Assembly: GCA_965209055.1 (NCBI GenBank)
Contig: OZ242374.1
Span: forward strand, 3,072,001-3,136,000
Direction: 5' to 3'
DNA: 64,000 nucleotides
Source: Acidobacteriota bacterium
GTDB lineage: Bacteria > Acidobacteriota > UBA6911 > RPQK01 > JAJDTT01
Part shown: positions 1 through 64,000 of the stretch, in pieces
Numbering within the stretch: position 1 is the stretch's first letter
Layout of the letters: every line of letters starts with the position of its first letter
Position numbers and translations under genes: made by a program
Notes under the pieces: model-generated
The model's database searches: none
What the model was told of the DNA's origin: nothing
What the model saw: the letters and a program-made list of their open reading frames with translations, nothing else

Positions 1-1
1 C

Positions 2-124
2 AACCAGTATTCGGAGGCTCTGGAACACTACAGGAAAGCTCACAGCCTCAGCCGGGACGGCGAGATCCAGGCGAGTGTCGAGCGGGTCCAGGAGCGGATT
101 CGAAGACAGAGGGAACGAAGATAG
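2..124 (+). CDS. 3' end of a TPR-like protein (partial, runs off the left edge)
   Basis: Frame +2 reads NQYSEALEHYRKAHSLSRDGEIQASVERVQERIRRQRERR* with stop TAG at 122-124; the 'A..HY.KA' pattern is TPR-like. Confidence 0.55.
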   Translation, partial: NQYSEALEHYRKAHSLSRDGEIQASVERVQERIRRQRERR

Positions 125-153
125 CGCCCGCCCGGTTCGTGTGACCATTGCTC

Positions 154-1434
154 ATGACCACCATCGCAGAAGTCCGGGCCAGAGAGGTCCTTGACTCCAG
201 AGGAAACCCCACCGTCGAAGCCGATGTCGTGACCCGGGACGGTCACCTGGGGAGGGCTGCCGTGCCCTCCGGAGCCTCCACCGGTCTTCACGAAGCCAAA
301 GAACTGCGGGACGCGGATCCGGCCCGGTTTCTGGGGAAGGGAGTCGGCCGGGCCGTCGAGAATATCCGGCGCGTCCTCGGGCCGGGTGTCAAAGGGCTGC
401 CGGTCCTGGACCAGGCTCGTGTCGACCGCCGGATGATCGAATTGGACGGAACCGAGTCCAAGGAAAAGCTGGGGGCCAACGCCATCCTGGCGGTCTCCCT
501 GGCCTGTGCCCGGGCCGCCGCCCAGTGCCGGGGCTGTTCGCTTTTCCGTTCTCTGGGCGGCGCCGAGGCCCGCCGCATGCCGGTTCCTCTCATGAACATC
601 CTCAACGGTGGTGTGCACGGTCACCGGAACGTCGACTTCCAGGAGTTCATGGTGGTTCCGGTGTCCGCCGGCTCCTTCTCGCGCGCACTGCAGATGGGCG
701 CCGAGGTGTTCCATCACCTGGGCCGGGTCCTGGAGCAGGACGGGCGCCCCACCACCGTCGGCGACGAGGGAGGATTCGCCCCCAACATGGAATCCAACGC
801 CGAAGCGGTGAAACTGGTTCTGAAAGCCATCGAGTGGGCCGGCTACCGTCCCGGAGAGGACTTCTATCTGGCTCTCGACGTGGCCGCCAGCGAGCTTTAC
901 CGGGACGGCCACTACGTTCTGCGGGGCCTCAATTACATGAGTTCGGAGGAGCTCGTCGACATGTACGCCAGTTGGCTGGACCTTTATCCCATCTGTTCCA
1001 TCGAGGACGGCCTGGCCGAAGACGACTGGGACGGATGGGCCCGGATGTCCCGCCAGTTGGGTCACCGCGTCCAACTGGTGGGCGACGATCTGTTCGTCAC
1101 CCATCCGGGCCGGTTGCAACGGGGCATCGATTCCGGCGTCGCCAACTCCATACTCATCAAGCTGAATCAAATTGGGACCCTGACCGAGACGGTCGAAACC
1201 GTCGGTCTGGCTCGCGAGAATGGTTACAGTTGGATCGTCTCGCATCGTTCGGGCGAAACGGAGGACGCTTTCATAGCGGACCTGTCCGTGGCGACCAACG
1301 CCGTTCAGATCAAGGCGGGATCGGCCTGCAGGTCCGACCGGGTGGCGAAATACAATCAGTTGTTGAGAATCGAGGAGGAACTGGGCGACCGAGCCCTCTA
1401 CTCCAGCACTGAACTCACGCACGATGGTCCCTGA
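154..1434 (+). CDS. eno: Enolase (phosphopyruvate hydratase)
   Basis: Motifs [31 protein letters not shown] and SHRSGETED. Confidence 0.98.
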
Positions 1435-1494
1435 CCGGGCAGGAGCTTGCCTGAGAAAAACCGCCGTTTGACCCTCTATCTGCCGCACTGAATC

Positions 1495-3030
1495 ATGTCG
1501 ACACCCCCCGTGGTTCTTCTGGCCGTCCTGGATGGTTGGGGATTGCGAGACGGCCGGGAAGGGAATGCCATCGCCCAGGCCCGGCTCCCCACCATGGAGA
1601 GGCTCTGCTCGCGCTACGCCTGGACCCGCCTGGCGGCCAGCGGCGGGCGTGTCGGCCTGCCCCCGGGCCAGATGGGCAACAGCGAAGTCGGCCACTTGAA
1701 TCTGGGGGCCGGACGGGTTGTCCCGCAGGATCTGACCCGAATCGATCGAGCCATCCAGACCGGGCGGTTCGACGGCAACTCGAGCCTGCGATCCGTCATG
1801 GAAACGGCTCGCCACACGGCGCTTCACCTGGTCGGCCTGGTCTCCGACGGGGGTGTGCACAGCCACATCCGGCACCTGCTGGCGTTGCTGCGGCTGGCCA
1901 GGAAGGAGCATGTCGAGAAGGTATGGATCCACGCCATCCTGGACGGGAGGGACGCGAGTCCCACCGCCGGAGTGACCTACCTGGAGCAGTTGCGGGCAGA
2001 GACCATGAGGCTGGGAACCGGAGCCTTGGCTTCCGTCGGCGGCCGCTACTACGCCATGGATCGCGACAACCGTTGGGAACGGGTGGAGAAGGCCTACCGG
2101 TGCATGGTCGAGGGTCGCGGAGGGCGAGGCTGGCGGAATCCGATTCAGGGTGTAGCGGAGTCCTATCGAAAGGGTGTCTACGATGAGTTCGTCGTCCCGT
2201 TTCCGGTTGTGGACTCCCTCGGCCGTCCGGTGGGTCCCATAGATCCCGATCATGCGGCGATTTTCTTCAACTTCCGTGCCGACCGGGCCCGCCAACTCAC
2301 GCACGCGCTGACCGAAGACGATTTCCAGGCCTTTCCCCGGAACCGGGGGCCCATGACACACCTTCTCACCATGACGCGGTATCGTCTCGACTGGTCCCTG
2401 CCGGCGGCTTTCCCTTACGTTCCGGTTCGTCAGACGCTGGCCCAGCTCCTGAGCTCCCATGGCGTTTCCAATCTGCGCCTCGCGGAGACGGAAAAGTACG
2501 CCCACGTCACCTATTTCTTCAACGGAGGAGTGGAGGAGCCTCCGGAAGGCGAGACCCGGGTGCTGATCCCATCTCCGAAGGTGGCCACGTACGATCTCCA
2601 ACCCTGGATGAGCGCCGCCGAGATCACCGACCGGCTGCTCGAAGAGCTGGAACACGGCGTCTTTCCCGCCATGGTGGTCAATTTTGCCAACGCCGACATG
2701 GTGGGACACACGGGAGACCTGGCGGCGACCGTCCAGGCGGTGGAAGCCGTCGACTCCTGCCTGGGCCGAATCTACCGAAAGATCCGGAAAACCGGAGGCG
2801 TCATGGCCGTCACGGCAGACCATGGGAACGCAGAGTTTATGGTGGACACGAAAACGGGTCAGCCCCACACGGCGCACACCAGTCACCCGGTGCCGTTTAT
2901 TCTGGTCGATTCTCAGAACCGGACGGCATTGAGGCCGGACGGAGCTCTGGAGGATGTCGCCCCCACGCTGCTCGAATATCTGGACTTGCCGCAGCCGAAG
3001 GAAATGTCCGGCAGATCCCTGTTGAGATAG
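1495..3030 (+). CDS. gpmI: 2,3-bisphosphoglycerate-independent phosphoglycerate mutase
   Basis: Motifs LDGWG, QMGNSEVGH, SDGGVHSH, DMVGHTG and TADHGNAE. Confidence 0.98.
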   Translation: MSTPPVVLLAVLDGWGLRDGREGNAIAQARLPTMERLCSRYAWTRLAASGGRVGLPPGQMGNSEVGHLNLGAGRVVPQDLTRIDRAIQTGRFDGNSSLRSVMETARHTALHLVGLVSDGGVHSHIRHLLALLRLARKEHVEKVWIHAILDGRDASPTAGVTYLEQLRAETMRLGTGALASVGGRYYAMDRDNRWERVEKAYRCMVEGRGGRGWRNPIQGVAESYRKGVYDEFVVPFPVVDSLGRPVGPIDPDHAAIFFNFRADRARQLTHALTEDDFQAFPRNRGPMTHLLTMTRYRLDWSLPAAFPYVPVRQTLAQLLSSHGVSNLRLAETEKYAHVTYFFNGGVEEPPEGETRVLIPSPKVATYDLQPWMSAAEITDRLLEELEHGVFPAMVVNFANADMVGHTGDLAATVQAVEAVDSCLGRIYRKIRKTGGVMAVTADHGNAEFMVDTKTGQPHTAHTSHPVPFILVDSQNRTALRPDGALEDVAPTLLEYLDLPQPKEMSGRSLLR

Positions 3031-3044
3031 CTGGGCAGTTCCCC

Positions 3045-4130
3045 ATGGACGTGAGCATCGTCATCCCGACATGGAACGGAATCGCCCTGTTGCGGGAGAC
3101 TCTGCCCTCGGTGTGCGAGGCCGCCGGGTTCTACCGCCGCGAGAGCCATTGCCGGACCGAGATCCTGGTCGTGGATGACGGCAGTGAAGACGAGACCCGG
3201 AAGGTCCTGCCGGCCGAGTTTCCCCAGGTCCGGCTCATCGAGTCCCCCTCGAATCGCGGATTCGCGCCGGCCTGCAACCTCGGATTCGAGCACGCCCGCT
3301 TTCCCCTGGTGGCGCTCTTGAACAACGACGTGAAGGTGGAGCCCGATTACCTGCTGCGCCAGATCCCGCATTTTCAGGACCCGGAGGTGATGGCGGTCAC
3401 GGCCCGGGTTTTCTCCTGGGACGGAGACGAGTTCACGGCGGGAGGACGGTTCGGCCGTTTCCGGCGAGGGTTCTGGAGCGTCTATCTGAACTATGACGTC
3501 GACCCGCACAGCGCCCGCGCTGAACTGCAGGATCGCCGATGGCTGTCGGCTTATGCCGTCGGCGGTTTCGCTACCTACGACCGCCGGAAGCTCCAGGAGC
3601 TGGGAGGCTTCAACACCCTCCTCGCTCCCTTTCACTGGGAGGACGTCGACCTGTCCTACCGCGGATGGAAGCGTGGTTGGAAGATCCACTACGAACCGGA
3701 CAGTGTCGCCTATCACCGGATCAGCGCCACCATCGGCAGCCGGTTCCGGCCTCGAAGGGTCCAGACCGTAGCGGTGCGGAACCGGCTCCTGTTCCATTGG
3801 ATCAATCTCCATTCCACCGGTTACTGGATTCGCCACCTGGTGGGACTCGCAGGCCTCCTGCTGACCCGGTTCATGGTGCTCGATGGCGCCTTTTACCGTT
3901 CCTTCCTGGGCGCTCTCTCCCGGATTCCCGAAGTGAGGAGGATGCGGCGGCGGGAGCGGGACCGTGCGCGGCGATCCGATGTGGAGATCTCCCGGTTATT
4001 GAGCGCTTTCTATCGGACCGCGCCGATTCGGGTGTACCGGGGCAGCAGCGAGGTCCGGGCGGAGCATCCGGGTCTGGAAAAAGCTCCCGCCGTCGAGGCC
4101 GGTTCGTCTCGTCCCGGTTCGATTGTATGA
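3045..4130 (+). CDS. Glycosyltransferase family 2
   Basis: SIVIPTWN, VVDDGS, N.GFAPACN, LLNND and EDVDL..R motifs. Confidence 0.92.
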   Translation: MDVSIVIPTWNGIALLRETLPSVCEAAGFYRRESHCRTEILVVDDGSEDETRKVLPAEFPQVRLIESPSNRGFAPACNLGFEHARFPLVALLNNDVKVEPDYLLRQIPHFQDPEVMAVTARVFSWDGDEFTAGGRFGRFRRGFWSVYLNYDVDPHSARAELQDRRWLSAYAVGGFATYDRRKLQELGGFNTLLAPFHWEDVDLSYRGWKRGWKIHYEPDSVAYHRISATIGSRFRPRRVQTVAVRNRLLFHWINLHSTGYWIRHLVGLAGLLLTRFMVLDGAFYRSFLGALSRIPEVRRMRRRERDRARRSDVEISRLLSAFYRTAPIRVYRGSSEVRAEHPGLEKAPAVEAGSSRPGSIV

Positions 4131-4186
4131 TCTGAGGATCTGAACTCCATGTCAGGGGGTGAAGTGATCGGGATGGGGCAAGTCTC

Positions 4187-4963
4187 TTGAAAAAGCTCTC
4201 CGGCGTCGTCATCAGCTACAACGAGGAGGAAAAAATCGACGCTGCACTGAGCAGCCTTCAGGACGTGAGCGACGAGATCGTGGTCGTGGATTCCTTCAGC
4301 TCGGACGGGACCGAAGCCATTTGCCGCCGTTTTACGGATCGATTTCTCCAACGCGCGTGGTCCGGCTACCGCGACCAGAAGCAGTACGCGACGCACCAAG
4401 CCTCTTTCGACTGGGTCCTGAGCCTGGACGCGGACGAAGTTCTGAGTCCGGAGCTGCAGCGGGAAGTGCTCCTCTGGAAGTCCGGAAAGGATGACGGAAT
4501 CGACGGCTACTACCTGTCCCGCAAGACTTTCTTTCTGGGGCGATGGATCGAGCACACGACCTGGTATCCCGATTGGCAGATGAGGCTCTTTCGACGGTCC
4601 GCGGGACGGTGGGAGGGAGGACGGGTCCATGAGTCGTTCCGGGTCAAAGGGTCCACCGGCCAGCTTTCGGGAGATCTGCACCACCACACCTACGCTTCCC
4701 TGAGCGAGTATCTGCGGCAGTTGGAGCGGTTCACCAACTTGGCGGCAGCCGACTATTTCGATGCCGGCGTTCGAGCCGGACCAGCGAAGCTGTTGCTGTA
4801 CCCCCCTTGGGTATTCTTTCGCAATTACGTCCTGCACCGCGGTTTTCAGGACGGCGTTCCCGGGCTGGCCGTGTCTTTCCTCTCTGCCATGTCCACATTC
4901 TTCAAGTATCTCAAGCTGTGGGAACTGGCCGCAGGAGACCCGAAGCGGGCGGGTGACGGGTAG
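4187..4963 (+). CDS. Glycosyltransferase family 2 (beta-1,4-glucosyltransferase/KdtX-WaaE-like)
   Basis: VISYNEE, VVDSFSSDGT, WVLSLDADE, YPD.Q.RLF and VHE motifs; TTG start. Confidence 0.9.
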   Translation: MKKLSGVVISYNEEEKIDAALSSLQDVSDEIVVVDSFSSDGTEAICRRFTDRFLQRAWSGYRDQKQYATHQASFDWVLSLDADEVLSPELQREVLLWKSGKDDGIDGYYLSRKTFFLGRWIEHTTWYPDWQMRLFRRSAGRWEGGRVHESFRVKGSTGQLSGDLHHHTYASLSEYLRQLERFTNLAAADYFDAGVRAGPAKLLLYPPWVFFRNYVLHRGFQDGVPGLAVSFLSAMSTFFKYLKLWELAAGDPKRAGDG

Positions 4964-4964
4964 C

Positions 4965-6071
4965 GTGAAGAGTCCTTTGCGGATCCTCTATGTGGATACC
5001 GAGAGTTTCTGGCGGGGAGGCCAGGAGCAACTCTTCAGCCTGATGGTGGGAATCCGGAAACGGGGCCACGTTGTGGAGCTGGCGGCGCCGGCCGGGAGCC
5101 CGCTGGCGAACCGGGCCCGGGATGCGGGCATCCCCGCCCACAGCTTTACCCAGCGGAGTGAGCTGAGCCTTGCCGCGGCTTGGAAGCTGACACGGATCAT
5201 GGGATCCGGAACGGTGGACCTGCTCCACTACAATACGCCCCGTCCGGTGCTGGCCGGCAAACTGGCGGCTCTGATCTCCGGAGTCTCCGTTCTGGTCGCC
5301 TCCCGCCGGGTCAATTTTCCGTTGCGCTCCGGGTTCAGCCGCATCAAGTACAACCGGCTCCTCGACCGGGTGGTCACCGTCTCCGGGAGCATTCAGCGGA
5401 CGCTGGTTCAAAACGGCGTCCGGCCCGAGCGGGTCTCGGTAGTTTACGAGGGGGTGGACCTGCGGTCCGTGGACAGGCTCCCACACACGTCGGTGTTGCC
5501 GCCGCGATCAGGTCTCGTCGTCGGGGTCGTCGCCCACCTGAGCCCCGAGAAGGGGCACGTGACGGTGCTGAAGGCCGCGGCTCGGTTGCGGGAGAGGTTT
5601 CCCGGCGTCACGTATGTCTTTGTCGGCGGCGGGGAGCGCAGGCAGATGCTGGAGGAGCGGGCTCGCGCCCTGAACGTCGCGGACCGGGTCCTGTTCACCG
5701 GCTTTCGGAAAGACAGCGACGCGATGATGCGGGAATTCGACGTCTTCTGTCTGGCATCACTGTCCGAAGGGCTCAGCTCCGCCATTCTCGCCGCAATGGC
5801 CCGTCCGCTGCCCGTCGTGGCCACTCGCGTCGGCGGGATTCCGGAGCTGGTGGTGGATGGAAGCACGGGTCTGCTGGTCCCCCCGGGCCGGCCGGACAAG
5901 TTGGCCGAGGCGCTGGCCAAGGTGCTGTCGTCCGCCTCGTTGAGACGGCGAATGAGGGAAGCCGGCCGGAAGCGGGTGGCCGAGTATTTCACCCTGGAAC
6001 GGAAGCTGGATGAGACCGAGCGGCTCTATCTGGAACTGGCGAAGATGCGGCGGCCGAGTCGCTTGAGTTGA
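4965..6071 (+). CDS. Glycosyltransferase family 4 (GT-B)
   Basis: GGQEQ N-terminal motif, KGH, EGL...ILAAMA and VATRVGGIPE; GTG start 1 nt after the upstream stop. Confidence 0.9.
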   Translation: MKSPLRILYVDTESFWRGGQEQLFSLMVGIRKRGHVVELAAPAGSPLANRARDAGIPAHSFTQRSELSLAAAWKLTRIMGSGTVDLLHYNTPRPVLAGKLAALISGVSVLVASRRVNFPLRSGFSRIKYNRLLDRVVTVSGSIQRTLVQNGVRPERVSVVYEGVDLRSVDRLPHTSVLPPRSGLVVGVVAHLSPEKGHVTVLKAAARLRERFPGVTYVFVGGGERRQMLEERARALNVADRVLFTGFRKDSDAMMREFDVFCLASLSEGLSSAILAAMARPLPVVATRVGGIPELVVDGSTGLLVPPGRPDKLAEALAKVLSSASLRRRMREAGRKRVAEYFTLERKLDETERLYLELAKMRRPSRLS

Positions 6072-6185
6072 CAGGCTGCGGGAAAGTTCCCGCGCGGCAA
6101 GGCAGTCCGCCGAAGCGCGGATCCGGTCGAATGCCGTGACGGCATTTGCCGCCGGCTGGTAAGATGTGCCGGGATTTGGAAGGCC

Positions 6186-6944
6186 ATGAAGGGAGTCATT
6201 CTCGCAGGTGGACTCGGCACCAGATTGTGGCCCCTGACCAAGGTGACCAACAAGCACCTGTTGCCGGTCTACGACAAGCCCATGATCTACTACCCGCTGG
6301 AAATGCTGGTCGAAGCCGGCATCGACGAGATCATGCTGGTGACGGGGGGCAACAAAGCGGGTGACTTTCTCCGCCTGCTGGGCAGCGGCCAGGAGTTCGG
6401 TCTCAGACAGATCCACTTCGGTTACCAGGAGGGAGAAGGGGGGATCGCGGACGCGCTCTCTCTGGCCCGGCATTTCGCCGGGGACGACCTGATCTGCGTC
6501 GTGCTGGGCGACAACATTCTTGAAAAATCCATCGCGCCCTTCGTGCGTAGCTTCCTCCGGCAGGGCCGGGGCGCCAAGATCCTCTTGAAGAAAGTGCCCG
6601 ATCCCCAACGTTTCGGAGTGCCGGAGTTGAACGGCGACCGGGTCGTACGCATTACCGAGAAGCCGTCCAGACCCGCCTCTCCGTACGCGGTGACGGGAGT
6701 GTACATGTACGACAGCCGGGTCTTCGACATCATTGACACCCTCTCGCCTTCCGACCGGGGAGAGCTGGAGATTACGGACGTCAACAACCGGTACATCGAG
6801 TCGAACGAGTTGACGTACAATGTCATCGACGGCTGGTGGACGGACGCGGGAACCATCGAGTCCCTGATGCGCGCCGCGAACCTGGTGGCGGAGGATGCTG
6901 GAGCACCCGCGCGCCTTGAAGTCGAGATGCTCGCCAATCCTTGA
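6186..6944 (+). CDS. rmlA: Glucose-1-phosphate thymidylyltransferase-like sugar nucleotidyltransferase (short RmlA/SpsI type)
   Basis: GVILAGGLGTRLWPLT, KHLLPVYDKPMIYYP and RGELEITD. Confidence 0.88.
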   Translation: MKGVILAGGLGTRLWPLTKVTNKHLLPVYDKPMIYYPLEMLVEAGIDEIMLVTGGNKAGDFLRLLGSGQEFGLRQIHFGYQEGEGGIADALSLARHFAGDDLICVVLGDNILEKSIAPFVRSFLRQGRGAKILLKKVPDPQRFGVPELNGDRVVRITEKPSRPASPYAVTGVYMYDSRVFDIIDTLSPSDRGELEITDVNNRYIESNELTYNVIDGWWTDAGTIESLMRAANLVAEDAGAPARLEVEMLANP

Positions 6945-7044
6945 CATCCCGTGCGGCACTCCCGTATGAACCCCCGGGAAACGTGGGCCGGCACCGGGAC
7001 CGGAAACACGATCGGGATTCGGTTTTCTTGAGTGGTGGCTTCAG

Positions 7045-8070
7045 ATGAAATTGTTGGTCACCGGTGGAGCAGGCTTCATCGGCTCGAATTTCATCCGCCA
7101 CATTCTGAGCCGCCGCGGTTTTCAGGTCGTCAATTTCGATCTCCTCACCTATGCCGGGAACCTCCAGAACCTGGCCGGTCTGGGGGCCGGTGACGACTAC
7201 CGCTTCATCCGGGGCGACATTGCCTCCAGGCCGCAGGTCGCCGGGGCTCTGGATCCCGGAATCGACGCCATCGTCCACTTCGCCGCCGAGAGCCACGTGG
7301 ACCGGAGCATTCTGGATGCTTCCGCGTTTGTCCGCACCAACGTGCTGGGTACCCAGAACCTGTTGGAGGCGGCGCGCCGCAATGGGGTTTCCCGTTTCAT
7401 CCACGTGTCCACCGATGAGGTTTACGGTTCGCTGCCCGGCGTCGGAGAGTTCACCGAGGATTCTCCGCTGGCTCCCAACAGTCCCTATGCCGCCAGCAAA
7501 GCGGCCGCCGACCTGCTGGCCAGGGCCTACCACCGGACTTATGGCCTGGGCGTGGTTACGACCCGTTGCGGGAACAATTACGGTCCCTATCAATTTCCGG
7601 AGAAGCTGATTCCGCTGATGGTCTCCAACGCGCTGGACGATGAACCGCTCCCCTTGTACGGAGACGGTCTGTATACCCGGGACTGGATCCATGTCCTGGA
7701 CCATTGCCGCGCCCTGGAGTCGATACTGCTCGAGGGCCGGGAGGGGGCGGTCTACAACATCGGAGCCCACGGGGAACGGACCAACCTGGAAGTGGCGCGC
7801 CGAATCCTTGGTATCCTGGGAAAGCCTGAAGACCTGATCTCCTTCGTGGCCGACCGGCCGGCGCACGACCGGAGGTACGCCGTGGACAGCAGTCGTCTGC
7901 GGCTGGAGTTGGGATGGTCTCCCCGGATTTCCTTCGAGGAAGGGTTGGACGAGACGGTGCGGTGGTACCGCGATCATCCCCAATGGGTGGACGGGGTTCG
8001 AAGCGGCGATTACCGGCACTACTACCGCATGGTCTACGGGAACCGGGACCGGACCCTGTCCAGCCTATAG
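7045..8070 (+). CDS. rmlB: dTDP-glucose 4,6-dehydratase
   Basis: TGGAGFIG, AAESHVDRS, STDEVYG, YAASK and YGPYQFPEKLIP. Confidence 0.96.
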   Translation: MKLLVTGGAGFIGSNFIRHILSRRGFQVVNFDLLTYAGNLQNLAGLGAGDDYRFIRGDIASRPQVAGALDPGIDAIVHFAAESHVDRSILDASAFVRTNVLGTQNLLEAARRNGVSRFIHVSTDEVYGSLPGVGEFTEDSPLAPNSPYAASKAAADLLARAYHRTYGLGVVTTRCGNNYGPYQFPEKLIPLMVSNALDDEPLPLYGDGLYTRDWIHVLDHCRALESILLEGREGAVYNIGAHGERTNLEVARRILGILGKPEDLISFVADRPAHDRRYAVDSSRLRLELGWSPRISFEEGLDETVRWYRDHPQWVDGVRSGDYRHYYRMVYGNRDRTLSSL

Positions 8071-8126
8071 CCGGCAGCCCTTGAAGACATGCAGCGGACT
8101 GCCGGGTTCGCACTGTTGGAGGAGTC

Positions 8127-8576
8127 GTGAACCGCGGTTCGGTGACCAGAAACAAGAAGGCCTTCCACAACTATGAGATCCGGGAGAGGTACCACGCCGG
8201 AATGGTGCTGCTGGGGACCGAGATCAAGGCGATCCGCGATCATCAGGTCAGCCTTGCCGACAGCTATGCCAGGATCAGGGATGGCGAGGTCTGGTTGGAG
8301 AATTGCCACATCGGACCCTACCGTCACGGCAATTTGGCCAATCACGAACCCTTGAGGCCCCGGAAGCTGTTGCTGCACCGAAGAGAGATCAGCCGGTTGA
8401 CGGGCGCCGTCGCCCACAAGGGTTTCACCCTGGTCCCGCTGGCGCTCTATTTTGAAAAGGGAAGGGCCAAGCTCGAGCTGGGGGTCGCTCGAGGAAAACG
8501 TCTCTACGACAAACGGGAGGCGGCCCGGCGCCGCGCCGTCGACCGGGACATGGCACAGGAGTTGAAACGTCGATGA
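8127..8576 (+). CDS. smpB: SsrA-binding protein
   Basis: NKKAFHNY, L.GTEIKAIR, RKLLLH and GKRLYDKRE. Confidence 0.97.
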   Translation: MNRGSVTRNKKAFHNYEIRERYHAGMVLLGTEIKAIRDHQVSLADSYARIRDGEVWLENCHIGPYRHGNLANHEPLRPRKLLLHRREISRLTGAVAHKGFTLVPLALYFEKGRAKLELGVARGKRLYDKREAARRRAVDRDMAQELKRR

Positions 8577-10063
8577 GCATGGAACTTGGAGTGGTCGATT
8601 CGAGTTGGTATCGCCTGGACTGCGATGCCGTGGTGCTGATACTCCATCGCGAGGAGGAGTCCGGCCGGCTGAACCAGTCGGCGGATGAACGCATGGATGG
8701 TCTGCTGGCGCAGTTGACCGCCAGTGGAGAGTGGACGGGGGCCGATGGCGACATCCTGGTGATTCACCGGCCCGCGGACATCTCGGCGAGCCGCCTGGTT
8801 CTTCTGGGAGCGGGACGCCGCGGCGATTGCGACGGCGCCCGGCTCCGCGACCGCATGGTTCAAGTGGTGCGCAAATTTCGGGGCTCCGACGTCGAATCCA
8901 TCGCCGTCGCAGGCTGGGATGCATCGGAGTCCGCCCTCTCGATCCAGGCGTGTGCCGAGGGGCTGGTCATCGGGAGCTACGGACCGGACGAGTATAAGAC
9001 CCGGGACCGAAGCCGGACCAAGATCGGCCAGGCGCTTTTCTGCTCCGGTGATCCAGCGCGCAAGACTGAGTTGCAGGACGCCTTGAACCGCGGGCAGGTG
9101 CTTGGCGAGGCCACGAATCTGGCCCGTTCCCTGGTCAACCAGCCCGGGAATCGGATCAATCCGGCGCGGCTGGCGGAGGAAGCGCGCTCGATCGCCGAGA
9201 AGTCGGGTCTGCAGATCGAGATCCTGGACGAGCCGGCCATGGAGGAGGAGGGCATGGGGGCGCTCCTGGCCGTGGCCCGGGGGAGTGACGAGCCGGCCAG
9301 AATGATCGTCCTCAAGCATTTCGGCGCCGAGGACGCCGCCGCGCCGCCGGTGGTCCTGATCGGCAAGGGGGTGACCTTCGACAGCGGGGGGCTCTCCCTG
9401 AAGACCGCCCAGGGAATGGAGGAGATGAAGGCGGACAAGGCGGGAGCCTGCGCCGTGCTCGCCGCCATGAAGGCCGTCTCCCGGTTGCGGTTGCGCAAGA
9501 ACGTGGTGGGCATCCTGCCGGCCGTCGAGAATATGCCCGGCGGACGGGCACAGCGCCCCGGCGACGTGGTCCGTTCCATGTCGGGAAAGACCATCGAGGT
9601 TCTCAACACGGATGCGGAGGGCCGGCTGATTCTGGCCGATGCCATGCACTATGCCCGACGTTTGAATCCGGCCTGCATGGTGGACATCGCCACGCTCACC
9701 GGCGCCTGCGTCATCGCCCTGGGACATGTCCGGGCCGGCCTGTTTTCCAATGATGACCGGCTGGCGGAGTGCTTTTTCCAGGCCTCGGACAGGGCCGGGG
9801 AGAAGTTCTGGCGGCTGCCCCTCGACGACGAGTACCGCGCGCTCCTGGACAGTCATATTGCCGACATCAAAAACGTGGGCAAGCGGGCGGCCGGCGCCGT
9901 CACGGCGGCCAAGTTCCTGCAGGAGTTCGTAGGCGATACGCCCTGGTGCCACATCGACATAGCCGGTGTCGACATGTTTCAGGAGGGTGGCGCCAACAAG
10001 GGTCCCACCGGCTTCGGAGTGCGGACCATGGTTGAGCTGGCGTCACTCCACCCGGATTCATGA
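8573..10063 (+). CDS. pepA: Leucyl aminopeptidase (M17)
   Basis: GKGVTFDSGG, MK.D, NTDAEGRL and DIATLTGA. Confidence 0.96.
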   Translation: MSMELGVVDSSWYRLDCDAVVLILHREEESGRLNQSADERMDGLLAQLTASGEWTGADGDILVIHRPADISASRLVLLGAGRRGDCDGARLRDRMVQVVRKFRGSDVESIAVAGWDASESALSIQACAEGLVIGSYGPDEYKTRDRSRTKIGQALFCSGDPARKTELQDALNRGQVLGEATNLARSLVNQPGNRINPARLAEEARSIAEKSGLQIEILDEPAMEEEGMGALLAVARGSDEPARMIVLKHFGAEDAAAPPVVLIGKGVTFDSGGLSLKTAQGMEEMKADKAGACAVLAAMKAVSRLRLRKNVVGILPAVENMPGGRAQRPGDVVRSMSGKTIEVLNTDAEGRLILADAMHYARRLNPACMVDIATLTGACVIALGHVRAGLFSNDDRLAECFFQASDRAGEKFWRLPLDDEYRALLDSHIADIKNVGKRAAGAVTAAKFLQEFVGDTPWCHIDIAGVDMFQEGGANKGPTGFGVRTMVELASLHPDS

Positions 10064-10121
10064 AACGTCAGATGCTGGCCGTTCGCCATCTCGCGGGATT
10101 GGCCCGAGTCCGGGGAAGTCG

Positions 10122-10766
10122 GTGAGGACGGCTCTCCGGTTTGCCGCTCTGGCGCGAAAGAAAGAGCTTTTCGAAGCCGGGAATTCGGATTTCCGCGAGC
10201 TGCTCCGGCAGCGGATTCTACCCGGATTGGTGGAGTTCGAGGCCTTCCGGGGTGGATTGGCGGAGCCGGTCGTCAGCGGTGGATTCCGATTCTTGTTGCA
10301 GCTGGCTCGCGGCGGGAGAGGTCCTGATCTCGAAGGTCTGATTGCCTTGCGCGCCGCCGTCATCCCCGGGACGAAGGCAGGACTGCGCCTGGTTCCCGCC
10401 AAGCCTTTGTCTCCCGCTCACGCACCGCTCGAACCGGGGGCGGTGGGGCCGGCCCTGGACCGGTTCTTCGAGTGGACCTCCAGTCCGGGCTTCGCCGAGA
10501 TGCACGTCGTGCAGCAGGTCACGGTGACCCAGGTCCGCCTCCACGAAATCTATCCGTTCGGGGAAGGGACGGAGGTCTCGGTCTCACTGCTCGCCCACTG
10601 GTTTCTGCTGGCGCAGGGCTATCTCCTGCCCGCCTACAGGTTTGCGGACGCCGGCGAGTTCGCCCGGGCGCTCGAGGCCGGTTTGGAATTCAGGACGGAA
10701 GATCTGGTGAATCTGAATCTTCAGGCCCTGGGGCGGGCCTACAATCTGGGGCTGGATGGCTCCTGA
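10122..10766 (+). CDS. Fic/Fido-fold protein with degenerate catalytic motif
   Basis: 'ALDRFFEW...MH..QQ.....RLHEIYPFGEGTEVSVSLLAHWFLLAQGY' follows the Fic core layout (IHPFxDGNGRxxR); start uncertain (GTG 10122). Confidence 0.6.
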   Translation: MRTALRFAALARKKELFEAGNSDFRELLRQRILPGLVEFEAFRGGLAEPVVSGGFRFLLQLARGGRGPDLEGLIALRAAVIPGTKAGLRLVPAKPLSPAHAPLEPGAVGPALDRFFEWTSSPGFAEMHVVQQVTVTQVRLHEIYPFGEGTEVSVSLLAHWFLLAQGYLLPAYRFADAGEFARALEAGLEFRTEDLVNLNLQALGRAYNLGLDGS

Positions 10767-10767
10767 C

Positions 10768-11100
10768 TCAGACGCGGCGTCTGGGACCCAGCTCCGGCTT
10801 GTCTTCATACTGCTTGAAGATGTACTTGATCACGTTCTTGGGGATCAGGAGATTCGGCTCGGTTTCGCGGTTCACTTTGATGCAGTTTCGGTCGTACCAT
10901 TCGATGACTCCCCGGATCTCCTCTCCGTCGATGAGTCGCACCACCATGGGGGTTTTCCCCGTCATCTGCTTCAGGTAGTAATACTGCTCCGCGTTGGTCT
11001 GTTCGGGCGGAACCCGCCGCTTCGGGCCGTCGGAGTACTTGTTGGAACTCTGCTCTCGCAGTCCCGAAAGCGAGGGTCGTATCAGTTTCCGGTTAACCAT
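10768..11100 (-). CDS. Hfq/Sm-like RNA chaperone paralog
   Basis: YYLKQM..KTPMVVRLIDGEEIRGVIEWYD..CIK....NLLIPK..IKYI matches the Sm1/Sm2 layout of Hfq. Confidence 0.8.
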   Translation of the reverse strand: MVNRKLIRPSLSGLREQSSNKYSDGPKRRVPPEQTNAEQYYYLKQMTGKTPMVVRLIDGEEIRGVIEWYDRNCIKVNRETEPNLLIPKNVIKYIFKQYEDKPELGPRRRV

Positions 11101-11220
11101 GGTGACCTCATCCTGGGCTGAGTCTTGCTCTCGTATTGTGGTTGAAATGAAAAGGACCAATAAGAGAGAGGAGAATCTCTAAAAGCGCTGTCTCAAAAAG
11201 CCTAGCACAAATGCCTGTTT

Positions 11221-11249
11221 TTGACAAGAAGGGACACCGCAAATAGACT
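11221..11249 (+). promoter_or_regulatory. sigma70-type promoter
   Basis: TTGACA (11221-11226), 17-nt spacer, TAGACT (11244-11249), 13 nt upstream of ATG 11263. Confidence 0.7.
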
Positions 11250-11262
11250 AGTTTGCGGCAGT

Positions 11263-11685
11263 ATGAGGGCCCTCACCTACCCCCTTTTTCTACTTGCATT
11301 GACGCTGCCCCTGCAGGACCGGAGATTGGGGCGCAAGCCGGTCCTGATTCGAGCGGATGACGCCTCCTCGCAGGAGCAGGAGGAGGTTCCTCCCGAGCCC
11401 GATCCGGACAAGGCCCGCAAGGCCGTGGAGATCGGAAACTTCTACTACAAGCGGGAGAACTACAAGGCGGCGGAAGTCCGCTACCGGGAGGCGATTCTCT
11501 ACGGTCCCGAATGGCCCAGGGGTTACGAGAAACTGGTCCGGACCCTGGAGACCATGGCCCGATACGACCAGGCGATCCAGGCTTGCCGGGATTTTCTCAA
11601 GGCCGCGCCGGATTCCAAGAAGGCTCCCGAATTCGAGCGCCGGGCGAAGCGTCTGGAACAGAAGCTGGGTAGCGGGGCCGACTGA
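11263..11685 (+). CDS. Exported TPR protein
   Basis: Hydrophobic N-terminus; EIGNFYYKRENYKAA..RYREA TPR pattern. Confidence 0.8.
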   Translation: MRALTYPLFLLALTLPLQDRRLGRKPVLIRADDASSQEQEEVPPEPDPDKARKAVEIGNFYYKRENYKAAEVRYREAILYGPEWPRGYEKLVRTLETMARYDQAIQACRDFLKAAPDSKKAPEFERRAKRLEQKLGSGAD

Positions 11686-11696
11686 AGAAAGGAGAC

Positions 11697-11864
11697 GAGC
11701 GCCGGTTTTCCAACCGCCGGACTCCCGAGCAGCAGGAGAACAGGAGCGATGCCGGGCGATTAGGAAATCGCCCTTCCGAAGACCGGAGCGGCGGTTTCCT
11801 AACCGCCGGACTCCCGAGCAGCAGAGCGACGGCGCAAGAACGGACGATTGTAGTTCGCCCCTCC
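11697..11864. repeat. REP/BIME-like cluster of four alternating palindromic units
   Basis: Direct copies of (G)GAGCG.CGGTTT.C.AACCGCCGGACTCCCGAGCAGCAG at about 11697 and 11785, alternating with inverted units GGGCGATTAGGAAATCGCCCTTCC (11754) and GGACGATTGTAGTTCGCCCCTCC (11842). Confidence 0.75.
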
Positions 11865-11890
11865 TTTTTCAAAGAAGACCGTTCCCCGGA

Positions 11891-12592
11891 TCATCTCTTC
11901 CGCGGCCGTTTGCCCCGCCGTCGCCGACGCCGGCGTTGATTGCAATTTCGGCGGGAGGTGTCGACCTCGTAGTTCAGACAGCACTTGAGCCGGCCGCACA
12001 TGCCGGAGAGCCGATTCATGCTCATTCTCAAGTCCTGACGTTTGACGGTTCGCACGCTCACCGACTTCAGTTCCTTCAGGAACAGGGCCGAGCAATTCTG
12101 TCCCAGGCCACAGCAACCGAGTCCGCCGACGAGCTTGGCCTCATCCCGAGCCCCCACTTGCCGCATTTCGATTCTGGTCCTCAGGCGGCGCGCCAACTGT
12201 TTGACCAGACGTCGAAAGTCGACTCGGCGATTCGCGGTGAAGTAGATGATGACGCGGCTTCCGTCGAAGACGTACTCGACTTCGGACAGCTTCATGGGTA
12301 GCTTGTGTGCCTTGATCTGCTTGCGGCAAAGACGGTACGCCGTATTCTCCCAGTCCTTCTTTTTCTCGTACAGGTAGAGATCCCGTTCCGTGGCCCGCCG
12401 CAGAGCCTTGCCCAGAGTCGTTTCCTTGGTCCCGTTGCTGTCGAGTTGTCGACTGTCCAGGACCATCCCCATCTCCACGCCCCGCTCGGTGGAGACCACA
12501 CAGCGGTCTCCAATCCGAAAGCTCATGTTCGTCGCCAGGAACCTGCCGATCGTCTTCCGGAGTCCGAATCTCAACGTGAGCAATTCGTACAT
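11891..12592 (-). CDS. PSP1-domain / RicT (YaaT)-family protein
   Basis: YFTA..RVDFR.LV..LA, RIEMRQVGARDEAK..GG.G.CG and SGMCGRLKCCLNYE. Confidence 0.9.
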   Translation of the reverse strand: MYELLTLRFGLRKTIGRFLATNMSFRIGDRCVVSTERGVEMGMVLDSRQLDSNGTKETTLGKALRRATERDLYLYEKKKDWENTAYRLCRKQIKAHKLPMKLSEVEYVFDGSRVIIYFTANRRVDFRRLVKQLARRLRTRIEMRQVGARDEAKLVGGLGCCGLGQNCSALFLKELKSVSVRTVKRQDLRMSMNRLSGMCGRLKCCLNYEVDTSRRNCNQRRRRRRRGKRPRKR

Positions 12593-12593
12593 G

Positions 12594-13652
12594 TCATGCC
12601 CTTCCGGCCAATTTCAACCAGAGGGTCTCGAAGCAGAAGAGGGGCTGCACGTTCCTGTCCAGATCCTCGCGCGCCTCCCGGAGATGGTAAAGGAGATCCC
12701 GAATCCAGTCCAGATCGACGCTTTCCGCCAGTTCCAGCAACCGGTCCCGGCGATCCAGGTTCACCATTCTGGACTCGGTCCCGGTTCGAAGGAAATACAG
12801 GTCTTCAGCCAGGTGCCTCAATATTTCCAGATACTCCCGCACTCGCTCTCTGCTCTTGAGGTCGCGCCGCATGGGCTCTTCCTCGCAGGCCTCGAAGAGT
12901 CGGGAGAAGGAGGCGTTGGACAGCCATTGCTGGAGCACGGCCAGAACCCGGTCCCGGTCCTGCAGGGCTTGCTCCAGGTCCAACTGCAGCGCTTGTCCGA
13001 TGCTGCCGCCGGCGAATGCCGCCCGCAGCTTCGCCTCTTCGGCTCCGTACCGGATCTCCAGATAACTCCTGAGCTGGTTGCGTGTCAGAGGCCGGAAAAC
13101 GAAGATTTGGCATCGGGATCGAATGGTTGGGAGAAGCTGGTTGGGAAAGGCCGTCGTCAGGATGATCCGGCTGGTCTCGGCCGGTTCTTCAAGCGTCTTG
13201 AGGATGGAGTTGGCGGCTTCCCGTGTCATCTTTTCCGCCTGGTCCAGGACGAAGACCCGAAAGGTTCCTTGAAAGGGCCGGAAACGGGCTTCCCGGTTCA
13301 ACTGGCGGACGGTCTCGATTCCGATGGAAGCCCCGGTGGCCTGGATGAGGCGGATATCCGGATGGTTGCCTCCCGCCACCTTCGCGCACGATTCGCAGTT
13401 TCCGCAGAAGTCCCCAGCGGACCGGTTTCTACAGTCGGTCCGGGCGGCGAGGCCCAGCGCCAGGGTCTTCTTGCCGACTCCTTCGGGTCCGGCAAAGAGA
13501 GCGGACTGGGGCAGGGAAGCTCTCTTCACGCGGCTGACGAGCTCGTGGTTCCCGATGAAATCCTTCAGACGGACCAAGCCATCCCCCGGCGACACGCCGG
13601 AACCGGAACCAGCGGACGGTCTGCGCTTGGCGGCGCGACGCTTGGCGGCCAT
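12594..13652 (-). CDS. holB: DNA polymerase III delta' subunit
   Basis: LFAGPEGVGK, CGNCESC...HPD, AANSILKTLEEP and LLPTIRSRC. Confidence 0.93.
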   Translation of the reverse strand: MAAKRRAAKRRPSAGSGSGVSPGDGLVRLKDFIGNHELVSRVKRASLPQSALFAGPEGVGKKTLALGLAARTDCRNRSAGDFCGNCESCAKVAGGNHPDIRLIQATGASIGIETVRQLNREARFRPFQGTFRVFVLDQAEKMTREAANSILKTLEEPAETSRIILTTAFPNQLLPTIRSRCQIFVFRPLTRNQLRSYLEIRYGAEEAKLRAAFAGGSIGQALQLDLEQALQDRDRVLAVLQQWLSNASFSRLFEACEEEPMRRDLKSRERVREYLEILRHLAEDLYFLRTGTESRMVNLDRRDRLLELAESVDLDWIRDLLYHLREAREDLDRNVQPLFCFETLWLKLAGRA

Positions 13653-13694
13653 CTCTTCGCCATGCCGGCGGCCCCTCCTGGCGAGCAGTGCGGG

Positions 13695-14333
13695 CTAGCC
13701 GATCAGTGCTTTCCCCTCCAGTTCGGACAGCAGTTTCTTCAGAGTCTCCTGCGGGTCTCCGGAAGCGTCAACCAGCGTGATCCGGTCCGGATCCCGCTCT
13801 GCCAAGAGTCGATATCCCTCCCGGACCCGCCGGTGGAACCGCATGGTCTCCGCTTCGAAGCGGCCCCAAGCCTGGTTGCCCTCGACGGCATTCCTCCTGC
13901 GGGCGCGAGCCAACCCGGATTCCACTTCCAGATCCAGGATCAGGGTCATATCGGGCATGCGGATCCGGAGAGGACGTGCGAGTTCGTCGACCAGCGAGAA
14001 TCCGATGCCGCGGGCGTAACCCTGATAGGCCAGCGTCGCGGCGTGGTAGCGATCGCAAAGGACCGTTCGCCCCTGCCGCAGCGCCGGTTCGATCACCTCC
14101 GCCAGATGCTGAAAACGGTCCGCCAGGTACAAGAGCAGTTCGGCCTCGGCCTCCCGGCCGGGTCCCCTGGATTCCAGGAGGATGCGGCGCAGGCGCGAAC
14201 CGAAGGGAGTGCCGCCCGGCTCCCGGGTCACGACGGTGGGAATATCGCGTCTCCTGAACTCTTCCGCCAGCAGCGACAACTGCAGCGTTTTTCCCGAACC
14301 CTCGATGCCTTCGAGTGCTATGAATCGGCCCAC
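13695..14333 (-). CDS. tmk: Thymidylate kinase
   Basis: FIALEGIEGSGKT, TREPGGT, LCDRY and AYQG. Confidence 0.96.
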   Translation of the reverse strand: MGRFIALEGIEGSGKTLQLSLLAEEFRRRDIPTVVTREPGGTPFGSRLRRILLESRGPGREAEAELLLYLADRFQHLAEVIEPALRQGRTVLCDRYHAATLAYQGYARGIGFSLVDELARPLRIRMPDMTLILDLEVESGLARARRRNAVEGNQAWGRFEAETMRFHRRVREGYRLLAERDPDRITLVDASGDPQETLKKLLSELEGKALIG

Positions 14334-14494
14334 GGATCCCCCGCCGATGCCGAGTTGCAGGCCTTCCGGCTGGTCCTGAAACAAGGGTTGCACATAGTAC
14401 CATACGGCCCGGCGGGTGCAGGTTGCCGGATCTGCCGCTCACTCGTTGATTTCGAAGAGCGCTCACGGTTTGCCCTCGGATATACTGGCTGCCG

Positions 14495-15184
14495 ATGCAG
14501 GATTTGAGATCCCGACTGGACAGTCTGCTGGCCGAAATCGACCGGACGGCGCGGTCCTGCGGCCGGGACGGGCGCGACGTTCAACTTCTGGCCGTGACCA
14601 AGGTGTTTCCCGCCGCGGTCGTTTCACACGCCGTCGCGGCCGGGCAGACACGGTTTGGCGAGAATCGTGTTCAGGAGGCCGCAGCCAAGATTCCCGCCGT
14701 GGGCGATTCCGCACTGGAGTGGCATCTGATCGGCCATCTCCAATCCAACAAGGTGCGCCGGGCGGTCCAGCTTTTCGACGTGATCCAGACCCTGGACAGT
14801 GAGAAGCTCATCTCCAGGGTGGCCCGATGCGCCCGGGAGATGGGAAAGGCTCTCGCCGTCTACATCCAGGTCAATCTGGGCCGGGAGACACAGAAATACG
14901 GCGTCGACCCCGCCACCGCGGGACAGCTCGTGAGGCTGGTGGACCGGTCGCCGCCCCTGGTTCTCCAGGGCTTGATGGCCATTCCACCCTATGCCGCGGA
15001 CCCGGAAGCATCGAGACCCTATTTTCGGCAGTTGGCCCGATTGGCCCGGGAAATCAGCCGATCCCGGCCGGAGCCCCTCACCGGCCTTTCCATGGGAATG
15101 AGCCACGACTATCGCGTGGCCATCGAGGAAGGGGCCACCTTGCTCAGGGTCGGGTCGAAGCTGTTCGGAAAACGCCCCTCTTGA
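14495..15184 (+). CDS. yggS: PLP homeostasis protein YggS/PLPBP
   Basis: LLAVTK, FGENRVQE, WHLIGHLQSNK, LSMGMS.D and EEGAT..RVG. Confidence 0.95.
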   Translation: MQDLRSRLDSLLAEIDRTARSCGRDGRDVQLLAVTKVFPAAVVSHAVAAGQTRFGENRVQEAAAKIPAVGDSALEWHLIGHLQSNKVRRAVQLFDVIQTLDSEKLISRVARCAREMGKALAVYIQVNLGRETQKYGVDPATAGQLVRLVDRSPPLVLQGLMAIPPYAADPEASRPYFRQLARLAREISRSRPEPLTGLSMGMSHDYRVAIEEGATLLRVGSKLFGKRPS

Positions 15185-15356
15185 GGGGCCGTTTTCGGTT
15201 CCAGACTGGAGATTCCGGGTTCCGGAGGAACCGGAGGTGCGACTTCAACCCCAAGTCCCGGCGGGGGCGGTTTGCACCTCATCCTGTCAGGGGCCCCTGC
15301 TACAATCCGCCGCACTTTTTGTGAAAATTAAATAATTCACCGGTTGGGAGGGGAGC

Positions 15357-18062
15357 ATGGGGAAGCTGGCGGAAGCGGTATCGGGGTCTCGGATCGGGCT
15401 TGAGCATCATTTCTCCAGACCCGACATCCATCCGTTCGACGACGTGGAATGGGAGACGCGTTCCGCTGAAATCAAGGATTGGAAGACGGGCAAGGTCAGT
15501 TTCCGCCAGGACGATCTGGAGTTTCCCAAGTTCTGGTCCCAACGGGCCACCGACATCGTTTCCAGCAAATACTTCCGCGGCCACCTGGGCACCCCCGGGC
15601 GGGAGCGGAGCGTCAAGCAGCTCATCGGGCGCATCGTCGACACCATCACGGGTTGGGGTTCCAAGATGGATTACTTCGACTCGGACGCCGACGCCAAGAC
15701 CTTCAACTACGAGTTGAGCTACCTGCTGTTGCACCAGGTTGCGGCGTTCAATTCGCCGGTTCAGTTCAACGTCGGGATCAAAAAGAAGCCCCAGTGCTCC
15801 GCCTGCTTCATCAATACCGTGGACGATTCCATGGAGCACATCATGAAGCTGGCCCGGACCGAAGCCACCATCTTCAAGGGTGGGTCCGGCTCGGGCGTGA
15901 ACCTGTCCAATATCCGCGCCTCCACGGAACCCCTCGCCGCCGGCGGCTTCGCTTCCGGTCCCGTCTCCTTCATGCGGGGATACGACAGCTTCGCCGGAGC
16001 GATCAAAAGCGGCGGCGCAACGCGCCGGGCCGCCAAGATGGTCATCCTGGACGCCGAACATCCCGATATCGAGGAATACATCTGGTGCAAGGCCAAGGAG
16101 GAAAAGAAGGCTCAACAGCTCATCGAATTGGGTTACGACGACTCCATCGATGGCGAGGCCTACCGGTCCGTCCAATTCCAGAACGCCAACAACAGTGTCG
16201 GAGTGACCGATGAATTCATGAAGGCCGTGATTTCCGACGGCGAGTGGCGAACTCGACGGGTCACCGACGGCAAGGTCGACCGCGTCTACAAGGCTGCCGA
16301 TATGATGCAGTGGATTGCCGAAGCGACTTGGCAGTGCGGCGATCCCGGCCTGCAATTCAAGACCACTCTCAATGAGTGGCACACCAGTCCCAACGCGGGC
16401 CCCATCAACGCTTGCAATCCCTGCTCCGAGTATGTCTTCCTCGACAACTCGGCGTGCAATCTGGCCTCCCTGAACTTGATGAAGTTCCTGAAGCGGGACG
16501 GACAGTTCGACACCAAGTCCTTCCGCCATGCCGTATCCGTCTTGATCCTGGCTCAGGAGATCATCGTCGACAACTCCAGCTATCCCACCGAAGAGATCGA
16601 AGAGATCAGTCATGATTTCAGGACGTTGGGATTGGGATACGCGAATCTGGGAGCGTACCTGATGGCGCAGGGGCTGCCCTACGACAGCGACCAGGCGCGG
16701 AACACGGCCGCGGCCATCAGCGCGCTGATGACGGGACAGGCCTACTTGACCAGCGCCCGGATCGCGGAGCGCATGGGGACTTTCGCCGGGTTCGAGAGCA
16801 ACCGCATTCCCATGATGGGTGTCATCCACAAGCACCGGAGCGCCCTCACCCAGATCGATTCGGCCCTGGTGCCCATGAACCTGCTCCACGCCGGCATGGA
16901 GGTTTGGGACAAAGCCATCGAGAAGGGGACTCAATCGGGCTTCCGGAATGCCCAGGTGACCCTGCTGGCTCCGACGGGGACCATCGCCTTCATGATGGAC
17001 TGCGACACCACCGGCATCGAGCCGGACTTCTCACTGGTGAAGATCAAGAAGCTGGTCGGTGGCGGCACCCTCAAGATCGTCAACCACACCATTCCCCGGG
17101 CTCTCCGGACTCTGGGGTACGACGAGGGTGAGCAGAAGGCGATTCTGGACTACATCAACCGGAAGGATACGGTGGAGGGTGCGCCCAACCTGGTGCGGGA
17201 CCATCTCCCCGTGTTCGATTGCGCGGACACTCCGGCGAATGGGGTGCGCTCCATTCATCCCATGGGGCACATCAAGATGTGCGGCGCCGTGCAGCCCTTT
17301 CTCTCCGGAGCGATTTCCAAGACGGTCAACCTGCCCAATTCGGCCACGGTCGAGGAGATCAAGGACGCCTATATCCAGGGCTGGAAACACGGGATGAAGT
17401 CTGTCTCCATTTACCGGGACGGATGCAAACTGGTCCAGCCGCTGTCGACCAAGGACAGCAGCCGCCAGGTTCTCGCGGCTCAGCACCGGAACATGCCCAA
17501 GGATCATCCGGCGCTGCAGCATGAATTCCGAATTCGTGGTTTCAAGGGTTTCCTGACCATGGGGATGTATCCGGAAGACGAAGAGTTGGGCGAGATCTTC
17601 GTCAATTTTTCGAAGCAGGGATCGACGCTGCAAGGCATGGCCATGGCGTGGGCCATCGCCATTTCCATGGGGGTTCAACGCGGAGTGCCCATCGAGGACT
17701 ATATCCGCATGTTCTCTCACATGAGCTTCGAGCCGGCAGGGTTTACCGACAATCCCCAGATCCCCTTCGCCACGTCCATTCCCGATTACGTGGTCCGGTA
17801 CTTGGCGAGCCGGTTCCTCGACACCGAGATTCAGGAGGAGCTCGGGATCCATCAGGTCCGGCCCAACGGCAGTGTCCAGGATGGCGTCCAGGTGAGTTTC
17901 CCCGAGTACTCGCGGTCTGCCGAACCGGCCAGCCCGTCCGGAAAGCTGGTGGAGGATGTTCGGGCGGACTCGCCCGCCTGCCTCCAGTGCGGGAACCTGA
18001 TGCAGCGGAACGGAAACTGCTACGTGTGCACCGTCTGCGGCACCACGTCAGGATGTAGTTGA
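15357..18062 (+). CDS. nrdJ: Vitamin B12-dependent (class II) ribonucleotide reductase with C-terminal TSCPD-like domain and Zn ribbon
   Basis: Q.SACFI, GGATRRAAKM, NPCSE..FL, APTGTI..MMDC.TTGIEP, TSIPDY and terminal CxxC...CxxC..SGCS. Confidence 0.95.
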   Translation: MGKLAEAVSGSRIGLEHHFSRPDIHPFDDVEWETRSAEIKDWKTGKVSFRQDDLEFPKFWSQRATDIVSSKYFRGHLGTPGRERSVKQLIGRIVDTITGWGSKMDYFDSDADAKTFNYELSYLLLHQVAAFNSPVQFNVGIKKKPQCSACFINTVDDSMEHIMKLARTEATIFKGGSGSGVNLSNIRASTEPLAAGGFASGPVSFMRGYDSFAGAIKSGGATRRAAKMVILDAEHPDIEEYIWCKAKEEKKAQQLIELGYDDSIDGEAYRSVQFQNANNSVGVTDEFMKAVISDGEWRTRRVTDGKVDRVYKAADMMQWIAEATWQCGDPGLQFKTTLNEWHTSPNAGPINACNPCSEYVFLDNSACNLASLNLMKFLKRDGQFDTKSFRHAVSVLILAQEIIVDNSSYPTEEIEEISHDFRTLGLGYANLGAYLMAQGLPYDSDQARNTAAAISALMTGQAYLTSARIAERMGTFAGFESNRIPMMGVIHKHRSALTQIDSALVPMNLLHAGMEVWDKAIEKGTQSGFRNAQVTLLAPTGTIAFMMDCDTTGIEPDFSLVKIKKLVGGGTLKIVNHTIPRALRTLGYDEGEQKAILDYINRKDTVEGAPNLVRDHLPVFDCADTPANGVRSIHPMGHIKMCGAVQPFLSGAISKTVNLPNSATVEEIKDAYIQGWKHGMKSVSIYRDGCKLVQPLSTKDSSRQVLAAQHRNMPKDHPALQHEFRIRGFKGFLTMGMYPEDEELGEIFVNFSKQGSTLQGMAMAWAIAISMGVQRGVPIEDYIRMFSHMSFEPAGFTDNPQIPFATSIPDYVVRYLASRFLDTEIQEELGIHQVRPNGSVQDGVQVSFPEYSRSAEPASPSGKLVEDVRADSPACLQCGNLMQRNGNCYVCTVCGTTSGCS

Positions 18063-18075
18063 AGCCTCTTGGCGA

Positions 18076-18945
18076 CTAGAACGGAGACTTGAACTCTTTC
18101 GAAAGTCCGAATGCCACGCCGTAGGACGGGTCGGTGTCTCGCAGCCCGGCAAAGCCGCCCAGATCCAGGTAGATCCCTCCCACCCGGATCTCCAGCGCGA
18201 TTCGCATCCTCTTTCGTTGCTCGGTTCCGATGCCCGATCGACTGGCAATGATGTCGGGTGACACCGGAATTCCCGTGTGGCGGCCGGACCCGGCCCTTCC
18301 GTAGAAATCGCCCACCAGATTGATCTTGGAAGTGATCGGGTAGATCATCCCCACCCCGTACAGGACCAGGTCGTCTTGGGCTGCCGCATCCAACGGGTCC
18401 CCCAAGAGCGCGAGACCCATGTTGATGAAGCCCCTCAGGCGGCCGAAACGCCGCTCCATGACGAGCGCGGAGAAGATGTTCGTCACGTCATTTCCGATGC
18501 CGGTCTCGTTCGATGCGATGGGAATCTGGGCGAGGAAGTGCAGTCCCATCGCTGGCCAACCGTTCTTCTCGTCCAGAAACCGGACCTTGGAGCCGACGAA
18601 AAGGTCGCCATAGTCGCTGGTCGAGTTTCCGGAAAAGGCGAGTTTCTCCGTGTGCGGAGCGGGGAACCTCTCGGAAATGGCCAAGGATTCCTGAACGGTC
18701 CAGCCCATCTGGAGTTCGGCTTTGGGTCCGACCCCAAAGCGCAGATCGCAGACACCGGCGCGGGTCAGGTTCCCCTTCAGCCCCGAGAGCCGGAAAGTGG
18801 CGTCCTGGAAGTGCTCGAAGCCGAGTCCGAAGCGGGTCATTCCTTCGGGAACGGTGCTGGCGGGTTCCGTATTCAGAGAACGTTCCTGAGCAAACAGGGA
18901 TCCGGAGAGGAGGACAAGCGCCGGCAGGACCGTGATCCGCTTCAT
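18076..18945 (-). CDS. Exported, probable outer-membrane beta-barrel protein
   Basis: Signal peptide MKRITVLPALVLLSGSLFA/QE, alternating beta-strand pattern, C-terminal Phe. Confidence 0.65.
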   Translation of the reverse strand: MKRITVLPALVLLSGSLFAQERSLNTEPASTVPEGMTRFGLGFEHFQDATFRLSGLKGNLTRAGVCDLRFGVGPKAELQMGWTVQESLAISERFPAPHTEKLAFSGNSTSDYGDLFVGSKVRFLDEKNGWPAMGLHFLAQIPIASNETGIGNDVTNIFSALVMERRFGRLRGFINMGLALLGDPLDAAAQDDLVLYGVGMIYPITSKINLVGDFYGRAGSGRHTGIPVSPDIIASRSGIGTEQRKRMRIALEIRVGGIYLDLGGFAGLRDTDPSYGVAFGLSKEFKSPF

Positions 18946-19157
18946 CCGGGGGAGTGTATGGACGCCTCCGAGGCGAGTCAACTTGCCCGCATTTCTCGCC
19001 AGGGGGCGCGCGCCCAGCGCAGTCTGTCCCGGAGAAACTATGGAAAAACCTCCGTAAATGTTCAAAAAAATCTTTTTCATCGTACGCATAGCGACCTGGT
19101 GAGAAATGCGGGCTAGGGCCAGACGCGGGACCGCGGACGATGGATGACCGGCCGCTC

Positions 19158-20276
19158 TTAACCGAACACTTCCTTGACCTTGCCGAAGAAACCCTCGTTG
19201 TCCCGGCTCGACTTCTCGATGGTGTCCAATTGGAGCAGCAACTCCCGTTGTTCCCGGCTCAGCCGCTTCGGAAAGGTGACCTTGATTCTGACAAACTGAT
19301 CCCCGCGGCCGTGTCCTCGAAGACTCATGACTCCGCGCCCCCTGAGACGGAAGACCGTACCGGGTTGCGTGCCTTCGGGCAGCCGCAATTTTTCCGTCCC
19401 CTGCAATGTCGGGACCACCAGTTCTGTTCCCAGCGCGGCCTGAACGAAACTCACCGGAACCTCGCAGTGAAGGTCGTTCTGATCCCGGCTGAAAAAGGGG
19501 TGTTCCTCGACGGAAAGGACCACGTAGAGGTCTCCCGAAGGTCCCTTGTTGGGCCCGGCCTCTCCTTCGCCGACGATGCGCAGCTTCGAACCCTGGTCCA
19601 CGCCAGGCGGAATCTTGATCTCCAGGACCTTCTCTCGCTGAATCCGGCCCGCCCCGTGGCACTGGCGGCACCGGTTCTTGACGATCCGTCCCGAGCCCTG
19701 GCATTGGGAACAGGTGCGGCTGATGGTAAAAAAGCCCTGCTGATAGCGTTGCTGGCCCTGACCTTGACAGGCCGGGCAGATGACGGGACCGGTTCCGGGG
19801 TCGGCGCCGGAGCCGTTACACGGTTCGCAGGTCTCTTGTCTGGGAATCTTGATCTTGGTCGTGGCTCCGAAGACGGCGTCCTCGAATGAGATTCTGAAAT
19901 CGTACCTCAGATCGGCGCCCCGGCGGGCCCGGGTCCCGCGGCCGGATCGTCCGCCGCCGAAGACGTCGCCGAATCCGAACAGATCGCCCAGGATATCGCT
20001 GAAGTCGGCGAAGGGATCGCCGCTGAATCCTCCACCCGGGCCTCCCGCGCCGCTCACGCCGGCATGGCCAAAGCGGTCGTACTGGGTGCGCTTCTGCGGG
20101 TCGATCAGAACGCTGTAGGCTTCGGCGGCCTCCTTGAAACGCTCTTCGGCCTGTTTGTCTCCCGGATTCTTGTCCGGATGGTACTTGATGGCGAGCTTGC
20201 GGTACGCTGCCTTCAGGTCCTGCTGAGAGGCCTTGCGGCCCACCCCCAGAACTTCGTAATAATCTCTTTTGGACAA
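19158..20276 (-). CDS. dnaJ: Chaperone DnaJ
   Basis: DYYEVLG, HPD, G/F-rich region and four CxxCxGxG repeats. Confidence 0.98.
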
Positions 20277-20425
20277 AGCCGCTTTCTCCCTCTCCCAGCG
20301 GAGTCACGCCTCGGTTGCGATTCCCGATGAGGCGACGGTCGCCCCTAAAATAAGATCGTTGGCCGACCGATTCAAGGAACCCGATTTTTCATGCCGGACC
20401 GCACCCTTCCGCTGGGACGATCGGG

Positions 20426-20854
20426 TCAGCGTTTTTCCCAATCCGCGATCGCGCCGGGTGTGACGCGAAACAGCGGGTGAGCCTGTGGGGACTCCTCCCC
20501 GAACAATGACCGGCGCCACTCGGGGGCCCGCGCATCCAGTTTCTTGATCAGGTGACGCCATTCGAAACGGACCTGACCGAGCGTGACGTTGATCCTCCCG
20601 GTCGTGCGGCCGCGCGCGATTTTGCCGGAATCGAACCGGTAACCCCGCGCCACCGATTCCGCGTGCACGGCCCGGAGGTATTCGGCGATGAACGGCACCG
20701 GCGCCGATTGCGATTGAAACCGAACCAACTGCGGATGATGCCGGTAACCTCTCGTTTCGCCTCTGAGCACCGCTTGCGCCAGGAGTCCTTCTCGCCAAAG
20801 GGCCACGAGTCCTCGGGGATCAAGGTACTTGGGGTGCAGGCTCCAAAGGCGCAT
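20426..20854 (-). CDS. Pyrimidine dimer DNA glycosylase / T4 endonuclease V family
   Basis: MRLWSLHPKYLD..GLVALWRE.LLAQ and GYRHHPQL.RF family signature. Confidence 0.85.
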   Translation of the reverse strand: MRLWSLHPKYLDPRGLVALWREGLLAQAVLRGETRGYRHHPQLVRFQSQSAPVPFIAEYLRAVHAESVARGYRFDSGKIARGRTTGRINVTLGQVRFEWRHLIKKLDARAPEWRRSLFGEESPQAHPLFRVTPGAIADWEKR

Positions 20855-20893
20855 TGAGACTTTCCGGCGCCCGCGTGCGGGTGACCGTTCGGA

Positions 20894-21793
20894 TCAGGTT
20901 CGGATAATGGGATCGATAAATTCACGCATGGCCGCGACACACTCGTGCGGTTGTTCCAGTTGCAGCAAGTGGCTCGCTTCCGGAATGAAATCGTAGTCGA
21001 CGGTCAGCATGTTGCTCATATCCATGGTGGGGAGATAGGAGTACGGCAGCATCGGATCGGCCCCGATGACCTTGGTCGGGCAGCGAAGGGAATCAAGGTC
21101 CACGAGCACGGCAAACGCTCGCGCGTAGTCTACGAGTCGTGCTTCATATTCGGGTGGGCATCGAAGCTCGAATCCGTCTCCATCGGCACACTCCCGAAGC
21201 GTCGTCATGGCCACGAGATCGCAGACACCGGGCACGACACGTTGGAAGACCGGCAAATACGGAAGAAAGCCGGCAAACGCTTCCCTGGACTTGAAGCGGT
21301 CCGTCCGGCGCCGGGTCATGGCGGCGACCCGGGTCGCCGCCCGCTCGAATTCTTCGTAGCTGTCATCCGGCTTGCACAGGGGTGGGTCAAACAATACGCG
21401 CGCCGAGAATCCGCTTCCCCGTGTCGGTGACAAGAGCGTGATCAGAGCCGAAACGGAATGAAATACGCCGATTCGCGGCTTCTTCCCGAAATGGCCGTCG
21501 ATCGCCTCAAGAAGCCGGTCGTGGTCACGAATCAGCGTCGGAATGTTCTGCTCTCGCAGATTGCCGACCGTATTCCACCCATGGTTTCTGAGGTCGTAAA
21601 TGACCAAGTCGAATTCGTCGGCCAGGAGTGACCAGAAAGGATAGTAGAGATCTATGGCCAATCCGTTGCCGTGGCTCAGGACAAGGCGCGGACCTTCCGG
21701 GTTTCCGTGACGCCTCAGCGTGATCGAGGTGACATCGTCCACGCGGACCTCGCAAGTCGAGAGCGGTTCGGGTATTTTCCACGCGTCAGTCAA
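20894..21793 (-). CDS. alpha/beta hydrolase (SupD/SupE-like) of the PKS cluster
   Basis: SHGNG oxyanion motif, DLRNHG, nucleophile elbow FHSVS and C-terminal SHLLQLEQP. Confidence 0.85.
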   Translation of the reverse strand: MTDAWKIPEPLSTCEVRVDDVTSITLRRHGNPEGPRLVLSHGNGLAIDLYYPFWSLLADEFDLVIYDLRNHGWNTVGNLREQNIPTLIRDHDRLLEAIDGHFGKKPRIGVFHSVSALITLLSPTRGSGFSARVLFDPPLCKPDDSYEEFERAATRVAAMTRRRTDRFKSREAFAGFLPYLPVFQRVVPGVCDLVAMTTLRECADGDGFELRCPPEYEARLVDYARAFAVLVDLDSLRCPTKVIGADPMLPYSYLPTMDMSNMLTVDYDFIPEASHLLQLEQPHECVAAMREFIDPIIRT

Positions 21794-21829
21794 GTCGGAG
21801 GTTTTCCCAATAAGTTGTCGCTGCGCCAG

Positions 21830-22017
21830 GAAAAGGCAAACTCGCCATTTGGGCCGGGGTGGCGGCAGCGTTGCAAACGGACCCGGTGCCCCTTATCGAG
21901 CGAAGCTCAGTTGTCCGCCTCGGATGCTCTGTGGGGAGTCAGGTCGACGAGCAGGATGGAGATCTTACCGGCTGCCCTGAACGGACGCCGCGAACACTGA
22001 TCTGCGATAAGGGACAT
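21830..22017 (-). pseudogene. Remnant of a 4'-phosphopantetheinyl transferase (supC-like), N-terminal part with in-frame stop
   Basis: Manual translation: MSLIADQCSRRPFRAAGKISILLVDLTPHRASEADN*(21909-21907)ASLDKGHRVRLQRCRHPGPNGEFAF, resembling the Sfp-type N-terminus; it lies in the supC position after the ACP. Confidence 0.5.
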
Positions 22018-22147
22018 CGCCGGTTGAGCTTGTTCCACCGATCACGTATTGGAGGGGAATTCTGCCTGCGACGAATGACCCGGTGGACCGTACAGACATC
22101 GGTGATGGTTACCCCGGGGGGCTGACTGTCTGCGGGTCCGGGAATGT

Positions 22148-22393
22148 TCAACCAGCGTGCGTATCGAGGTACTCGACTAACATCCCCACGGAACGAATCT
22201 TCGCACACTCTTCCGGAGGAATCGTGATGTTGAACTCCTTGGAGACGACCTGCATGAACGCAACGGCATCCATTGAGGAAACACCGGCCTCGATGAGGTT
22301 GGTGTTGAGATCCAAAGGTCGGCCCAACGGGCGTCCATCCACTTCGAGATTCTCGTCGACGATTTGTCTGATACGTTCCTCGACTGAGGCCAT
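22148..22393 (-). CDS. Stand-alone acyl carrier protein (SupB-like)
   Basis: 81 aa, acidic, LIEAGVSSMDAV Ppant motif and EFNITIPPEE. Confidence 0.9.
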   Translation of the reverse strand: MASVEERIRQIVDENLEVDGRPLGRPLDLNTNLIEAGVSSMDAVAFMQVVSKEFNITIPPEECAKIRSVGMLVEYLDTHAG

Positions 22394-22554
22394 ATTATTG
22401 ATCCTTTCAAACAGTTTAGGAGAAGGAAATCGACGGAAAAATTATCAGGAAGGGTTTCTCAAGTCAATCAATCGCCTCCGGATCACTCTTTTCCGTTGGA
22501 CGGGTTCGCGTCAAACGCCTTGCCGTCCCGAACTCCTTGGAGAATGCGTCAACG

Positions 22555-25500
22555 TCACGAGGTGGAAGCACTCTGCCTCGGCGCTCTGAACCAGTAGTGC
22601 CGTCGTTGAAATGGATAGACAGGCAGAGAAATCCGGCGCCGGACCTCTCCCGCAAACAGCCCGGCAAAGGAAACCGCAAGACCGGCCTCGTACACTCCTG
22701 CAACGGCCTCCACAAAGCAGCCGTCACATTCGTTCGCCGATTCCTTCCCGGAGGGGCGCCGCATACTCCGCAGCACGGCCGGTGCACGATTCGACTCCCC
22801 GCCCGGTGGATGAGACCAGGACCTGACGACCTTCGGCCCCAATATGGCATCGGGGCCAATTTCCAAAATGGCGTCAACACCAAGTCGTTTCAGTGTTCGG
22901 ACGCAATTGCCGAATCGTGCCGGTTCATTCGTCTGCCGGCGCCAGTACTCGCCGTCTGCCGCCTCGGTCGGCTCCATGACACGGCCTGTCGCACCGCTGA
23001 CCACGGCGCACGACGGCGGCGCGAACGTGGTTCCCCGCAATAATGCGTCCGGATTCTCCAACCCGGGTGCCGCTGCCCTGCCTTGCGGCCGGGTCGCCGG
23101 CAGCGGAATCCTCGCCGTTGCCAATCGAAGCCCTTCCTCCAAGCTCATAACCGCTGCGGCCTGCGCCGCCGCCAATTCCCCTACGCCCTGGCCGAACACG
23201 ACTCTGGGCTGAATCCCCACGCTTGACCACAGCGCCGCAAGTGCACATTCCAGTGCATATACGGCTGGCTGCGCCCACGAAGCCTGGTCCGAATCTCCGC
23301 CCGGATCGGACCGTCCGAACATCACGTCCAACAGCGAATACCCCCGTTGTTCCCGCAGCATTTCATCACAGCGATTCAGCACCGCCCGCACCACCGGCTC
23401 GCTGTCATACAACGCCTGGCCCATGCCGATCCACTGACTGCCCTCCCCGGTGAACACGAACGCCACCTTTTTGGCCGTCGCCGGCTCGGGACTTTCGTTT
23501 CCTTCGGCGATGGCCTTCAGTCCGGTACGCAACGACGGAGCGTCGTGGAATACGACTGCGGCCCGGTAATCGAAATGACTACGACCCAGTCCCGCCGTCC
23601 ACGCCATATCCGCAAGCATCGCCTCTTCGGCCGCTGACGAAGTCAGCTCTCCGGTCCGCTCGTCGAACCAGCTCGCGTACCTCCCCGCCAGTTTCCGCAG
23701 GGCACCGCCGGACTTCCCGGACAAGGGCAGGAGCCGGAGCCCGCGCGCCCGGAATTCTCCTTGCTCCGGTAGCGGCAGGTCCGACAGCGGCTCGGGAAGA
23801 GAAACGGCGACCGTCCGCCCGGAACCCGCCGGTGGAGATCCGGAGTTCGAATCGTCGCCATTGGTTGTTCCGTACCCTTCCACGACGATGTGGGAGTTCG
23901 CGCCCGAAACCCCGAACGCGCTGATTGCTGCCCGCGGCGGCCGATCGGCGTGACGAGGCCAGTCCGTCGCCTCGGAAGTCACCTTTACAGGGAGCCGGTC
24001 CCATTCCACGTTCGGGTTCGGGTTGTTGAAGTGCAATTGCTTTGGAATCACCCCCTGCTTCATCGCGAGGAGTACCTTGATGAGTCCGGCAACGCCGGCA
24101 GCCGTCTCCAGATGGCCGATATTGCCCTTGACCGAGCCGATCAACAGCGGGCTGTCCGCTTCACGTCCCTTGCCGTACACCGCCGCTGCCGCCTGCACTT
24201 CAATCGGGTCGCCCAACGCCGACCCGACCCCGTGGGCCTCGAGGTAGTCGACGTCCGGTGGAGAAACTCCCGAACGGGACAGCGCCTCCTCGATCACCCG
24301 TTCCTGTGCCGGACCGTTGGGGACCGTCGGTCCGGCGCTTGCCCCGTTTTGGTTGACCGCCGATCCGAGGATCACGCCCCAGATGCGGTCGCCGTCGGCC
24401 TGCGCCCTTTCGAGCCGCTTCAGGACGACCATTCCGCAGCCTTCCCCCCGCACGAAGCCATCGGCGGAGGCATCGAATGCGTTGCACCGGCCTGCCTTCG
24501 ACAACATACCCATGTCTGCCATCGCCCTCGTGATCTCAGGCGACAGGATTGCACTCACGCCTCCTACGAGTGCCAGGTCCACTTCATCCTGGCGCAAGCT
24601 CGCGACCGCGTGGTGTACCGCGACCAGCGACGACGCGCAGTTGAGTTCCACCGGTATCGTCGGCCCCTCAAGTCCCAGATGAAATGCGACGCGTCCGACG
24701 GTCATGCTGGCGGCGTTGCCCAGGTAACTCACGCCGTAGTCGTTCTTCGCCATCAGGTCCCGGTATTCGCTGGTAGCGATACCGGCATAGACTCCGGTGC
24801 GGCTGCCCCGCAAGCTGGCCGGATCTATCCCGGCATCCTCGAGAGCCTGCCAACTCGTCTCCAGAAGCATGCGCTGCCGCGGGTCCATCATGCGCGCCTC
24901 GATCGGCGCAACCCGGAAGAATCTCGCATCAAAGGTCTCGATCTCCTCCACGAACCCGCCCCGGCAGTAGGCGGCATATTCCGGCGGAAGGTCTCCGGCA
25001 AGATTGCTCCAGTTGTCGGAACCCGGGCGCCGGTCGGTCACCGCGTCCGCGCCGGCTTCGAGCTGGCGCCAGAATGCTTCATGATCCGGGGCGCCGGGGA
25101 AGCGACACGCCATGCCCACGATCGCTATGGCGTCTCCCTCAGCTTGATACGCCGGACGTTGCTCAGGCCCGGGTTGAGGCTCCGGTACGGTTTCACCCTC
25201 AACTTGGGCAAGCTCTTCGGAGAGATGACGGGCCAGGGTAGCGATGTCGGGGTAGTCGAACACGATGGTGTTGGACGCGGTGTACTCCTCGGCAAACGCC
25301 CGGTTGAGCCGGTTCCGCAACTCCACCGCCATCAGGGAGTCCATCCCCAGATCGAAGAAACCTACAGTCGGCGCCGGTTCCGATGGCAGCCGCAGGACGG
25401 ATTGCACCTCCGCCTGCAGGAACGCCACCAGCACCTCTTCGCGCTCCACGACGGGCGATTCCCGCAGCCGGGACAGCACGTTTCTGGTTGAGCCGGAGGC

Positions 25501-28500
25501 ATCCCCGCCGGCATCGGCCGTCGTCGACAGCAGATCTTCCAGTAGTGGTGGACGGTCCTCGACAGCCTCTTCGAATACCGACCAGTCCATGGACATCACG
25601 ACGGAATGCGTGACGTCTTGGCGCACCAGCCGGTCGAATGCCCTGAGGCCCTGCTGAGGAGTAAACCAGCGGCCGCCGAGCGCCGATCGTTGCCGGTCGA
25701 TCCGCTCCCGTTGTTCCGCCGCCTCGCCGATTTCCGACCAGGCCCCCCAGGCGATGGCCTGCCCCGGGAGCCCCATCGCCCGGCGGTGACCGGCCAGTTG
25801 GTCCAGAAACGCATTGGCGGCGGCATGGTTGGCCTGTCCCGGATTGCCCATAACGCCGACGCGGCTGGAGTAGAGGACGAACATGTCCAGGTCGCGGTCG
25901 ACGGTGGCGCGATGCAGGTGCCAGGCCCCCAGTATTTTCGGCCACAGAACGGTTTCGAACCTCTCCCAGGTCTGGTTGGTGAGCGCACCGTCGGACAGCA
26001 CCCCGACGCTGTGGATCACGCCGCCCAAGGGGGGCAGTTCCCGGTCCACGCGCGCCAGCATCGCGTCCACGGCATTCCCGTCCGTCACATCCGCCAACTC
26101 GACCTGGACCGTTGCCCCGCGTTCCCGGAGCGCGCGGATCGCTTCCTCGGCATCGGCTTCGGGCGCGCGTCGTCCATTCAGCACGATGGCCCCGGCGCCA
26201 CGTTCCGCCAGCCAGCGGGCGACGGCGCATCCGATCCCGCCCAGACCGCCGGTCACCAGGTAGGTCCGGTCCCGGCGCAACCGGTTCCCCATGAGCGGCG
26301 GCGTGGTCACGACGATCTTCCCGAGGTGCCGGGCCGACCGCATGAAGCTCAACGCGGCTCCGGCTTCCGCCAACGGCCACCGGCTGTGGACGATGGGTTT
26401 CAGTTCGCCCGCCGCAAGGCGCTCCATCACTCCCCGAAGGACCCTCCCGACCCATGCGGGATCGGTCTTTTTCAGAACATCCAGTTCCAGGATGGAGTAG
26501 GGGACGTCGGGACGCACCGCCGCCATTTCGTCTTCGCTGAGGATGTCCCGCCTGGCCATCTCCACGAAGCGGCCACCGTGCCTGAGACAGGACAGACTCG
26601 CATCGATGAAACCCTCTCCCGTCAGACTGTTCAGCACCACGTCCACGCCGCTGCCGCCGGTGGCTTCCAGAATCTCCTTCCCGAACGCCGTCTGGCGGCT
26701 GTCGAACACGTGTTCCACACCCAGCGACCTCAAGTAAGCCTGCTTGCGGGCGCTGGCTGTGGCGAAGACCTCAGCTCCCGCCGCCTGCACCCACTGGATG
26801 GCCGCCAAACCCACCCCGCCGGCGCCGGCGTGAATCAGCACCCGTTCGCCAGCCTTCAGGCCGGAGAGCTCAAAGGACAGCGCGGCCGATACGAACGCGC
26901 TCGGCACCGTCGCCAGTCCAGTCACCGAAAACCCCGCCGGGGCGGGGGCCACCAACTCTTCGTGGGTGACCATCTCCGGTGCGAACGCACCGAATCCCAG
27001 ACCAACCACGTGGTCTCCGGCCGATACCGTGGATACGTCGGAGCCCACGTCCAGGACACAGCCGCACATCTCCCGGCCCAACCGTCCCTCCTCGATAAAG
27101 CCGAGCGAACGAAATACGTCCCAGAAGTTCAGCCCGGCCGCTTCCACCGAGATGCGTACTTCCCGCGGCTCCAGTGAATGCTCCGGCAGCGGCTGGACGT
27201 ACGGTTGATCGAAGACACCGCTCGTGTCCGGAGCCAGGACCCAGCCCGGCTCTTGGGGCAGGGCCAGGCGCTCCGCCTCCGATTCCGCCCGAACCAGCCG
27301 TGCGATTTGACGCCGTCCCCATCGGTACGCGATGTGATTCTCCGGGTCGGGATACATCAACTCATTGACCAGGTCCGGTTCGGCCGCCCTCTCGCCGGGA
27401 TCCAAATCGATCATCCTCGGCTGTAGATGCGCTGCTTCCCGGGCCACCCCCTTGCCGAAACCCCAAAGGGCTGCGCCGGCAAGTTCGCCGCCCAGCTCAC
27501 GCTCCAATACCTGGGCCCCTCGAGTGAGAAACCACATCCCCTTTACAGGCGTCAGATCGGAGTCGGCCGCGCCTTGCACCATGGCCAACGCGCTCGCTCC
27601 CGCGTGTCTCACGTCCGCCGCGATTTCTTCCGGGGTCGCTTCCGCACCGTGACCGTCCAGGGCCGCAAGATGCACCATGCCGTTGAACGGAACGTCCCGG
27701 GGCAGGCTGTCGATCAGCGAACTCCACGACTCCCGCCGGCCCATGTCCAACGGTGTTTCGAAAACGCCGGGACCGGGCGTTCCCGGCCACCCGTTTCCCG
27801 ACGATTCGCTGTCTACGAGCAGGACTGTCTGGTTCCGAGCCGCCAAATCGGTTGCCAGCTTCGCCGCCGCGCCGCCCCGGTCGGCTCCCAAGACCCACAC
27901 GCCTCGCGGTTCCGTCGCCTCGGCCGGGCCTCTGGCCACGATAACGCCCTTGTCCGGCGTCCTGGCCGCATCGGACTCGTCCACTCCCAGGACCTCCACT
28001 TCTTCGAAACCGGCGTCCCCAAGTGCTCGTCGCCACACCGCGGGGCTTGCCAGGGCGTGGTGCGGACGGTAGTCGTCGGCAAACCGCCACCAACCGTCCA
28101 ACTGTCCGAAAGTCAGGTCCATCCAACCCAAACCGCTGAGGTTCTCCAGTGCGATCAACTGGCCGGATGGCGCGAGAAGCTGCCGGCAGTGCCCCAGGGT
28201 CTCTTCGAGGTGCCGCGTGGCGTGCAGCACGTTGGATGCGAGCAGCACGTCATAGCCGTGGGCGTCGAAGCCCTGGTCGACCGGGTCTTTTTCGATATCC
28301 AGCGGACGGTATTCGATGCACCCGCCGGCGTCGCCGAAACGCTCCTCCGCTTCGGCAAAGAAGCCCGCCGAGATGTCGGTGTACATGTAGTCGAATCGCC
28401 CTTCCGGGAGTTCCGGAAGCACCGATGCAGTCGCCGATCCCGTGCCGGCCCCGACCTCGATCACCCTGAGTCGCCTTCCGTCGGGCAGCGCCGCCACGAG

Positions 28501-31500
28501 TGCCTGAATCGCCTCCTTCAGCATCCGGTTCGCCGCGCGCGCCACCGGGGCTTTCAGGTACAGGTCAGCCGGGGTCGGGTCTCCGCTGCTGAACAAGAGC
28601 GTCAGCGGGTCCAGTTGGCCCCGAAGCACGTCGGCGAGGGCGCCGGCCGAGCGCCGGAACAGCCCCACTTCAATCAAACCGTGAGGGAATCGTCCGGCCA
28701 TCGCCGTGTCATGTCCCTCGGGCTCCGGAGGCATTCCTTCCGGCCAAGGGTCACCCGATCCCACCAAGACGACGAATCTGTCGCCCTCTTCGGCCAATAC
28801 TCCCGATTTGGCCAACATTTCGAGCATTCGGCGGAAGAGTTTTTTATGCTCGCCGATGACGTTCAACTGCTTCCGCAAGTCGTCGGGGGCCACGACCGCT
28901 CCCACCGTGCGCCGCCAACCCAACTTGTCCAGCGTCAAAAGCGCATAGGATCGCGACCATCGCTCCAGATCCGTCAACAGGGCGTCCCGGTCGTCGGGGT
29001 CGACCCCCGCGTCCGTCAGGTAATCCGAGAACATCTGCGAGGCGCCCTTCACCGACGTCGGGCCCGGAAAGAAATCCGCAGACAGCAGTCCCGGTGGAAG
29101 GGCGCGTTCGCGCCACACAATCTCGTAGAGGAGATCCTTCACCCCTTCGACCGCCGAGAGAAGCGCCGCACGCGTCGCCCGCTTCACCGTGTACCCGCTC
29201 AGCCCACCAAGCAGAACGCCGTTGGGATCGTAGAGGCGCAATTCGCCGCTCAGTACTTCCGGCGGCTCGCCCGCTTCCGCATCCGCCTCGCGGGACGCCT
29301 CGCTCATGCGCACGTGGCAGAACACCCGATCCGGAAGCTTCCCGGTGGTCAGCCACAGCCGCTCCCAACCGAAGGGCAGATAGGTTACGGAACCGTGGGG
29401 TCCGGCCAGGTTGCGCGCCGCGCCTACGACCTGAAAACAACCGTCCAGCACCAGCGGGTGAACGTCCAGCCCGTTCCGGCCGAGGCCTTCAGGGAAGGAG
29501 ACCTCGCCCAACGCCTCGCCCGCCCGGGACCACAATCGGCGCAACGTCCTGAAGCAGGGGCCCAGATCGACGCCGGTACCCGCCCTGGCGCGGTAATAGG
29601 CGGCCACGTCCGACGGCAACAGCCTGGCCTTCAGGCCTTCCAGATCGATCCGCCGTGCGGTTTCGGGGGTGGATGCGCCGGGCGACGTGCGACCCTCCAC
29701 ATGGACCGTCCATTCCCCTTCGCTCCCTTTACTGTAGATCCGGACACCACGGGACGACGCCCCCTCGGCAGCACTGAGCACGACCTGCAACGTCCGGCCG
29801 GGTTCGCCCGTCCCGTTCTCCGAACCCTCCTCCGGGAGGACCAACGCGTTGTGAAGTTGCATCTCCTCCAAGATCACCGGACCTCTCCCCTCGGCGAGAG
29901 AGGCCGAAACCGCCATCGCTCCGTAGAGCGCACCCGGTGCCACAATCCGGCCGAACACGCGGTGATCGTCGAGCCACGCGGGATCCGAAGGGAATATTTC
30001 CGTTTCAAAGGTTGTCTCGCCGCGCGCGGATTCGTGCCGGATTCCCAGCAACGGGTGCCCTGTGGTCCTGGACTGCCGCTTCGGCGCCTCGAGCCAGTGG
30101 CGTGTGCGTTGGAATGGATAGCCCGGCAACGAAATCCGCCGCCGGGACTCGCCGGCGAACAGCCCCTCGAAACGAATCGGGAGTCCCGCCTCATACGCCT
30201 CCGCGACGGCATTCACGAAGCCGCCGCTTTCGGCGCCCGGTGCGTTCCCGGACGGCGGGCGCAAGCTTGACACGACCCCCGGCGCCGTCGTCCCGGCTGA
30301 CTCCGGCCAGGCGGAGAGCACCATTGGAGCCAAAATCGAGCGCGGGCCGATCTCGATCACCAGATCCGCGCCGAGACCCGCCAGCGTCCTGACGCCGCGG
30401 GCGAATGCCACCGGCTGCCTGGCGTGCCGTCTCCAGTAAGATCCGTCCAGCAACCGGGCAGTCTCCACTGCGCGGCCGGTCAGATTGCTGACCATGGACA
30501 GGATGGGAGGTTGAATCGCCACGCCGTCAAGGGTCGTTTCCAGTGCGTCGAGAATCGGCTCCACCAAGGCGCTGTGGAACGCCTTGGACGTGTTCAGGCG
30601 CCTGACCCGGACTCCCTCCGATTCAAGGCGCTCCGAGATGGCATCGATTGCCGTGACCGTACCGCTGACCACCTGATGGGTCCCGTTGTCTGCGGAGATA
30701 TTCAATTCGAGGGGGGAAGTCGTAGTCTGCAATGCTTCGACGGCTGCGGCCACTCGTGCCGGCGGTGCGAACACCGCTGCCATGGCGCCCTCTGCCATTT
30801 CCGACATCAATGCGCCCCGAGTGCAGGCGAACCGCATGCCGTCTTCCAGGCTGAAGACTCCCGCCGCCTGCGCCGCCGCCAATTCCCCGATACTGTGTCC
30901 TACCACCACCGCGGGACGGACACCCAAACTCCACCACAGCCCGGTGAGCGCGCATTCCAGGGCGTACAGGGCCGGCTGCTCCCAAGCCGTGTCACCCAGC
31001 GTTCCGTCATCTCCACACCGGCCGAACATCGTGTCCAGGAGAGAGGCCTCCCTCTCCTCCCGGAATACCGCCTCGCAGCGGTCCAGAATGGCCTGAACCA
31101 CCGGTTCGGTCTCGTAGAGCGTCCGTCCCATGCCGGCCCACTGGCTCCCCTGTCCGGTGTAGGCGAACGCCACCCTGGCCGCTGCTTTCGACACCGAGTC
31201 TCCGACGGACCCCGCCAGAACAGTGAGCTGTTCCCGCAAGTCACTGGCGTTGCGGAAGACGACTCCAGCTCGGCAATCGAAATGACTTCGCCCCACGCCC
31301 GCCGTCCATGCCATGTCCGAGAGCGTCGGTCCCGACGCGGCGCCTTCGGTGGACACGCCCGGCTGATCGTCGAGCCACGAAAGATACCGCTCCGCAAGTT
31401 CACCGAGCGCGGTATCGGACTTTCCCGAGAGAGGCAGGAAACGGGTGCGGCGGGGCGCGGCGCTCCCCGGTAACTGCAGACCCGGCATGTTCCCTGGAAG

Positions 31501-32946
31501 CGAAACCGCCACCGGCTGGGCTGAGCCGGCACTCGTATGGCCGTTGGCGGAAACCCCGTCCGGCGCCTCGTGCTCTTCCACCACGAGATGGGCGTTCGTC
31601 CCGGAGATTCCGAAGCAGTTCACCCCCGCGAGCCGCGGCTGTCCAGGACTTCGCGGCCAGTCCATCATCTCCGACGTCACCCTCAGCGGCAGACGATCCC
31701 AGTCGACGCTCGGGTTGGGATTGTGGAAATGCAGATGCTTCGGAATGACACCCCGGTTCACCACCAGTGCCGCCTTGATCAGTCCGGCGACTCCTGCAGC
31801 CGACTCCAGGTGACCGATGTTGGTTTTTACGGAACCCATCAGAAGTGGCTGGTCGGTGTTGCGTCCCCTGCAGTAGACATCGGCCACGGCGTCGATCTCG
31901 ATGGGGTCGCCCACCGCCGTCCCGGTCCCGTGCGCCTCCAGGTATTCCACATCCGATGCGGCGACCCCGGCCTGTGAGAGCGCCTCCTCCATGACCGTAA
32001 CCAGCGCCGGTGTGTTCGGAACCGTCAGTCCCACACTGGCCCCGCCGTGGTTCACGGACGCACCCCGGATCACCGCCCAGATCCGATCGCCGTCGGCCTT
32101 CGCCTCGCTCAGGCGTTTGAGGACCACGATCCCGCAGCCCTCACCCCGCACGTAACCGTCCGCCGAAGCATCGAAGGTCTTGCACTGGCCGGCAGGGGAC
32201 AACATCATCGCTTCGGCTCGGAGTTCGTAAATGCGGCCGTTCAGGATGGCCTGCACACCGCCGGCAATGGCCAGATCCGCCTTGCCGTGCTGCAGATCCG
32301 CCACCGCGTCATGTATTGCCACCAGAGCCGACGCGCAGGCGGCGTCCACGGCCTTTGCCGGCCCCCTGAGGCCCAGTACGAAGGAGACCCGGCCGGCGGC
32401 ACCGTTCAGGTTCGTTCCGCTGAGGGCGTACAGGCATCCGGCAGCCTCGGAGGGTTTGGCCGATTCCACGACCAGCATGCGGTATTCGTCGTTGCTGATC
32501 CCCGCGTAGACGCCGGTGCGGCTCCCTTTCAAACGGTGCGGATCGATCCCCGCGTCCTCGAGAGCCTGCCAGCTCACCTCCAGCATCATGCGCTGCTGTG
32601 GGTCCAGCAGTTGAGCCTCCACCGGGGATATCCGGAAAAACGAGTCGTCGAACCGGTCGATGTCGTCCACGAAGGCGCCGAAACGGCAGCCTTCGCTCTG
32701 CACCGCATCGTCGCCGAAGATCTGGCCCCAGCGCCCGACCCCCGAACCGGGGACCCCTTCGCTGACGGCATTCCCGCCGGCTTCAAGCAGGCGCCAGAAG
32801 TCCGACAGGTTCGCCGCGCCGGGAAACCTGCATGCCATTCCCACGATGGCGATGGGCTCTCCGGAACTCATGCCCGTTCGGTTTTCCGCAGCATGTTCGT
32901 CGAGTGGTCTTTCTGACGGTCCTGAATCGCCGTCATGTCCCATCAT
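22555..32946 (-). CDS. supA: Type I PKS KS-AT-DH-cMT-ER-KR-ACP-KS-AT0 (SupA-like, sponge-symbiont ubiquitous PKS)
   Basis: KS1 DAACAS/HGTGT/GHLE; AT1 GHSIG...AFHS; DH HRVFG...PG; MT IEVGAGTG; ER HAGAGGVG; KR GGLGGIG; ACP GMDSL; KS2 LNCAS/HGVGS; AT2 GQGVG; no TE. Confidence 0.9.
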   Translation of the reverse strand: MMGHDGDSGPSERPLDEHAAENRTGMSSGEPIAIVGMACRFPGAANLSDFWRLLEAGGNAVSEGVPGSGVGRWGQIFGDDAVQSEGCRFGAFVDDIDRFDDSFFRISPVEAQLLDPQQRMMLEVSWQALEDAGIDPHRLKGSRTGVYAGISNDEYRMLVVESAKPSEAAGCLYALSGTNLNGAAGRVSFVLGLRGPAKAVDAACASALVAIHDAVADLQHGKADLAIAGGVQAILNGRIYELRAEAMMLSPAGQCKTFDASADGYVRGEGCGIVVLKRLSEAKADGDRIWAVIRGASVNHGGASVGLTVPNTPALVTVMEEALSQAGVAASDVEYLEAHGTGTAVGDPIEIDAVADVYCRGRNTDQPLLMGSVKTNIGHLESAAGVAGLIKAALVVNRGVIPKHLHFHNPNPSVDWDRLPLRVTSEMMDWPRSPGQPRLAGVNCFGISGTNAHLVVEEHEAPDGVSANGHTSAGSAQPVAVSLPGNMPGLQLPGSAAPRRTRFLPLSGKSDTALGELAERYLSWLDDQPGVSTEGAASGPTLSDMAWTAGVGRSHFDCRAGVVFRNASDLREQLTVLAGSVGDSVSKAAARVAFAYTGQGSQWAGMGRTLYETEPVVQAILDRCEAVFREEREASLLDTMFGRCGDDGTLGDTAWEQPALYALECALTGLWWSLGVRPAVVVGHSIGELAAAQAAGVFSLEDGMRFACTRGALMSEMAEGAMAAVFAPPARVAAAVEALQTTTSPLELNISADNGTHQVVSGTVTAIDAISERLESEGVRVRRLNTSKAFHSALVEPILDALETTLDGVAIQPPILSMVSNLTGRAVETARLLDGSYWRRHARQPVAFARGVRTLAGLGADLVIEIGPRSILAPMVLSAWPESAGTTAPGVVSSLRPPSGNAPGAESGGFVNAVAEAYEAGLPIRFEGLFAGESRRRISLPGYPFQRTRHWLEAPKRQSRTTGHPLLGIRHESARGETTFETEIFPSDPAWLDDHRVFGRIVAPGALYGAMAVSASLAEGRGPVILEEMQLHNALVLPEEGSENGTGEPGRTLQVVLSAAEGASSRGVRIYSKGSEGEWTVHVEGRTSPGASTPETARRIDLEGLKARLLPSDVAAYYRARAGTGVDLGPCFRTLRRLWSRAGEALGEVSFPEGLGRNGLDVHPLVLDGCFQVVGAARNLAGPHGSVTYLPFGWERLWLTTGKLPDRVFCHVRMSEASREADAEAGEPPEVLSGELRLYDPNGVLLGGLSGYTVKRATRAALLSAVEGVKDLLYEIVWRERALPPGLLSADFFPGPTSVKGASQMFSDYLTDAGVDPDDRDALLTDLERWSRSYALLTLDKLGWRRTVGAVVAPDDLRKQLNVIGEHKKLFRRMLEMLAKSGVLAEEGDRFVVLVGSGDPWPEGMPPEPEGHDTAMAGRFPHGLIEVGLFRRSAGALADVLRGQLDPLTLLFSSGDPTPADLYLKAPVARAANRMLKEAIQALVAALPDGRRLRVIEVGAGTGSATASVLPELPEGRFDYMYTDISAGFFAEAEERFGDAGGCIEYRPLDIEKDPVDQGFDAHGYDVLLASNVLHATRHLEETLGHCRQLLAPSGQLIALENLSGLGWMDLTFGQLDGWWRFADDYRPHHALASPAVWRRALGDAGFEEVEVLGVDESDAARTPDKGVIVARGPAEATEPRGVWVLGADRGGAAAKLATDLAARNQTVLLVDSESSGNGWPGTPGPGVFETPLDMGRRESWSSLIDSLPRDVPFNGMVHLAALDGHGAEATPEEIAADVRHAGASALAMVQGAADSDLTPVKGMWFLTRGAQVLERELGGELAGAALWGFGKGVAREAAHLQPRMIDLDPGERAAEPDLVNELMYPDPENHIAYRWGRRQIARLVRAESEAERLALPQEPGWVLAPDTSGVFDQPYVQPLPEHSLEPREVRISVEAAGLNFWDVFRSLGFIEEGRLGREMCGCVLDVGSDVSTVSAGDHVVGLGFGAFAPEMVTHEELVAPAPAGFSVTGLATVPSAFVSAALSFELSGLKAGERVLIHAGAGGVGLAAIQWVQAAGAEVFATASARKQAYLRSLGVEHVFDSRQTAFGKEILEATGGSGVDVVLNSLTGEGFIDASLSCLRHGGRFVEMARRDILSEDEMAAVRPDVPYSILELDVLKKTDPAWVGRVLRGVMERLAAGELKPIVHSRWPLAEAGAALSFMRSARHLGKIVVTTPPLMGNRLRRDRTYLVTGGLGGIGCAVARWLAERGAGAIVLNGRRAPEADAEEAIRALRERGATVQVELADVTDGNAVDAMLARVDRELPPLGGVIHSVGVLSDGALTNQTWERFETVLWPKILGAWHLHRATVDRDLDMFVLYSSRVGVMGNPGQANHAAANAFLDQLAGHRRAMGLPGQAIAWGAWSEIGEAAEQRERIDRQRSALGGRWFTPQQGLRAFDRLVRQDVTHSVVMSMDWSVFEEAVEDRPPLLEDLLSTTADAGGDASGSTRNVLSRLRESPVVEREEVLVAFLQAEVQSVLRLPSEPAPTVGFFDLGMDSLMAVELRNRLNRAFAEEYTASNTIVFDYPDIATLARHLSEELAQVEGETVPEPQPGPEQRPAYQAEGDAIAIVGMACRFPGAPDHEAFWRQLEAGADAVTDRRPGSDNWSNLAGDLPPEYAAYCRGGFVEEIETFDARFFRVAPIEARMMDPRQRMLLETSWQALEDAGIDPASLRGSRTGVYAGIATSEYRDLMAKNDYGVSYLGNAASMTVGRVAFHLGLEGPTIPVELNCASSLVAVHHAVASLRQDEVDLALVGGVSAILSPEITRAMADMGMLSKAGRCNAFDASADGFVRGEGCGMVVLKRLERAQADGDRIWGVILGSAVNQNGASAGPTVPNGPAQERVIEEALSRSGVSPPDVDYLEAHGVGSALGDPIEVQAAAAVYGKGREADSPLLIGSVKGNIGHLETAAGVAGLIKVLLAMKQGVIPKQLHFNNPNPNVEWDRLPVKVTSEATDWPRHADRPPRAAISAFGVSGANSHIVVEGYGTTNGDDSNSGSPPAGSGRTVAVSLPEPLSDLPLPEQGEFRARGLRLLPLSGKSGGALRKLAGRYASWFDERTGELTSSAAEEAMLADMAWTAGLGRSHFDYRAAVVFHDAPSLRTGLKAIAEGNESPEPATAKKVAFVFTGEGSQWIGMGQALYDSEPVVRAVLNRCDEMLREQRGYSLLDVMFGRSDPGGDSDQASWAQPAVYALECALAALWSSVGIQPRVVFGQGVGELAAAQAAAVMSLEEGLRLATARIPLPATRPQGRAAAPGLENPDALLRGTTFAPPSCAVVSGATGRVMEPTEAADGEYWRRQTNEPARFGNCVRTLKRLGVDAILEIGPDAILGPKVVRSWSHPPGGESNRAPAVLRSMRRPSGKESANECDGCFVEAVAGVYEAGLAVSFAGLFAGEVRRRISLPVYPFQRRHYWFRAPRQSASTS

Positions 32947-32966
32947 GTTCTCCCCTCTGGCGCAGA

Positions 32967-33563
32967 CTATGACTCTTCAGGCGGCGGCATGGCCACCTTG
33001 ACCTGGGCCGCCCTCAGGAGCTTGTCCCGGATGAGATAACCGGGCCGGTACTCCTCGAGCACGGTGCCTTCCTCATGGTCCCGGGTGAACTCCCGCAGCA
33101 CCGCCTCGTGGACCCTGGGGTCGAACTGGCTGCCGACTCCGGGAGCGGTCGTCACCTGGAACTTCTCCAACAAGGCCTTCATCTGCTCGGCGAACAGCCG
33201 GTAGCCCTCCAGGTACGGCGTGAAGGCAGGGTCCGGATCGGCCGCCGACAGGATCTCCAATCCCTTGGCACAGGCGTCCAGTATGGGAAGCAGCTCCAAC
33301 ACCAGGTCGGACTGTCCCTGAACCCGCGCTTCGAACCGGTTCTTCTCCGTCCGCTTGCGGTAGTTGTCGAACTCAGCCTGTTTCCGGAGCAGCAGATCGT
33401 AGTATTCGTCGCGTTGCCGGGCGAGGTCCTCGAGAGCCTCTTCGTAGACCGACTCGGCGGTCTCTTCCGAAGTGGAGTCCTCCGGCGGCAATTCCCGGTC
33501 TTCTTCGTCCCGGGTGTCTTCAATCTGATTCTGGATGTCTTCCGGTCGTTCCATGGTCATCAA
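32967..33563 (-). CDS. grpE: Nucleotide exchange factor GrpE
   Basis: LRKQAEFDNYRKR, FDPRVHEAV and GY...LLRAAQVKV. Confidence 0.96.
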   Translation of the reverse strand: MMTMERPEDIQNQIEDTRDEEDRELPPEDSTSEETAESVYEEALEDLARQRDEYYDLLLRKQAEFDNYRKRTEKNRFEARVQGQSDLVLELLPILDACAKGLEILSAADPDPAFTPYLEGYRLFAEQMKALLEKFQVTTAPGVGSQFDPRVHEAVLREFTRDHEEGTVLEEYRPGYLIRDKLLRAAQVKVAMPPPEES

Positions 33564-33698
33564 CTCTTCGTCGTCGTTAAGATGGCGCCGATCGTAACAG
33601 CCGAACGTTGCAATTCAGCGGTAATCGTATCCGGCTGGCTGCGGTTCGGAACCGGCCCTGCGGTTCAGGGCACAGGTTGGTGGTATGACGGAGGCGGC

Positions 33699-34766
33699 TC
33701 AGGCCCCGCTCAGGATCTGACCGAAGAGCCGGGCCACATAGCCGACCAAGCTGATCCCCCTGTCGTACTTCATCCGCCTGGGGCCGAGAATCCCCAAGCT
33801 GCCCGCCACACGTTCCCGGTAGAGATAGGGTGAGGAAATCATGGCCCATCCCCGCATCTCGGGGATATGGCGATCCAGATCCAGCGTCACACTCGGAGCG
33901 GGTTGGTCCGCATCAAGGCGCTCGGTGAGAACCTCGGCCAATCGGCTCTTTTTCTCCATGGTTCTGAACAGGCCGGCCGCCCGGTCCTGATCGTTCAACT
34001 CCGGTTGTCGAAGCAGCCGCGAGGTCCCGCCGAAATAGACTTGGGAATCACTCCCCGGGTTACGCCTCGACCTGACCAGACTGGCCGTCCCCAGGCGGAT
34101 GGCGTCGTTGCGGGGACGGCTGTCCTGCGCGGTACGGGACTCGAGCCTCCGCAGTTCGCGGCGGATCTGGGAAAGGGTCTGTCCCTCGAATTGGTCTTGG
34201 AGGCAGACGCCGGCGCGGTCCAGGTCCTCCTGGCTCAGGCGGCGGCCGGTCGCGATCAGACGGCTCTGAACCAACCCCGCTCGAGTCACGAGTATGGCCA
34301 AAATCCGGCGGGACGAGATCCTGACAAACTCGATCCGTTTCAGGACCGACACCGACTGAGGCGGGGCCATGACGAACCCCAGATTGTTGGAAAGCCGGGA
34401 AAGAATCTGGGACGTCTGGATCATGAGATCGCCGGGGTCCGTCTCCTGCTCCAGCATCTCCCGGATGCGGGCCACCTGGCGGTTGGGCAGGTCCGGAATC
34501 CGCTCCAAGCCATCGACATGGAACTGGATCGCTTTGCTCGTGGGGACCCTTCCCGCGGACGTGTGCGGTTGATTCAGGAATCCTGCCTGCTCCAGCCGGG
34601 CCATCAGGGCTCGAATGGTAGCGGGACTGATCCCCTCCTGATGGAGAGACGCCAACCTCTTGGAGCCGACCGGAAGGCCGGTTCGAATGTACTCGAGGAC
34701 CAGCAGCTGAAGCAGTTGGTGAGCGCGTTGAGTGAGTTCCGCGGAAGGCTTACTCTTCGTCATCAC
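33699..34766 (-). CDS. hrcA: Heat-inducible transcription repressor HrcA
   Basis: YIRTG.PVGS, SPATIR..M..LE..G.L.QPHTSAGRVPT and GILGP.RM.Y. Confidence 0.93.
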   Translation of the reverse strand: MMTKSKPSAELTQRAHQLLQLLVLEYIRTGLPVGSKRLASLHQEGISPATIRALMARLEQAGFLNQPHTSAGRVPTSKAIQFHVDGLERIPDLPNRQVARIREMLEQETDPGDLMIQTSQILSRLSNNLGFVMAPPQSVSVLKRIEFVRISSRRILAILVTRAGLVQSRLIATGRRLSQEDLDRAGVCLQDQFEGQTLSQIRRELRRLESRTAQDSRPRNDAIRLGTASLVRSRRNPGSDSQVYFGGTSRLLRQPELNDQDRAAGLFRTMEKKSRLAEVLTERLDADQPAPSVTLDLDRHIPEMRGWAMISSPYLYRERVAGSLGILGPRRMKYDRGISLVGYVARLFGQILSGA

Positions 34767-34799
34767 GAGCCGGCAAATCTGTCGCGAATCGCCGGGATT

Positions 34800-35603
34800 T
34801 TATAGCACAACGGCTTGGCCGGAGGCAATGCCCAGAGACCACTCCCGGGAGTCGTCGATCGTCTCTTGGAAGCGGATGCCGAACACCTTCTGAAAGCCCC
34901 GAATCAGCGCCTGGGACAGATCGTCGAAGGAGACCGGACGGCCGGCGGCTTCCGACACGCCGATGGTCTTCGACCTGAGAAACTCCGCGTCGACTCCCAG
35001 GGCGGCGGCCATGAGATCGTAGTGAATCACCAAGGGAATCGAACCATGCTGCAGAAAGCTGCGCTTCGTCTTCTTCTGGGCGCTCCCCACCATCTTTCTG
35101 GCGCCATGGACGAGCTCATGCCGTGAAGGGGCCACGAAACAGGGCTTCTGGGCCCGTGACAAGGCCCTGTCCAGGAGCGTGTCTCCCGGCGCCGCGGCGG
35201 GGCGAATTCCCAGCCGGGACAACCCGGTTCGCAAGGCCGACGAAATCCTGCCGTGGATCCTCCGGACGCTCTGCAGCGGAAAATGACGTCTGTCGTTGGA
35301 GGTCACCATGTAGGTGAGTTCGTCGTGGTGGAACACGGCGCGGCCGCCGGTGGGACGACGGACCCAGGGGATGCCGTGGGCTTGGCAATAATCCCTGGCG
35401 AAGGCCAGCTCGGGTGTCTGATGACAACCCAGCGAGACGGTCGGTTCCCTCCAGCCGTAGAAACGGACCAGTGTCACGGGGCGGCGGCTGCGCTCCGTGA
35501 AGTGCTGCAGGCGCCGGTCGATCCGCATGTTGGAAGCGCCGTCCAGTGACGGACTCACCACGCAGAACCAATCTTGGGAGGCCACGATGTCAGTCGGAGT
35601 CAA
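34800..35603 (-). CDS. Lipoate-protein ligase / octanoyltransferase (LplA/LipM family)
   Basis: NM.ID, RFYGW..PTVSLG, VRRPTGGRAV.H, KMVGSAQ and LQHGSI; start uncertain. Confidence 0.9.
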   Translation of the reverse strand: MTPTDIVASQDWFCVVSPSLDGASNMRIDRRLQHFTERSRRPVTLVRFYGWREPTVSLGCHQTPELAFARDYCQAHGIPWVRRPTGGRAVFHHDELTYMVTSNDRRHFPLQSVRRIHGRISSALRTGLSRLGIRPAAAPGDTLLDRALSRAQKPCFVAPSRHELVHGARKMVGSAQKKTKRSFLQHGSIPLVIHYDLMAAALGVDAEFLRSKTIGVSEAAGRPVSFDDLSQALIRGFQKVFGIRFQETIDDSREWSLGIASGQAVVL

Positions 35604-35635
35604 TGGGACGAGCCCTTGGCCGGGCCGCAGGCCGG

Positions 35636-35673
35636 TCCGGGGAGGATCCAACGGCGGGTGGATCCTCCCCGGA
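35636..35673. terminator. Perfect 15-bp GC-rich hairpin downstream of degP
   Basis: TCCGGGGAGGATCCA, 8-nt loop, TGGATCCTCCCCGGA; no U-tract, so it may be a stabiliser or REP rather than an intrinsic terminator. Confidence 0.45.
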
Positions 35674-35699
35674 TGGCCGCGCGGGGATGGAGGCCGTCC

Positions 35700-37331
35700 T
35701 CAGGGTTTGCGAAACGAGACGTAACGCACGGATGGTTTTCGGTTCTGATTGATGCTGATGACACGGAGGATGATGGCTTCGTCGGACCCGATTTCGTCGA
35801 TGGTCTCCTTGAACTCCCGATCGGTCTGCACCGCTTCTCCGTTCACGTGGGTGATGATGTCGAAACGCCTCAGGCCTGCCTCGTCACCGAGACTGCCGGG
35901 CCAGATTTCGGTGATGAAGACTCCACCCTCCTCGTCCAGGCCCAGTTGGTCGGAATCACGGGGATTCAACGTCCGCCACCGCAGTCCGATCTCTTTGCGC
36001 CGTTTTTCCTGGTCCTCCTCCTCTTCGAAGGAAAGTCCTCCGGCCTCCGACCGTTCCTGAGCCTCCATGGTGCGTTCCGCCAGCATCACCGTGAAGTTCT
36101 TCACTTCACCCCGGCGAACCACGACCACGGGAAGCGCGTCGCCGGGGGGAGTGTTGGCCACGGTCACACGCAGGTCGAAGTTGTTTTCCACCTCCTGGTC
36201 TCCCAGCCTCACGATGATGTCCTCTTCCCGGATACCTGCGTCGTATGCCGGTCCGGTCTGGTTCGGCTCGCCTCTCTCATCCACCAATTGCGTGACCAGC
36301 ACGCCGTCACCGTCCTTGATTCCCTCCGGATCCTCGCCGGACACTCCGAAATATTCGGCCATCTCCGGGTTCAAGGGCCGGTCGTTCATGGAGATCCCCA
36401 TCCAGCCCCGTTCGATCTTCCCCTTGCTCACGAGCTGGTTGTAGGAGTTGACGAAGACTGTGGACGGGATGGCGAACCCGACCCCCTGCGATCCGCGGGA
36501 ACCGGAGACGATGAGCGTGTTGATTCCCACCACCTCACCCGACATGTTCACCAGCGGGCCGCCGCTGTTGCCCGGATTGATGGCGGCGTCAGTCTGAATG
36601 AAGTCCCCGAACGCCGTTGCCATGACCGGACCGCCGATGACTCGCGCCGTCGCCGAGACGATCCCCGCGGTGATGGTCTTGCCCACGCCGAAAGGATTGC
36701 CGATGGCCAGCACCCACTCGCCGATCCGAAGGTCGGTGGCATCGCCTACCGGGACGAAGGGCAGAGGTTCCGGAGCCTCGATCTTGATCACCGCAAGGTC
36801 CGACTCGTGATCGACGCCCACGACCACGGCAGTGTGGGTCTCCCCCGTATGGAGGGTCACGGAGATCTTGTCGGCCACCCGCCGCCCACCTGTCTCCTGG
36901 ACCGGCGCGATCACATGGTGGTTGGAGAGGATGTATCCCTGGTTGTCGACGATCACCCCCGAGCCCAGGCTGGTCCGCCGGGCCGGTCCCCGGGGCATGC
37001 GGTTCCAGAACTCGTCTCCGAAGAATTCCCGCAACTCCCTCTGGCGCCGCTCCATGTTGACGATGGAGGTGGTGTTGATGTTGACGACCGCCGCCTCCAC
37101 CGACTCGGCCACCCGGGTGAAACCTTCCGTCAAACTGCCGGCGTTGGCCGCGGCAAGCGGTTTTCCCCGTCCCTCAGGAGTCTTCAGCCGGGACTGCGGC
37201 TCTTTCTCCGTGCTGGAGACACCGTCCAGAACGAGCACGGTTCCGATGGCGATGCCCACGACCAAAGCGGCCAGGACGGCGAGAAATCCGACACCGGTCC
37301 GGTATCGAAAAAGGGTGTATCGCAAGGTCAT
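35700..37331 (-). CDS. degP: HtrA/DegP serine protease with two PDZ domains
   Basis: N-terminal TM, SLGSGVI, SNHHV, DLAVIK, IQTDAAINPGNSGGPL and two PDZ domains. Confidence 0.93.
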   Translation of the reverse strand: MTLRYTLFRYRTGVGFLAVLAALVVGIAIGTVLVLDGVSSTEKEPQSRLKTPEGRGKPLAAANAGSLTEGFTRVAESVEAAVVNINTTSIVNMERRQRELREFFGDEFWNRMPRGPARRTSLGSGVIVDNQGYILSNHHVIAPVQETGGRRVADKISVTLHTGETHTAVVVGVDHESDLAVIKIEAPEPLPFVPVGDATDLRIGEWVLAIGNPFGVGKTITAGIVSATARVIGGPVMATAFGDFIQTDAAINPGNSGGPLVNMSGEVVGINTLIVSGSRGSQGVGFAIPSTVFVNSYNQLVSKGKIERGWMGISMNDRPLNPEMAEYFGVSGEDPEGIKDGDGVLVTQLVDERGEPNQTGPAYDAGIREEDIIVRLGDQEVENNFDLRVTVANTPPGDALPVVVVRRGEVKNFTVMLAERTMEAQERSEAGGLSFEEEEDQEKRRKEIGLRWRTLNPRDSDQLGLDEEGGVFITEIWPGSLGDEAGLRRFDIITHVNGEAVQTDREFKETIDEIGSDEAIILRVISINQNRKPSVRYVSFRKP

Positions 37332-37446
37332 GCTTCTATTCCTCCGCTCGAATTCGAATCGCGATCGACTGTCTCTTCTTTCGTAAGGTTATACGCTGGC
37401 TCTCCGGCCGGGGTTCACATTCTGACGGCGATACTCCCGCCCCCGG

Positions 37447-39618
37447 TCAGACCAGCCTGACCCTCGCATATCTCTGGTAGAACTTCTTGATGCCCCGCCC
37501 TGAGAACGAGACGGTCAGCTTGAGATCGTTTCCGGCTGGCTGAACCTGCAAGACGATTCCGCGCCCGTAGTCGCGATGCTCGACTCTGGCGCCCGGTGTA
37601 AGGCTCCGGCTCATGGAACTGCCGTCCGTCCCTTCCGGTCCGGGACTCGGGGCCCCGGATCGTCCCGGAGAGCGACCGGCGCCCCAAAGCTGGGCCTGTG
37701 ACCATTCGGGTCCGGAGTATCGCACCAGGCGGCGGGGAATTTCCGACAGGAAGCTGCTCGCCTGGCGGCGTTCCTCCAGGTCTCCCCCCCACATCCTCCG
37801 GGTGCGGGCGAGGGTGAGGATCAGGCGCTTCCGGGCCCGGGTCATGCCCACGTAGCACAGCCGCCGTTCTTCCTCCACATTCCCCTCCGCCAGCGATCGG
37901 GTGTGGGGCAGCAGCTTTTCTTCCAGTCCTACCAGGAAGACGATGGGAAACTCCAATCCCTTGGCGTTGTGGAGCGTCATCAGCGTGACCGGGGCCGCCT
38001 CGTCGTAATCGTCCGCTTCCGACCGGAGCGCGGTCTCGTCCAGGAACTCCTGGAGGCTCCGGCCGGAATCCACATGGTCGCGAGCGACGCTCAGGAGTTC
38101 CTGCAGGTTCATCAGCCGGTTGTTGGCCTCTTCCGAATCTTCTCGTTCCAGTTTCCGGACGTATCCGCTGGAATGCAGGATCTGTTCCAAGATGCTGTGC
38201 AGTGGCTGCTCCAGGTCGATCCACCGCTGCCATTGGCCCACGAGAGCGACGAAACGTTCCAGGACGTTTCGCAATCTGCGGGGCGCATCCTCCTGTTCGG
38301 CCTCCCGGCAAACGGCGTCCCAGAGCGAGTCGCCGCTTCGCGCCGCTCCCAGGCGGAGGCGGGCCAGGCTCTGTGCGCCGATGCCTCTCGGAGGAGTGTT
38401 GATGATCCGCTCCAGCGCCAGGTTGTCCCTGGGATTGCGGGCGACCCTCAGGTAGGCGAGGGCGTCCCGGACCTCCTTCCGCTTGTAGAAGCTCACACCT
38501 CCTACCAGACGGAATGGGAGGCCGAAGCGGTTCAAAGTATCCTCGAACTGCCGGGACAGAAAATTGATGCGATACAGGACGGCGATCCCCGTCTCTCCCT
38601 GTTGAAGGTAGCGTTCGATCCTCCGGCACACGAACAGCGATTCCGCGTGAGAGCTGTCCGCCGAATGGACCTCGACCGGCTCTCCGCGGGGATTCTCCGT
38701 CCAGAGCCGTTTCGGCTTTCTCTCCGAGTTGTGAGAGACCACCGCCGTGGCGGCGTCCAGGATGCTCTGGCGGGAACGGTAGTTCTGTTCCAGCTTGACC
38801 ACGACCGCTCCGGGAAAGTCCTCCTCGAAGCTGAGAATGTTGCCGATGTCGGCTCCCCGAAAGGCGTAGATGGACTGGTCCTCGTCACCCACGGCAGTCA
38901 CGTTCCGGTGGGTCGAGGCCAGATGGCGCACCAGGGCGTATTGGCTGGCGTTGGTGTCCTGGTATTCGTCGATGAGGAGATACCGGTACCGGTTCGACCA
39001 GGCCTCCCGGATTTCGGGCTGTTCCCGGAAGAGTCTGTCGGCAAGCAGAATCAGGTCGTCGAAGTCCATGGCGTTGGACTTCTCCAGATGCTCCTGATAG
39101 TGCGCCATCACCGGCTCCAGTCCCTCGCGGCCGTAGGGATCATCGTCGAAACGGAAATCGTAGACTCGCCTCCGGCTCCGGTTTTTCCTCTTGCTGATGA
39201 GGCTTCGGATCCTGCGCACCGGCGAACTGATGCCCGCGTCGGCGCAGATCTTCTTGAGAATGGCGTTCTGATCGTCCGTGTCGCAGATGGCGAAGTCCCG
39301 GCCGTAGCCCAGGTGTTCGGCGTGCCGGCGCAGAACCCGGACGCAGAAGGAATGAAAGGTTGAAAGCCTCGGGACCCGGTCCGGTCCCTGCAGCAGGCCT
39401 TCCACCCGAAGACGCATTTCCTCGGCCGCCTTGTTGGTGAAGGTGACCCCCAGGATCTCCCAGGGACGGCATATCCCCTGGTGGATCAGGTGGGCGATCT
39501 TGCAGGTGATGACCCGCGTCTTTCCGCTTCCGGCGCCGGCCACCACGAGCATGGGACCATCGGTCGTGGTGACGGCCAGCTTCTGCCGGTCGTTCAGACT
39601 TTGGAGATAGTCGTCCAT
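37447..39618 (-). CDS. uvrD: UvrD/PcrA SF1 DNA helicase
   Basis: AGAGSGKT, TFTNKAA, DEYQDTN, VGDEDQSIY.FRGA, LEQNYRS, TLHNAKGLEF and EERRLCYV.MTRA. Confidence 0.95.
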   Translation of the reverse strand: MDDYLQSLNDRQKLAVTTTDGPMLVVAGAGSGKTRVITCKIAHLIHQGICRPWEILGVTFTNKAAEEMRLRVEGLLQGPDRVPRLSTFHSFCVRVLRRHAEHLGYGRDFAICDTDDQNAILKKICADAGISSPVRRIRSLISKRKNRSRRRVYDFRFDDDPYGREGLEPVMAHYQEHLEKSNAMDFDDLILLADRLFREQPEIREAWSNRYRYLLIDEYQDTNASQYALVRHLASTHRNVTAVGDEDQSIYAFRGADIGNILSFEEDFPGAVVVKLEQNYRSRQSILDAATAVVSHNSERKPKRLWTENPRGEPVEVHSADSSHAESLFVCRRIERYLQQGETGIAVLYRINFLSRQFEDTLNRFGLPFRLVGGVSFYKRKEVRDALAYLRVARNPRDNLALERIINTPPRGIGAQSLARLRLGAARSGDSLWDAVCREAEQEDAPRRLRNVLERFVALVGQWQRWIDLEQPLHSILEQILHSSGYVRKLEREDSEEANNRLMNLQELLSVARDHVDSGRSLQEFLDETALRSEADDYDEAAPVTLMTLHNAKGLEFPIVFLVGLEEKLLPHTRSLAEGNVEEERRLCYVGMTRARKRLILTLARTRRMWGGDLEERRQASSFLSEIPRRLVRYSGPEWSQAQLWGAGRSPGRSGAPSPGPEGTDGSSMSRSLTPGARVEHRDYGRGIVLQVQPAGNDLKLTVSFSGRGIKKFYQRYARVRLV

Positions 39619-39677
39619 GGAACGCGGGTTCTCCGTCGCCGTGGCCGCGGGCAGGGCCGGCCCACGACGATCAGAAT

Positions 39678-39717
39678 GAAGAAAGGGCCGGGAAAGCGTC
39701 GTGCTGTCCCGGCCCTT
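39678..39717 (-). terminator. Probable intrinsic terminator after the TPR gene
   Basis: AAGGGCCGGGA...TCCCGGCCCTT stem, followed on the minus strand by TTTCTTC. Confidence 0.55.
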
Positions 39718-39749
39718 GTGATGAATCTGCTTTTGGCAGTCCGGAAGGC

Positions 39750-40748
39750 TCAGGTGACCCGCTCGACGAACTCTTCGATTCCGGCGAGGGAGTCGTTGTG
39801 GGTGGACTTGTAGAGCTGCTCCAGGTGCTTGCGGCAATGCTTGGCATGAGGCGCGCCCCGTTGAACGGAGCCGCGGGCGAAAGCCGTCATGGCGTCATCG
39901 ATCCGGTTCTGCTGCCATCGTCCCATGCCGATGTAGAAGTAGGCTTCTCCCCGGAGCCCCCGCGAGGAGGTGGCGCGCAGAGCGCGGCTGTAACTGGAGA
40001 TGGCGCCTCCCCAGTTTCTGGACTCGGCGGCGTTGCGGCCCACCGCGCCGTGGGCAATGGCCGTCTGCGCCTTGACGTACTTGTCCCATTCCGCCTGGGA
40101 GGTGCCCTGCGGTTTCTTGAGCTGGGAGAAGGCCCTGATGGTCTTCCGGCCATATTCGGAAGCCTTTTGCCACTGCTTCTTGGTCACGTAGATATTGGTC
40201 AGCTCGGCCACGATCTGGTAGGTCTCCGCGGGCTTGAGCCCACCGACCGCCTTCTCGCCGTATGAGATGTACTTGGCCTCGTTCTTGGGCCCGTAGGAAA
40301 GGGCCAGGATGTAAGCAAGTCCGGCGGACGGCATCTTGGCGTAGAACTTCTCGCCGTATTGGGCCGCCTTCGGGAGCTGCCGGCTCTGGAATGCGGCGTA
40401 GGTGACCATCTGCAGGGCGTTGGGTTCGTTCGGGTTCAGGGCCAGGAGCTTCTCACCGGCCGAGACCACCTTCCGGTGGTTACCCTGTTTCTGGTACGCC
40501 TGAAGCAACTTCACGTAGTTGCCCAAGCCATACTCGGTGAGCTTCGAATCGGGATTGGCCTTCATGAACCCGATGATGGCGTCCTCGCGCTTACCGAGGT
40601 TCGGTTCGTCGATGGCCGCCTTGTAGACCTGATACTCCTGGATGCTGTAGGGCGTCTGCTGTTGTCCCACCACGGGGCTCAAGACCAGGGCCGTCATGGC
40701 CAAAGCCAATCCGACTGCCAGACCCTTTCGGCGCGCTTTGAATGTCAT
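39750..40748 (-). CDS. Exported TPR protein
   Basis: Signal peptide, multiple helical TPR-like repeats, codon usage typical of highly expressed genes. Confidence 0.8.
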   Translation of the reverse strand: MTFKARRKGLAVGLALAMTALVLSPVVGQQQTPYSIQEYQVYKAAIDEPNLGKREDAIIGFMKANPDSKLTEYGLGNYVKLLQAYQKQGNHRKVVSAGEKLLALNPNEPNALQMVTYAAFQSRQLPKAAQYGEKFYAKMPSAGLAYILALSYGPKNEAKYISYGEKAVGGLKPAETYQIVAELTNIYVTKKQWQKASEYGRKTIRAFSQLKKPQGTSQAEWDKYVKAQTAIAHGAVGRNAAESRNWGGAISSYSRALRATSSRGLRGEAYFYIGMGRWQQNRIDDAMTAFARGSVQRGAPHAKHCRKHLEQLYKSTHNDSLAGIEEFVERVT

Positions 40749-40916
40749 CAATTGCTGTACCCTCCTCATGCAGTGTAATAAGGTTGAGGTTCGAAGCAAG
40801 TGGGAGCGACACTACCACAAGCCGCGTCCCGCGTGCAATATCCCTTCGAGCCGTCGAAGCGGCCTTCCAGGCAACCATCGCCGGCGGTTCGGTCACTCCC
40901 AAGGAAGAGTCGCGTC

Positions 40917-41906
40917 ATGAGTTTCCCGGAACCGCCTCCCGCCCTGGAAAACGTGGATCTGGCCCGTATCGACGGCTCGGACGAGACGCTGGCCATCACA
41001 CCCAATTGGTTTCCCATGCGCCGATTGGCTGCGTCCATCCGGAGCGTGGGCGTGGTCACGCCCTTGCACCTGCAGCCGGCGCCGGGCGGCGATCTGAGAA
41101 TCGCCATGGGGTTTAGCCGCTACCGCGCGGCGCGGGCTTCGGGCGTGCGCGCGGTGCCGGCGTTGGTCCGGACCCGGGCCTCCGACCGGAAACTCTTCGA
41201 CTGCGCGCTGGCCGAGAAAGCCGCCGGCCCGCTTCACGATCTGGAGCGGGCGCGGGCTCTGGTCAAGCTCAGGGAGCAGTTCGGGGTCGAAGAGGAATCC
41301 CTCATCGACCGGTACCTGCCGCTCCTGAACGCGCCGCCCAGCCGCTACCGCCTCCGTTTCCTCCTCCGCCTCGGACGCCTCGACGAAGTGTTGCAGCGCG
41401 CCGTTCACCGGGTCCTGGACCCGGAAACGGCCTTCCGGCTGGCGGCTTGGACGGTTGCGGAGCGGGAGCTGTTTCTGGGACTCCTGACGCGGTATGAACC
41501 GGGCCGAAACCGGCAGCGGGAACTGTTCGACCTGCTGGACGACCTCAGGTCTGCCGAGCGCCGGCGCGGGTCCGAAGGGCTGGACCGGGTCTGGAAGTCG
41601 TCGGGCGCCGGAGAGGCGGATGAGGACGCCGGGACGGTCCGTCCTCTTCGGTTTCGCCGGATCCTGGATTGCCTCCATCGGCTGCGCCGGCCCCGCCTGT
41701 CCCGGCATCAGGATCGCTACCGCCGGCTGAAGGGTGATCTCAAGATCCCCCCCCAGATCCGGTTGCAGGTTCCCCCCTACTTCGAGGGGGATCAGCTCTC
41801 GTTCTCTTTCTCCTGCCGCAATCAGGCCGAGTTTCGCCATCTGGTGGGCAGGCTCGAGGAGATGGGCAACCGTCGGGAGCTGGGACGGATCTTCGAACTC
41901 TTGTGA
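40917..41906 (+). CDS. ParB/Srx N-terminal domain protein
   Basis: LAASIRSVGVVTPL...IAMGFSRYRAA matches ParB box I/II; helical C-terminal part. Confidence 0.75.
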   Translation: MSFPEPPPALENVDLARIDGSDETLAITPNWFPMRRLAASIRSVGVVTPLHLQPAPGGDLRIAMGFSRYRAARASGVRAVPALVRTRASDRKLFDCALAEKAAGPLHDLERARALVKLREQFGVEEESLIDRYLPLLNAPPSRYRLRFLLRLGRLDEVLQRAVHRVLDPETAFRLAAWTVAERELFLGLLTRYEPGRNRQRELFDLLDDLRSAERRRGSEGLDRVWKSSGAGEADEDAGTVRPLRFRRILDCLHRLRRPRLSRHQDRYRRLKGDLKIPPQIRLQVPPYFEGDQLSFSFSCRNQAEFRHLVGRLEEMGNRRELGRIFELL

Positions 41907-41993
41907 CGGTCCATGACGGTCCGTGCGCGGGATTGATAAGCTTTTAGTCCGTCCCCCGTCCTGCGGTGGAAGGGGCGAGCGGAGGCCGACGCC

Positions 41994-43115
41994 ATGGTTT
42001 CGTACAGACCGGACAGGATTTACGTGGAACGCTGCGTGGCGGACTCGTGGGTCACCCGGAACGTGTTGCGGCGGCTTGCAGACACGCCGGTCGAATGGCT
42101 CGACGACTCCCGCGCGCTGTTGTCCGAGTCCCGCCGCTTGAGTCCTTCCCTGGCGGCGGCCAAGAGATCCCTGGTGTTGGCGCGGCACAAGGGGCGCTTT
42201 TTCAAGGATTGCCCGGCCAGCCGGTCACGGGGCGAGCGGAACGTCTGCTGCAACTACTTCGTCGTCAACTACGCCAGCAACTGCCACATGGAGTGCAGCT
42301 ACTGCTATCTCCAGACCCACCTGAATTTTCCCCACCTGGTCGTCTACGCCAACTATCGCGACCTCTTGCAGGAGCTCGAGACACGCTTCCGATCCCATCC
42401 CAAGACTCCCTTCCGGGTGGGGACCGGAGAGTTGGCCGACAGCCTGGCCCTGGATCCGCTGACCCGCTATTCGGTTCCCCTGGTGGAATTCTTTTCCCGC
42501 TTCGATAACGCGATCCTGGAATTCAAGACCAAGTCGGATTGCGTCGACAACCTGATAGGGCTGGAGCATGGTGGACGGACCGTGGTGTCGTGGTCCATCA
42601 ATCCCAGGCCCGTCCAGGAGAGGGAGGAACATCGCACGGCGAGCATCGATCGGCGGCTCAGGGCGGCGGAACGTTGCGTTGCCGGGGGGTACCGGGTCGG
42701 ATTCCATCTGGACCCCATGATCCACTACCCGGGCTGGGAGCGGGACTATGAGGACCTGGTCGACGAGATATTCCGCCGTTTTCCGCCCCGGTCCGTGGCC
42801 TGGATTTCCCTGGGCAGCCTCCGCCTGAGCGCCGGGTTGAAAGCATTCATGAGGTCCCGATTCCCCCGAAGCGGACTTCCGCTGGGAGAGCTGGTCCCGG
42901 TCCCGGACGGCAAGCTCCGCTACTTCTGGCCGATTCGGGTGCAGATGTACCGTTCGACCGTGGAGTGGGTCAGGGACCGCAGCCCCCGGACCCCCGTCTA
43001 TCTGTGCATGGAGCGTCCGGGAGTCTGGAGCAAGGTCTTTGCCCAGGCCCCGCCGGACGAGAAGCGCCTGGGCCGCCGTCTGGCCGGCAACCTGCCGGTT
43101 ACTGCGGCACGGTGA
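41994..43115 (+). CDS. Spore photoproduct lyase-family radical SAM protein
   Basis: NCHMECSYCYLQ (CxxxCxxC), GEL.DSL, EFKTKS, SWSINP, RL.AA and GFHLDP.I. Confidence 0.88.
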   Translation: MVSYRPDRIYVERCVADSWVTRNVLRRLADTPVEWLDDSRALLSESRRLSPSLAAAKRSLVLARHKGRFFKDCPASRSRGERNVCCNYFVVNYASNCHMECSYCYLQTHLNFPHLVVYANYRDLLQELETRFRSHPKTPFRVGTGELADSLALDPLTRYSVPLVEFFSRFDNAILEFKTKSDCVDNLIGLEHGGRTVVSWSINPRPVQEREEHRTASIDRRLRAAERCVAGGYRVGFHLDPMIHYPGWERDYEDLVDEIFRRFPPRSVAWISLGSLRLSAGLKAFMRSRFPRSGLPLGELVPVPDGKLRYFWPIRVQMYRSTVEWVRDRSPRTPVYLCMERPGVWSKVFAQAPPDEKRLGRRLAGNLPVTAAR

Positions 43116-43599
43116 ACCGGAAGCCGTTGATGTCCATCTCGGCGCGGGTGGACATCCAGTCCCGGGGCAGATCCTGGATGTAGAGGGTGAAGCTCCGTTT
43201 CCTCATGGGCTGGATCGGGGCCGTGTAGGCGCCCGGCCGAATTGGAACCCGGGTCGTTTCCCAGACCGGCGTGTCGTAGTTGAAGAAGATCATCTTCATC
43301 TCGACCACGTCCAGCGCCCGCTCCCCCTGATTCTCGATGGTGGCGGAAAAAACGGCCATTCGGTTGCCGGCAATGTTCTTGGCCATCTGGAGGCGGGGCC
43401 GGGTCAGGCTCACGTGTTCCCGATACCAGCCGTAGTCCGAATCCCCTTCCCGGAGCACTCCGGTCAAATCCTCCCGCTGCTGGGGCTTGGGATCATGCAT
43501 GAAGATGACCACACTCGTCAGAAGGATGGCTGCCAACCCGACGGGAATCAGGATTTTCCAATGCTCTTTGGTGCGGGCGGCGGCGTTGGTCTGAAACAT
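43099..43599 (-). CDS. Membrane-anchored Ig-like periplasmic protein
   Basis: Single TM followed by beta-rich 'IENQG.R.L..VE' and 'PIQP...RSF' pattern. Confidence 0.65.
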   Translation of the reverse strand: MFQTNAAARTKEHWKILIPVGLAAILLTSVVIFMHDPKPQQREDLTGVLREGDSDYGWYREHVSLTRPRLQMAKNIAGNRMAVFSATIENQGERALDVVEMKMIFFNYDTPVWETTRVPIRPGAYTAPIQPMRKRSFTLYIQDLPRDWMSTRAEMDINGFRFTVPQ

Positions 43600-43612
43600 G
43601 GTCGGTCTACTC

Positions 43613-44449
43613 CTACTCCTGGATCAGGACAAAATGAACTCTCCGGTTCAAGGCCCAGGACTCTTCCGACTGGCCCGTGTCGAAAGGCCGTTCCTCTCCC
43701 AGGGCGATGGTCGACATGCGGCCGGGATCGATGCCCGCGTCCACCAGAAATTGGCGCACCACCTGGGACCTCTTGTCGGCCAGAGCCAGATTGTATTCGT
43801 CGGTGCCGCGCTCGTCACAATGCCCTTCCAGGACGAACCGGACGTGAACGTTTTCAGGCTGGGAAAACCAGCGGGCGTTGGCCTCCAGGATGGACCTGTT
43901 CTCTGCATCGAGCGCGCTGCTGTCGAAGCCGAAGAAAACGGGCGCGACACTGAGCGGGATTTCATCGTCGCGAGCCGCCGGGAACAGGTCTTCCTGGTCG
44001 ATCGCTCCGCTCCGGTCCGTCGAAACCTCGATCGTCACCAGGCGCTCCACCGTGCCCCCCGGTCCTGTGGCGCTCAGCCGGTAGGAGGTCGTTTCTTCGG
44101 GAAAGAGCTTGATTCTTCCGGACGGATCCACGACTCCGATGCCCTGGTCGATCCGCACTTCGCCGGCGCCCTCGGTCTCCCATGACAGCAGGGCCGAGCC
44201 CCCTGGCCGGATCACGGACGGCTCGACGCGAATCTCCAAGCTGGGCGCCGGGGCAACGGCCGGCTCGGCCGCGTCGGTCCCGGTTGTGGAAGTGCCGGCG
44301 CCGGCGCCCCGGTCGGCGGCGCTGGGAGGAAGGGGGGGCACCCGGTTTCTGCCGCAAGAGGCCCCCGCCAGGACCAGAAGCCCCAAGACCAGGAACGGCA
44401 GAAGACGGGATGGAATCTTGAAGAGGTCCCTTTCAGCGGGTGGAAGCAT
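43613..44449 (-). CDS. OmpA/Pal-family peptidoglycan-associated lipoprotein
   Basis: Lipobox LAGASC; VFFGFDSS, EGHCDERGTDEYNLALA.KR and NRRVHF. Confidence 0.9.
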   Translation of the reverse strand: MLPPAERDLFKIPSRLLPFLVLGLLVLAGASCGRNRVPPLPPSAADRGAGAGTSTTGTDAAEPAVAPAPSLEIRVEPSVIRPGGSALLSWETEGAGEVRIDQGIGVVDPSGRIKLFPEETTSYRLSATGPGGTVERLVTIEVSTDRSGAIDQEDLFPAARDDEIPLSVAPVFFGFDSSALDAENRSILEANARWFSQPENVHVRFVLEGHCDERGTDEYNLALADKRSQVVRQFLVDAGIDPGRMSTIALGEERPFDTGQSEESWALNRRVHFVLIQE

Positions 44450-45704
44450 ACTCAGGTCCGGCGATGATGGTGGTGAAGTTTACCGTATCCAAATGACGAC
44501 GGGCAACCCGCCTCACCTCCTCGGCGTCGACGGCGCGGATCCAATCCGGATACAGGCGGATGAAGTCCGGGTCCAGGCCGAAGCGTTCCGCGGTCAGCAG
44601 AAACCGGGCCACGTGGGCGTTGGACTGGAAACCGAATACGAAGCTGCCGGTCAGATAGTTCCGGGCCAATTCCATCTCCTCTTCCGTAGGTCCATCCTTG
44701 ATGAGACTCTCGATTTCCTTCATGAGTCCGCTCACGGCGGCGTCACGATTCGACGGCGAGGTGCAGATGTAGGCGAGGAACCGTCCCGGATAGCGGCCGG
44801 CCGACCCGGTGAGGTCGCTGTAGGTGGCATAGGCGAGGCCCCGGCGGTCCCTGAGCTCCCGGGGAATCCGGCTGGTGAACCCCGGCCCGCTGCCCAGGAC
44901 GGCGTCCATCACCTGGAGCGCATAGAAGTCGGGGTGGTCCCGGGTCACGCCCAGGTGGCCCAGGCAGACGTGGACCTGTTCCCGGCCCTCCAGGACCCGC
45001 TGCCGCACCCGGGGTGCACGCTGGCGGCGGGGCGCCGGAGGCCGGTTCTTTCGGAAGCGGCCGTTTCGCCACGATCCCAGGCGGCGGTCCACCAGATCCG
45101 CAACCTGTGCGTGACCGGCGTTCCCCACAACCACCAAAACCGTGTTCCCCGGAGCGTATCGCAAGCGGTGAAACTCCCGAATGTCCTCGATCTGCAGCCG
45201 CCTCAACGACGCCGGGGTGCCCAGGCCGGGGAACTGCAGCGGACCGCCGCGGTAGATCTCCCGGTTCAACAGGTTGCTCACCACCACCTGCGGGTCGTCC
45301 TCCAGCGCCTCCAACCGGGTCAGTGCCTTCTCCCGCTCCAGGCCGAATCGTTGCCGGGGGAAGGTGGGGCGGGAAAGCATCTGGGCCGCCAGATCGAGTC
45401 CTTCCGGCAGATCGCGGTCCCTGAGATGGAGCGAGATCCCGGTCAGTTCATGTTGGCAGTAGGTGGAGAGGTTGCCGCCCGCGTCCTCCACCAGGCGGGA
45501 AATGTCGTCGGCCCGGTATTTGGCCGTTCCTTCCTCCAACATCCGTGAAGCAAGGGCCGCCAGTCCCGGCTGCCGGAGCGGGTTCTGGTCGGTGCCGGCG
45601 AGAACGAAGGCGTTGACCGAAACTACGGGTAGACGGTCGTTTCGACAGGTGAGGAGGACCAGTCCGTTTTTCCAGACCCGTCGTTGGAATCCGTCCAGAA
45701 CCAT
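44433..45704 (-). CDS. M16 peptidase, non-catalytic subunit
   Basis: PGLA.L...ML.EGT without HxxEH; SR...ELR...GLAY motif. Confidence 0.88.
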   Translation of the reverse strand: MVLDGFQRRVWKNGLVLLTCRNDRLPVVSVNAFVLAGTDQNPLRQPGLAALASRMLEEGTAKYRADDISRLVEDAGGNLSTYCQHELTGISLHLRDRDLPEGLDLAAQMLSRPTFPRQRFGLEREKALTRLEALEDDPQVVVSNLLNREIYRGGPLQFPGLGTPASLRRLQIEDIREFHRLRYAPGNTVLVVVGNAGHAQVADLVDRRLGSWRNGRFRKNRPPAPRRQRAPRVRQRVLEGREQVHVCLGHLGVTRDHPDFYALQVMDAVLGSGPGFTSRIPRELRDRRGLAYATYSDLTGSAGRYPGRFLAYICTSPSNRDAAVSGLMKEIESLIKDGPTEEEMELARNYLTGSFVFGFQSNAHVARFLLTAERFGLDPDFIRLYPDWIRAVDAEEVRRVARRHLDTVNFTTIIAGPEYASTR

Positions 45705-45731
45705 TTTCGATACTCTCGGCTGCGGGTTGGG

Positions 45732-46994
45732 CTATCCGGTCTCCACGACGCCGACCGTCCAGCGCCGTCCGGACCAGTGCCCGGCCGCGGCCGCCATGAC
45801 CTCCTCGGCGGTCAGCCGGGAGATTCGCTCCACGTAGTCGTTCCAGTATCCCGGGCGCTGCAGCGCTTCCATGGAGGCCAGTTGCATGCATTGGTCGAAT
45901 GTCGTTTCCAGTTCGAAAAGAGACTGGTTGATGCACTGGTTCTTGGCCCGGATCAACTCGTCCCGGGTCAGCGGTTCGGTGCACAGTTGCATGAGTTCGT
46001 GGACGAGGAGTTCCTCGGTCTGCTGCAGGTCGGCATTCTCGCGCAACTCCAGGCGGATCAGCAGGAGGTAGGGGTCGAAGGTGTCGCCCATTTCGGTGTG
46101 GACCAGGGACGCCAGTTGGGTCTCTTCGACGAATTTCCTGTAGAGGCGTGAAAGCCGGCCCTCGGAGAGCACCCGGTCCAGGATCTGAAAGGCGTCGTGG
46201 TCACTCTGATGAATGGAGGGTGCGGGCAGGGCCATCAGCATTCTGGGCACGCGGCTCCGGCGCCGGACTTTGATCCTGACCCGGCCGCTGTCCGCCGCCT
46301 CCCGGGGCGGACGCGGCGGCGGCGGAAGACCGGTGGATGTCTGACGGAAGAGCCGCTCCACCGTCCGGAGAGTGAAGTCCGGGTCCGTGTCGCCGGCGAC
46401 GGCCAGCACGGCGTTCCCGGGGACGTAGTATCGGCGGTAGTGTTCCACCATCTGTTGCACGGTCAGCGCCTCGATGTCCCGGCTCATTCCGATGATGGGG
46501 AAGCGGTACGGGTGCCGCTCGAAGGCCGTCAACTCGACCGACCGGCGAAGTGCGCCCCAGGGATGGTCCTGTTCCATTCTGGATTCTTCGAGGATCACCT
46601 GCCGCTCCAGTTCGAACTCCTGGGGGTCGAAACGATTGTTCGACATCCGGTCGGCCTCGATTTCCAGAGCGCAAACCCATCGGTCGGAGGCAAAGCTGAA
46701 AAAGTAGCCGGTATAGTCCTGCGTGGTGAAGGCGTTGTTGGAGCCCCCATGGAGTGCCGTGATCCGGTCGATCTCTCCGGGGCCGTAGCGTCCGGTGCCC
46801 TTGAACATCATGTGTTCCAGGAAATGGGAAATGCCGGTCCGGCCTGCAACCTCCACTCTGGATCCCACCCGGTAGCAGACCATGGTGGTGACGACAGGAC
46901 TGGTGGGGTCCGGGCGCACCAGCAGGGTCAGACCGTTGTCGAGACGGTAGCGATGGACCGGAGGAACCCGGAAGCCGGGGGTTTGTCCCTTCAA
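45732..46994 (-). CDS. M16 zinc peptidase, catalytic subunit
   Basis: TGISHFLEHMMFKGT, NAFT and ER.VILEE; start uncertain. Confidence 0.92.
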   Translation of the reverse strand: MKGQTPGFRVPPVHRYRLDNGLTLLVRPDPTSPVVTTMVCYRVGSRVEVAGRTGISHFLEHMMFKGTGRYGPGEIDRITALHGGSNNAFTTQDYTGYFFSFASDRWVCALEIEADRMSNNRFDPQEFELERQVILEESRMEQDHPWGALRRSVELTAFERHPYRFPIIGMSRDIEALTVQQMVEHYRRYYVPGNAVLAVAGDTDPDFTLRTVERLFRQTSTGLPPPPRPPREAADSGRVRIKVRRRSRVPRMLMALPAPSIHQSDHDAFQILDRVLSEGRLSRLYRKFVEETQLASLVHTEMGDTFDPYLLLIRLELRENADLQQTEELLVHELMQLCTEPLTRDELIRAKNQCINQSLFELETTFDQCMQLASMEALQRPGYWNDYVERISRLTAEEVMAAAAGHWSGRRWTVGVVETG

Positions 46995-47093
46995 GACCGG
47001 TTCCTTTCGGGGATGTCCCTTCTCCCGGCAACCGGAGATCGCGCGATCTCTTTTGCCCCGCGCTCGCGGGACACTGATACAATGTTTCGATCC

Positions 47094-48509
47094 ATGAGGA
47101 ATCCAGTCCAGCACTCCGGCTCCCGTCCCGGCAGGGCGATCCGGGCGCTTCCGATCCTGGCCGCTGTCATCGCCATGATTATAGCGTCAGCTCCCGGCGC
47201 GCCGACGGTGAAGCTGGCGAAGTTGAGCGTTCCTTCGTTCGAGCGGAAGTCCCTGCTGAACGGGATGGAGGTGCTGATGCTCCCGCCCGGCCCGTCGCGC
47301 CGGTCCTTCCGTCTCATGATCGAGAACGGGGCCGCATTCGATCCGGTGGATAAGTGGGGCATCACCCATCTCACCACCCGGATGTTGCTGGAGGAGACCG
47401 AGATCCGCTCCGGTGACCTGATTCGGCGGCAGCTCGAAAGCCTCGATGCCGAGTTGGAATTCCAGGTCGATTGGGATGCCATTTACCTCTACGGAAACGC
47501 TCCGGAAGGGAATCTCCCCGCGGTCCTGGGACTGCTGGGGGAGATCGTGGTGCGTCCCTTTTTTCGGGAGGAGACCTTCGAGCGGCTCAGGGCGCAGCAA
47601 CTGGAAGAGGTCGAAAACCAGATGAAACGACCGGAAGTGGTCACCCAGAAAGCGTTTCTGGCCAATCTCTTCGGACCGAATCCGTACGGACACGGCGTTC
47701 TGGGAACCGTGGAGACGCTCAACAACCTGGAGTTGAGAGACGTCAAGATCCAATACCGGAAGCTCTTTCTTCCCAACCAGGCCAGACTCGCGCTGCACAC
47801 GTCAGCCGAGCCGCAGGACTTGTTCCGGGAACTGAGTCGCCGCTGGGGCGTCTGGATCCGCGCCGAAGCGGCCCCGTTCACGTTTCGCCGGGCTCCGGCC
47901 GGGCAGGGATGGCGCATTCTGCTGCAAGACCTGCCCGGGGACGAGGCCCTCTTTCGCTGGGGCAGGCTCGGCGTGGAGATGGGCAGCAGGGACTACTACG
48001 CCCTCAAGATGTTGGAGGAGTATCTGACCCTCTCCTTGCCCGGCTTGGCCCGGGTGGTGGAGGCCGAGCAGCAGATCCAGGCCTCCTCCCGGGTGAAGGC
48101 CTTTCGAATGCCGGGATATCTCCAACTGAGCCTCAGAACCTCCTCGGATCGCCTGATGCCTTATCTGAAGGAGTTTCTTCAGACCATGAGCGGACTTCGG
48201 AAGGGCGAGGTGGACTCGTCTCTGATGGAGGAAGCCAGAAGCCTGGCCTATCTTGAATTCCGCAATCGATTGGAAGATCCGGTGGGCCGCCTGACCCGCA
48301 TACTGGACACCAGCCTCTACGATCTGGGTGTCACCTACATCGTGAACTATGGACTCCGCCTGCGGCGGGTGACACCCGAGGACTTTCGCACGCTCCTGAT
48401 GGAGTACCTCTCACAAGACTCTTCGCTGCTCGTCGTCGGTGGTCCCGCCGCTGATCTCAAGCCTGAACTCGAGGAATTGGGGCCGGTTCAAATCTCCACC
48501 GTCCATTGA
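47094..48509 (+). CDS. Exported M16-fold protein lacking HxxEH
   Basis: Signal peptide, L.NGM, G...DP..K.GITHLT.RML and PYG....GT.E.L. Confidence 0.8.
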   Translation: MRNPVQHSGSRPGRAIRALPILAAVIAMIIASAPGAPTVKLAKLSVPSFERKSLLNGMEVLMLPPGPSRRSFRLMIENGAAFDPVDKWGITHLTTRMLLEETEIRSGDLIRRQLESLDAELEFQVDWDAIYLYGNAPEGNLPAVLGLLGEIVVRPFFREETFERLRAQQLEEVENQMKRPEVVTQKAFLANLFGPNPYGHGVLGTVETLNNLELRDVKIQYRKLFLPNQARLALHTSAEPQDLFRELSRRWGVWIRAEAAPFTFRRAPAGQGWRILLQDLPGDEALFRWGRLGVEMGSRDYYALKMLEEYLTLSLPGLARVVEAEQQIQASSRVKAFRMPGYLQLSLRTSSDRLMPYLKEFLQTMSGLRKGEVDSSLMEEARSLAYLEFRNRLEDPVGRLTRILDTSLYDLGVTYIVNYGLRLRRVTPEDFRTLLMEYLSQDSSLLVVGGPAADLKPELEELGPVQISTVH

Positions 48510-48534
48510 ACTGCATTTGGGGCTCGGCTATATT
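48506..48534 (+). promoter_or_regulatory. sigma70-type promoter of the rimP-nusA-infB operon
   Basis: TTGAAC, 17-nt spacer, TATATT. Confidence 0.55.
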
Positions 48535-48630
48535 CTAGAAGACTGCGGCGATTTTTGTCCGGAGCTTGGCAGAGGTTTATTCACCACATTTGGTGGGCCG
48601 GCAACCGCAAGATCGCCCCAGGGTGCGACC

Positions 48631-49104
48631 ATGACGGAATTGGCTGAGAAGGTGGAATTCCTGCTGCGCGGGGCCGTAGAGGAACAGGGGTTGGAACTGG
48701 TTCATGTCCAGTTCCTTGGCCGCCGCCGGAGTCCTTTGTTGAGAGTCTACATCGACAAGCCCGGAGGCGTTACGTTGGAGGACTGCCAGAGTGTCAGCCG
48801 GCAGGCGGGCGTGCTGCTGGACGTGGAGGACCTGATCTCCGGCCGGTACGTGTTGGAGGTGTCTTCTCCGGGTCTGGACCGCCCTCTCTTCCGCGTGGAG
48901 GACTACCGGCGATTCTCGGGACGCGAGGTGCGCCTCGTCACCCGCGAGAAGATCGACAGCCGTCACAAGTTCACGGGTTTCATCCAGGACCTTCGTGACG
49001 GCGTCGTGGAGTTGGACTGCCAGGACAAGACTTACCGGATCCCCTTCGGGATGATCGCCAAGGCCAACCTGGTCCACCGGTTCGCCGACTCGTTCCGGAA
49101 GTAG
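48631..49104 (+). CDS. rimP: Ribosome maturation factor RimP
   Basis: LRVYIDKPGGVTLEDC and YVLEVSSPGLDRPL. Confidence 0.96.
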   Translation: MTELAEKVEFLLRGAVEEQGLELVHVQFLGRRRSPLLRVYIDKPGGVTLEDCQSVSRQAGVLLDVEDLISGRYVLEVSSPGLDRPLFRVEDYRRFSGREVRLVTREKIDSRHKFTGFIQDLRDGVVELDCQDKTYRIPFGMIAKANLVHRFADSFRK

Positions 49105-49146
49105 AATCGGCCGCAGCGGGCGGCAACAGTGAGGATATAGCGAAGC

Positions 49147-50484
49147 ATGTCGAATGCCCTGAGTCAGAGCGTCGAGCAGCTCAGCCGGGAAAAAGGCGTC
49201 GAATCCAAGGTCATTTACGAAGCCCTTGAGGACGCCATGGCCGCCGCCGCCAGGAAGCATTTCAGGACCGAGGAAGATCTGCAGGCGCGTTACGATCCGG
49301 TGACCGGCACCATCGAGGTGTTCGCCGTCAAGCGCATCGTTGAGGAAGTCGAAGAAGCAGAGACCGAGATGGCTCTGTCGGAGGCCTTGCAGTACGACGA
49401 GAGCTTCAAAGTGGGGGATTACCTGGAGATCCCCAAACCACCCTTGGAGCTGGGGCGAATCGCCGCCCAGACGGCCAAGCAGGTCATTTTCCAGAAAGTT
49501 CGGGAAGCGGAACGGGAGAACGTCTTCGAGGAGTATTCGGGCCAGATCGGACAGGTGGTCCACGGAATCGTGCGGCGCTACGAGGGGGGCAATATCGTGC
49601 TGGACATCGGCCGGACCGAGGCCGTGCTCCCGTACAACGAGCAGGCCCGCACCGAGGAGTATCGCCCGGGGGATCGGGTGCGAGCGGTCATCATCAAGGT
49701 TCACCGTCTCTCCAAGGGTCCCCAGATCGTCGTCTCCCGGGGCGATCCCAGCCTGTTGATCCGTTTGTTCGAGGCCGAGATTCCCGAAGTCTACGACCAC
49801 ACGGTCATCATCAAGAATGCGGTTCGGGAAGCGGGCGAACGCGCCAAGGTGGCGGTGTCGAGCCGGGACGACAACGTGGACCCGGTGGGAGCCTGCGTCG
49901 GCATGAGAGGCAGCCGGATCAACGCGGTGATCCGGGAGTTGCGGGGAGAGAAGATCGACATCATCCAATACTCGGACGACATCGTCGAGTACACCATCAA
50001 CGCCTTGAACCCCGCGCGAATCTCCAAGGTGCTGGTCCAGGACCCGCTGGACAAGGTTCTGGAAGTCATCGTCCCGGAGGATCAACTGTCTCTGGCCATC
50101 GGCAGAAAGGGACAGAATGTCCGCCTGGGTTCCAAGCTGCTGGGTTGGGAAATCAACATCAAGAGCGAGGAGGACAAGAAACGGGAGATCCTGGCTCAGA
50201 TGGAACAGCTGGCCGTACAGGCCGAACAGGCCGAACAGGCCGCGCGGGCGGGCCTGGAGGAGCTGGAGGGCCTGGGTGAAAAGACTCGGATTCGCCTCCA
50301 GGAAGCCGGTGTGCAAACCATTGAGGAACTTGCGAAGCGAACGGTCGAGGAATTGACGACCATTCCCATGATCGGCGAAAAGTCGGCCCTTAAGCTCCTT
50401 GCCCTGGCGGAGGCGTGGGTCCCCGACCAGGCGCAGGACGCGGTCGTGGAAACAGCCGGGGAAGTCGAGGCTGAGTTGGTCTGA
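49147..50484 (+). CDS. nusA: Transcription termination factor NusA
   Basis: GRIAAQTAKQVI, REAGERAKVAV, GACVGMRGSR and QLSLAIGRKGQNVRL. Confidence 0.97.
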   Translation: MSNALSQSVEQLSREKGVESKVIYEALEDAMAAAARKHFRTEEDLQARYDPVTGTIEVFAVKRIVEEVEEAETEMALSEALQYDESFKVGDYLEIPKPPLELGRIAAQTAKQVIFQKVREAERENVFEEYSGQIGQVVHGIVRRYEGGNIVLDIGRTEAVLPYNEQARTEEYRPGDRVRAVIIKVHRLSKGPQIVVSRGDPSLLIRLFEAEIPEVYDHTVIIKNAVREAGERAKVAVSSRDDNVDPVGACVGMRGSRINAVIRELRGEKIDIIQYSDDIVEYTINALNPARISKVLVQDPLDKVLEVIVPEDQLSLAIGRKGQNVRLGSKLLGWEINIKSEEDKKREILAQMEQLAVQAEQAEQAARAGLEELEGLGEKTRIRLQEAGVQTIEELAKRTVEELTTIPMIGEKSALKLLALAEAWVPDQAQDAVVETAGEVEAELV

Positions 50485-50572
50485 ACCATTGATATGATGG
50501 ACGTGCAAGCGGTTGTGGGCCGATGGAGTCCGCACCGGGGCATGTAAAGCGATAGGAAGCATCAAGACGGTT

Positions 50573-53065
50573 ATGGAACAGGTGAGAGTCAACGAACTGG
50601 CTTCCGAATTCGAGATGCGGAGTACGGCCGTCATCTCGGAGCTCAAGAAGATCGGGGTCTGGGTGCCTTCACCCGAAACTCCGGTGGACTTTGACATCGC
50701 CAATCGAATCCGCCGGCGCCTGCAGCTCGTCATCGACACGGCGCAGGAGGAGCAGGCCCGGTCCGTCAAGGCGAAGGTCAGGAAACGGCCGGCCGCCAAG
50801 CCTCGCAAGACCATCAAGCAGTTGGGACAGCCCAGGAAAGCCGCGTCGCCTGCGGCAGAGGCGATCGACAGCCCGTTCCTCATGGGATCGCTGAAGCCCA
50901 GAAAGGGGACAGGCAACTATCGGCGGGTCGTGACCGAGGCGCCGGAGGAGATCCTGGAGAAGACCGAGGTCACCATCGAAGACGAGCCCATCATCGAAAA
51001 GGTCGAGGCCCAGATTTCGGCGGAGCTTCTGGAACAGGCACAGCGAATGGTCCTTTCCACCCCGGCGCCGGTTACGTCCACCGGTCTTCCTCTGGTGCCG
51101 CCCGGTGGGGCCCCGCCAGTGGTTCCGCCACCGGTATCCGCGCCACCGCCGACGGAAGATGTGGTGGTGCCCACTCCTGAGGAAGCTCCCACTCCCGATC
51201 TGCCGGATGAGGCGGTCGAGGCCGCCACGGCTGCCGAAGCCGAGGCTCCCGCCGTCGAAGCCCCGGAGACGGAAGACCAGCCCGCCGAGATGGTGAAAGA
51301 GCCCGAGGGCCCCGCCGTGATCACGGTCAGCGATTCGGTGACCGTGAGGGAACTGAGCGAGAAGTTGGGGGTCAAGAGCAAGGTGCTCATCAAGGAGCTC
51401 TTCTCCCGGGGCGTGATGGCAACCATCAATCGGAGTCTGGACCGCGACACGATTCAGCAGTTGTGCGACATCTTCGAGATTCAGGTCGAGTTCGTCACCG
51501 AGCAGGAGGCCCTGGTCCAGGAGGAGCAAGTCGTCGAACGTCCGGAAGACGTTCGCGTGCGGGCCCCGGTCGTCACCGTCATGGGGCATGTCGACCACGG
51601 AAAGACGTCGCTCCTGGACGCCATTCGAGAATCCCGTGTGGCCGAATCCGAAGCCGGGGGCATCACGCAGCATATCGGCGCCTACCATGTCTCCGTCGAC
51701 GGCAGCAAGATCGTCTTTCTGGACACTCCGGGCCACGAAGCCTTCACCCTGATGCGGGCGCGCGGCGCCAAGGTGACCGACGTGGTGGTCCTGGTCGTCG
51801 CCGCGGACGATGGCGTCATGCCGCAGACTCTCGAGGCCATCGACCACGCCAAAGCCGCCGACGTTCCCATCGTGGTGGCCGTCAACAAGATGGACCGGCC
51901 CGACGCCAGGCCGGACCGGGTCAAGCAGCAGTTGGCGGACCGCGGACTCACTCCGGAGGACTGGGGCGGGGACACGGTCATGGTCGAGGTGTCCGCCTTG
52001 GTGCACACCAACCTGGACCTGTTGCTCGAGATGATCCTCCTGGTGGCGGATCTGACGGAGAGAACCGCCAATCCCCAGAAGCCGGCCGTGGCGGTGGTGC
52101 TGGAGGCTCAACTGGATCGGGGGCGAGGCCCGGTGGCGACGGCGCTGGTGCAGGACGGGACCCTCCGGGTGGGGGACTCCTTCGTGGTGGGCACGGCTTA
52201 CGGCAAGGTCCGCGCCATGTTCGACGACCGGGGACAGCCCGTCGTGGAGGCCGGACCCAGTTCTGCCGTCGAGGTCCTGGGACTGCAAGATCTTCCTCAG
52301 GCGGGAGACTCCTTCCAGGTTTTGGCAAGCGCCGCCAAAGCACGGGAAATCGCCCAGCAGAGGAGTCAGGAGCAGCGCCGGAAGGAACTGGCCAGATCGG
52401 GGCCTGTGGGTCTGGAACAGCTCTTCGCCCAAATGGGAAGCCAGGAAGTCAAGGAACTCGACTTGGTCATCAAGGCCGACGGGCGCGGATCGGTCGAGGT
52501 CCTGGAAGGATCGCTTCGAAAACTGAGCGGAGAGAAGGTCCGCATCAAGATCGTCCACAGCGGAGTCGGCGCCATTTCCGAGTCGGATGTCCTGCTGGCG
52601 GCCGCCTCCAATGCCCTGGTGGTGGGCTTCAACGTCCGTCCCGAACGCAACGCCCAGATGACCGCCGAGCGGGAGCAAGTCGAGCTTCGCATGTACACGG
52701 TCATCTACGAGCTGATCGAAGAAATTCAGCAGGCCATGCTCGGTCTTTTGGAACCCACCATTCGCGAGCGGTTGGTGGGCCGGGCGGAAGTGCGCGACAC
52801 TTTTCGCGTGGCCAAGTTCGGAACCATCGCCGGATGCTTCGTTCGGGACGGGTCGATTTCCCGCAACTCCCTGATTCGACTGGTTCGAGACGGCGCCGTC
52901 ATTCACGAAGGCCGGACCGCCTCGTTGCGGCGATTCAAGGAGGACGTCAACGAGGTCAGGAGCGGGTACGAGTGCGGCATCTCCATCGCCAACTACCAGG
53001 ACATCAAGGTCGGAGACGTGATCGAAGCCTTCGTGAAGGAAAAGGTCGCTCCCCAACTCGTTTAG
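50573..53065 (+). CDS. infB: Translation initiation factor IF-2
   Basis: [33 protein letters not shown] and SLRRFKEDV. Confidence 0.98.
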
Positions 53066-53099
53066 TCCGGTTTCTCCATAAACGCCCGCCTGTTCGCCG

Positions 53100-53390
53100 A
53101 TGCCCATCGTTTTCTGTTCCCTTGAAATCTACCTCCCCTACAGCCGGTCTCTGAAGGAGAAGCGCAACGTGGTCCGCAAGACCGCGGACCGCCTGCGTTC
53201 CCGGCTCAACTTCTCCGTGGCCGAGATCGATTACCAGAATCTGCACCGGAGGGCCCGGCTCGGAGCGGTCTCGGTGGGACCCGACCGGGTGACTCTGGAA
53301 CGCGTTTCCAATCGGCTCATCCGGGAGAGCGAGAAGATTCTGGGAGGGGATCTGGTGGACTACCACGTCGAAATCTTCGATCATGACTGA
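53100..53390 (+). CDS. DUF503 (YlxP-like) protein
   Basis: SLKEKRNVV and NFSVAEID.Q..H; canonical position after infB. Confidence 0.9.
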   Translation: MPIVFCSLEIYLPYSRSLKEKRNVVRKTADRLRSRLNFSVAEIDYQNLHRRARLGAVSVGPDRVTLERVSNRLIRESEKILGGDLVDYHVEIFDHD

Positions 53391-53470
53391 CGGCTCCTGG
53401 CCCGCGTTTCCACGAGATTCTCTCGCTCCCGCCCTTTTGGCCCCAGGGCCGTCTGTGCTAGATTTGGACG

Positions 53471-53779
53471 ATGATGCCTCGTAGAGCATCCGTGCACGCC
53501 GGACCCGCACGACGTGGCTCCGTCCGGCGCGCCTGGGTCGTCATCCTGACATTGGCAGTCACCGGTGCCGCAATCGCCGCGGCCATCTGCCACGAGGAGC
53601 ACGCATCCGGACACGACTGCACGGCCTGCCAGTTCCGGCATCAGCCCGCCGCCGAACTCTCCGGATCCTTGCAGATCGGTTTCTCGAACGTTTCGGCGCC
53701 GCTGAAGCACGCTGGCGACGGCGGATGGATCTCATCCGGTCATTCCCGCAGCCTCTCCGCCCGCGCACCCCCCGCCTAG
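53471..53779 (+). CDS. DUF2946-like (CruR/CutF-type) metal-binding leader protein with RAPP C-terminus
   Basis: Hydrophobic segment, then CHEEH..GHDCTAC, then C-terminal ARAPPA*. Confidence 0.75.
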   Translation: MMPRRASVHAGPARRGSVRRAWVVILTLAVTGAAIAAAICHEEHASGHDCTACQFRHQPAAELSGSLQIGFSNVSAPLKHAGDGGWISSGHSRSLSARAPPA

Positions 53780-54032
53780 TTCCCGTTACATGTTTAGTTC
53801 GCCTTTAGTACCGCCATCGCCGGCGATACCGCCCGATTCGGTGGTGCAGGCAAATGCGCCCCGTGCGACCGATGTGTTGCCCGGCGCCGCGCGGGCCCGC
53901 GACTTCCGGTACCGCCCAGGGGAACTCTTCCCCAGGTCCGGCGTCGGCGCACGTTCCATGAGGTTTCCATTCCCGGCGGCGGATCAGTGAACCGTTGGGA
54001 CTCAGGAAGGGGAATCCAAGAAGGAGAATCTG

Positions 54033-54233
54033 ATGAACCGATTGACAGCAACTGGCATTACAGAGACAGGGGACTGGCGAGCGCTCAACGACCGCCTCGT
54101 CGCCGCGCTCAAACCGTTCGCACCGCCGCTGGCTATCTCGTTCCACGGCGCCGGCGAGACGCTCGAGGCGACGGTCGGGCTCAACCGCGCGATGGCGCCC
54201 TGCGCCTCGGCGGACGCGAAACGGTTTGGATGA
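54033..54233 (+). pseudogene. Internally deleted DUF169-like gene
   Basis: Strong RBS AAGGAG; N-terminus DWRALNDRLVAALKPFAPPLAISF and C-terminus ADAKRF resemble the two ends of DUF169 proteins, but the ORF is only 66 aa. Confidence 0.45.
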
Positions 54234-54237
54234 GCCG

Positions 54238-55365
54238 ATGGCGAAAAAAGTCCGGTCATTCGACATTGTCATCGTTGGCGCCGGGGCCGCCGGTCTCGGT
54301 CTTGGTGTGACGTTACGCGACCTCGGAATCGAGAACTTTGTGATTCTCGACCGCTCCGCCATCGGCGCCTCATTCCTGCGTTGGCCCCGGCAAACGCGCT
54401 TCATCACGCCGTCGTTCAACAGCAACCAGTTCGGCAGCCTGGACCTGAATGCCATCTGTCTGTACACCTCGCCGGCTTACTCGGTTGGCGTCGAGCACCC
54501 CACGGGGGAGGAGTACGCCAGCTATCTGCGAGGGGTTGCGAGGCATTTTAACTTGCCCGTGGAGACCGGGATCGACGTTCGCTCGGTCGCGAGGAGACCT
54601 CGATCCAACGGGTTTTGGGTGAAGACGAGTCGCGGCGACGCCCGCGCGCGGTTCGTGGTCTGGGCGGGCGGCGAAATGCAGTACCCGCGGACCCATTGCT
54701 TCCACGGCTCCGAGCTTTGCCTGCATTACTCCAATGTGACCTCATTTGACGATCTCAAAGGCGCCGAGAGATGCATCATCGGCGGTTCCGAGAGCGGCAT
54801 CGACGCCGCCGTCGCGCTCGCCGCCGCCGGTCGACGAGCCGTCGTCTTCGACCGCGAAGAGCCGTGGAAGCGAACAGGGCCGGACCCCAGCGAACTCTTG
54901 TCGCCCTTTACGAAGACGCGTCTGAATTCGGTAATTGACTCGGGTCGGGTGACGTTGCGCGGAGGCTGTCCGGTCATCGGCGTCAGCCGCAAGGACAATG
55001 GCTATCGGTTGGCGCTCAAGGACGGCGACGTCGTCCACTGCGCCGAGAAGCCGATTCTGGCCTCCGGATTCGCCGGTTCGGCAAGCCTCGTTCGCTCGTT
55101 GTTCGATTGGCGGGATGATGGTTTCCCGTTGCTGACGGAAAACGATGAGTCCACCGTGGCGAAAGGGCTATTCCTGGTGGGGCCGCAGGTGCGCCAGGAC
55201 GATATCATCTTTTGTTTCATCTACAAGTTCCGCCAGCGCTTCGCCGTGGTGGCCAACCAGATCGCCCAACGCCTGCGGATCAGCGTGGAGCCGCTCGAGG
55301 AGTACCGCCAGCACGGAATGTACCTCGACGATCTATCGTGCTGCAGTGATGATTGCGCTTGTTGA
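54238..55365 (+). CDS. NAD(P)/FAD-dependent oxidoreductase (CzcO/YpdA-like) with Cys-rich tail
   Basis: VGAGAAG, FITPSF, IIGGSESG, FCFIYKFRQRF and C-terminal DDLSCCSDDCAC*. Confidence 0.88.
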   Translation: MAKKVRSFDIVIVGAGAAGLGLGVTLRDLGIENFVILDRSAIGASFLRWPRQTRFITPSFNSNQFGSLDLNAICLYTSPAYSVGVEHPTGEEYASYLRGVARHFNLPVETGIDVRSVARRPRSNGFWVKTSRGDARARFVVWAGGEMQYPRTHCFHGSELCLHYSNVTSFDDLKGAERCIIGGSESGIDAAVALAAAGRRAVVFDREEPWKRTGPDPSELLSPFTKTRLNSVIDSGRVTLRGGCPVIGVSRKDNGYRLALKDGDVVHCAEKPILASGFAGSASLVRSLFDWRDDGFPLLTENDESTVAKGLFLVGPQVRQDDIIFCFIYKFRQRFAVVANQIAQRLRISVEPLEEYRQHGMYLDDLSCCSDDCAC

Positions 55366-55377
55366 AGGAGCCGTGAA

Positions 55378-57006
55378 ATGCTCCGGACGTCACTTCGAAC
55401 TGTCGTTCTGTTGGGTAAAGAGAACGTCGGCAAGACGCAACTGGCCGCATCGCTGACGGGTGCGTCCAGCGCTGCCTCGAACTTCCGAGGCGCCAACGTC
55501 GGCTGCGACTCCTACCGAGTGGACGACTGGGAACTGATCGACACGCCCGGGCTGCTACGAAGCTCCGATGTTGAGACCACCCGGCTAGCCCTGGAGCGCC
55601 TGCGTGGCGATGATACCGTCCTACTGGTCGCCCAGGGAACCGAACTGGACGCAGACCTGGCCGACCTGATGCCGCTGGTAGCGGGTCGACTGGGCGCACT
55701 GGTCGTGACCCATCGGGACCGACTCGCCCGGCTGGAAGTGGAGGCGCGGCTGGGAGAGCTGGCGCGCCGGACGGGTTTGCCGGTGGTCTTCGTAGACGCT
55801 CGACGACTGGACCCCAACGACCGTCAAGGGCTGATGCAGGCGCTGGAAGCGCCCGGCACGATCCCCGCCGAAGCTGGTTTGAGCTTCCGCGATCTGATCG
55901 TCCGTCCGCGCCCTCTTTTCCTGGATCGCTCCGCCCTCGGGCCATTCTGGGCGCTGCTGCTGTTGTTGACTCCCGCCTGGGTCGCGGTGGATGCCGCTAG
56001 TCGTCTCGCGGACCGAATCGACCCCTGGGTTCGCGTCCCGACTGAACTGCTGGCCGGGTTGTTGGCGAGCTGGCCGCAGCCGCTTGCGGAGATCCTGGCC
56101 GGCGACTACGGCTTTGTCACGATGGGGCCGCTGCTGTTGGTGTGGGCGACTCCGCTGGTCGTGCTCCATGCGCTGCTGATGGGTGCGTACAAGGCGAGCG
56201 GCTTGCTTGATCGCCTGACAACCGCCATGAATCCGTGGCTGCGGCCGTTCGGCATGACGGGCCGGGAGTTGGCGCGCGTCGTGATGGGTTTCGGCTGCAA
56301 CGTGCCCGCCGTCATCAGCGCGCGCTCGTCGTCGGCTTGCTCGCGCGGCGTATGCGTCTCGGCCATCGCTTTCGGTTCGGCCTGTTCGTATCAGTTGGGA
56401 GCCACGCTGGCGGTCTTCGCCGCGGCGGGACGACCCGGGTTGATCGTATTCTACCTGCTCTATCTCGGCGTTACGACTCTCGCCTACTCCCGCCTCAGCG
56501 CACCTCCGGCGGCTCGTTCTCCCTTCAATGTGCTGTTGACGGAGGGCCGGGTATTCTTGACCTGGCCGCGCCCGCGCGCCGTCTGGCTTGAGGCGCAGGG
56601 CGTTGTTGGGGAGTTCTTTCGCAGGGCCTTGCCGATCTTCTTTCTGATCACAGCCGCAGCTTCTCTGTTGCATTGGCTGGGCGCGCTGCAAGCTGCGTCG
56701 GCCGTCGTCGAGCCGGCGATGGCCGCCTTTCGATTGCCCTCGGAGGCGGCCCTGGCGGTGGTTTTGGCGAGCGTGCGCAAGGACGGCATCCTGCTGCTGG
56801 CGGAGCCGGGCGTCGCCGCAAGCCTCAGCGCCGTCCAACTGTTGACGGCCGTCTACCTGGCCGGCGTGCTACTGCCTTGTCTGGTCACCTGTTTGACGAT
56901 TGCGCGCGAGCAGGGTCGCGGATTCGCGCTGCGGTTGGTGGGTCGGCAGGCTGTGGCAGCCACCGGGTTCAGCGCTTTGCTGGCGTGGGGCGGCGCATGG
57001 CTGTGA
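55378..57006 (+). CDS. FeoB-like GTPase plus Gate-domain membrane transporter (short subfamily)
   Basis: GKENVGKT, DTPG, MGFGCNVPA, GSACS, LLPCLVT..TI.RE and multiple TMs. Confidence 0.88.
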   Translation: MLRTSLRTVVLLGKENVGKTQLAASLTGASSAASNFRGANVGCDSYRVDDWELIDTPGLLRSSDVETTRLALERLRGDDTVLLVAQGTELDADLADLMPLVAGRLGALVVTHRDRLARLEVEARLGELARRTGLPVVFVDARRLDPNDRQGLMQALEAPGTIPAEAGLSFRDLIVRPRPLFLDRSALGPFWALLLLLTPAWVAVDAASRLADRIDPWVRVPTELLAGLLASWPQPLAEILAGDYGFVTMGPLLLVWATPLVVLHALLMGAYKASGLLDRLTTAMNPWLRPFGMTGRELARVVMGFGCNVPAVISARSSSACSRGVCVSAIAFGSACSYQLGATLAVFAAAGRPGLIVFYLLYLGVTTLAYSRLSAPPAARSPFNVLLTEGRVFLTWPRPRAVWLEAQGVVGEFFRRALPIFFLITAAASLLHWLGALQAASAVVEPAMAAFRLPSEAALAVVLASVRKDGILLLAEPGVAASLSAVQLLTAVYLAGVLLPCLVTCLTIAREQGRGFALRLVGRQAVAATGFSALLAWGGAWL

Positions 57007-57617
57007 GCCCGATCATCGGCGCCCACCGGCGCAAGGGGCAAAAACTGCTGCACCGGCAGTGCTGGAACTGGGGCCGGGACATCGAGCGTCCGGAAGGCAA
57101 CCTCCTGCTCGAAGCGGGCTTCCTCAAGAGACGGCCGCCCGAAGGAGCAGTAGGATCGAGCTGCTATACGCTCACGCTGTCCGACGGCGACATCCTCATG
57201 GTGTGGGGTTTCGGCCTCCTGTACGGAACGCTGCACAAGGGCGGCGTCTTCCTCAACCGCTACGAGTTTCACCCCCTATGGCTGCCGTTGGAGATGGTCC
57301 GGGAGCCCATTTGGAGGCCCGACATGATCCCGGCTGCACAGACGCCTCCGTCGCCCCGCGTACCGGTTGACTTGACCGTCGCCGCCATTCGGCGCATCGC
57401 GGACTATGAGGAGTGGGCGCTCGCGCGCTGCGGTCTGGAGTATCGTCGCGCCATTCTGCGCCAATGGAAACGGCCTTCCGAGCGACTGCCGCCGCAGACC
57501 GTTCCTCAGGCTTGGCGCTCGCTCGCCGATGCAATCGACGGCCAACCGCACCTGCATCCCCCGCGCCGACCTGTCCCAGCGGCAGACGGGCCGTCTTTCG
57601 GCGAGGTTCGGGACTAG
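57003..57617 (+). CDS. Hypothetical protein translationally coupled to the FeoB-like gene
   Basis: GTGA overlap with the upstream stop; Trp-rich QCWNWGRDI...GNLL..GF and VWGFG. Confidence 0.75.
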   Translation: MSPIIGAHRRKGQKLLHRQCWNWGRDIERPEGNLLLEAGFLKRRPPEGAVGSSCYTLTLSDGDILMVWGFGLLYGTLHKGGVFLNRYEFHPLWLPLEMVREPIWRPDMIPAAQTPPSPRVPVDLTVAAIRRIADYEEWALARCGLEYRRAILRQWKRPSERLPPQTVPQAWRSLADAIDGQPHLHPPRRPVPAADGPSFGEVRD

Positions 57618-57780
57618 GAGCCTGTCCGAGAACTCGGCGTTGACCGATCCGGCGTCGTTCGCAGCCTTCGCCTGCCAAGAGCTGGGCCTGTTTTGCCAAG
57701 GGCTGGTATGCTCTCCCCGCACTCCTGGTGCGGCGCACCGAACTCACGGATTCGGTGTGTCGCGACGCAGGCACGGCGCC

Positions 57781-58755
57781 ATGCTCGAGGAAATCGTCCG
57801 CTTCACCCGGGATCACCATCGCTTCGCCGTCACTTCTCACGCTCGCCCCGACGGGGATTCCATCGGGTCGGAGCTGGGATTGGGACTGGCCCTGGAAGCT
57901 CTTGGAAAGACGGTCACCATCGTCAACGCCGATCGCGTGCCGCGGGTCTACCGCTGGCTCCCAGGCGCCGAACGAATTCGGACCGTCGACCGGTTGGAAG
58001 GGAATTGGGACGCCGTCTACGTCCTGGAGTGCAACGACCTGAACCGCCCCGGGGTCCGGAACCTGGATCGCTATCCGGTGGTCAACATCGATCACCATGC
58101 CCGCACCGAACCGTTCGGGACCTTCAACTGGGTGGACTCGGGAGCCGCGGCCGTCGCCGAAATGGTGTACCGGCTCCTGTTGGAACTGGAGGTGGCCGTC
58201 ACGCCCGAAATCGCCACCAATCTCTATGTGGCGATTCTGACCGACACCGGCTCGTTTCGGTTTTCCAGCACTCACGCCGGGACCTTCCACACGGCTGCCC
58301 GCCTGACCGAAGCGGGGGCGGACCCGGGCTGGATCGCCCAGCAGGTCTACATGAACCAGCCGCGATCCCGGGTGGGTCTGCTGGTCAAGGTCCTGGACAC
58401 TTTGGAGATCCATCCCTCCGGGAGGATCGCGTCGATCTACCTGTCGCAATCCATGTTGGCCGAAGCCGGAGCCACCGAAGAGGACGCTGAGGGTCTCGTG
58501 AACTATGCCCTGGGTCTGGAGGGCATCCGGATGGCGGCCTTGGTCCGCCAGGGCAGGGACGGTCAGGTTCGGGTCAGCCTGCGTTCCAAGGGAGACTACG
58601 ACGTAGGGTTCGTGGCGTCCCGATTGGGTGGTGGAGGGCACCGAAATGCGGCCGGCCTGAGAATGGAGGGAGACACGGCCCATGTGGCCGCGGAAGTCCT
58701 GGGCCGCCTGGAGCAGCTCTTGGATCCGGTTGACCAGGGGTCCCCGGCATCTTGA
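57781..58755 (+). CDS. nrnA: DHH/DHHA1 nanoRNase / pAp phosphatase
   Basis: H.RPDGDS.GS, IDHH, TDTG.F, SLRS and GGGGH.NAAG. Confidence 0.93.
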   Translation: MLEEIVRFTRDHHRFAVTSHARPDGDSIGSELGLGLALEALGKTVTIVNADRVPRVYRWLPGAERIRTVDRLEGNWDAVYVLECNDLNRPGVRNLDRYPVVNIDHHARTEPFGTFNWVDSGAAAVAEMVYRLLLELEVAVTPEIATNLYVAILTDTGSFRFSSTHAGTFHTAARLTEAGADPGWIAQQVYMNQPRSRVGLLVKVLDTLEIHPSGRIASIYLSQSMLAEAGATEEDAEGLVNYALGLEGIRMAALVRQGRDGQVRVSLRSKGDYDVGFVASRLGGGGHRNAAGLRMEGDTAHVAAEVLGRLEQLLDPVDQGSPAS

Positions 58756-59690
58756 GCAGACGGCGAACCCGGCGGCGCAGGGCCGCAAGCAATGCCGCCG
58801 GCCGCTTTCGAAGCGGCTCGCGCGGTCCCGCTCCGGACGGTGTCCTGGTCATCGACAAGCCGGAGGGCCCCACCTCCCATGACGTCGTGGAATCGGCGCG
58901 GCGCTCGCTCGGGACCCGCGCGGGGCACACCGGCACCCTGGATCCCCTGGCGACCGGGGTCCTTCCCCTGGTCCTGGGAAAGGCGACTCGGCTGAGCCGT
59001 TTCTACCAGAACCAGGACAAGGAGTACCTGGCCGGAATCGGTCTGGGGAGAGCGACCGAAACCTATGACCGGGAGGGAGCGGTGGTCCGGGAAGGTCCGG
59101 TTCCCGACCTCTCGACCCGGGAGGTTCGGGAGTTGTTGGATCGATTCGTGGGCGAAATCCCCCAGCGTCCGCCGCTCTACTCGGCCGTTCGGGTCGGGGG
59201 CCGCCGGCTCTACGAATTGGCCCGGCGCAAGCAGCAGGGAGAGCCTCCCCTCCGCCAAGTCAGGATTCATGGAATCGAGTTGTTGGAACGGGGCAGGGAG
59301 GAGTGGACGCTCCAGGTTCACTGTTCCGCCGGAACCTACATCCGATCCCTGGCTCACGACCTGGGCGAAGTGATCGGCTGCGGGGCTTTTCTGGAGAGTC
59401 TGAGACGGATTCGCTCCGGTTCCTTCGACCTGTCCCGGGCGGTATCGCCCGAACGGATGGGGGAGGAATGGGAGCGCGCCCATTTCCCCCTGGAGGCGCT
59501 GCTTCCGGAGCTTCCCCAGGTCGAGTTGGAGGATCCCGAAGCGAAGCGGGTCCGTCACGGGGGACAGGTCGTTGTCGATCCGCCTCTCCCCGGCGGCTGG
59601 TGCCGGATCTTGCACGGGGGCCGCCTGGTGGCCCTCGGAGAAACGGACGCCGCGACGATTCAACCTTCAATCGTCCTGGACCCGCTGTAG
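58752..59690 (+). CDS. truB: tRNA pseudouridine(55) synthase
   Basis: DKPEGPTSHDVV, GHTGTLDPLATGVL and CSAGTYIRSL. Confidence 0.97.
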   Translation: MSRRRTRRRRAASNAAGRFRSGSRGPAPDGVLVIDKPEGPTSHDVVESARRSLGTRAGHTGTLDPLATGVLPLVLGKATRLSRFYQNQDKEYLAGIGLGRATETYDREGAVVREGPVPDLSTREVRELLDRFVGEIPQRPPLYSAVRVGGRRLYELARRKQQGEPPLRQVRIHGIELLERGREEWTLQVHCSAGTYIRSLAHDLGEVIGCGAFLESLRRIRSGSFDLSRAVSPERMGEEWERAHFPLEALLPELPQVELEDPEAKRVRHGGQVVVDPPLPGGWCRILHGGRLVALGETDAATIQPSIVLDPL

Positions 59691-59704
59691 GGAAATCGAG
59701 AGGG

Positions 59705-60478
59705 ATGCCGGTGAAAGGGACCTTTCCGGAATTGGCGCCGCTGGTGGAAAGGCTGCGCGGGCGGCCGCGCTTCCTGGTCTTCACGGGAGCGGGCATCTCC
59801 ACGGGATCCGGGATCCCCGACTTCCGGGGACCCCAGGGCGTCTGGAAGAAATGGACGCCGGTTTACTACCAGGAGTTCCTGAATTCCCGTGAGGCGCGGA
59901 TCCGGCACTGGCAGTACAAGCTGGAGGGCTGGGAGGGGTTCCGGGACGCCATGCCCAACGCGGCCCATCGTGCGTTGTCGCGCCTGGACCGGCAGGGGCG
60001 TCTCGATGCCGTGGTCACACAGAACATCGACGGCCTTCACCAGTTGGCCGGACATCCCCCGGGAAGAGTCATCGAGTTGCACGGAACCAATCGGATGGTG
60101 GAGTGCACCGGCTGCGGCCTCCGGCAAGACCCGGACCCCGTCTATTCGGAGTTCGCCCGAACCGGCGATCCACCCCGCTGTTCCTGCGGCGGTTACCTGA
60201 AGCCGGCGACCGTCTCCTTCGGCCAGGCCATGCCCCGGGACAAATTGGCGTCGGCTTTTGAGGCGGCCGCCCGGGCCCAGGTGGTCTGCTCCATCGGATC
60301 CACGCTGGAAGTGGAACCGGCGGCCTCGGTGCCCCGGGCGGCCCGGCAGGGAGGCGCCTTCTACGCCATCATCAATCGAGGCGAAACCGCGCACGATCAC
60401 ATCGCCGATCTGAAGGTCGAAGCGGACGTCAACCGGATCCTGCCGGCGCTGGCCGAGCGGCTGGCGCGCCTCTCTTGA
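59705..60478 (+). CDS. cobB: NAD-dependent protein deacylase (sirtuin)
   Basis: TGAGIST.SGIPDFRG, TQNIDGLH, ELHG and Zn-binding Cys. Confidence 0.92.
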   Translation: MPVKGTFPELAPLVERLRGRPRFLVFTGAGISTGSGIPDFRGPQGVWKKWTPVYYQEFLNSREARIRHWQYKLEGWEGFRDAMPNAAHRALSRLDRQGRLDAVVTQNIDGLHQLAGHPPGRVIELHGTNRMVECTGCGLRQDPDPVYSEFARTGDPPRCSCGGYLKPATVSFGQAMPRDKLASAFEAAARAQVVCSIGSTLEVEPAASVPRAARQGGAFYAIINRGETAHDHIADLKVEADVNRILPALAERLARLS

Positions 60479-60532
60479 TCCCCTCTTTCCCGCCGTAATA
60501 GACTGACGCGTCCCCGGCGCCAGAATTCTCCC

Positions 60533-61420
60533 ATGACCCCTCACGACCCCATCCACGTCTGTTGGACCATCGACTGCGAGGCCACCCAGGAGGCCATCGA
60601 CAACACCGCGTTGGGCATTCGCTCTCTTCGGGGTTTTTGCGACCTGTTGCTGGCGAGCGGTTGCGCCGGCACCCTGTTCGTGGTTCCGGGAGACGCCCGG
60701 GCCTATCCCTCGCTCCTGCGGGAGCTGGCCGGCGCCGGGTTCCAGATCGGCCTTCACTTCCATCCCCAGGAGGAGGGGCACCAGGACTATTGCGGCGCCT
60801 ATACGGCCGAGGAACAGTACGCCATGTACCGCCGAGCCCTGGATCAGTTTGCCGACGCGGTCGGATTTGTCCCCGAGACCTTTCGAACCGGGAACTGTTC
60901 GGCGAACGACTCCACTTTCCCGGTGACCGAGAACCTGGGATTCACCAGTTGCTCCCATTCCATGCCGGGACGAAACATGCCCGGGCTCCGGAGCAACTGG
61001 GTCAACGCTCCCCTGAGCGTCCACTCGACTCACCGCGCGAACCGGCTCCTGGAGGGAGACATGCGGCTGGTGGAGGTCCCCGTCACCACCGATCCCGACT
61101 CCATGCTCTGGTCCGGAGGGCATCCCCAGGACCTCCGGGTGGAACTGTTCGACGCCAAGAACCACCGCTACATGATCGAAAAGGTCCTGTCGAGGGAGCA
61201 GGCCCGGCCTCCCGGCCTGGTCCGGACGTTGGTGGTCCTGACCCACAACATCTTCGACTATTCGGACCCCGCGGATTTTCGCCGGCACACCCTGCAACAG
61301 ATGATCCGCGACTTTGGACAACTGGCGGAGCAGAAGGCAATCGAGCTGACTCCCTCGACCATCGGCGCGGCGGCCAGGGCTCACCGGCGCGCCGCCGGAA
61401 CCGGACAGGAGGTCCACTGA
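60533..61420 (+). CDS. Polysaccharide deacetylase (CE4-like) fold protein
   Basis: TIDCE, GTLFV, IGLHFHP, FRTG and TH motifs. Confidence 0.75.
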   Translation: MTPHDPIHVCWTIDCEATQEAIDNTALGIRSLRGFCDLLLASGCAGTLFVVPGDARAYPSLLRELAGAGFQIGLHFHPQEEGHQDYCGAYTAEEQYAMYRRALDQFADAVGFVPETFRTGNCSANDSTFPVTENLGFTSCSHSMPGRNMPGLRSNWVNAPLSVHSTHRANRLLEGDMRLVEVPVTTDPDSMLWSGGHPQDLRVELFDAKNHRYMIEKVLSREQARPPGLVRTLVVLTHNIFDYSDPADFRRHTLQQMIRDFGQLAEQKAIELTPSTIGAAARAHRRAAGTGQEVH

Positions 61421-62595
61421 TGGGTGCCGGGCAATCCTCCTATCCCATTCGAGAGATCCCCTTCGGATCCATGGGCGGTCTCTACGACCAGGACGACGTC
61501 CAGGCCGCGCTGGAGGTGATTCAAGCGGCAGCGGGTGCCGGCGGCAGCTTCTTCCCCCTCCCCGAGGAGGGGGATTTTCAGAACGCCTTCGCCCGCCACG
61601 AGGGGGCGGACCATGCGGTGGCGGTCAACAGTTGCGGCACCGCCCTGGATCTCTGCATGATGGCGCTGGGCGTGGGTCCCGGAGACGAGGTGATCACCAC
61701 CCCCCTCACCTTCGTCTGCACCGCCACCTGCGCACTGGCCCGGGGCGCCGAAGTGGTCCTGGCCGACGTGGACCCCGACACCCTCTGCCTGGATCCGGTC
61801 CAGGCGCGCCGCCGCATGACCGACCGGACCCGGGCCGTGATCCCCGTACACTTCGCCGGTCTGGCCGCCGACTGCGGCGCGTTCGAGCGCCTCACGCGCG
61901 AAACCGGAGTGGCCGTGGTCTACGACGCCGCCCACGCCGTCTCCACCAAGTGGCAAGGACGGCCCATCGGCGGCTTCGGACAGGCCAGTTGCTACAGCTT
62001 CCAGTCCAACAAGAACATGACGACCCTGGGGGAAGGAGGCGCCGTGACGACGGACGACGACGAGTTCGCCGAGAGCGTCCGCCGGATGAAGACCTTCGGC
62101 TATGTTTACGGCAAGGAGACCCGTGTGGTCACCGTTGGATTCAACTACCGGATGACCAAGGTCCAGGCGGCGGTGGGAATCTCGCAACTCAGGAAGATCG
62201 ACCGGGTGGTGGCCCGCCGCCTCGAGGTCTTCCGCGAGATGCACCGGCAATTGGAAGGGGTGGAGGAGATCATCCGTCCCGCCGGGATCGAGCCCGGACA
62301 CGGGTGCCACCTCTATGTGTGCCGCTTGGACACCGACCGGGTGCCTTTCGGCCGGGACGCTTTTCTGGGGACTCTCAAGCAGAAGTACCGGGTGAGTTGC
62401 GGCATCCATTACCCGCCGGTCTGGAACTGGGACGTCATGGCGCGGCGGGGCTACGGCGAGGCCGCGGCCGGCTGTCCCGCGGCGGCGCTGGCCGGGGATC
62501 AGGTCTTCAGCCTGCCCCTGTTTCCCCAGACCACGAACGAGGACTGCGCCTACCTGGCCTGGGCCCTGAAACAGAGTCTCCTGGAAACCGCATGA
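61420..62595 (+). CDS. DegT/DnrJ/EryC1/StrS PLP-dependent aminotransferase
   Basis: VNSCGTAL, GDEVIT, PVHFAG, DAAHA, SFQSNKNMT..EGG and NYRM. Confidence 0.93.
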   Translation: MGAGQSSYPIREIPFGSMGGLYDQDDVQAALEVIQAAAGAGGSFFPLPEEGDFQNAFARHEGADHAVAVNSCGTALDLCMMALGVGPGDEVITTPLTFVCTATCALARGAEVVLADVDPDTLCLDPVQARRRMTDRTRAVIPVHFAGLAADCGAFERLTRETGVAVVYDAAHAVSTKWQGRPIGGFGQASCYSFQSNKNMTTLGEGGAVTTDDDEFAESVRRMKTFGYVYGKETRVVTVGFNYRMTKVQAAVGISQLRKIDRVVARRLEVFREMHRQLEGVEEIIRPAGIEPGHGCHLYVCRLDTDRVPFGRDAFLGTLKQKYRVSCGIHYPPVWNWDVMARRGYGEAAAGCPAAALAGDQVFSLPLFPQTTNEDCAYLAWALKQSLLETA

Positions 62596-63593
62596 CGGCG
62601 CGCAAGGTTCGCTGGGCCCTGGTGGGGGCCGGAGACCTGGCTCGAAAGCGGCTCGCCGCCGCGATCCGGTCGCAACCCGGCAGCATCCTGCGCAGCCTGG
62701 TCAGCCGGGACCCGGAGGGCCGGGCGCCGGACTTGAGGACGCTTTCGCCCGAGGCGGTCCAGGTCCGCTTCGAGGAGATGCTGGAGGACGATTCCGTCGA
62801 CGCCGTCTACCTGGCGACGCCGGTCTTTCTGCACGCCCCCCAGGCCATCGCAGCCCTGAAGGCGGGCAAGGACGTCCTGGTGGAAAAACCCATGGCCATG
62901 GATCTCCGGCAGGCCCGGGAGATGTGCCGGGTCGCCCGGGACCGGGGCCGCAGGTTGTCGGTGGCCTACTATCGCCGCTTCTGGCCCCGCTTCCAACTGG
63001 TCAAGGAGATGCTGGACCGGGGCGAACTGGGAGAGTTGGTCCTGATCCGGATCGCGCTGCACAGTTGGTATCCGGGACGGGGCGGGGAGGCCGCGGACTG
63101 GAGGATCACTCCTTCCCTGTCGGGTGGGGGAGTGCTCAGCGACGTGGGTTGTCATCGGCTGGACCTGCTGGCCTGGTGGCTGGGCCCGCCCGGCAAGCTG
63201 GTGTCCCGGGTCCTGACCCTGACCCACGGATATTCGGCTGAGGATTCGGTCACCGCGCTTCTGGAATGGGAGGGCGGTCCGGCCGGCACCGTCTCCTTCA
63301 ACTGGAACAGCCGGACCTGGACCGACGAGATCCACCTGGTGGGCACCGACGCCAAAATCACCCTCCATCCGTGCGACGGCGAGACGGTGACCATCACGGC
63401 GGGACGCGACATCCGGCAGCGGTCCGTGCCCAACCCGGAAAATGCCCACGGCCCCGTCGTGGACGAATTCGCCCGGTCCATATTGGAAGACCGCCCGCCC
63501 CGCTTCGACGGCCCGGAAGGCCTCCAGGCCACTCGAATCATGGACGCCGTCTTCCGTTCCGCCCGCCAGGGCGCCTGGACGGAACTGGACTGA
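62592..63593 (+). CDS. Gfo/Idh/MocA NAD(P)-dependent oxidoreductase
   Basis: VGAG, DAVY.ATP..LH, VLVEKPM and GGGVL.DVGCH. Confidence 0.93.
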   Translation: MTARKVRWALVGAGDLARKRLAAAIRSQPGSILRSLVSRDPEGRAPDLRTLSPEAVQVRFEEMLEDDSVDAVYLATPVFLHAPQAIAALKAGKDVLVEKPMAMDLRQAREMCRVARDRGRRLSVAYYRRFWPRFQLVKEMLDRGELGELVLIRIALHSWYPGRGGEAADWRITPSLSGGGVLSDVGCHRLDLLAWWLGPPGKLVSRVLTLTHGYSAEDSVTALLEWEGGPAGTVSFNWNSRTWTDEIHLVGTDAKITLHPCDGETVTITAGRDIRQRSVPNPENAHGPVVDEFARSILEDRPPRFDGPEGLQATRIMDAVFRSARQGAWTELD

Positions 63594-63597
63594 ACCC

Positions 63598-64000
63598 GTG
63601 GACGACTCGACGCTGGAACAACTCCGCTCCGATTTCGAGTCGGTCAGCCGGACCCTCGGGGACGGATTGCGCCGGCGGACGCCCCGGCTGGTCGCCCTGG
63701 TGGCCAAGTGGCAGAAGGAAGACCTGGTCCCGGGCCTGAGCGACCTGGACTTTCGAGTCATCTGCGACGACGGGACCTCGGCCGAAGACTGGGTCGAGGT
63801 GGATCGCGCGGTCGGGGAGATCCACCTGGAGATGGTCCGTGCGCACCCGGAATGGAACCGGATCAACGAGCACACCGCCGGGGCCGGCCTCACCGTCGGG
63901 GAGGCCATGGACGGCCGCTTCCACAACCCCGAATACGCCGCCTGGTCCGTCTGGTGGGGAGAAGGGGAGTGGTATCGGGAATTGGCCCGCCGGATCCGCC
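63598..64000 (+). CDS. Nucleotidyltransferase-fold protein (partial, runs off the right edge)
   Basis: VAKWQKEDLVPGLSDLDFRVI (SDxD) pol-beta-like motif; GTG start 4 nt after the upstream stop. Confidence 0.55.
   Translation, partial: MDDSTLEQLRSDFESVSRTLGDGLRRRTPRLVALVAKWQKEDLVPGLSDLDFRVICDDGTSAEDWVEVDRAVGEIHLEMVRAHPEWNRINEHTAGAGLTVGEAMDGRFHNPEYAAWSVWWGEGEWYRELARRIR

Follow-up and report, generated by a model that had tools for sequence, protein, structure and literature searches.

A ParB-fold protein and a non-canonical SPL-family radical SAM enzyme as a conserved gene pair in several bacterial phyla

Two adjacent genes of an Acidobacteriota bacterium, encoding a ParB-like protein (ParBl) and an SPL-family radical SAM enzyme, are supported as a conserved functional pair across several bacterial phyla, because they are syntenic between phyla, co-occur even when unlinked, are joined in one fusion protein and are predicted to meet at an interface on conserved motifs. 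The two proteins probably form one complex that acts on DNA. In the reading that we prefer, and to which we give about an even chance, the enzyme is an SPL-like lyase directed at DNA and ParBl is its ParB-fold adaptor; the target would be a pyrimidine C5/C6-type lesion kin to, but not identical with, spore photoproduct.

Among radical SAM enzymes, SPL is the textbook case of DNA repair, and it was believed to belong to endospores. That deep-sea and anaerobic bacteria also have homologues has been a puzzle, noted for example in PMC2628731. Here, a large clade of non-spore SPL homologues turns out to be common and to have a dedicated ParB-fold partner with a specific predicted docking site, and the role of SPL homologues in the absence of spores or UV is now a directly testable two-protein question. 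The range of ParB/CTP-switch proteins would likewise widen past segregation, nucleoid occlusion and transcription.

The locus and its two proteins

We analyzed a stretch of 64,000 nucleotides (the window). The initial annotation had described an orphan ParB N-domain gene directly upstream of an SPL-like radical SAM gene, and both parts of this description held: the upstream product matches Pfam ParB_N (PF02195, 35.1 bits, cut-off 26.3, residues 35-100) with no ParA-type gene among the scanned neighbors (UvrD, TPR, a 166-aa protein and OmpA), and the downstream product matches Pfam SPL (PF20903, 104.9 bits, cut-off 27). The features of the locus are as follows.

40917..41906, + strand: ParBl gene, 329 aa from ATG; the open frame begins at 40800
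41019..41216, + strand: ParB N-terminal (NTP-binding type) domain, ParBl residues 35-100 (Pfam, VIA-align)
41193..41555, + strand: helical middle region, ParBl residues ~93-213, similar to the DNA-binding (HTH) domain of ParB/KorB
41610..41903, + strand: C-terminal "RYP module," ParBl residues ~232-329, defined by conservation; predicted enzyme-binding surface
41907..41993, + strand: spacer between the two genes, 87 nt, without a terminator-like site
41994..43115, + strand: SPL-family radical SAM enzyme gene, 373 aa (Pfam SPL PF20903)
42210..42215, + strand: C73-P74, at the Geobacillus SPL Ser76 position; C in 64/65
42246..42251, + strand: C85-C86, in an ~11-residue insertion absent from Geobacillus SPL; C85 in 65/65, C86 in 64/65
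42282..42308, + strand: radical SAM motif C97-H-M-E-C101-S-Y103-C104-Y105; C97/C101/C104 in 65/65
42429..42431, + strand: E146, aligned with SPL Cys140; E in 64/65
42888..42938, + strand: beta-hairpin, enzyme residues 299-315, with tip D305-G-K307-L-R309-Y310 and strands 300-302 and 307-310 (DSSP)

The locus is single-copy, and its surroundings are syntenic housekeeping genes rather than an island. As annotated before, uvrD (37447..~39618, - strand) is one gene off, with a minus-strand TPR gene in between, and it is syntenic in 47 of 70 related loci. An OmpA-family gene adjoins the locus. The canonical parA-parB of the same genome is found at C1:~1.42 Mb. Scanning 40600-43700 returned no promoter-like sites and three terminator-like sites, a number at chance level, all within ParBl. 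Sponge metatranscriptome contigs (one run, from a relative ~90% identical) span parts of both genes, and one of them weakly bridges 41607-42011; since DNA carry-over is possible, we take this coverage as a hint only.

We also located lexA, whose promoter carries the perfect palindrome TACCACTCATATGAGTGGTA. With up to 4 mismatches allowed, the 6.08-Mb genome has a single site, and the window has none even at 5; no damage-response signal was found for the pair. The sole definable LexA-type operator is unique to the lexA promoter and thus speaks neither for nor against SOS control of the pair. This lexA adjoins a transposase and may be local.

A phmmer search with ParBl against 1.84 billion representatives gave 637 matches at E ≤ 1e-10, the best 150 of which align across nearly the whole length. 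ParBl (AF2 model pLDDT 96.5) has the ParB/Srx fold and belongs to a distinct family whose full-length proteins measure about 320-340 aa. VIA-align places its N domain with PadC (Z 11.8), sulfiredoxin (Z 10.0) and Spo0J (Z 8.8), along with a serine kinase (Z 8.8) and SbnI (Z 7.9). Box I is S40/G45/P49 and box II is G65-F-S-R68. The GFSR reading of box II that had been singled out earlier is indeed present in this strain but is no family trait: among 86 family members its third position is R in 54, K in 16, Q in 13 and S in 1, R68 is kept in 86/86, and orthologues of the same genus have GFRR in 8/8. Because the family reads GFRR, GFSR is a peculiarity of the strain. In box III (residues ~98-104, nt ~41208-41228), ParBl has a degenerate EK..G, against a family consensus of (E/D)NxxxR with N in 69/86 and R in 72/86. 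In these two nucleotide-pocket boxes, ParBl of this strain therefore lacks both GxRR and ENxxR, which the family consensus has. Given a box III that is degenerate in the genus and a box II that reads GFSR in the strain, NTP gating may have been lost here.

Foldseek aligned ParBl with ParB, Noc and KorB chains over ~200 columns (E 4e-8 to 1e-5). In VIA-align, the middle region matched the DNA-binding domains of KorB (Z 5.8) and ParB (Z 5.4), while matches to residues 165-258 were generic helical ones (Z ≤ 6.1). Pfam HTH_ParB was not detected in ParBl and was weak in 2 of 66 orthologous ORFs. The RYP module carries the motifs R257-(Y/R)-P259-x-L and P-P-x-F-E290-G. It has no Pfam family, VIA-align gave no convincing structural match for residues 258-329, and the ESM Atlas returned only unnamed "hypothetical protein" clusters. 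Pfam ParB_C, present in the genome's canonical ParB, was not detected in ParBl.

The enzyme (AF2 pLDDT 91.7) has the SPL fold: its best Foldseek match is 4fhf (E 1.8e-24, TM 0.77/0.85 for query/target, 355 columns), and the next-best folds after SPL stay below TM 0.5. It scores below the cut-offs of TIGR04070, the SplB equivalog (129.8 versus 400 bits), and TIGR03886 (64 versus 437.55 bits). We counted residue conservation over 65 family sequences. The cysteines reported earlier, CxxxCxxC plus CP and CC, correspond to C97/C101/C104, C73-P74 and C85-C86. The GTGELADS stretch had been read as replacing the H-donor Cys, with EASC given as its counterpart in Bacillus SplB. GTGELADS does align with the Cys140 stretch of Geobacillus SPL (wild type AACTSD, mutants AASTSD/AAATSD), with E146 at Cys140, but the donor is not missing. 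An H-donor cysteine appears to be present as Cys73, at the Ser76 position where Clostridium SPLs have theirs (PMC3467042), an equivalence taken from profile alignment to 4rh0 (C140A/S76C) and to wild-type SPL.

The residues given roles in SAM and cluster binding by PMC3467042 are kept in 64-65/65 sequences (SPL D143, K174, S195, R273 and Y96 become D149, K180, S201, R277 and Y103). The position of Tyr98, which is strictly conserved in SPL, is Y105 in the enzyme but varies in the family, with Y in 55, F in 5, I in 4 and A in 1 of the 65. At the hairpin tip, R309 is found in 65/65 and Y310 in 63/65, with K307 also conserved, and this hairpin would be equivalent to the Arg304/Tyr305 hairpin of SPL (PMC3467042). 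The lesion pocket differs: SPL Arg193 and Glu268, which bind O4 of the 5'-dihydrothymine (PMC3467042), become S/A199 (S in 43, A in 19 of 65) and about S272 (S in 64/65, in a gapped and uncertain part of the alignment), and A234 becomes an invariant D240. Five extra cysteines (C73, C85, C86, C228 and C338) are kept at 63-65/65, compared with four conserved Cys overall in Geobacillus/Bacillus SPL (PMC3467042), and by profile alignment the C85/C86 insertion adjoins the 3'-base loop. The enzyme belongs to the SPL family but is no SplB equivalog: it is changed at two lesion-binding positions and carries the five additional cysteines. The annotation of a non-canonical SPL-family enzyme in non-sporulators is borne out.

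Conservation of the pair and its predicted complex

Two of the checks proposed with the initial annotation, on co-occurrence with synteny and on complex modelling, came out in favor of the pair. A family HMM for ParBl matched the ORF immediately before the enzyme gene in 62 of the 70 related loci, with scores of 208.9 bits in Desulfacinum, 162 in Desulfomonilales, 102 in Desulfomicrobium and 52.8 for a Nitrospirales ORF on a cut contig; with Pfam ParB_N, 57 of 66 loci had a matching upstream ORF, which scored above cut-off in 52. Outside Acidobacteriota, the genes flanking the pair differ. Among the eight loci without a significant partner match, two are at contig ends and one has merely a short RYP-like ORF. 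Bdellovibrio partners retain the RYP module alone, and the Bdellovibrio enzyme copy adjoins a UvrA-like gene. In the Acidobacteriota sample, the genes are adjacent on the same strand in 35 genomes (one of them, G049, unpublished); in one acidobacterial family (f46), they are not linked, and there the enzyme is shorter by the first ~60 residues.

The enzyme clade occurs in 65 of 301 Acidobacteriota and, within the Desulfacinum phylum, in 118 of the 201 genomes sampled. Whole-genome searches of this second sample, using an alignment of the C-terminal module for the partner, found both genes in 114 genomes, the enzyme alone in 4, the partner alone in 2 and neither in 81. The genes are adjacent with the partner upstream in 71 of the 114; in the remaining 43, the genes overlap once, are adjacent but in the opposite order four times, are separated by 692 bp once, lie 19-830 kb from each other on one contig in 6 genomes and fall on different contigs in 31. 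The two genes are thus unlinked in at least 6 of the 114.

A natural fusion of ParBl and the enzyme (P0293, 705 aa) was seen once and may be an assembly or gene-calling artefact. The other four of five long proteins, with OmpA/TolB, PNP_UDP, TrmE and GT2 domains, look like merged neighboring genes and were rejected, and long open frames around the enzyme in three genomes (G121, G094 and G045) held no extra Pfam domain. A full-text search, with subscription journals and supplements outside it, found no published account of the ParBl/enzyme pair.

The modelled ParBl-enzyme complex had ipSAE values of 0.77, 0.78 and 0.77, compared with 0.00 for the best control. Among reference cases, 116 of 157 solved complexes attain the mark, as do 2 of 215 mismatched pairs; these counts hold only roughly for our model because it used self-made alignments. 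The runs share at least 95% of contacts, and partner pLDDT is at least 87. No SPL-ParB complex was among the solved chains matched, so the score is unlikely to reflect a memorised structure. The interface comprises residues 209-216, 257-264 and 287-292 of ParBl and residues 296-304 and 311-314 (hairpin strands) of the enzyme; the RYP and PPxFEG motifs of ParBl are thereby predicted to dock on the flank of the enzyme's beta-hairpin, and the predicted interface coincides with the most conserved C-terminal motifs of the ParBl family. The C-terminal region dimerises in canonical ParB; in ParBl it is predicted to hold the enzyme.

Possible functions of the pair

If the pair is a lyase with its adaptor, as we prefer, the two genes would encode two subunits of one machine. 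The enzyme would generate a 5'-deoxyadenosyl radical from SAM at its [4Fe-4S] cluster, the Arg-Tyr-tipped beta-hairpin would flip the damaged pyrimidine or dinucleotide from DNA, and Cys73, at the Clostridium-type donor site, would donate the H atom that finishes the reaction, which we infer to be the direct reversal of a pyrimidine C5/C6-type lesion. ParBl would combine an NTP-binding-type ParB/Srx N domain, a ParB/KorB-like DNA-binding middle and the novel RYP module, clamp onto the flank of the hairpin with the last of these, and bring or hold the enzyme on DNA, possibly in a nucleotide-gated way. We infer DNA as the substrate and repair, rather than modification, as the outcome. The hosts are sponge symbionts and sediment anaerobes, in which UV photoproducts are unlikely, and the lesion is probably not the UV-induced spore photoproduct.

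Against this lyase reading count the altered 5'-dihydrothymine-binding residues, the hosts in which UV photoproducts are unlikely, the lack of a damage-response signal, the deviating boxes II and III, the eight loci without a significant partner match and the unlinked genes of f46; and the five extra cysteines may form an auxiliary cluster and hence carry out a different chemistry. An SPL-fold enzyme with such an auxiliary Fe-S cluster might instead write a pyrimidine modification at sites chosen by ParBl, which we consider unlikely. Some of C73, C85, C86, C228 and C338 would be the ligands in the base-binding pocket, and sulfur insertion or another radical addition would be examples of the reaction, by analogy with DndB. 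The near-invariance of the cysteines, two of them in the insertion beside the 3'-base loop, the 5'-base pocket unlike that of SPL, hosts little exposed to UV and the company that ParB-superfamily proteins such as DndB keep with DNA-modification enzymes (PMC10853773) all fit a modification, but PADLOC matched none of its families to the four scanned proteins (ParBl, the enzyme and two neighbors, at E ≤ 0.01), the conserved neighborhood has no nuclease or restriction partner, the locus sits single-copy among housekeeping genes, and the Clostridium-type donor Cys and SPL-like hairpin suit lyase chemistry.

It is rather improbable that the complex acts on RNA/tRNA or a small molecule, with the ParB/Srx domain as an NTP-using enzyme or RNA binder. 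Two partner-less homologues (L056 and L057, 40-43% identity) precede ThiI-like genes, one of which has an NFACT-R RNA-binding domain, and the ParB/Srx fold does include sulfiredoxin, the serine kinase and SbnI; yet the ThiI link is confined to these two loci, ParBl retains a ParB/KorB-like middle and ParB-type boxes I-III rather than kinase- or Srx-type sites, and the enzyme retains the SPL hairpin with its Arg-Tyr tip. Least probable, in our judgment, is that ParBl is only an operon repressor of the KorB/DndB kind and that the enzyme needs no partner and is an ordinary spore-photoproduct lyase for desiccated or frozen cells. The ParB-family protein KorB is a repressor (8qa8/8qa9), the enzyme has all the SPL catalytic essentials, and in a non-sporeformer UV-C induces a gene of the SPL family (PMC12029717). 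A local repressor, however, would have no reason to co-occur with an unlinked enzyme (the 6 far-apart and up to 31 different-contig cases), and the fusion protein, the Bdellovibrio partners reduced to the RYP module, the high-confidence predicted interface on motifs without a DNA-binding role and the changed lesion pocket argue against it as well.

More tentatively than the lyase with its adaptor, we suggest that a ParB-family nucleotide switch loads or scans DNA for the radical SAM enzyme in a widespread, UV-independent system of anaerobes that would reverse a reductive or radical pyrimidine lesion or do a new base chemistry with an auxiliary Fe-S cluster. A dihydropyrimidine-linked cross-link arising without oxygen would be an example of such a lesion. 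Were DNA loading of this kind true, ParBl would be the first ParB-fold protein for enzyme delivery and its partner the first SPL-fold enzyme to act on something other than a photoproduct.

Comparison with known systems

The enzyme resembles SplB (PDB 4FHC-4FHG) in its whole-chain fold, in CxxxCxxC with both flanking Tyr, in the SAM ligands D149, K180, S201 and R277 and in the Arg-Tyr-tipped hairpin, and it resembles Clostridium-type SPL in its Cys at the donor (Ser76) site. It departs from SplB in having E146 for Cys140, Ser/Ala for R193, Ser for E268, D240 for Ala234, an 11-residue CC insertion and five extra conserved Cys, and in occurring among non-sporulators of the Acidobacteriota, Desulfobacterota, Nitrospirales and Bdellovibrionota. 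Unlike SPL, it comes with a partner protein that looks obligate. Non-sporulators are also known to have SOS-linked, SplB-like radical SAM "photolyases" (Aravind et al. 2013, PMC3765255), which are likewise SPL-family proteins outside sporeformers tied to DNA-damage genes; the partners named for them in the passages of that source on these proteins are ImuB-C, DUF4130 and UDG, none ParB-like. The genome of the window has an SOS-type SplB-like copy directly downstream of lexA, and this paralogue (348 aa, SPL 64.7 bits, with a TcmP partner) belongs to a different subfamily from the pair's enzyme.

ParBl shares with ParB/Spo0J, Noc and KorB the N domain and a DNA-binding-like middle (Foldseek E 4e-8), and its family consensus has the box I S/G/P, box II GFRR and box III (E/D)NxxxR of the ParB/Noc/KorB clamps, with box III degenerate in this genus. 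KorB, too, works with a protein partner (8qa9). ParBl differs in having no adjacent ParA partner, the canonical parAB being elsewhere in the genome; it scores below the cut-off of TIGR00180 (37.4 versus 58.45); and in place of ParB_C, which was not detected, it has the RYP module predicted to bind the enzyme. DNA-modification systems offer a further parallel, with DpdB of the 7-deazaguanine system presumably a ParB-superfamily partner of a DNA-modifying enzyme. As with DndB of Dnd phosphorothioation, a ParB-fold protein stands beside a DNA-acting enzyme for which an Fe-S cluster is present or claimed (PMC10853773). Unlike Dnd and Dpd, the ParBl locus has a core-genome context without nearby restriction or defence genes, and the catalytic partner of ParBl is an SPL-fold radical SAM enzyme.

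The locus and its genome

The genes for ParBl, a protein with a ParB_N domain, and for the SPL-family radical SAM protein downstream of it (the enzyme) lie on the same strand with a spacing of 87 nt. On one side of them lie uvrD and a TPR gene, both divergent, and on the other the gene for a family-less 166-aa protein, a gene of the OmpA family and genes for M16 peptidases.

37447-39837, minus strand: uvrD ORF, TTG start, 796 aa as listed
39750-40799, minus strand: TPR gene, overlapping the listed uvrD ORF by 88 nt
40917-41906, plus strand: ParBl gene, 329 aa (Pfam ParB_N 35.1 bits, cut-off 26.3)
41994-43115, plus strand: enzyme gene, 373 aa (Pfam SPL 104.9 bits)
43099-43599, minus strand: gene for the 166-aa protein, convergent with the enzyme gene, 3' ends overlapping by 17 nt
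44433-48509, two minus and one plus: three M16-family peptidase-like genes in a row (label from translations alone), adjoining an OmpA/Pal-like gene

The UvrD helicase domain begins only at residue 81 of the listed ORF, so the true start is probably an internal Met near 39618. The source genome is a single contig of 6.08 Mb, with a canonical parA-parB pair (HTH_ParB and ParB_C domains present) at ~1.42 Mb; ParBl is thus an extra, orphan paralogue, as the initial annotation had it. Between 80 and 100% of sampled words from window positions 40700-43300 were present in runs labelled as sponge metagenome or as coded organisms, and a sponge metatranscriptome held contigs from a ~90% identical relative; the DNA probably comes from a sponge-associated acidobacterium.

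This genome has a second SPL-family gene (348 aa, SPL 64.7 bits) outside the window, at locus L004 (G000:C1:5058619-5062167). Its immediate upstream neighbour is lexA (201 aa), and the gene after it encodes a TcmP 'three-Cys-motif partner' (TIGR04474, 100.8 bits). A DDE transposase adjoins this cluster, and the lexA promoter contains a perfect 20-nt palindrome, unique in the genome.

Co-occurrence of ParBl and the enzyme

Across 70 genome loci found via the enzyme, an upstream same-strand ORF with Pfam ParB_N was present at 57 of the 66 with a candidate ORF (52 above cut-off), and a ParBl-family HMM matched the ORF directly upstream in 62/70. The eight loci without an HMM match were L016, L056, L057, L058, L059 and L069, together with L036 and L054, which are cut by a contig end. 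Within the Acidobacteriota synteny extends over the entire neighbourhood (UvrD at 47/70 loci, TPR at 50/70, the three M16-like genes at 27-32/70), which by itself could be inertia. The 166-aa protein, which had no match in Pfam, NCBIfam or PADLOC, was found by tblastn at 49/70 loci, all acidobacterial and mostly beside the OmpA gene, and at none of other phyla. Beyond the Acidobacteriota the pair is flanked by unrelated genes, among them SAICAR synthase, GT2 and S41 peptidase, and is kept in Desulfacinum (ParBl HMM, 208.9 bits), Desulfomonilales (162), Desulfomicrobium (102), one further bacterium (78) and Nitrospirales (52.8, cut contig). The Bdellovibrionota ORFs upstream of the enzyme are short; all they retain is the C-terminal module, RYP motif included, and they have no detectable ParB N domain.

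L059:4348-4977, L060:4108-4968 and L062:4534-5001: short Bdellovibrionota partners, open frames of 156-287 aa

At L059, the next gene downstream is a UvrA-like paralogue on the opposite strand (L059:6123-8813, minus).

Among 301 Acidobacteriota genomes, 65 carried the enzyme at E<=1e-50, and at least ~39, among the matches listed, had full-length ParBl matches; the other ParBl matches listed span at most the N-terminal two-thirds of the model, as expected of canonical ParB. In at least 35 genomes (including the unpublished G049) ParBl and the enzyme were adjacent on one strand, with ParBl first; among the matches listed, six genomes had the two on separate contigs and one had ParBl without the enzyme at E<=1e-50, in a partner tally that leaves out 17 genomes whose weaker enzyme matches (1e-52 to 1e-73) probably represent another SPL subfamily, together with five genomes of families f46 and f49. 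In seven f46 genomes (G085, G097, G121, G156, G197, G267 and G297) the enzyme matches the model only from position ~60 onward, so that its N-terminal alpha/beta part is absent or replaced. Partner status within f46 covers G085, G121 and G156; the ParBl-like gene was on another contig, or just its C-terminal part remained, in one case with a stop codon.

As an independent lineage we surveyed the phylum to which the Desulfacinum genome belongs (201 genomes), with a 97-column alignment of the RYP module (the C-terminal ~100 residues of ParBl), which canonical ParBs do not match, and an enzyme threshold of E<=1e-40. The enzyme was present in 118/201 and the module in 116/201, with both in 114, enzyme only in 4, module only in 2 and neither in 81, counts that span related genomes and are not independent. 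Of the 114, 71 had both on one strand with the module ending <=400 bp before the enzyme (median gap, 33 bp); there were also one overlap, four reversed orders and one 692-bp gap, and the two were unlinked, at 19-830 kb on one contig, in 6 and on different contigs in 31. Co-occurrence outlasts the loss of linkage, which is predicted by functional partnership and not by inertia. Synteny across phyla and co-occurrence, among the checks proposed in the initial annotation, both favour the pair.

Sequence, fold and predicted contact

The AF2 model of the enzyme (pLDDT 91.7) superposed on Geobacillus SPL over 355 columns (TM 0.77/0.85), with the next-best folds (MgmA, BioB and others) far behind. We mapped residues via HMMER alignments (chain number = native + 27), with roles taken from the available text of the SPL structure paper (PMC3467042). 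Retained were the cluster cysteines, Tyr96 (Y103, 65/65), Asp143 (D149), Lys174 (K180), Ser195 (S201), Arg273 (R277) and the beta-hairpin with its tip K307/R309/Y310 (63-65/65). In contrast, the lesion-binding residues Arg193 and Glu268 are replaced by S/A199 and, where the alignment is gapped, about S272; Ala234 becomes an invariant D240, Tyr98 is Tyr in only 55/65 of the family, and an insertion of ~11 residues bearing C85-C86 has no counterpart in Geobacillus SPL. The extra cysteines noticed earlier beside the radical SAM motif proved to be five conserved ones (C73, C85, C86, C228 and C338, 63-65/65), compared with four conserved cysteines in total in Bacillus/Clostridium SPL, according to the same available text (PMC3467042). 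Given these swaps, the insertion and the cysteines, the base pocket, and perhaps the chemistry, differs from that of SPL.

The H-donor Cys140, which the initial annotation took to be gone, is indeed E146 at its own position (64/65), but C73-P74 (64/65) aligns with SPL Ser76, in wild-type chains as well as in the engineered chain 4rh0 (C140A/S76C). Clostridium SPLs are described in that paper's available text as having Ala at 140 and a conserved Cys at the Ser76 position, 4.2 A from the 3'-thymidine (PMC3467042), so the donor appears to be relocated, not missing. Fold and alignment show a radical SAM enzyme of SPL fold whose SAM/cluster site is complete, with a predicted Clostridium-type donor Cys. 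Its non-canonical character was borne out: it scored 129.8 against the SplB equivalog TIGR04070, far under the cut-off of 400, and, judged by score and lesion-binding residues, is not an SplB equivalog, though it probably works like SPL.

A phmmer search with ParBl (1.84 billion representatives) returned 637 proteins at E<=1e-10, and the best 150 of these were nearly all 300-360 aa, most aligning almost end to end; no curated NCBIfam model reached its cut-off (TIGR00180, 37.4 vs 58.45). ParBl is a member of a distinct full-length family rather than a stray ParB. In an 86-member alignment the consensus keeps the ParB nucleotide-pocket motifs, with box I S40/G45/P49, box II G-F-(R 54/K 16/Q 13)-R, box III (E 53/D 28)-N(69)-x3-R(72), and invariant G65 and R68. 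The box II GFSR reported earlier is correctly read but peculiar to the window (1/86; GFRR in 8/8 own-genus orthologues), and box III is degenerate (EK..G) across the whole genus. In the AF2 model (pLDDT 96.5), residues 1 to ~210 resemble structures of ParB, Noc and KorB with CTP bound (Foldseek E 4e-8 to 1e-5), and VIA-align gave PadC (Z 11.8), pNOB8 ParB (10.6), sulfiredoxin (10.0) and KorB (9.8). The last ~100 residues matched no Pfam family and gave no convincing structural match in Foldseek or VIA-align; they contain the strongest C-terminal family motifs, R257-(Y/F)-P259-x-L ("RYP", RRP in the window) and P-P-x-F-E290-G. The modelling shows a ParB fold with a DNA-binding-like middle domain and a conserved, predicted docking module.

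A search for longer relatives yielded a single metagenomic sequence, P0293 (705 aa), in which the ParBl profile aligns to residues 1-317 (hhalign probability 99.9) and the remainder matches the enzyme (40% identity, 95% of query). Complex prediction, another proposed check, gave ipSAE values of 0.77, 0.78 and 0.77 (best control, 0.00), against a mark met by 116/157 solved complexes and 2/215 mismatched pairs, a calibration that is only rough as own alignments were used. The runs shared >=95% of contacts (partner pLDDT >=87). The predicted interface joins ParBl 209-216, 257-264 and 287-292, which take in the RYP and PPxFEG motifs, to enzyme 287-304, 311-314 and 341-343, both hairpin strands and a neighbouring loop; the hairpin tip 305-310 is not among the named residues. 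No PDB search returned a solved SPL-ParB complex, and the model supports binding as a prediction only. A classical closed ParB clamp is not supported, because the prediction assigns the C-terminal region of ParBl to enzyme binding, not to dimerisation.

Possible functions and known relatives

We consider it an even question whether ParBl and the SPL-type enzyme form a repair complex that reverses a pyrimidine lesion in DNA. ParBl would tether or load the enzyme on DNA, perhaps in a nucleotide-gated manner in most lineages, and the enzyme would flip out and reverse a lesion related to spore photoproduct. The altered 5'-base pocket, the extra cysteines and the sponge and anoxic-sediment hosts are evidence against spore photoproduct proper. 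That the enzyme instead modifies DNA, using an auxiliary cluster, seems unlikely. A non-DNA substrate is improbable, and an observation in its favour is that ThiI-like genes lie downstream of two partner-less homologues of 40-43% identity (L056:6163-8522, L057:6059-7063). At L057, from a Thermodesulfobacteriota MAG, the ThiI-like gene directly follows the homologue and also bears an NFACT-R RNA-binding domain, and at L056 a LON substrate-binding-domain gene intervenes; this is a hint of possible tRNA/RNA substrates in this sub-branch. That ParBl is a mere repressor and the enzyme an ordinary SPL is very doubtful.

Compared with known systems, ParBl shares the fold of ParB partition proteins but fails the tests for one, and neither protein has a PADLOC model. 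SplB-like enzymes of non-sporulators have been tied to SOS genes (PMC3765255), such a gene is UV-C-induced in Curtobacterium (PMC12029717), and vent bacteria carry SplB-like genes without light (PMC2628731), as far as the available text of these papers goes. We found no description of a ParB-like partner of an SPL-type enzyme in the full-text literature, subscription-only papers and supplements aside; the pair of ParBl and the enzyme is widespread, uncharacterised and directly testable.

Follow-up and report, generated by a model that had tools for sequence, protein, structure and literature searches.

Whether a small exported peptide controls the flavoprotein and FeoB-like permease genes that lie downstream of it, and for which metal, is the question raised by a co-oriented gene block in the window, the 64,000-nt stretch of acidobacterial DNA analysed here. 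The block forms a composite 4.2-kb unit (~53401–57624), and 53401 is the left border of the island (Table 1). The original prediction had described a leader, a Cys-tailed flavoprotein, a FeoB-like protein and a GTGA-coupled gene, all of which are present at the coordinates given. The order leader then flavoprotein also holds, but the two are not adjacent, being separated by a spacer of 253 nt and an ORF of 66 aa. For the flavoprotein, the ORF list gives a TTG start at 54226, and the ATG at 54238 agrees better with homologues. The FeoB-like gene begins 12 nt past the flavoprotein stop and is preceded by GAAGGAG, and the downstream protein may begin at GTG 57003 (in the GTGA overlap) or at ATG 56997. 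The 70-nt stretch upstream of the leader, common to 8 of the 9 leader loci of the genus, includes a palindrome, GGCCCC(A/G)GGGCC, and a -10-like TGCTAGATT, and is a candidate promoter/operator; a scan of the sequence for consensus promoters found none.

Table 1. Features of the composite unit, in window coordinates.
Feature	Position	Strand	Remarks
Candidate promoter/operator stretch, 70 nt	53401..53470	+	upstream of leader, within mobile unit; conserved
Leader ORF, 102 aa	53471..53779	+	predicted N-in membrane anchor, HEEH, CxxC, RAPPA-stop
Untranslated spacer, 253 nt	53780..54032	+	3' end is ribosome-binding site AAGGAG
Chimeric ORF, 66 aa	54033..54233	+	strong AAGGAG site; stop 4 nt 5' of flavoprotein ATG
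NAD(P)H/FAD flavoprotein (Pyr_redox_3)	54238..55365	+	tail LDDLSCCxxxCxC
Short FeoB-type protein, 542 aa	55378..57006	+	G domain and Gate-domain permease
Conserved protein, family unassigned	57003..57617	+	core ~180 aa
Relic of replaced TonB receptor	57544..57690	+	tblastn E 1.8e-9; blastn 70%
38-nt repeated element, right edge of unit	57614..57651	+	near-identical copies elsewhere in own and related genomes

The leader and its relation to CruR and CutF

The N-terminus of the leader is Arg-rich and precedes a hydrophobic stretch (approximately residues 22–40), followed by the motifs H41-E-E-H44, H48-D-C50-T-A-C53 and, 44 residues past the second Cys, a C-terminal R98-A-P-P-A102 and the TAG stop. 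Homologues recovered by a single-sequence search (93) and a profile search (377) keep the same motifs, which indicates that the ORF is more than chance. In the single-sequence set CxxC is invariant (93/93), HxxH is found in 86 of the 93, and the distance from CxxC to R(A/G)PP is exactly 44 residues in 92, 87 of which have one lone residue between R(A/G)PP and the stop, so that the RAPP motif is indeed conserved at a fixed spacing. In 24 bona fide DUF2946 proteins fetched for comparison the spacing is 43–46 residues, and 45 in 13 of them. Every element of the architecture proposed for a leader of the CruR/CutF type was thus seen: the export anchor, CxxC, RAPP at the C-terminus and a fixed distance between the two motifs. 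Membership of DUF2946 itself was not upheld by HMM searches, as the window leader has no match to Pfam DUF2946 (PF11162), the 21 of 41 relatives that match it are all below threshold (best E 0.0053), and alignment of the leader family to DUF2946 with hhalign gave a probability of 11% over 16 columns.

[quoted passage not shown] The two leaders share no significant sequence similarity, and CruR, as described there, has three residues past RAPP where the window leader has one. The window family adds HxxH and is acidobacterial, whereas synteny of CruR, as far as that text lists it, names Proteobacteria and a few Planctomycetes, Firmicutes and Deinococcus. In addition, the paralogous receptor is ZnuD-like and not of copper type, and the leader here also heads cytoplasmic and inner-membrane genes. 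Each of six leaders outside the cassette (the three genes from the flavoprotein to the downstream protein) stands ahead of a TonB receptor; four belong to the genus and two are distant, the latter carrying RSPP at the same spacing of 44. The expectation that genes of this type stand ahead of TonB receptors is therefore borne out, with a long spacer between leader paralogue and receptor as in CruR. From these motifs the leader is probably an arrest-type metal sensor.

CutF of Rhodobacter capsulatus, which heads cutO, likewise senses metal as a nascent exported chain and has a Cys motif and a Pro-rich end at which stalling occurs, but it has CxxxC, metal-induced stalling and a stem-loop masking the next start, none of which was seen in the window leader or spacer. 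Its Cys motif matters for copper, and metal-induced stalling switches the downstream gene on (10.1101/2025.02.05.636593). The same logic here would make the cassette a detoxification or efflux system, in line with the DUF2946 genes that head czc-type efflux operons (PMC4176598, PMC9973294). This is quite improbable, given that the usual downstream gene of this leader is an uptake receptor, that the long spacer fits CruR and not CutF, that no stem-loop masks the ribosome-binding site and that the neighbours of the cassette genes elsewhere are starvation genes.

Capture from a receptor operon and mobility of the unit

Positions 53453–54011 are 88% identical in DNA sequence to a receptor locus (727866–727305 in genome G000), and an alignment of 9 copies indicates that leader and spacer were copied as one from the TonB-receptor locus. 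Homology stops right past the first three codons of the receptor, and the 66-aa ORF shares its codons 1–3 (ATG AAC CGA) with the TonB receptor in two congeners. This ORF has no Pfam match even at E 10, and is absent from congener G001, where a 200-nt deletion is found and the flavoprotein (MKKKARSFD...) begins at exactly the receptor-start ATG, 7 nt past AAGGAG. At the other end, the relic corresponds to residues 538–595 of the paralogous receptor (55% identity, gapped), and the last ~25 residues of the downstream protein lie beyond its family core and overlap the relic DNA from 57544. To judge by these alignments, the leader, the upstream 70 nt and the 253-nt spacer are a duplicate from a ZnuD-like TonB receptor operon, in which the cassette replaced the receptor ORF directly past its third codon.

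Five congeneric genomes carry the unit, at three chromosomal sites in all, one in G000 and G001 (directly downstream of nusA-infB-DUF503), one in G002 and G003, and one in G004; the window site is empty in three congeners (G005, G006 and G007). The four genes are together in all five genomes that carry the cassette, but this synteny is confined to one genus and descends from one rearrangement, and no leader was found beside the flavoprotein/FeoB-like pair among the 36 + 26 loci from other lineages.

The leader copy could be an inert by-product of this rearrangement, with the cassette run by its own signals or by read-through from infB, as the genes directly upstream in G000 and G001 could feed transcription into the unit. 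Its dN/dS is 0.3–1.0, island and receptor copies alike, single His residues are lost in some island copies (HEEQ in G001, GYDC in G003), and the pair works without such a leader outside the genus. At a dS of only 0.03–0.26, moreover, five related units could retain an intact ORF without selection. In the spacer the fold is not significant (z 0.10), 2 pairs of 83 covary, there is no Rfam match, and C and G counts are 81 and 80 overall. No terminator or structure was found there, and by fold, covariation and C/G counts the sequence marks neither a Rho site nor a ribosome-binding site that is masked. Against an inert leader, all five units, at three sites, have kept the leader, the upstream 70 nt and the spacer, the leader ORF is intact with CxxC, RAPP and spacing kept in 5/5, and the first cassette ORF uses the start of the receptor, as the flavoprotein does in G001. 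An inert copy is accordingly unlikely, and control of the cassette by the leader is somewhat favoured. RNA contigs of two libraries, which may contain DNA, span relatives of the three cassette genes (88–99% likeness), and in one of these contigs the spacer runs into the flavoprotein in the manner of G001, by which a single transcript is not proven.

The flavoprotein/FeoB-like pair and its possible link to zinc

HMM searches confirmed the domains expected in both proteins. The flavoprotein matches Pfam Pyr_redox_3 (E 6e-92, 305/305 profile positions) and, end to end with the tail included, PDB 3D1C (E 8.5e-76), presumably from Staphylococcus aureus. It ends in ...LSCCSDDCAC, and the tail consensus LDDLSCCxxxCxC is conserved across phyla. 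The FeoB-like protein matches FeoB_N (E 6e-10) and Gate (E 1.8e-15), and, like canonical FeoB, joins a G domain at the N-terminus to a Gate-domain permease and has a GFGCNVP-type motif. However, it is short and scores 93 bits against TIGR00437 (cut-off 316), and its subfamily is 22–30% identical to canonical FeoB in the loci surveyed. It further differs in a G4 motif TxxD instead of NxxD and in extra conserved Cys motifs (the invariant Cys being in GFGCNVP, CS.CSR, AFGxACSYQ and LPCL); FeoA is absent from the unit, and the partner is the flavoprotein. The downstream protein has no Pfam or NCBIfam match, and relatives fall into 803 representative clusters at E <= 1e-3; its model is confident (pLDDT 92.5) with no clear counterpart in the PDB. 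Among the 36 loci of the pair, 5 have this gene alongside.

Precedents for the pair are CzcO/CzcD of Bacillus subtilis, where a flavoprotein of the same superfamily assists a divalent-cation transporter, and mercuric reductase, whose C-terminal Cys pair is a vicinal-Cys flavoprotein tail that handles a metal ion. CzcO is also a domain name in print (COG2072; PMC7570161).

Of 36 subfamily loci, which come from many lineages of Bacteria and Archaea, 28 have the flavoprotein gene beside that for the FeoB-like protein, and in a Bacilli sample 25 of 26 loci do. COG0523/CobW genes occur in 13/36 subfamily loci and Fur-family genes in 4/36, compared with 0/44 canonical FeoB loci for each, and further neighbours are ZIP, ABC-3, DksA, CysRS, PTPS, PRA-CH and staphylopine dehydrogenase. 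Such genes make up the Zur-regulon set, as far as the available text of PMC2770081 describes it. The unit itself includes no zinc-regulon genes; the zinc link is by association, through the places where the pair occurs in other lineages. COG0523 proteins also serve cobalt and iron enzymes. Closer to the leader, the best PDB match of the paralogous receptor is ZnuD (E 3e-33; next 9e-13), as is its best NCBIfam match (E 1.2e-56; TonB-copper 2.5e-11), and long His/Asp/Glu-rich inserts extend the likeness to ZnuD of receptor and relic. It differs from ZnuD in scoring 192.7 bits against a cut-off of 950 and in an N-terminal CarboxypepD_reg domain.

A similar arrangement is seen in a 2.8-Mb Bacilli genome, in which the gene for a protein matching 3D1C (456 bits) lies directly upstream of two others, FeoB-like and CobW-like; in small Bacilli genomes the match is limited to the permease part (query residues ~96–236 onward). 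[quoted passage not shown] The pair is in that respect not wholly new, though control in S. aureus is, on that account, transcriptional (Zur), where the window has a leader instead.

Copper is a rival candidate for the metal sensed by the same arrest mechanism, with receptor and cassette serving copper or another thiophilic metal. CxxC is the classic copper motif, and the zinc reading is weakened by the fact that both characterised relatives of the leader sense copper, the motif mattering in CruR (PMC9426467, in the text available) and in CutF (10.1101/2025.02.05.636593). The Cys tail and Cys-lined permease would also suit Cu(I), giving the reductase a job, and in two loci the pair has MerC and a P-type ATPase nearby. 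Copper is nevertheless an unlikely choice, as the receptor is far more ZnuD-like than copper-receptor-like, genes of zinc limitation lie beside the pair, Zur controls the S. aureus operon of like description, and the leader adds His ligands (HxxH in 86/93). The list Zn/Cu/Co/Fe in the original prediction can be narrowed towards zinc by the receptor and the neighbours of the pair; the chances that the metal is zinc are about even.

The role of the pair is a separate matter. Zinc is redox-inert and needs no reduction, so the flavoprotein partner is not obviously explained, and the flavoprotein might instead be a monooxygenase or disulfide reductase of a zinc-sparing, thiol or metallophore pathway, the FeoB-like protein moving Fe2+ or an organic ligand, or exporting. 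The filing of 3D1C, the nearest solved structure, as a putative flavin monooxygenase would suit this reading, as would weak NCBIfam matches to the bacillithiol-disulfide reductase YpdA and ArsO, the FeoB relationship of the permease and the staphylopine dehydrogenase neighbour in one locus. This alternative is rather unlikely in view of the tight association of flavoprotein and permease across phyla, the invariant Cys tail, the permease Cys motifs and altered G4 unlike those of canonical FeoB, and a neighbourhood survey in which no biosynthetic genes recurred. Import of zinc by the pair is a tentative assignment, falling somewhat short of even confidence.

Proposed mode of control

The best reading is that the leader is a metal-repressed arrest peptide, probably responding to zinc, that gates a zinc-starvation import module. 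Following replacement of a duplicated receptor ORF just past its start codon by a foreign three-gene cassette, the leader would, by analogy with CruR, be inserted in the membrane co-translationally, so that HEEH...CxxC would already be outside the cytoplasm once the ribosome reaches RAPP, 44 residues on. When metal is absent, the ribosome would stay arrested one codon ahead of the stop and protect the spacer, allowing expression of the downstream genes. Binding of metal, most likely zinc, to the nascent chain would release the arrest, and the untranslated spacer would then permit premature (Rho-type) termination, turning the uptake genes off. The pair, built of a Cys-lined short FeoB-type GTPase-permease and a flavoprotein with a CCxxxCxC tail, would import Zn2+, or some other thiophilic divalent cation, under zinc starvation. 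The flavoprotein would keep thiol ligands reduced or receive metal, and the third protein may be an accessory. As a whole, the main lines of this scheme, an arrest-type metal leader gating a metal-uptake cassette, are put forward with a little less than even confidence. It would mean that a CruR-type leader, normally ahead of a zinc-type receptor, has been copied before a conserved pair that in other microbes is found among zinc-starvation genes.

Composition of the block between DUF503 and nrnA

The original prediction described a co-oriented block in which a leader ORF is followed by a Cys-tailed flavoprotein gene, a FeoB-like gene and a GTGA-coupled hypothetical gene. All of these features were located at the places described, and the description is therefore correct. 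A 253-nt spacer and a 66-aa ORF, both absent from that description, separate the leader from the flavoprotein gene.

Features of the window in and around the block
Feature	Position	Details
nusA	49147-50484	
infB	50513-53065	
DUF503 gene	53100-53390	
Leader ORF, 102 residues	53471-53779	Arg-rich start, hydrophobic anchor, H41EEH44, H48DC50TAC53, R98APPA102-stop
Spacer, 253 nt	after leader, before 66-aa ORF	
66-aa ORF	54033-54233	strong AAGGAG site in front
Flavoprotein gene	54238 (ATG)-55365	C-terminal tail CCSDDCAC
FeoB-like gene	55378-57006	starts 12 nt past flavoprotein end
Third gene, family not assigned	57003-57617	GTGA overlap with FeoB-like gene
NrnA-like DHH gene, then truB	3' of block	

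No rbfA gene is seen between infB and truB in the nusA-infB-DUF503-nrnA-truB cluster (window 49147-59690). A Sir2-type deacetylase-like ORF lies 3' of truB (window 59303-60478), and the motifs GAGISTGSGIPDFRG and a paired CxxC are visible by eye in its translation.

Of the 9 leader copies, 8 share an upstream 12-bp palindrome, GGCCCCGGGGCC (in the window, GGCCCCAGGGCC), along with a -10-like TGCTAGATT (window 53401-53470); this part is lost at the second copy in the same genome (G000), which precedes a TonB receptor. The stretch is a possible operator/promoter. No sigma-70 consensus promoter was found. The predicted fold of the spacer is not significant (z 0.10), 2 of 83 pairs covary, Rfam gives no match at E <= 1, the composition is 81 C versus 80 G, and the four terminator-like sites are no more than shuffling predicts (3.9). 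As far as can be judged from its sequence, the spacer carries no mark of mechanism.

The flavoprotein, FeoB-like and third genes are represented at 88-99% likeness in metatranscriptome contigs from two libraries, labelled sponge and coral metagenome, which suggests that the lineage lives with marine invertebrates. One RNA contig links 54036 to 54242, the junction type of the congener G001, though these contigs come from relatives and may include DNA, and a single transcript is not provable from them. In one library (run X2), cover over the leader by the relatives' contigs is low or absent, which allows no interpretation.

The leader family and its relation to DUF2946

A single-sequence search returned 93 leader homologues (75-111 residues, 47-94% identity), none with a Pfam label, and a profile search returned 377. 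CxxC is found in all 93 and in all 9 copies within the genus, and 86 of the 93 have HxxH upstream of it. In 92 homologues, an R(A/G)PP-type motif is located exactly 44 residues past the second Cys (RAPP in 59, RGPP in 32 and RVAP in 1), and in 87 of these 92 a single residue separates it from the stop. The RAPP-type end noted in the original prediction is conserved in the family. By inspection, the N-terminus, with six Arg within residues 4-20 and a hydrophobic stretch at 22-40, is also family-conserved and is a putative export signal or N-in membrane anchor.

Within the order, the leader family occurs in 7 of 76 genomes, five of which have the mobile ~4.2-kb unit (leader, spacer and the three-gene cassette) while two are from another family. 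The two distant leaders carry RSPP, again at a spacing of 44 residues, and both have a TonB receptor downstream. Such a receptor lies downstream of 6 of 6 leaders found outside the cassette, with a spacer of ~250 nt.

The defining features of the leader family to which the copper leader CruR belongs are supplied in the accessible text of the CruR paper (PMC9426467). For motif spacing, DUF2946 membership was taken to require that the C-terminal RAPP-type motif keep a constant 45 +/- 1-2 residues from CxxC. Among Pfam-passing DUF2946 proteins (n=24), the spacing is 45 in 13, 46 in 3, 43 in 3 and 44 in 1, and variant motifs are present in four. The DUF2946 HMM search named as a check in the original prediction gave no match above the gathering score. 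PF11162 does not match the window copy, a six-frame scan of the whole genome found nothing at either leader locus, and 21 of 41 leader relatives match below threshold (best E 0.0053). An hhalign comparison of the leader family with DUF2946 gives a probability of 11%, over 16 columns around CxxC. A bridge between the two families by profile search was also sought and rejected, with a Pfam label on none of the 120 matches listed, of 377.

The acidobacterial leader family has the putative anchor, the CxxC, the RAPP-type end at fixed spacing, the first-gene position, the long spacer and, outside the cassette, the downstream TonB receptor in common with DUF2946/CruR-CutF leaders, but differs from them in the missing PF11162 match. 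The interpretation in the original prediction is partly borne out, for the CruR-type anatomy and not for the Pfam membership. We conclude that the window leader probably works like CruR, whereas its assignment to DUF2946 by sequence fails. Island and receptor copies of the leader both have a dN/dS of 0.3-1.0, which would fit a peptide in which only the motifs matter; at such low divergence, these values cannot prove continued use of the island leader.

Exchange of cargo and mobility of the unit

The paralogous leader in G000 (727543-727848) shares 83% protein identity with the window leader, and window 53453-54011, comprising the leader and nearly all of the spacer, has 88% DNA identity to the paralogous locus. 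At that locus, the gene downstream of the leader encodes an 837-aa TonB receptor that begins with a CarboxypepD_reg domain. The best solved relative of this receptor is ZnuD (4RDR, E 3e-33; next E 9e-13) and its best NCBIfam match is the zinc-piracy receptor ZnuD (E 1.2e-56; copper-receptor model E 2.5e-11), yet at 192.7 bits it does not reach the cut-off of that model (NF038289, 950). The receptor (G000:C1:724781-727290; locus L020 5282-7795, minus strand) contains two His/Asp/Glu-rich inserts of ~30 and ~55 residues (HDDEHGEEHDDEHGDEHH...), which are unusually extreme, even among ZnuD-like receptors.

When the nine leader loci (five congeneric genomes) are aligned, the homologous stretch takes in 70 nt before the leader, the leader itself and the spacer, and stops just past the first three codons of the receptor (ATG AAC CGA in two congeners), with which the 66-aa ORF also opens. 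G001 is without the 66-aa ORF, and its flavoprotein (MKKKARSFD...) starts exactly at the receptor-type ATG, 7 nt past AAGGAG. A receptor fragment (residues 538-595) persists at window 57544-57690. The end of homology at the receptor codons, the start site in G001 and the receptor relic together argue that a foreign cassette took the place of the receptor ORF, leaving leader and spacer unchanged. A reading of the 66-aa ORF as a DUF169 fragment found no support at E 10, and the ORF has no tblastn match in other loci.

The nine genomes of the genus were searched at DNA level. G000 and G001 carry the unit (window about 53401-57624) at the same site, whereas G002 and G003 have it at a second, common site and G004 at a third, and the infB loci of these last three are uninterrupted. 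G005, G006 and G007 have no unit and a DUF503-nrnA distance of about 45-65 nt, and G008 matches on the nrnA side alone. Between DUF503 and nrnA, the inserted unit has displaced ~60 nt of spacer that is present in G005. No mobility genes were found inside the unit, and the only one found nearby is a phage-type integrase ~4 kb from the unit in G002, which is absent at the same site in G003. Comparison of the filled with the empty site revealed no target-site duplication. The right edge of the unit carries a 38-nt element (57614-57651) with a 97% identical copy at G000:C1:1809889-1809926; at 87-91% identity, G005 has at least five copies and G007 has one. This element may be a small dispersed repeat of REP or MITE type that takes part in movement of the unit.

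The cassette proteins and their zinc context

The FeoB-like assignment in the original prediction is upheld at domain level, FeoB_N (39.2 bits, cut-off 27) and Gate (57.7 bits, cut-off 29.6) both scoring above cut-off. Like canonical FeoB, the protein combines a G domain with a Gate permease, but it does not reach the TIGR00437 FeoB equivalog level (93.1 bits vs 315.65), and its G4 motif is T-x-x-D (5 of 5 subfamily rows) in place of N-M-x-D (six canonical FeoB rows), with T111 and D114 invariant in a 14-row subfamily alignment. The subfamily is distinct and widespread (~545 residues; 1235 matches at E <= 1e-10), and GFGCNVPAV, the Cys in CS.CSR, AFGxACSYQ and LPCL are invariant. In small Bacilli genomes (2.3-2.8 Mb; L138-L145), FeoB-like ORFs are ~450 aa and only the permease part matched the subfamily profile (query residues about 96-236 onward). 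In these ORFs, the G domain may have diverged strongly or been replaced. Acidobacteria-like metagenome proteins of ~370 aa with the Gate domain only also exist.

The flavoprotein, as predicted, matches Pyr_redox_3 over its full length (E 6e-92, 305/305 positions). It aligns, tail included, with PDB 3D1C, a 'flavin-containing putative monooxygenase' that we take to be an S. aureus protein (E 8.5e-76, residues 9-375 vs 6-369). The CC...CxC tail is visible at no fewer than 25 of the 28 loci where flavoprotein and FeoB-like genes form a pair; the exceptions are L041 (CxC alone), L050 (none) and L064, where the sequence shown begins within the motif. A 19-row alignment shows no substitution at C326, C373 or C375. 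Prediction of a complex between the flavoprotein and the FeoB-like protein (alignments A7 and A3) gave scores of 0.02 and 0.22, where the mark is 0.32, and speaks neither for nor against an interaction.

The third protein has 803 representative clusters at E <= 1e-3 and is near the pair in 5 of 36 subfamily loci. Its model is confident (pLDDT 92.5), with no convincing solved counterpart in Foldseek (best E 0.22) or in a wide VIA search (best Z 6.9, generic helical matches), and the ESM Atlas holds only unnamed clusters (0.83). The family core does not extend to its last ~25 residues, which overlap the DNA of the receptor relic from 57544.

A survey of one genome per species gave 80 loci, 36 of the subfamily (36-58% identity) and 44 of canonical FeoB (22-32%). 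The subfamily loci are from cyanobacteria, Chloroflexi, Acidimicrobiia, Planctomycetes, Verrucomicrobia, a spirochaete, a deltaproteobacterium, Pseudoalteromonas, Erwinia, Paenibacillus, Cohnella, Nitrosopumilus and haloarchaea. A flavoprotein gene next to the FeoB-like gene is present at 28 of the 36 subfamily loci and at none of the 44 canonical ones; six of the 8 subfamily loci without it have <1 kb of upstream sequence, and L044 and L053 have >4 kb on both sides. In a Bacilli sample, the subfamily is present in 25 of 401 genomes, with the flavoprotein adjacent in 25 of 26 loci.

A Pfam scan of 82 neighbouring ORFs from 15 subfamily loci detected CobW/COG0523 in 8 (twice in one), Fur-family regulators in 3, CysRS paralogues in 2, and in one locus each a DksA paralogue, PTPS (QueD-type), PRA-CH (HisI-type), ZIP together with ABC-3 and an ABC ATPase, staphylopine dehydrogenase, NikR and MerC. 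By tblastn, CobW-type genes are found in 13 and Fur-type genes in 4 of the 36 subfamily loci vs none of the 44 canonical FeoB loci, which are of similar length, and CobW-type genes are in 12 of the 26 Bacilli loci. We know of no Zur motif for this lineage. The neighbours of the pair are the gene set that the accessible text of Haas et al. (PMC2770081) describes for Zur regulons, namely COG0523, znuABC, zur and paralogues of HisI, CysRS, QueD and DksA. In S. aureus, according to the available portions of a preprint and of PMC13586535, the proteins of an operon described as COG0523 GTPase, putative iron transporter and putative oxidoreductase are up in a zur mutant and with calprotectin. A 2.8-Mb Bacilli genome encodes, in succession, a protein that scores 456 bits against 3D1C, a FeoB-like protein and a CobW-like one. 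The S. aureus ZigA paper makes no mention of an oxidoreductase or flavin, and C. glutamicum Cg0795, which may or may not belong to this flavoprotein family, is a strongly Zur-regulated 'oxidoreductase' adjoining COG0523 (PMC2823685). Except for the S. aureus mention, our literature search found nothing on the pair; the papers found assign it no function, and one member has a solved structure. The link of the pair to Zur and zinc starvation is one of association in other lineages, together with the S. aureus data. The context of the FeoB-like gene points to zinc limitation.

Direct results are the anatomy, the copy-and-replace history, the constant distance between sensor and arrest motif, and the zinc-type setting in which both cargos are found. 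In the working proposed here, the sensor segment of the leader would be exported co-translationally and RAPP would act as an intrinsic ribosome arrest, RAPP-type arrest peptides being cited in the available text of 10.1101/2025.02.05.636593. Metal would release the arrest and termination would then occur within the spacer, so that, following CruR logic, the uptake genes would be on only when the metal is scarce. We favour a cargo that would be a zinc-starvation importer, with the flavoprotein serving its thiol ligands. CzcO, with CzcD in B. subtilis, is a precedent for a flavoprotein serving a transporter, and the C-terminal Cys pair of mercuric reductase is one for the Cys tail. That the acidobacterial clade is the first zinc-sensing arrest leader, with an extracytoplasmic Cys2His2-type site and RAPP at a fixed 44, and also that the FeoB-type GTPase-permease with its Cys-tailed flavoprotein is an unrecognised zinc-starvation importer of many bacterial and archaeal phyla, is a tentative joint claim that we consider rather doubtful.

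The accessible parts of the CruR and CutF papers concern copper sensing (PMC9426467; 10.1101/2025.02.05.636593), and nickel or cobalt is suggested there for some His-only clusters. The word 'zinc' is absent from the main text of PMC9973294, and in Caulobacter a zinc-efflux operon is headed by DUF2946 genes (PMC4176598). No paper describing the acidobacterial leader clade, its ZnuD-type cargo or its flavoprotein/FeoB-like cargo was found in our literature search; what is new is thus an acidobacterial version of a known regulator type, joined to a conserved module.

In the accessible text of the literature found, copper is the only extracellular metal for which arrest leaders have been characterised, and Proteobacteria are the only hosts. 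A leader clade of another phylum, tied to zinc-type uptake genes, would extend the mechanism in chemistry as well as in range, and a cargo exchanged in nature while leader and spacer stayed the same offers a ready-made test of leaders as portable control modules. Conservation of the pair extends from haloarchaea and Nitrosopumilus to cyanobacteria and Bacilli, and it lies among zinc-limitation genes. If it is a zinc importer, it would be a new transporter class in zinc homeostasis, including in organisms of nutritional-immunity studies.
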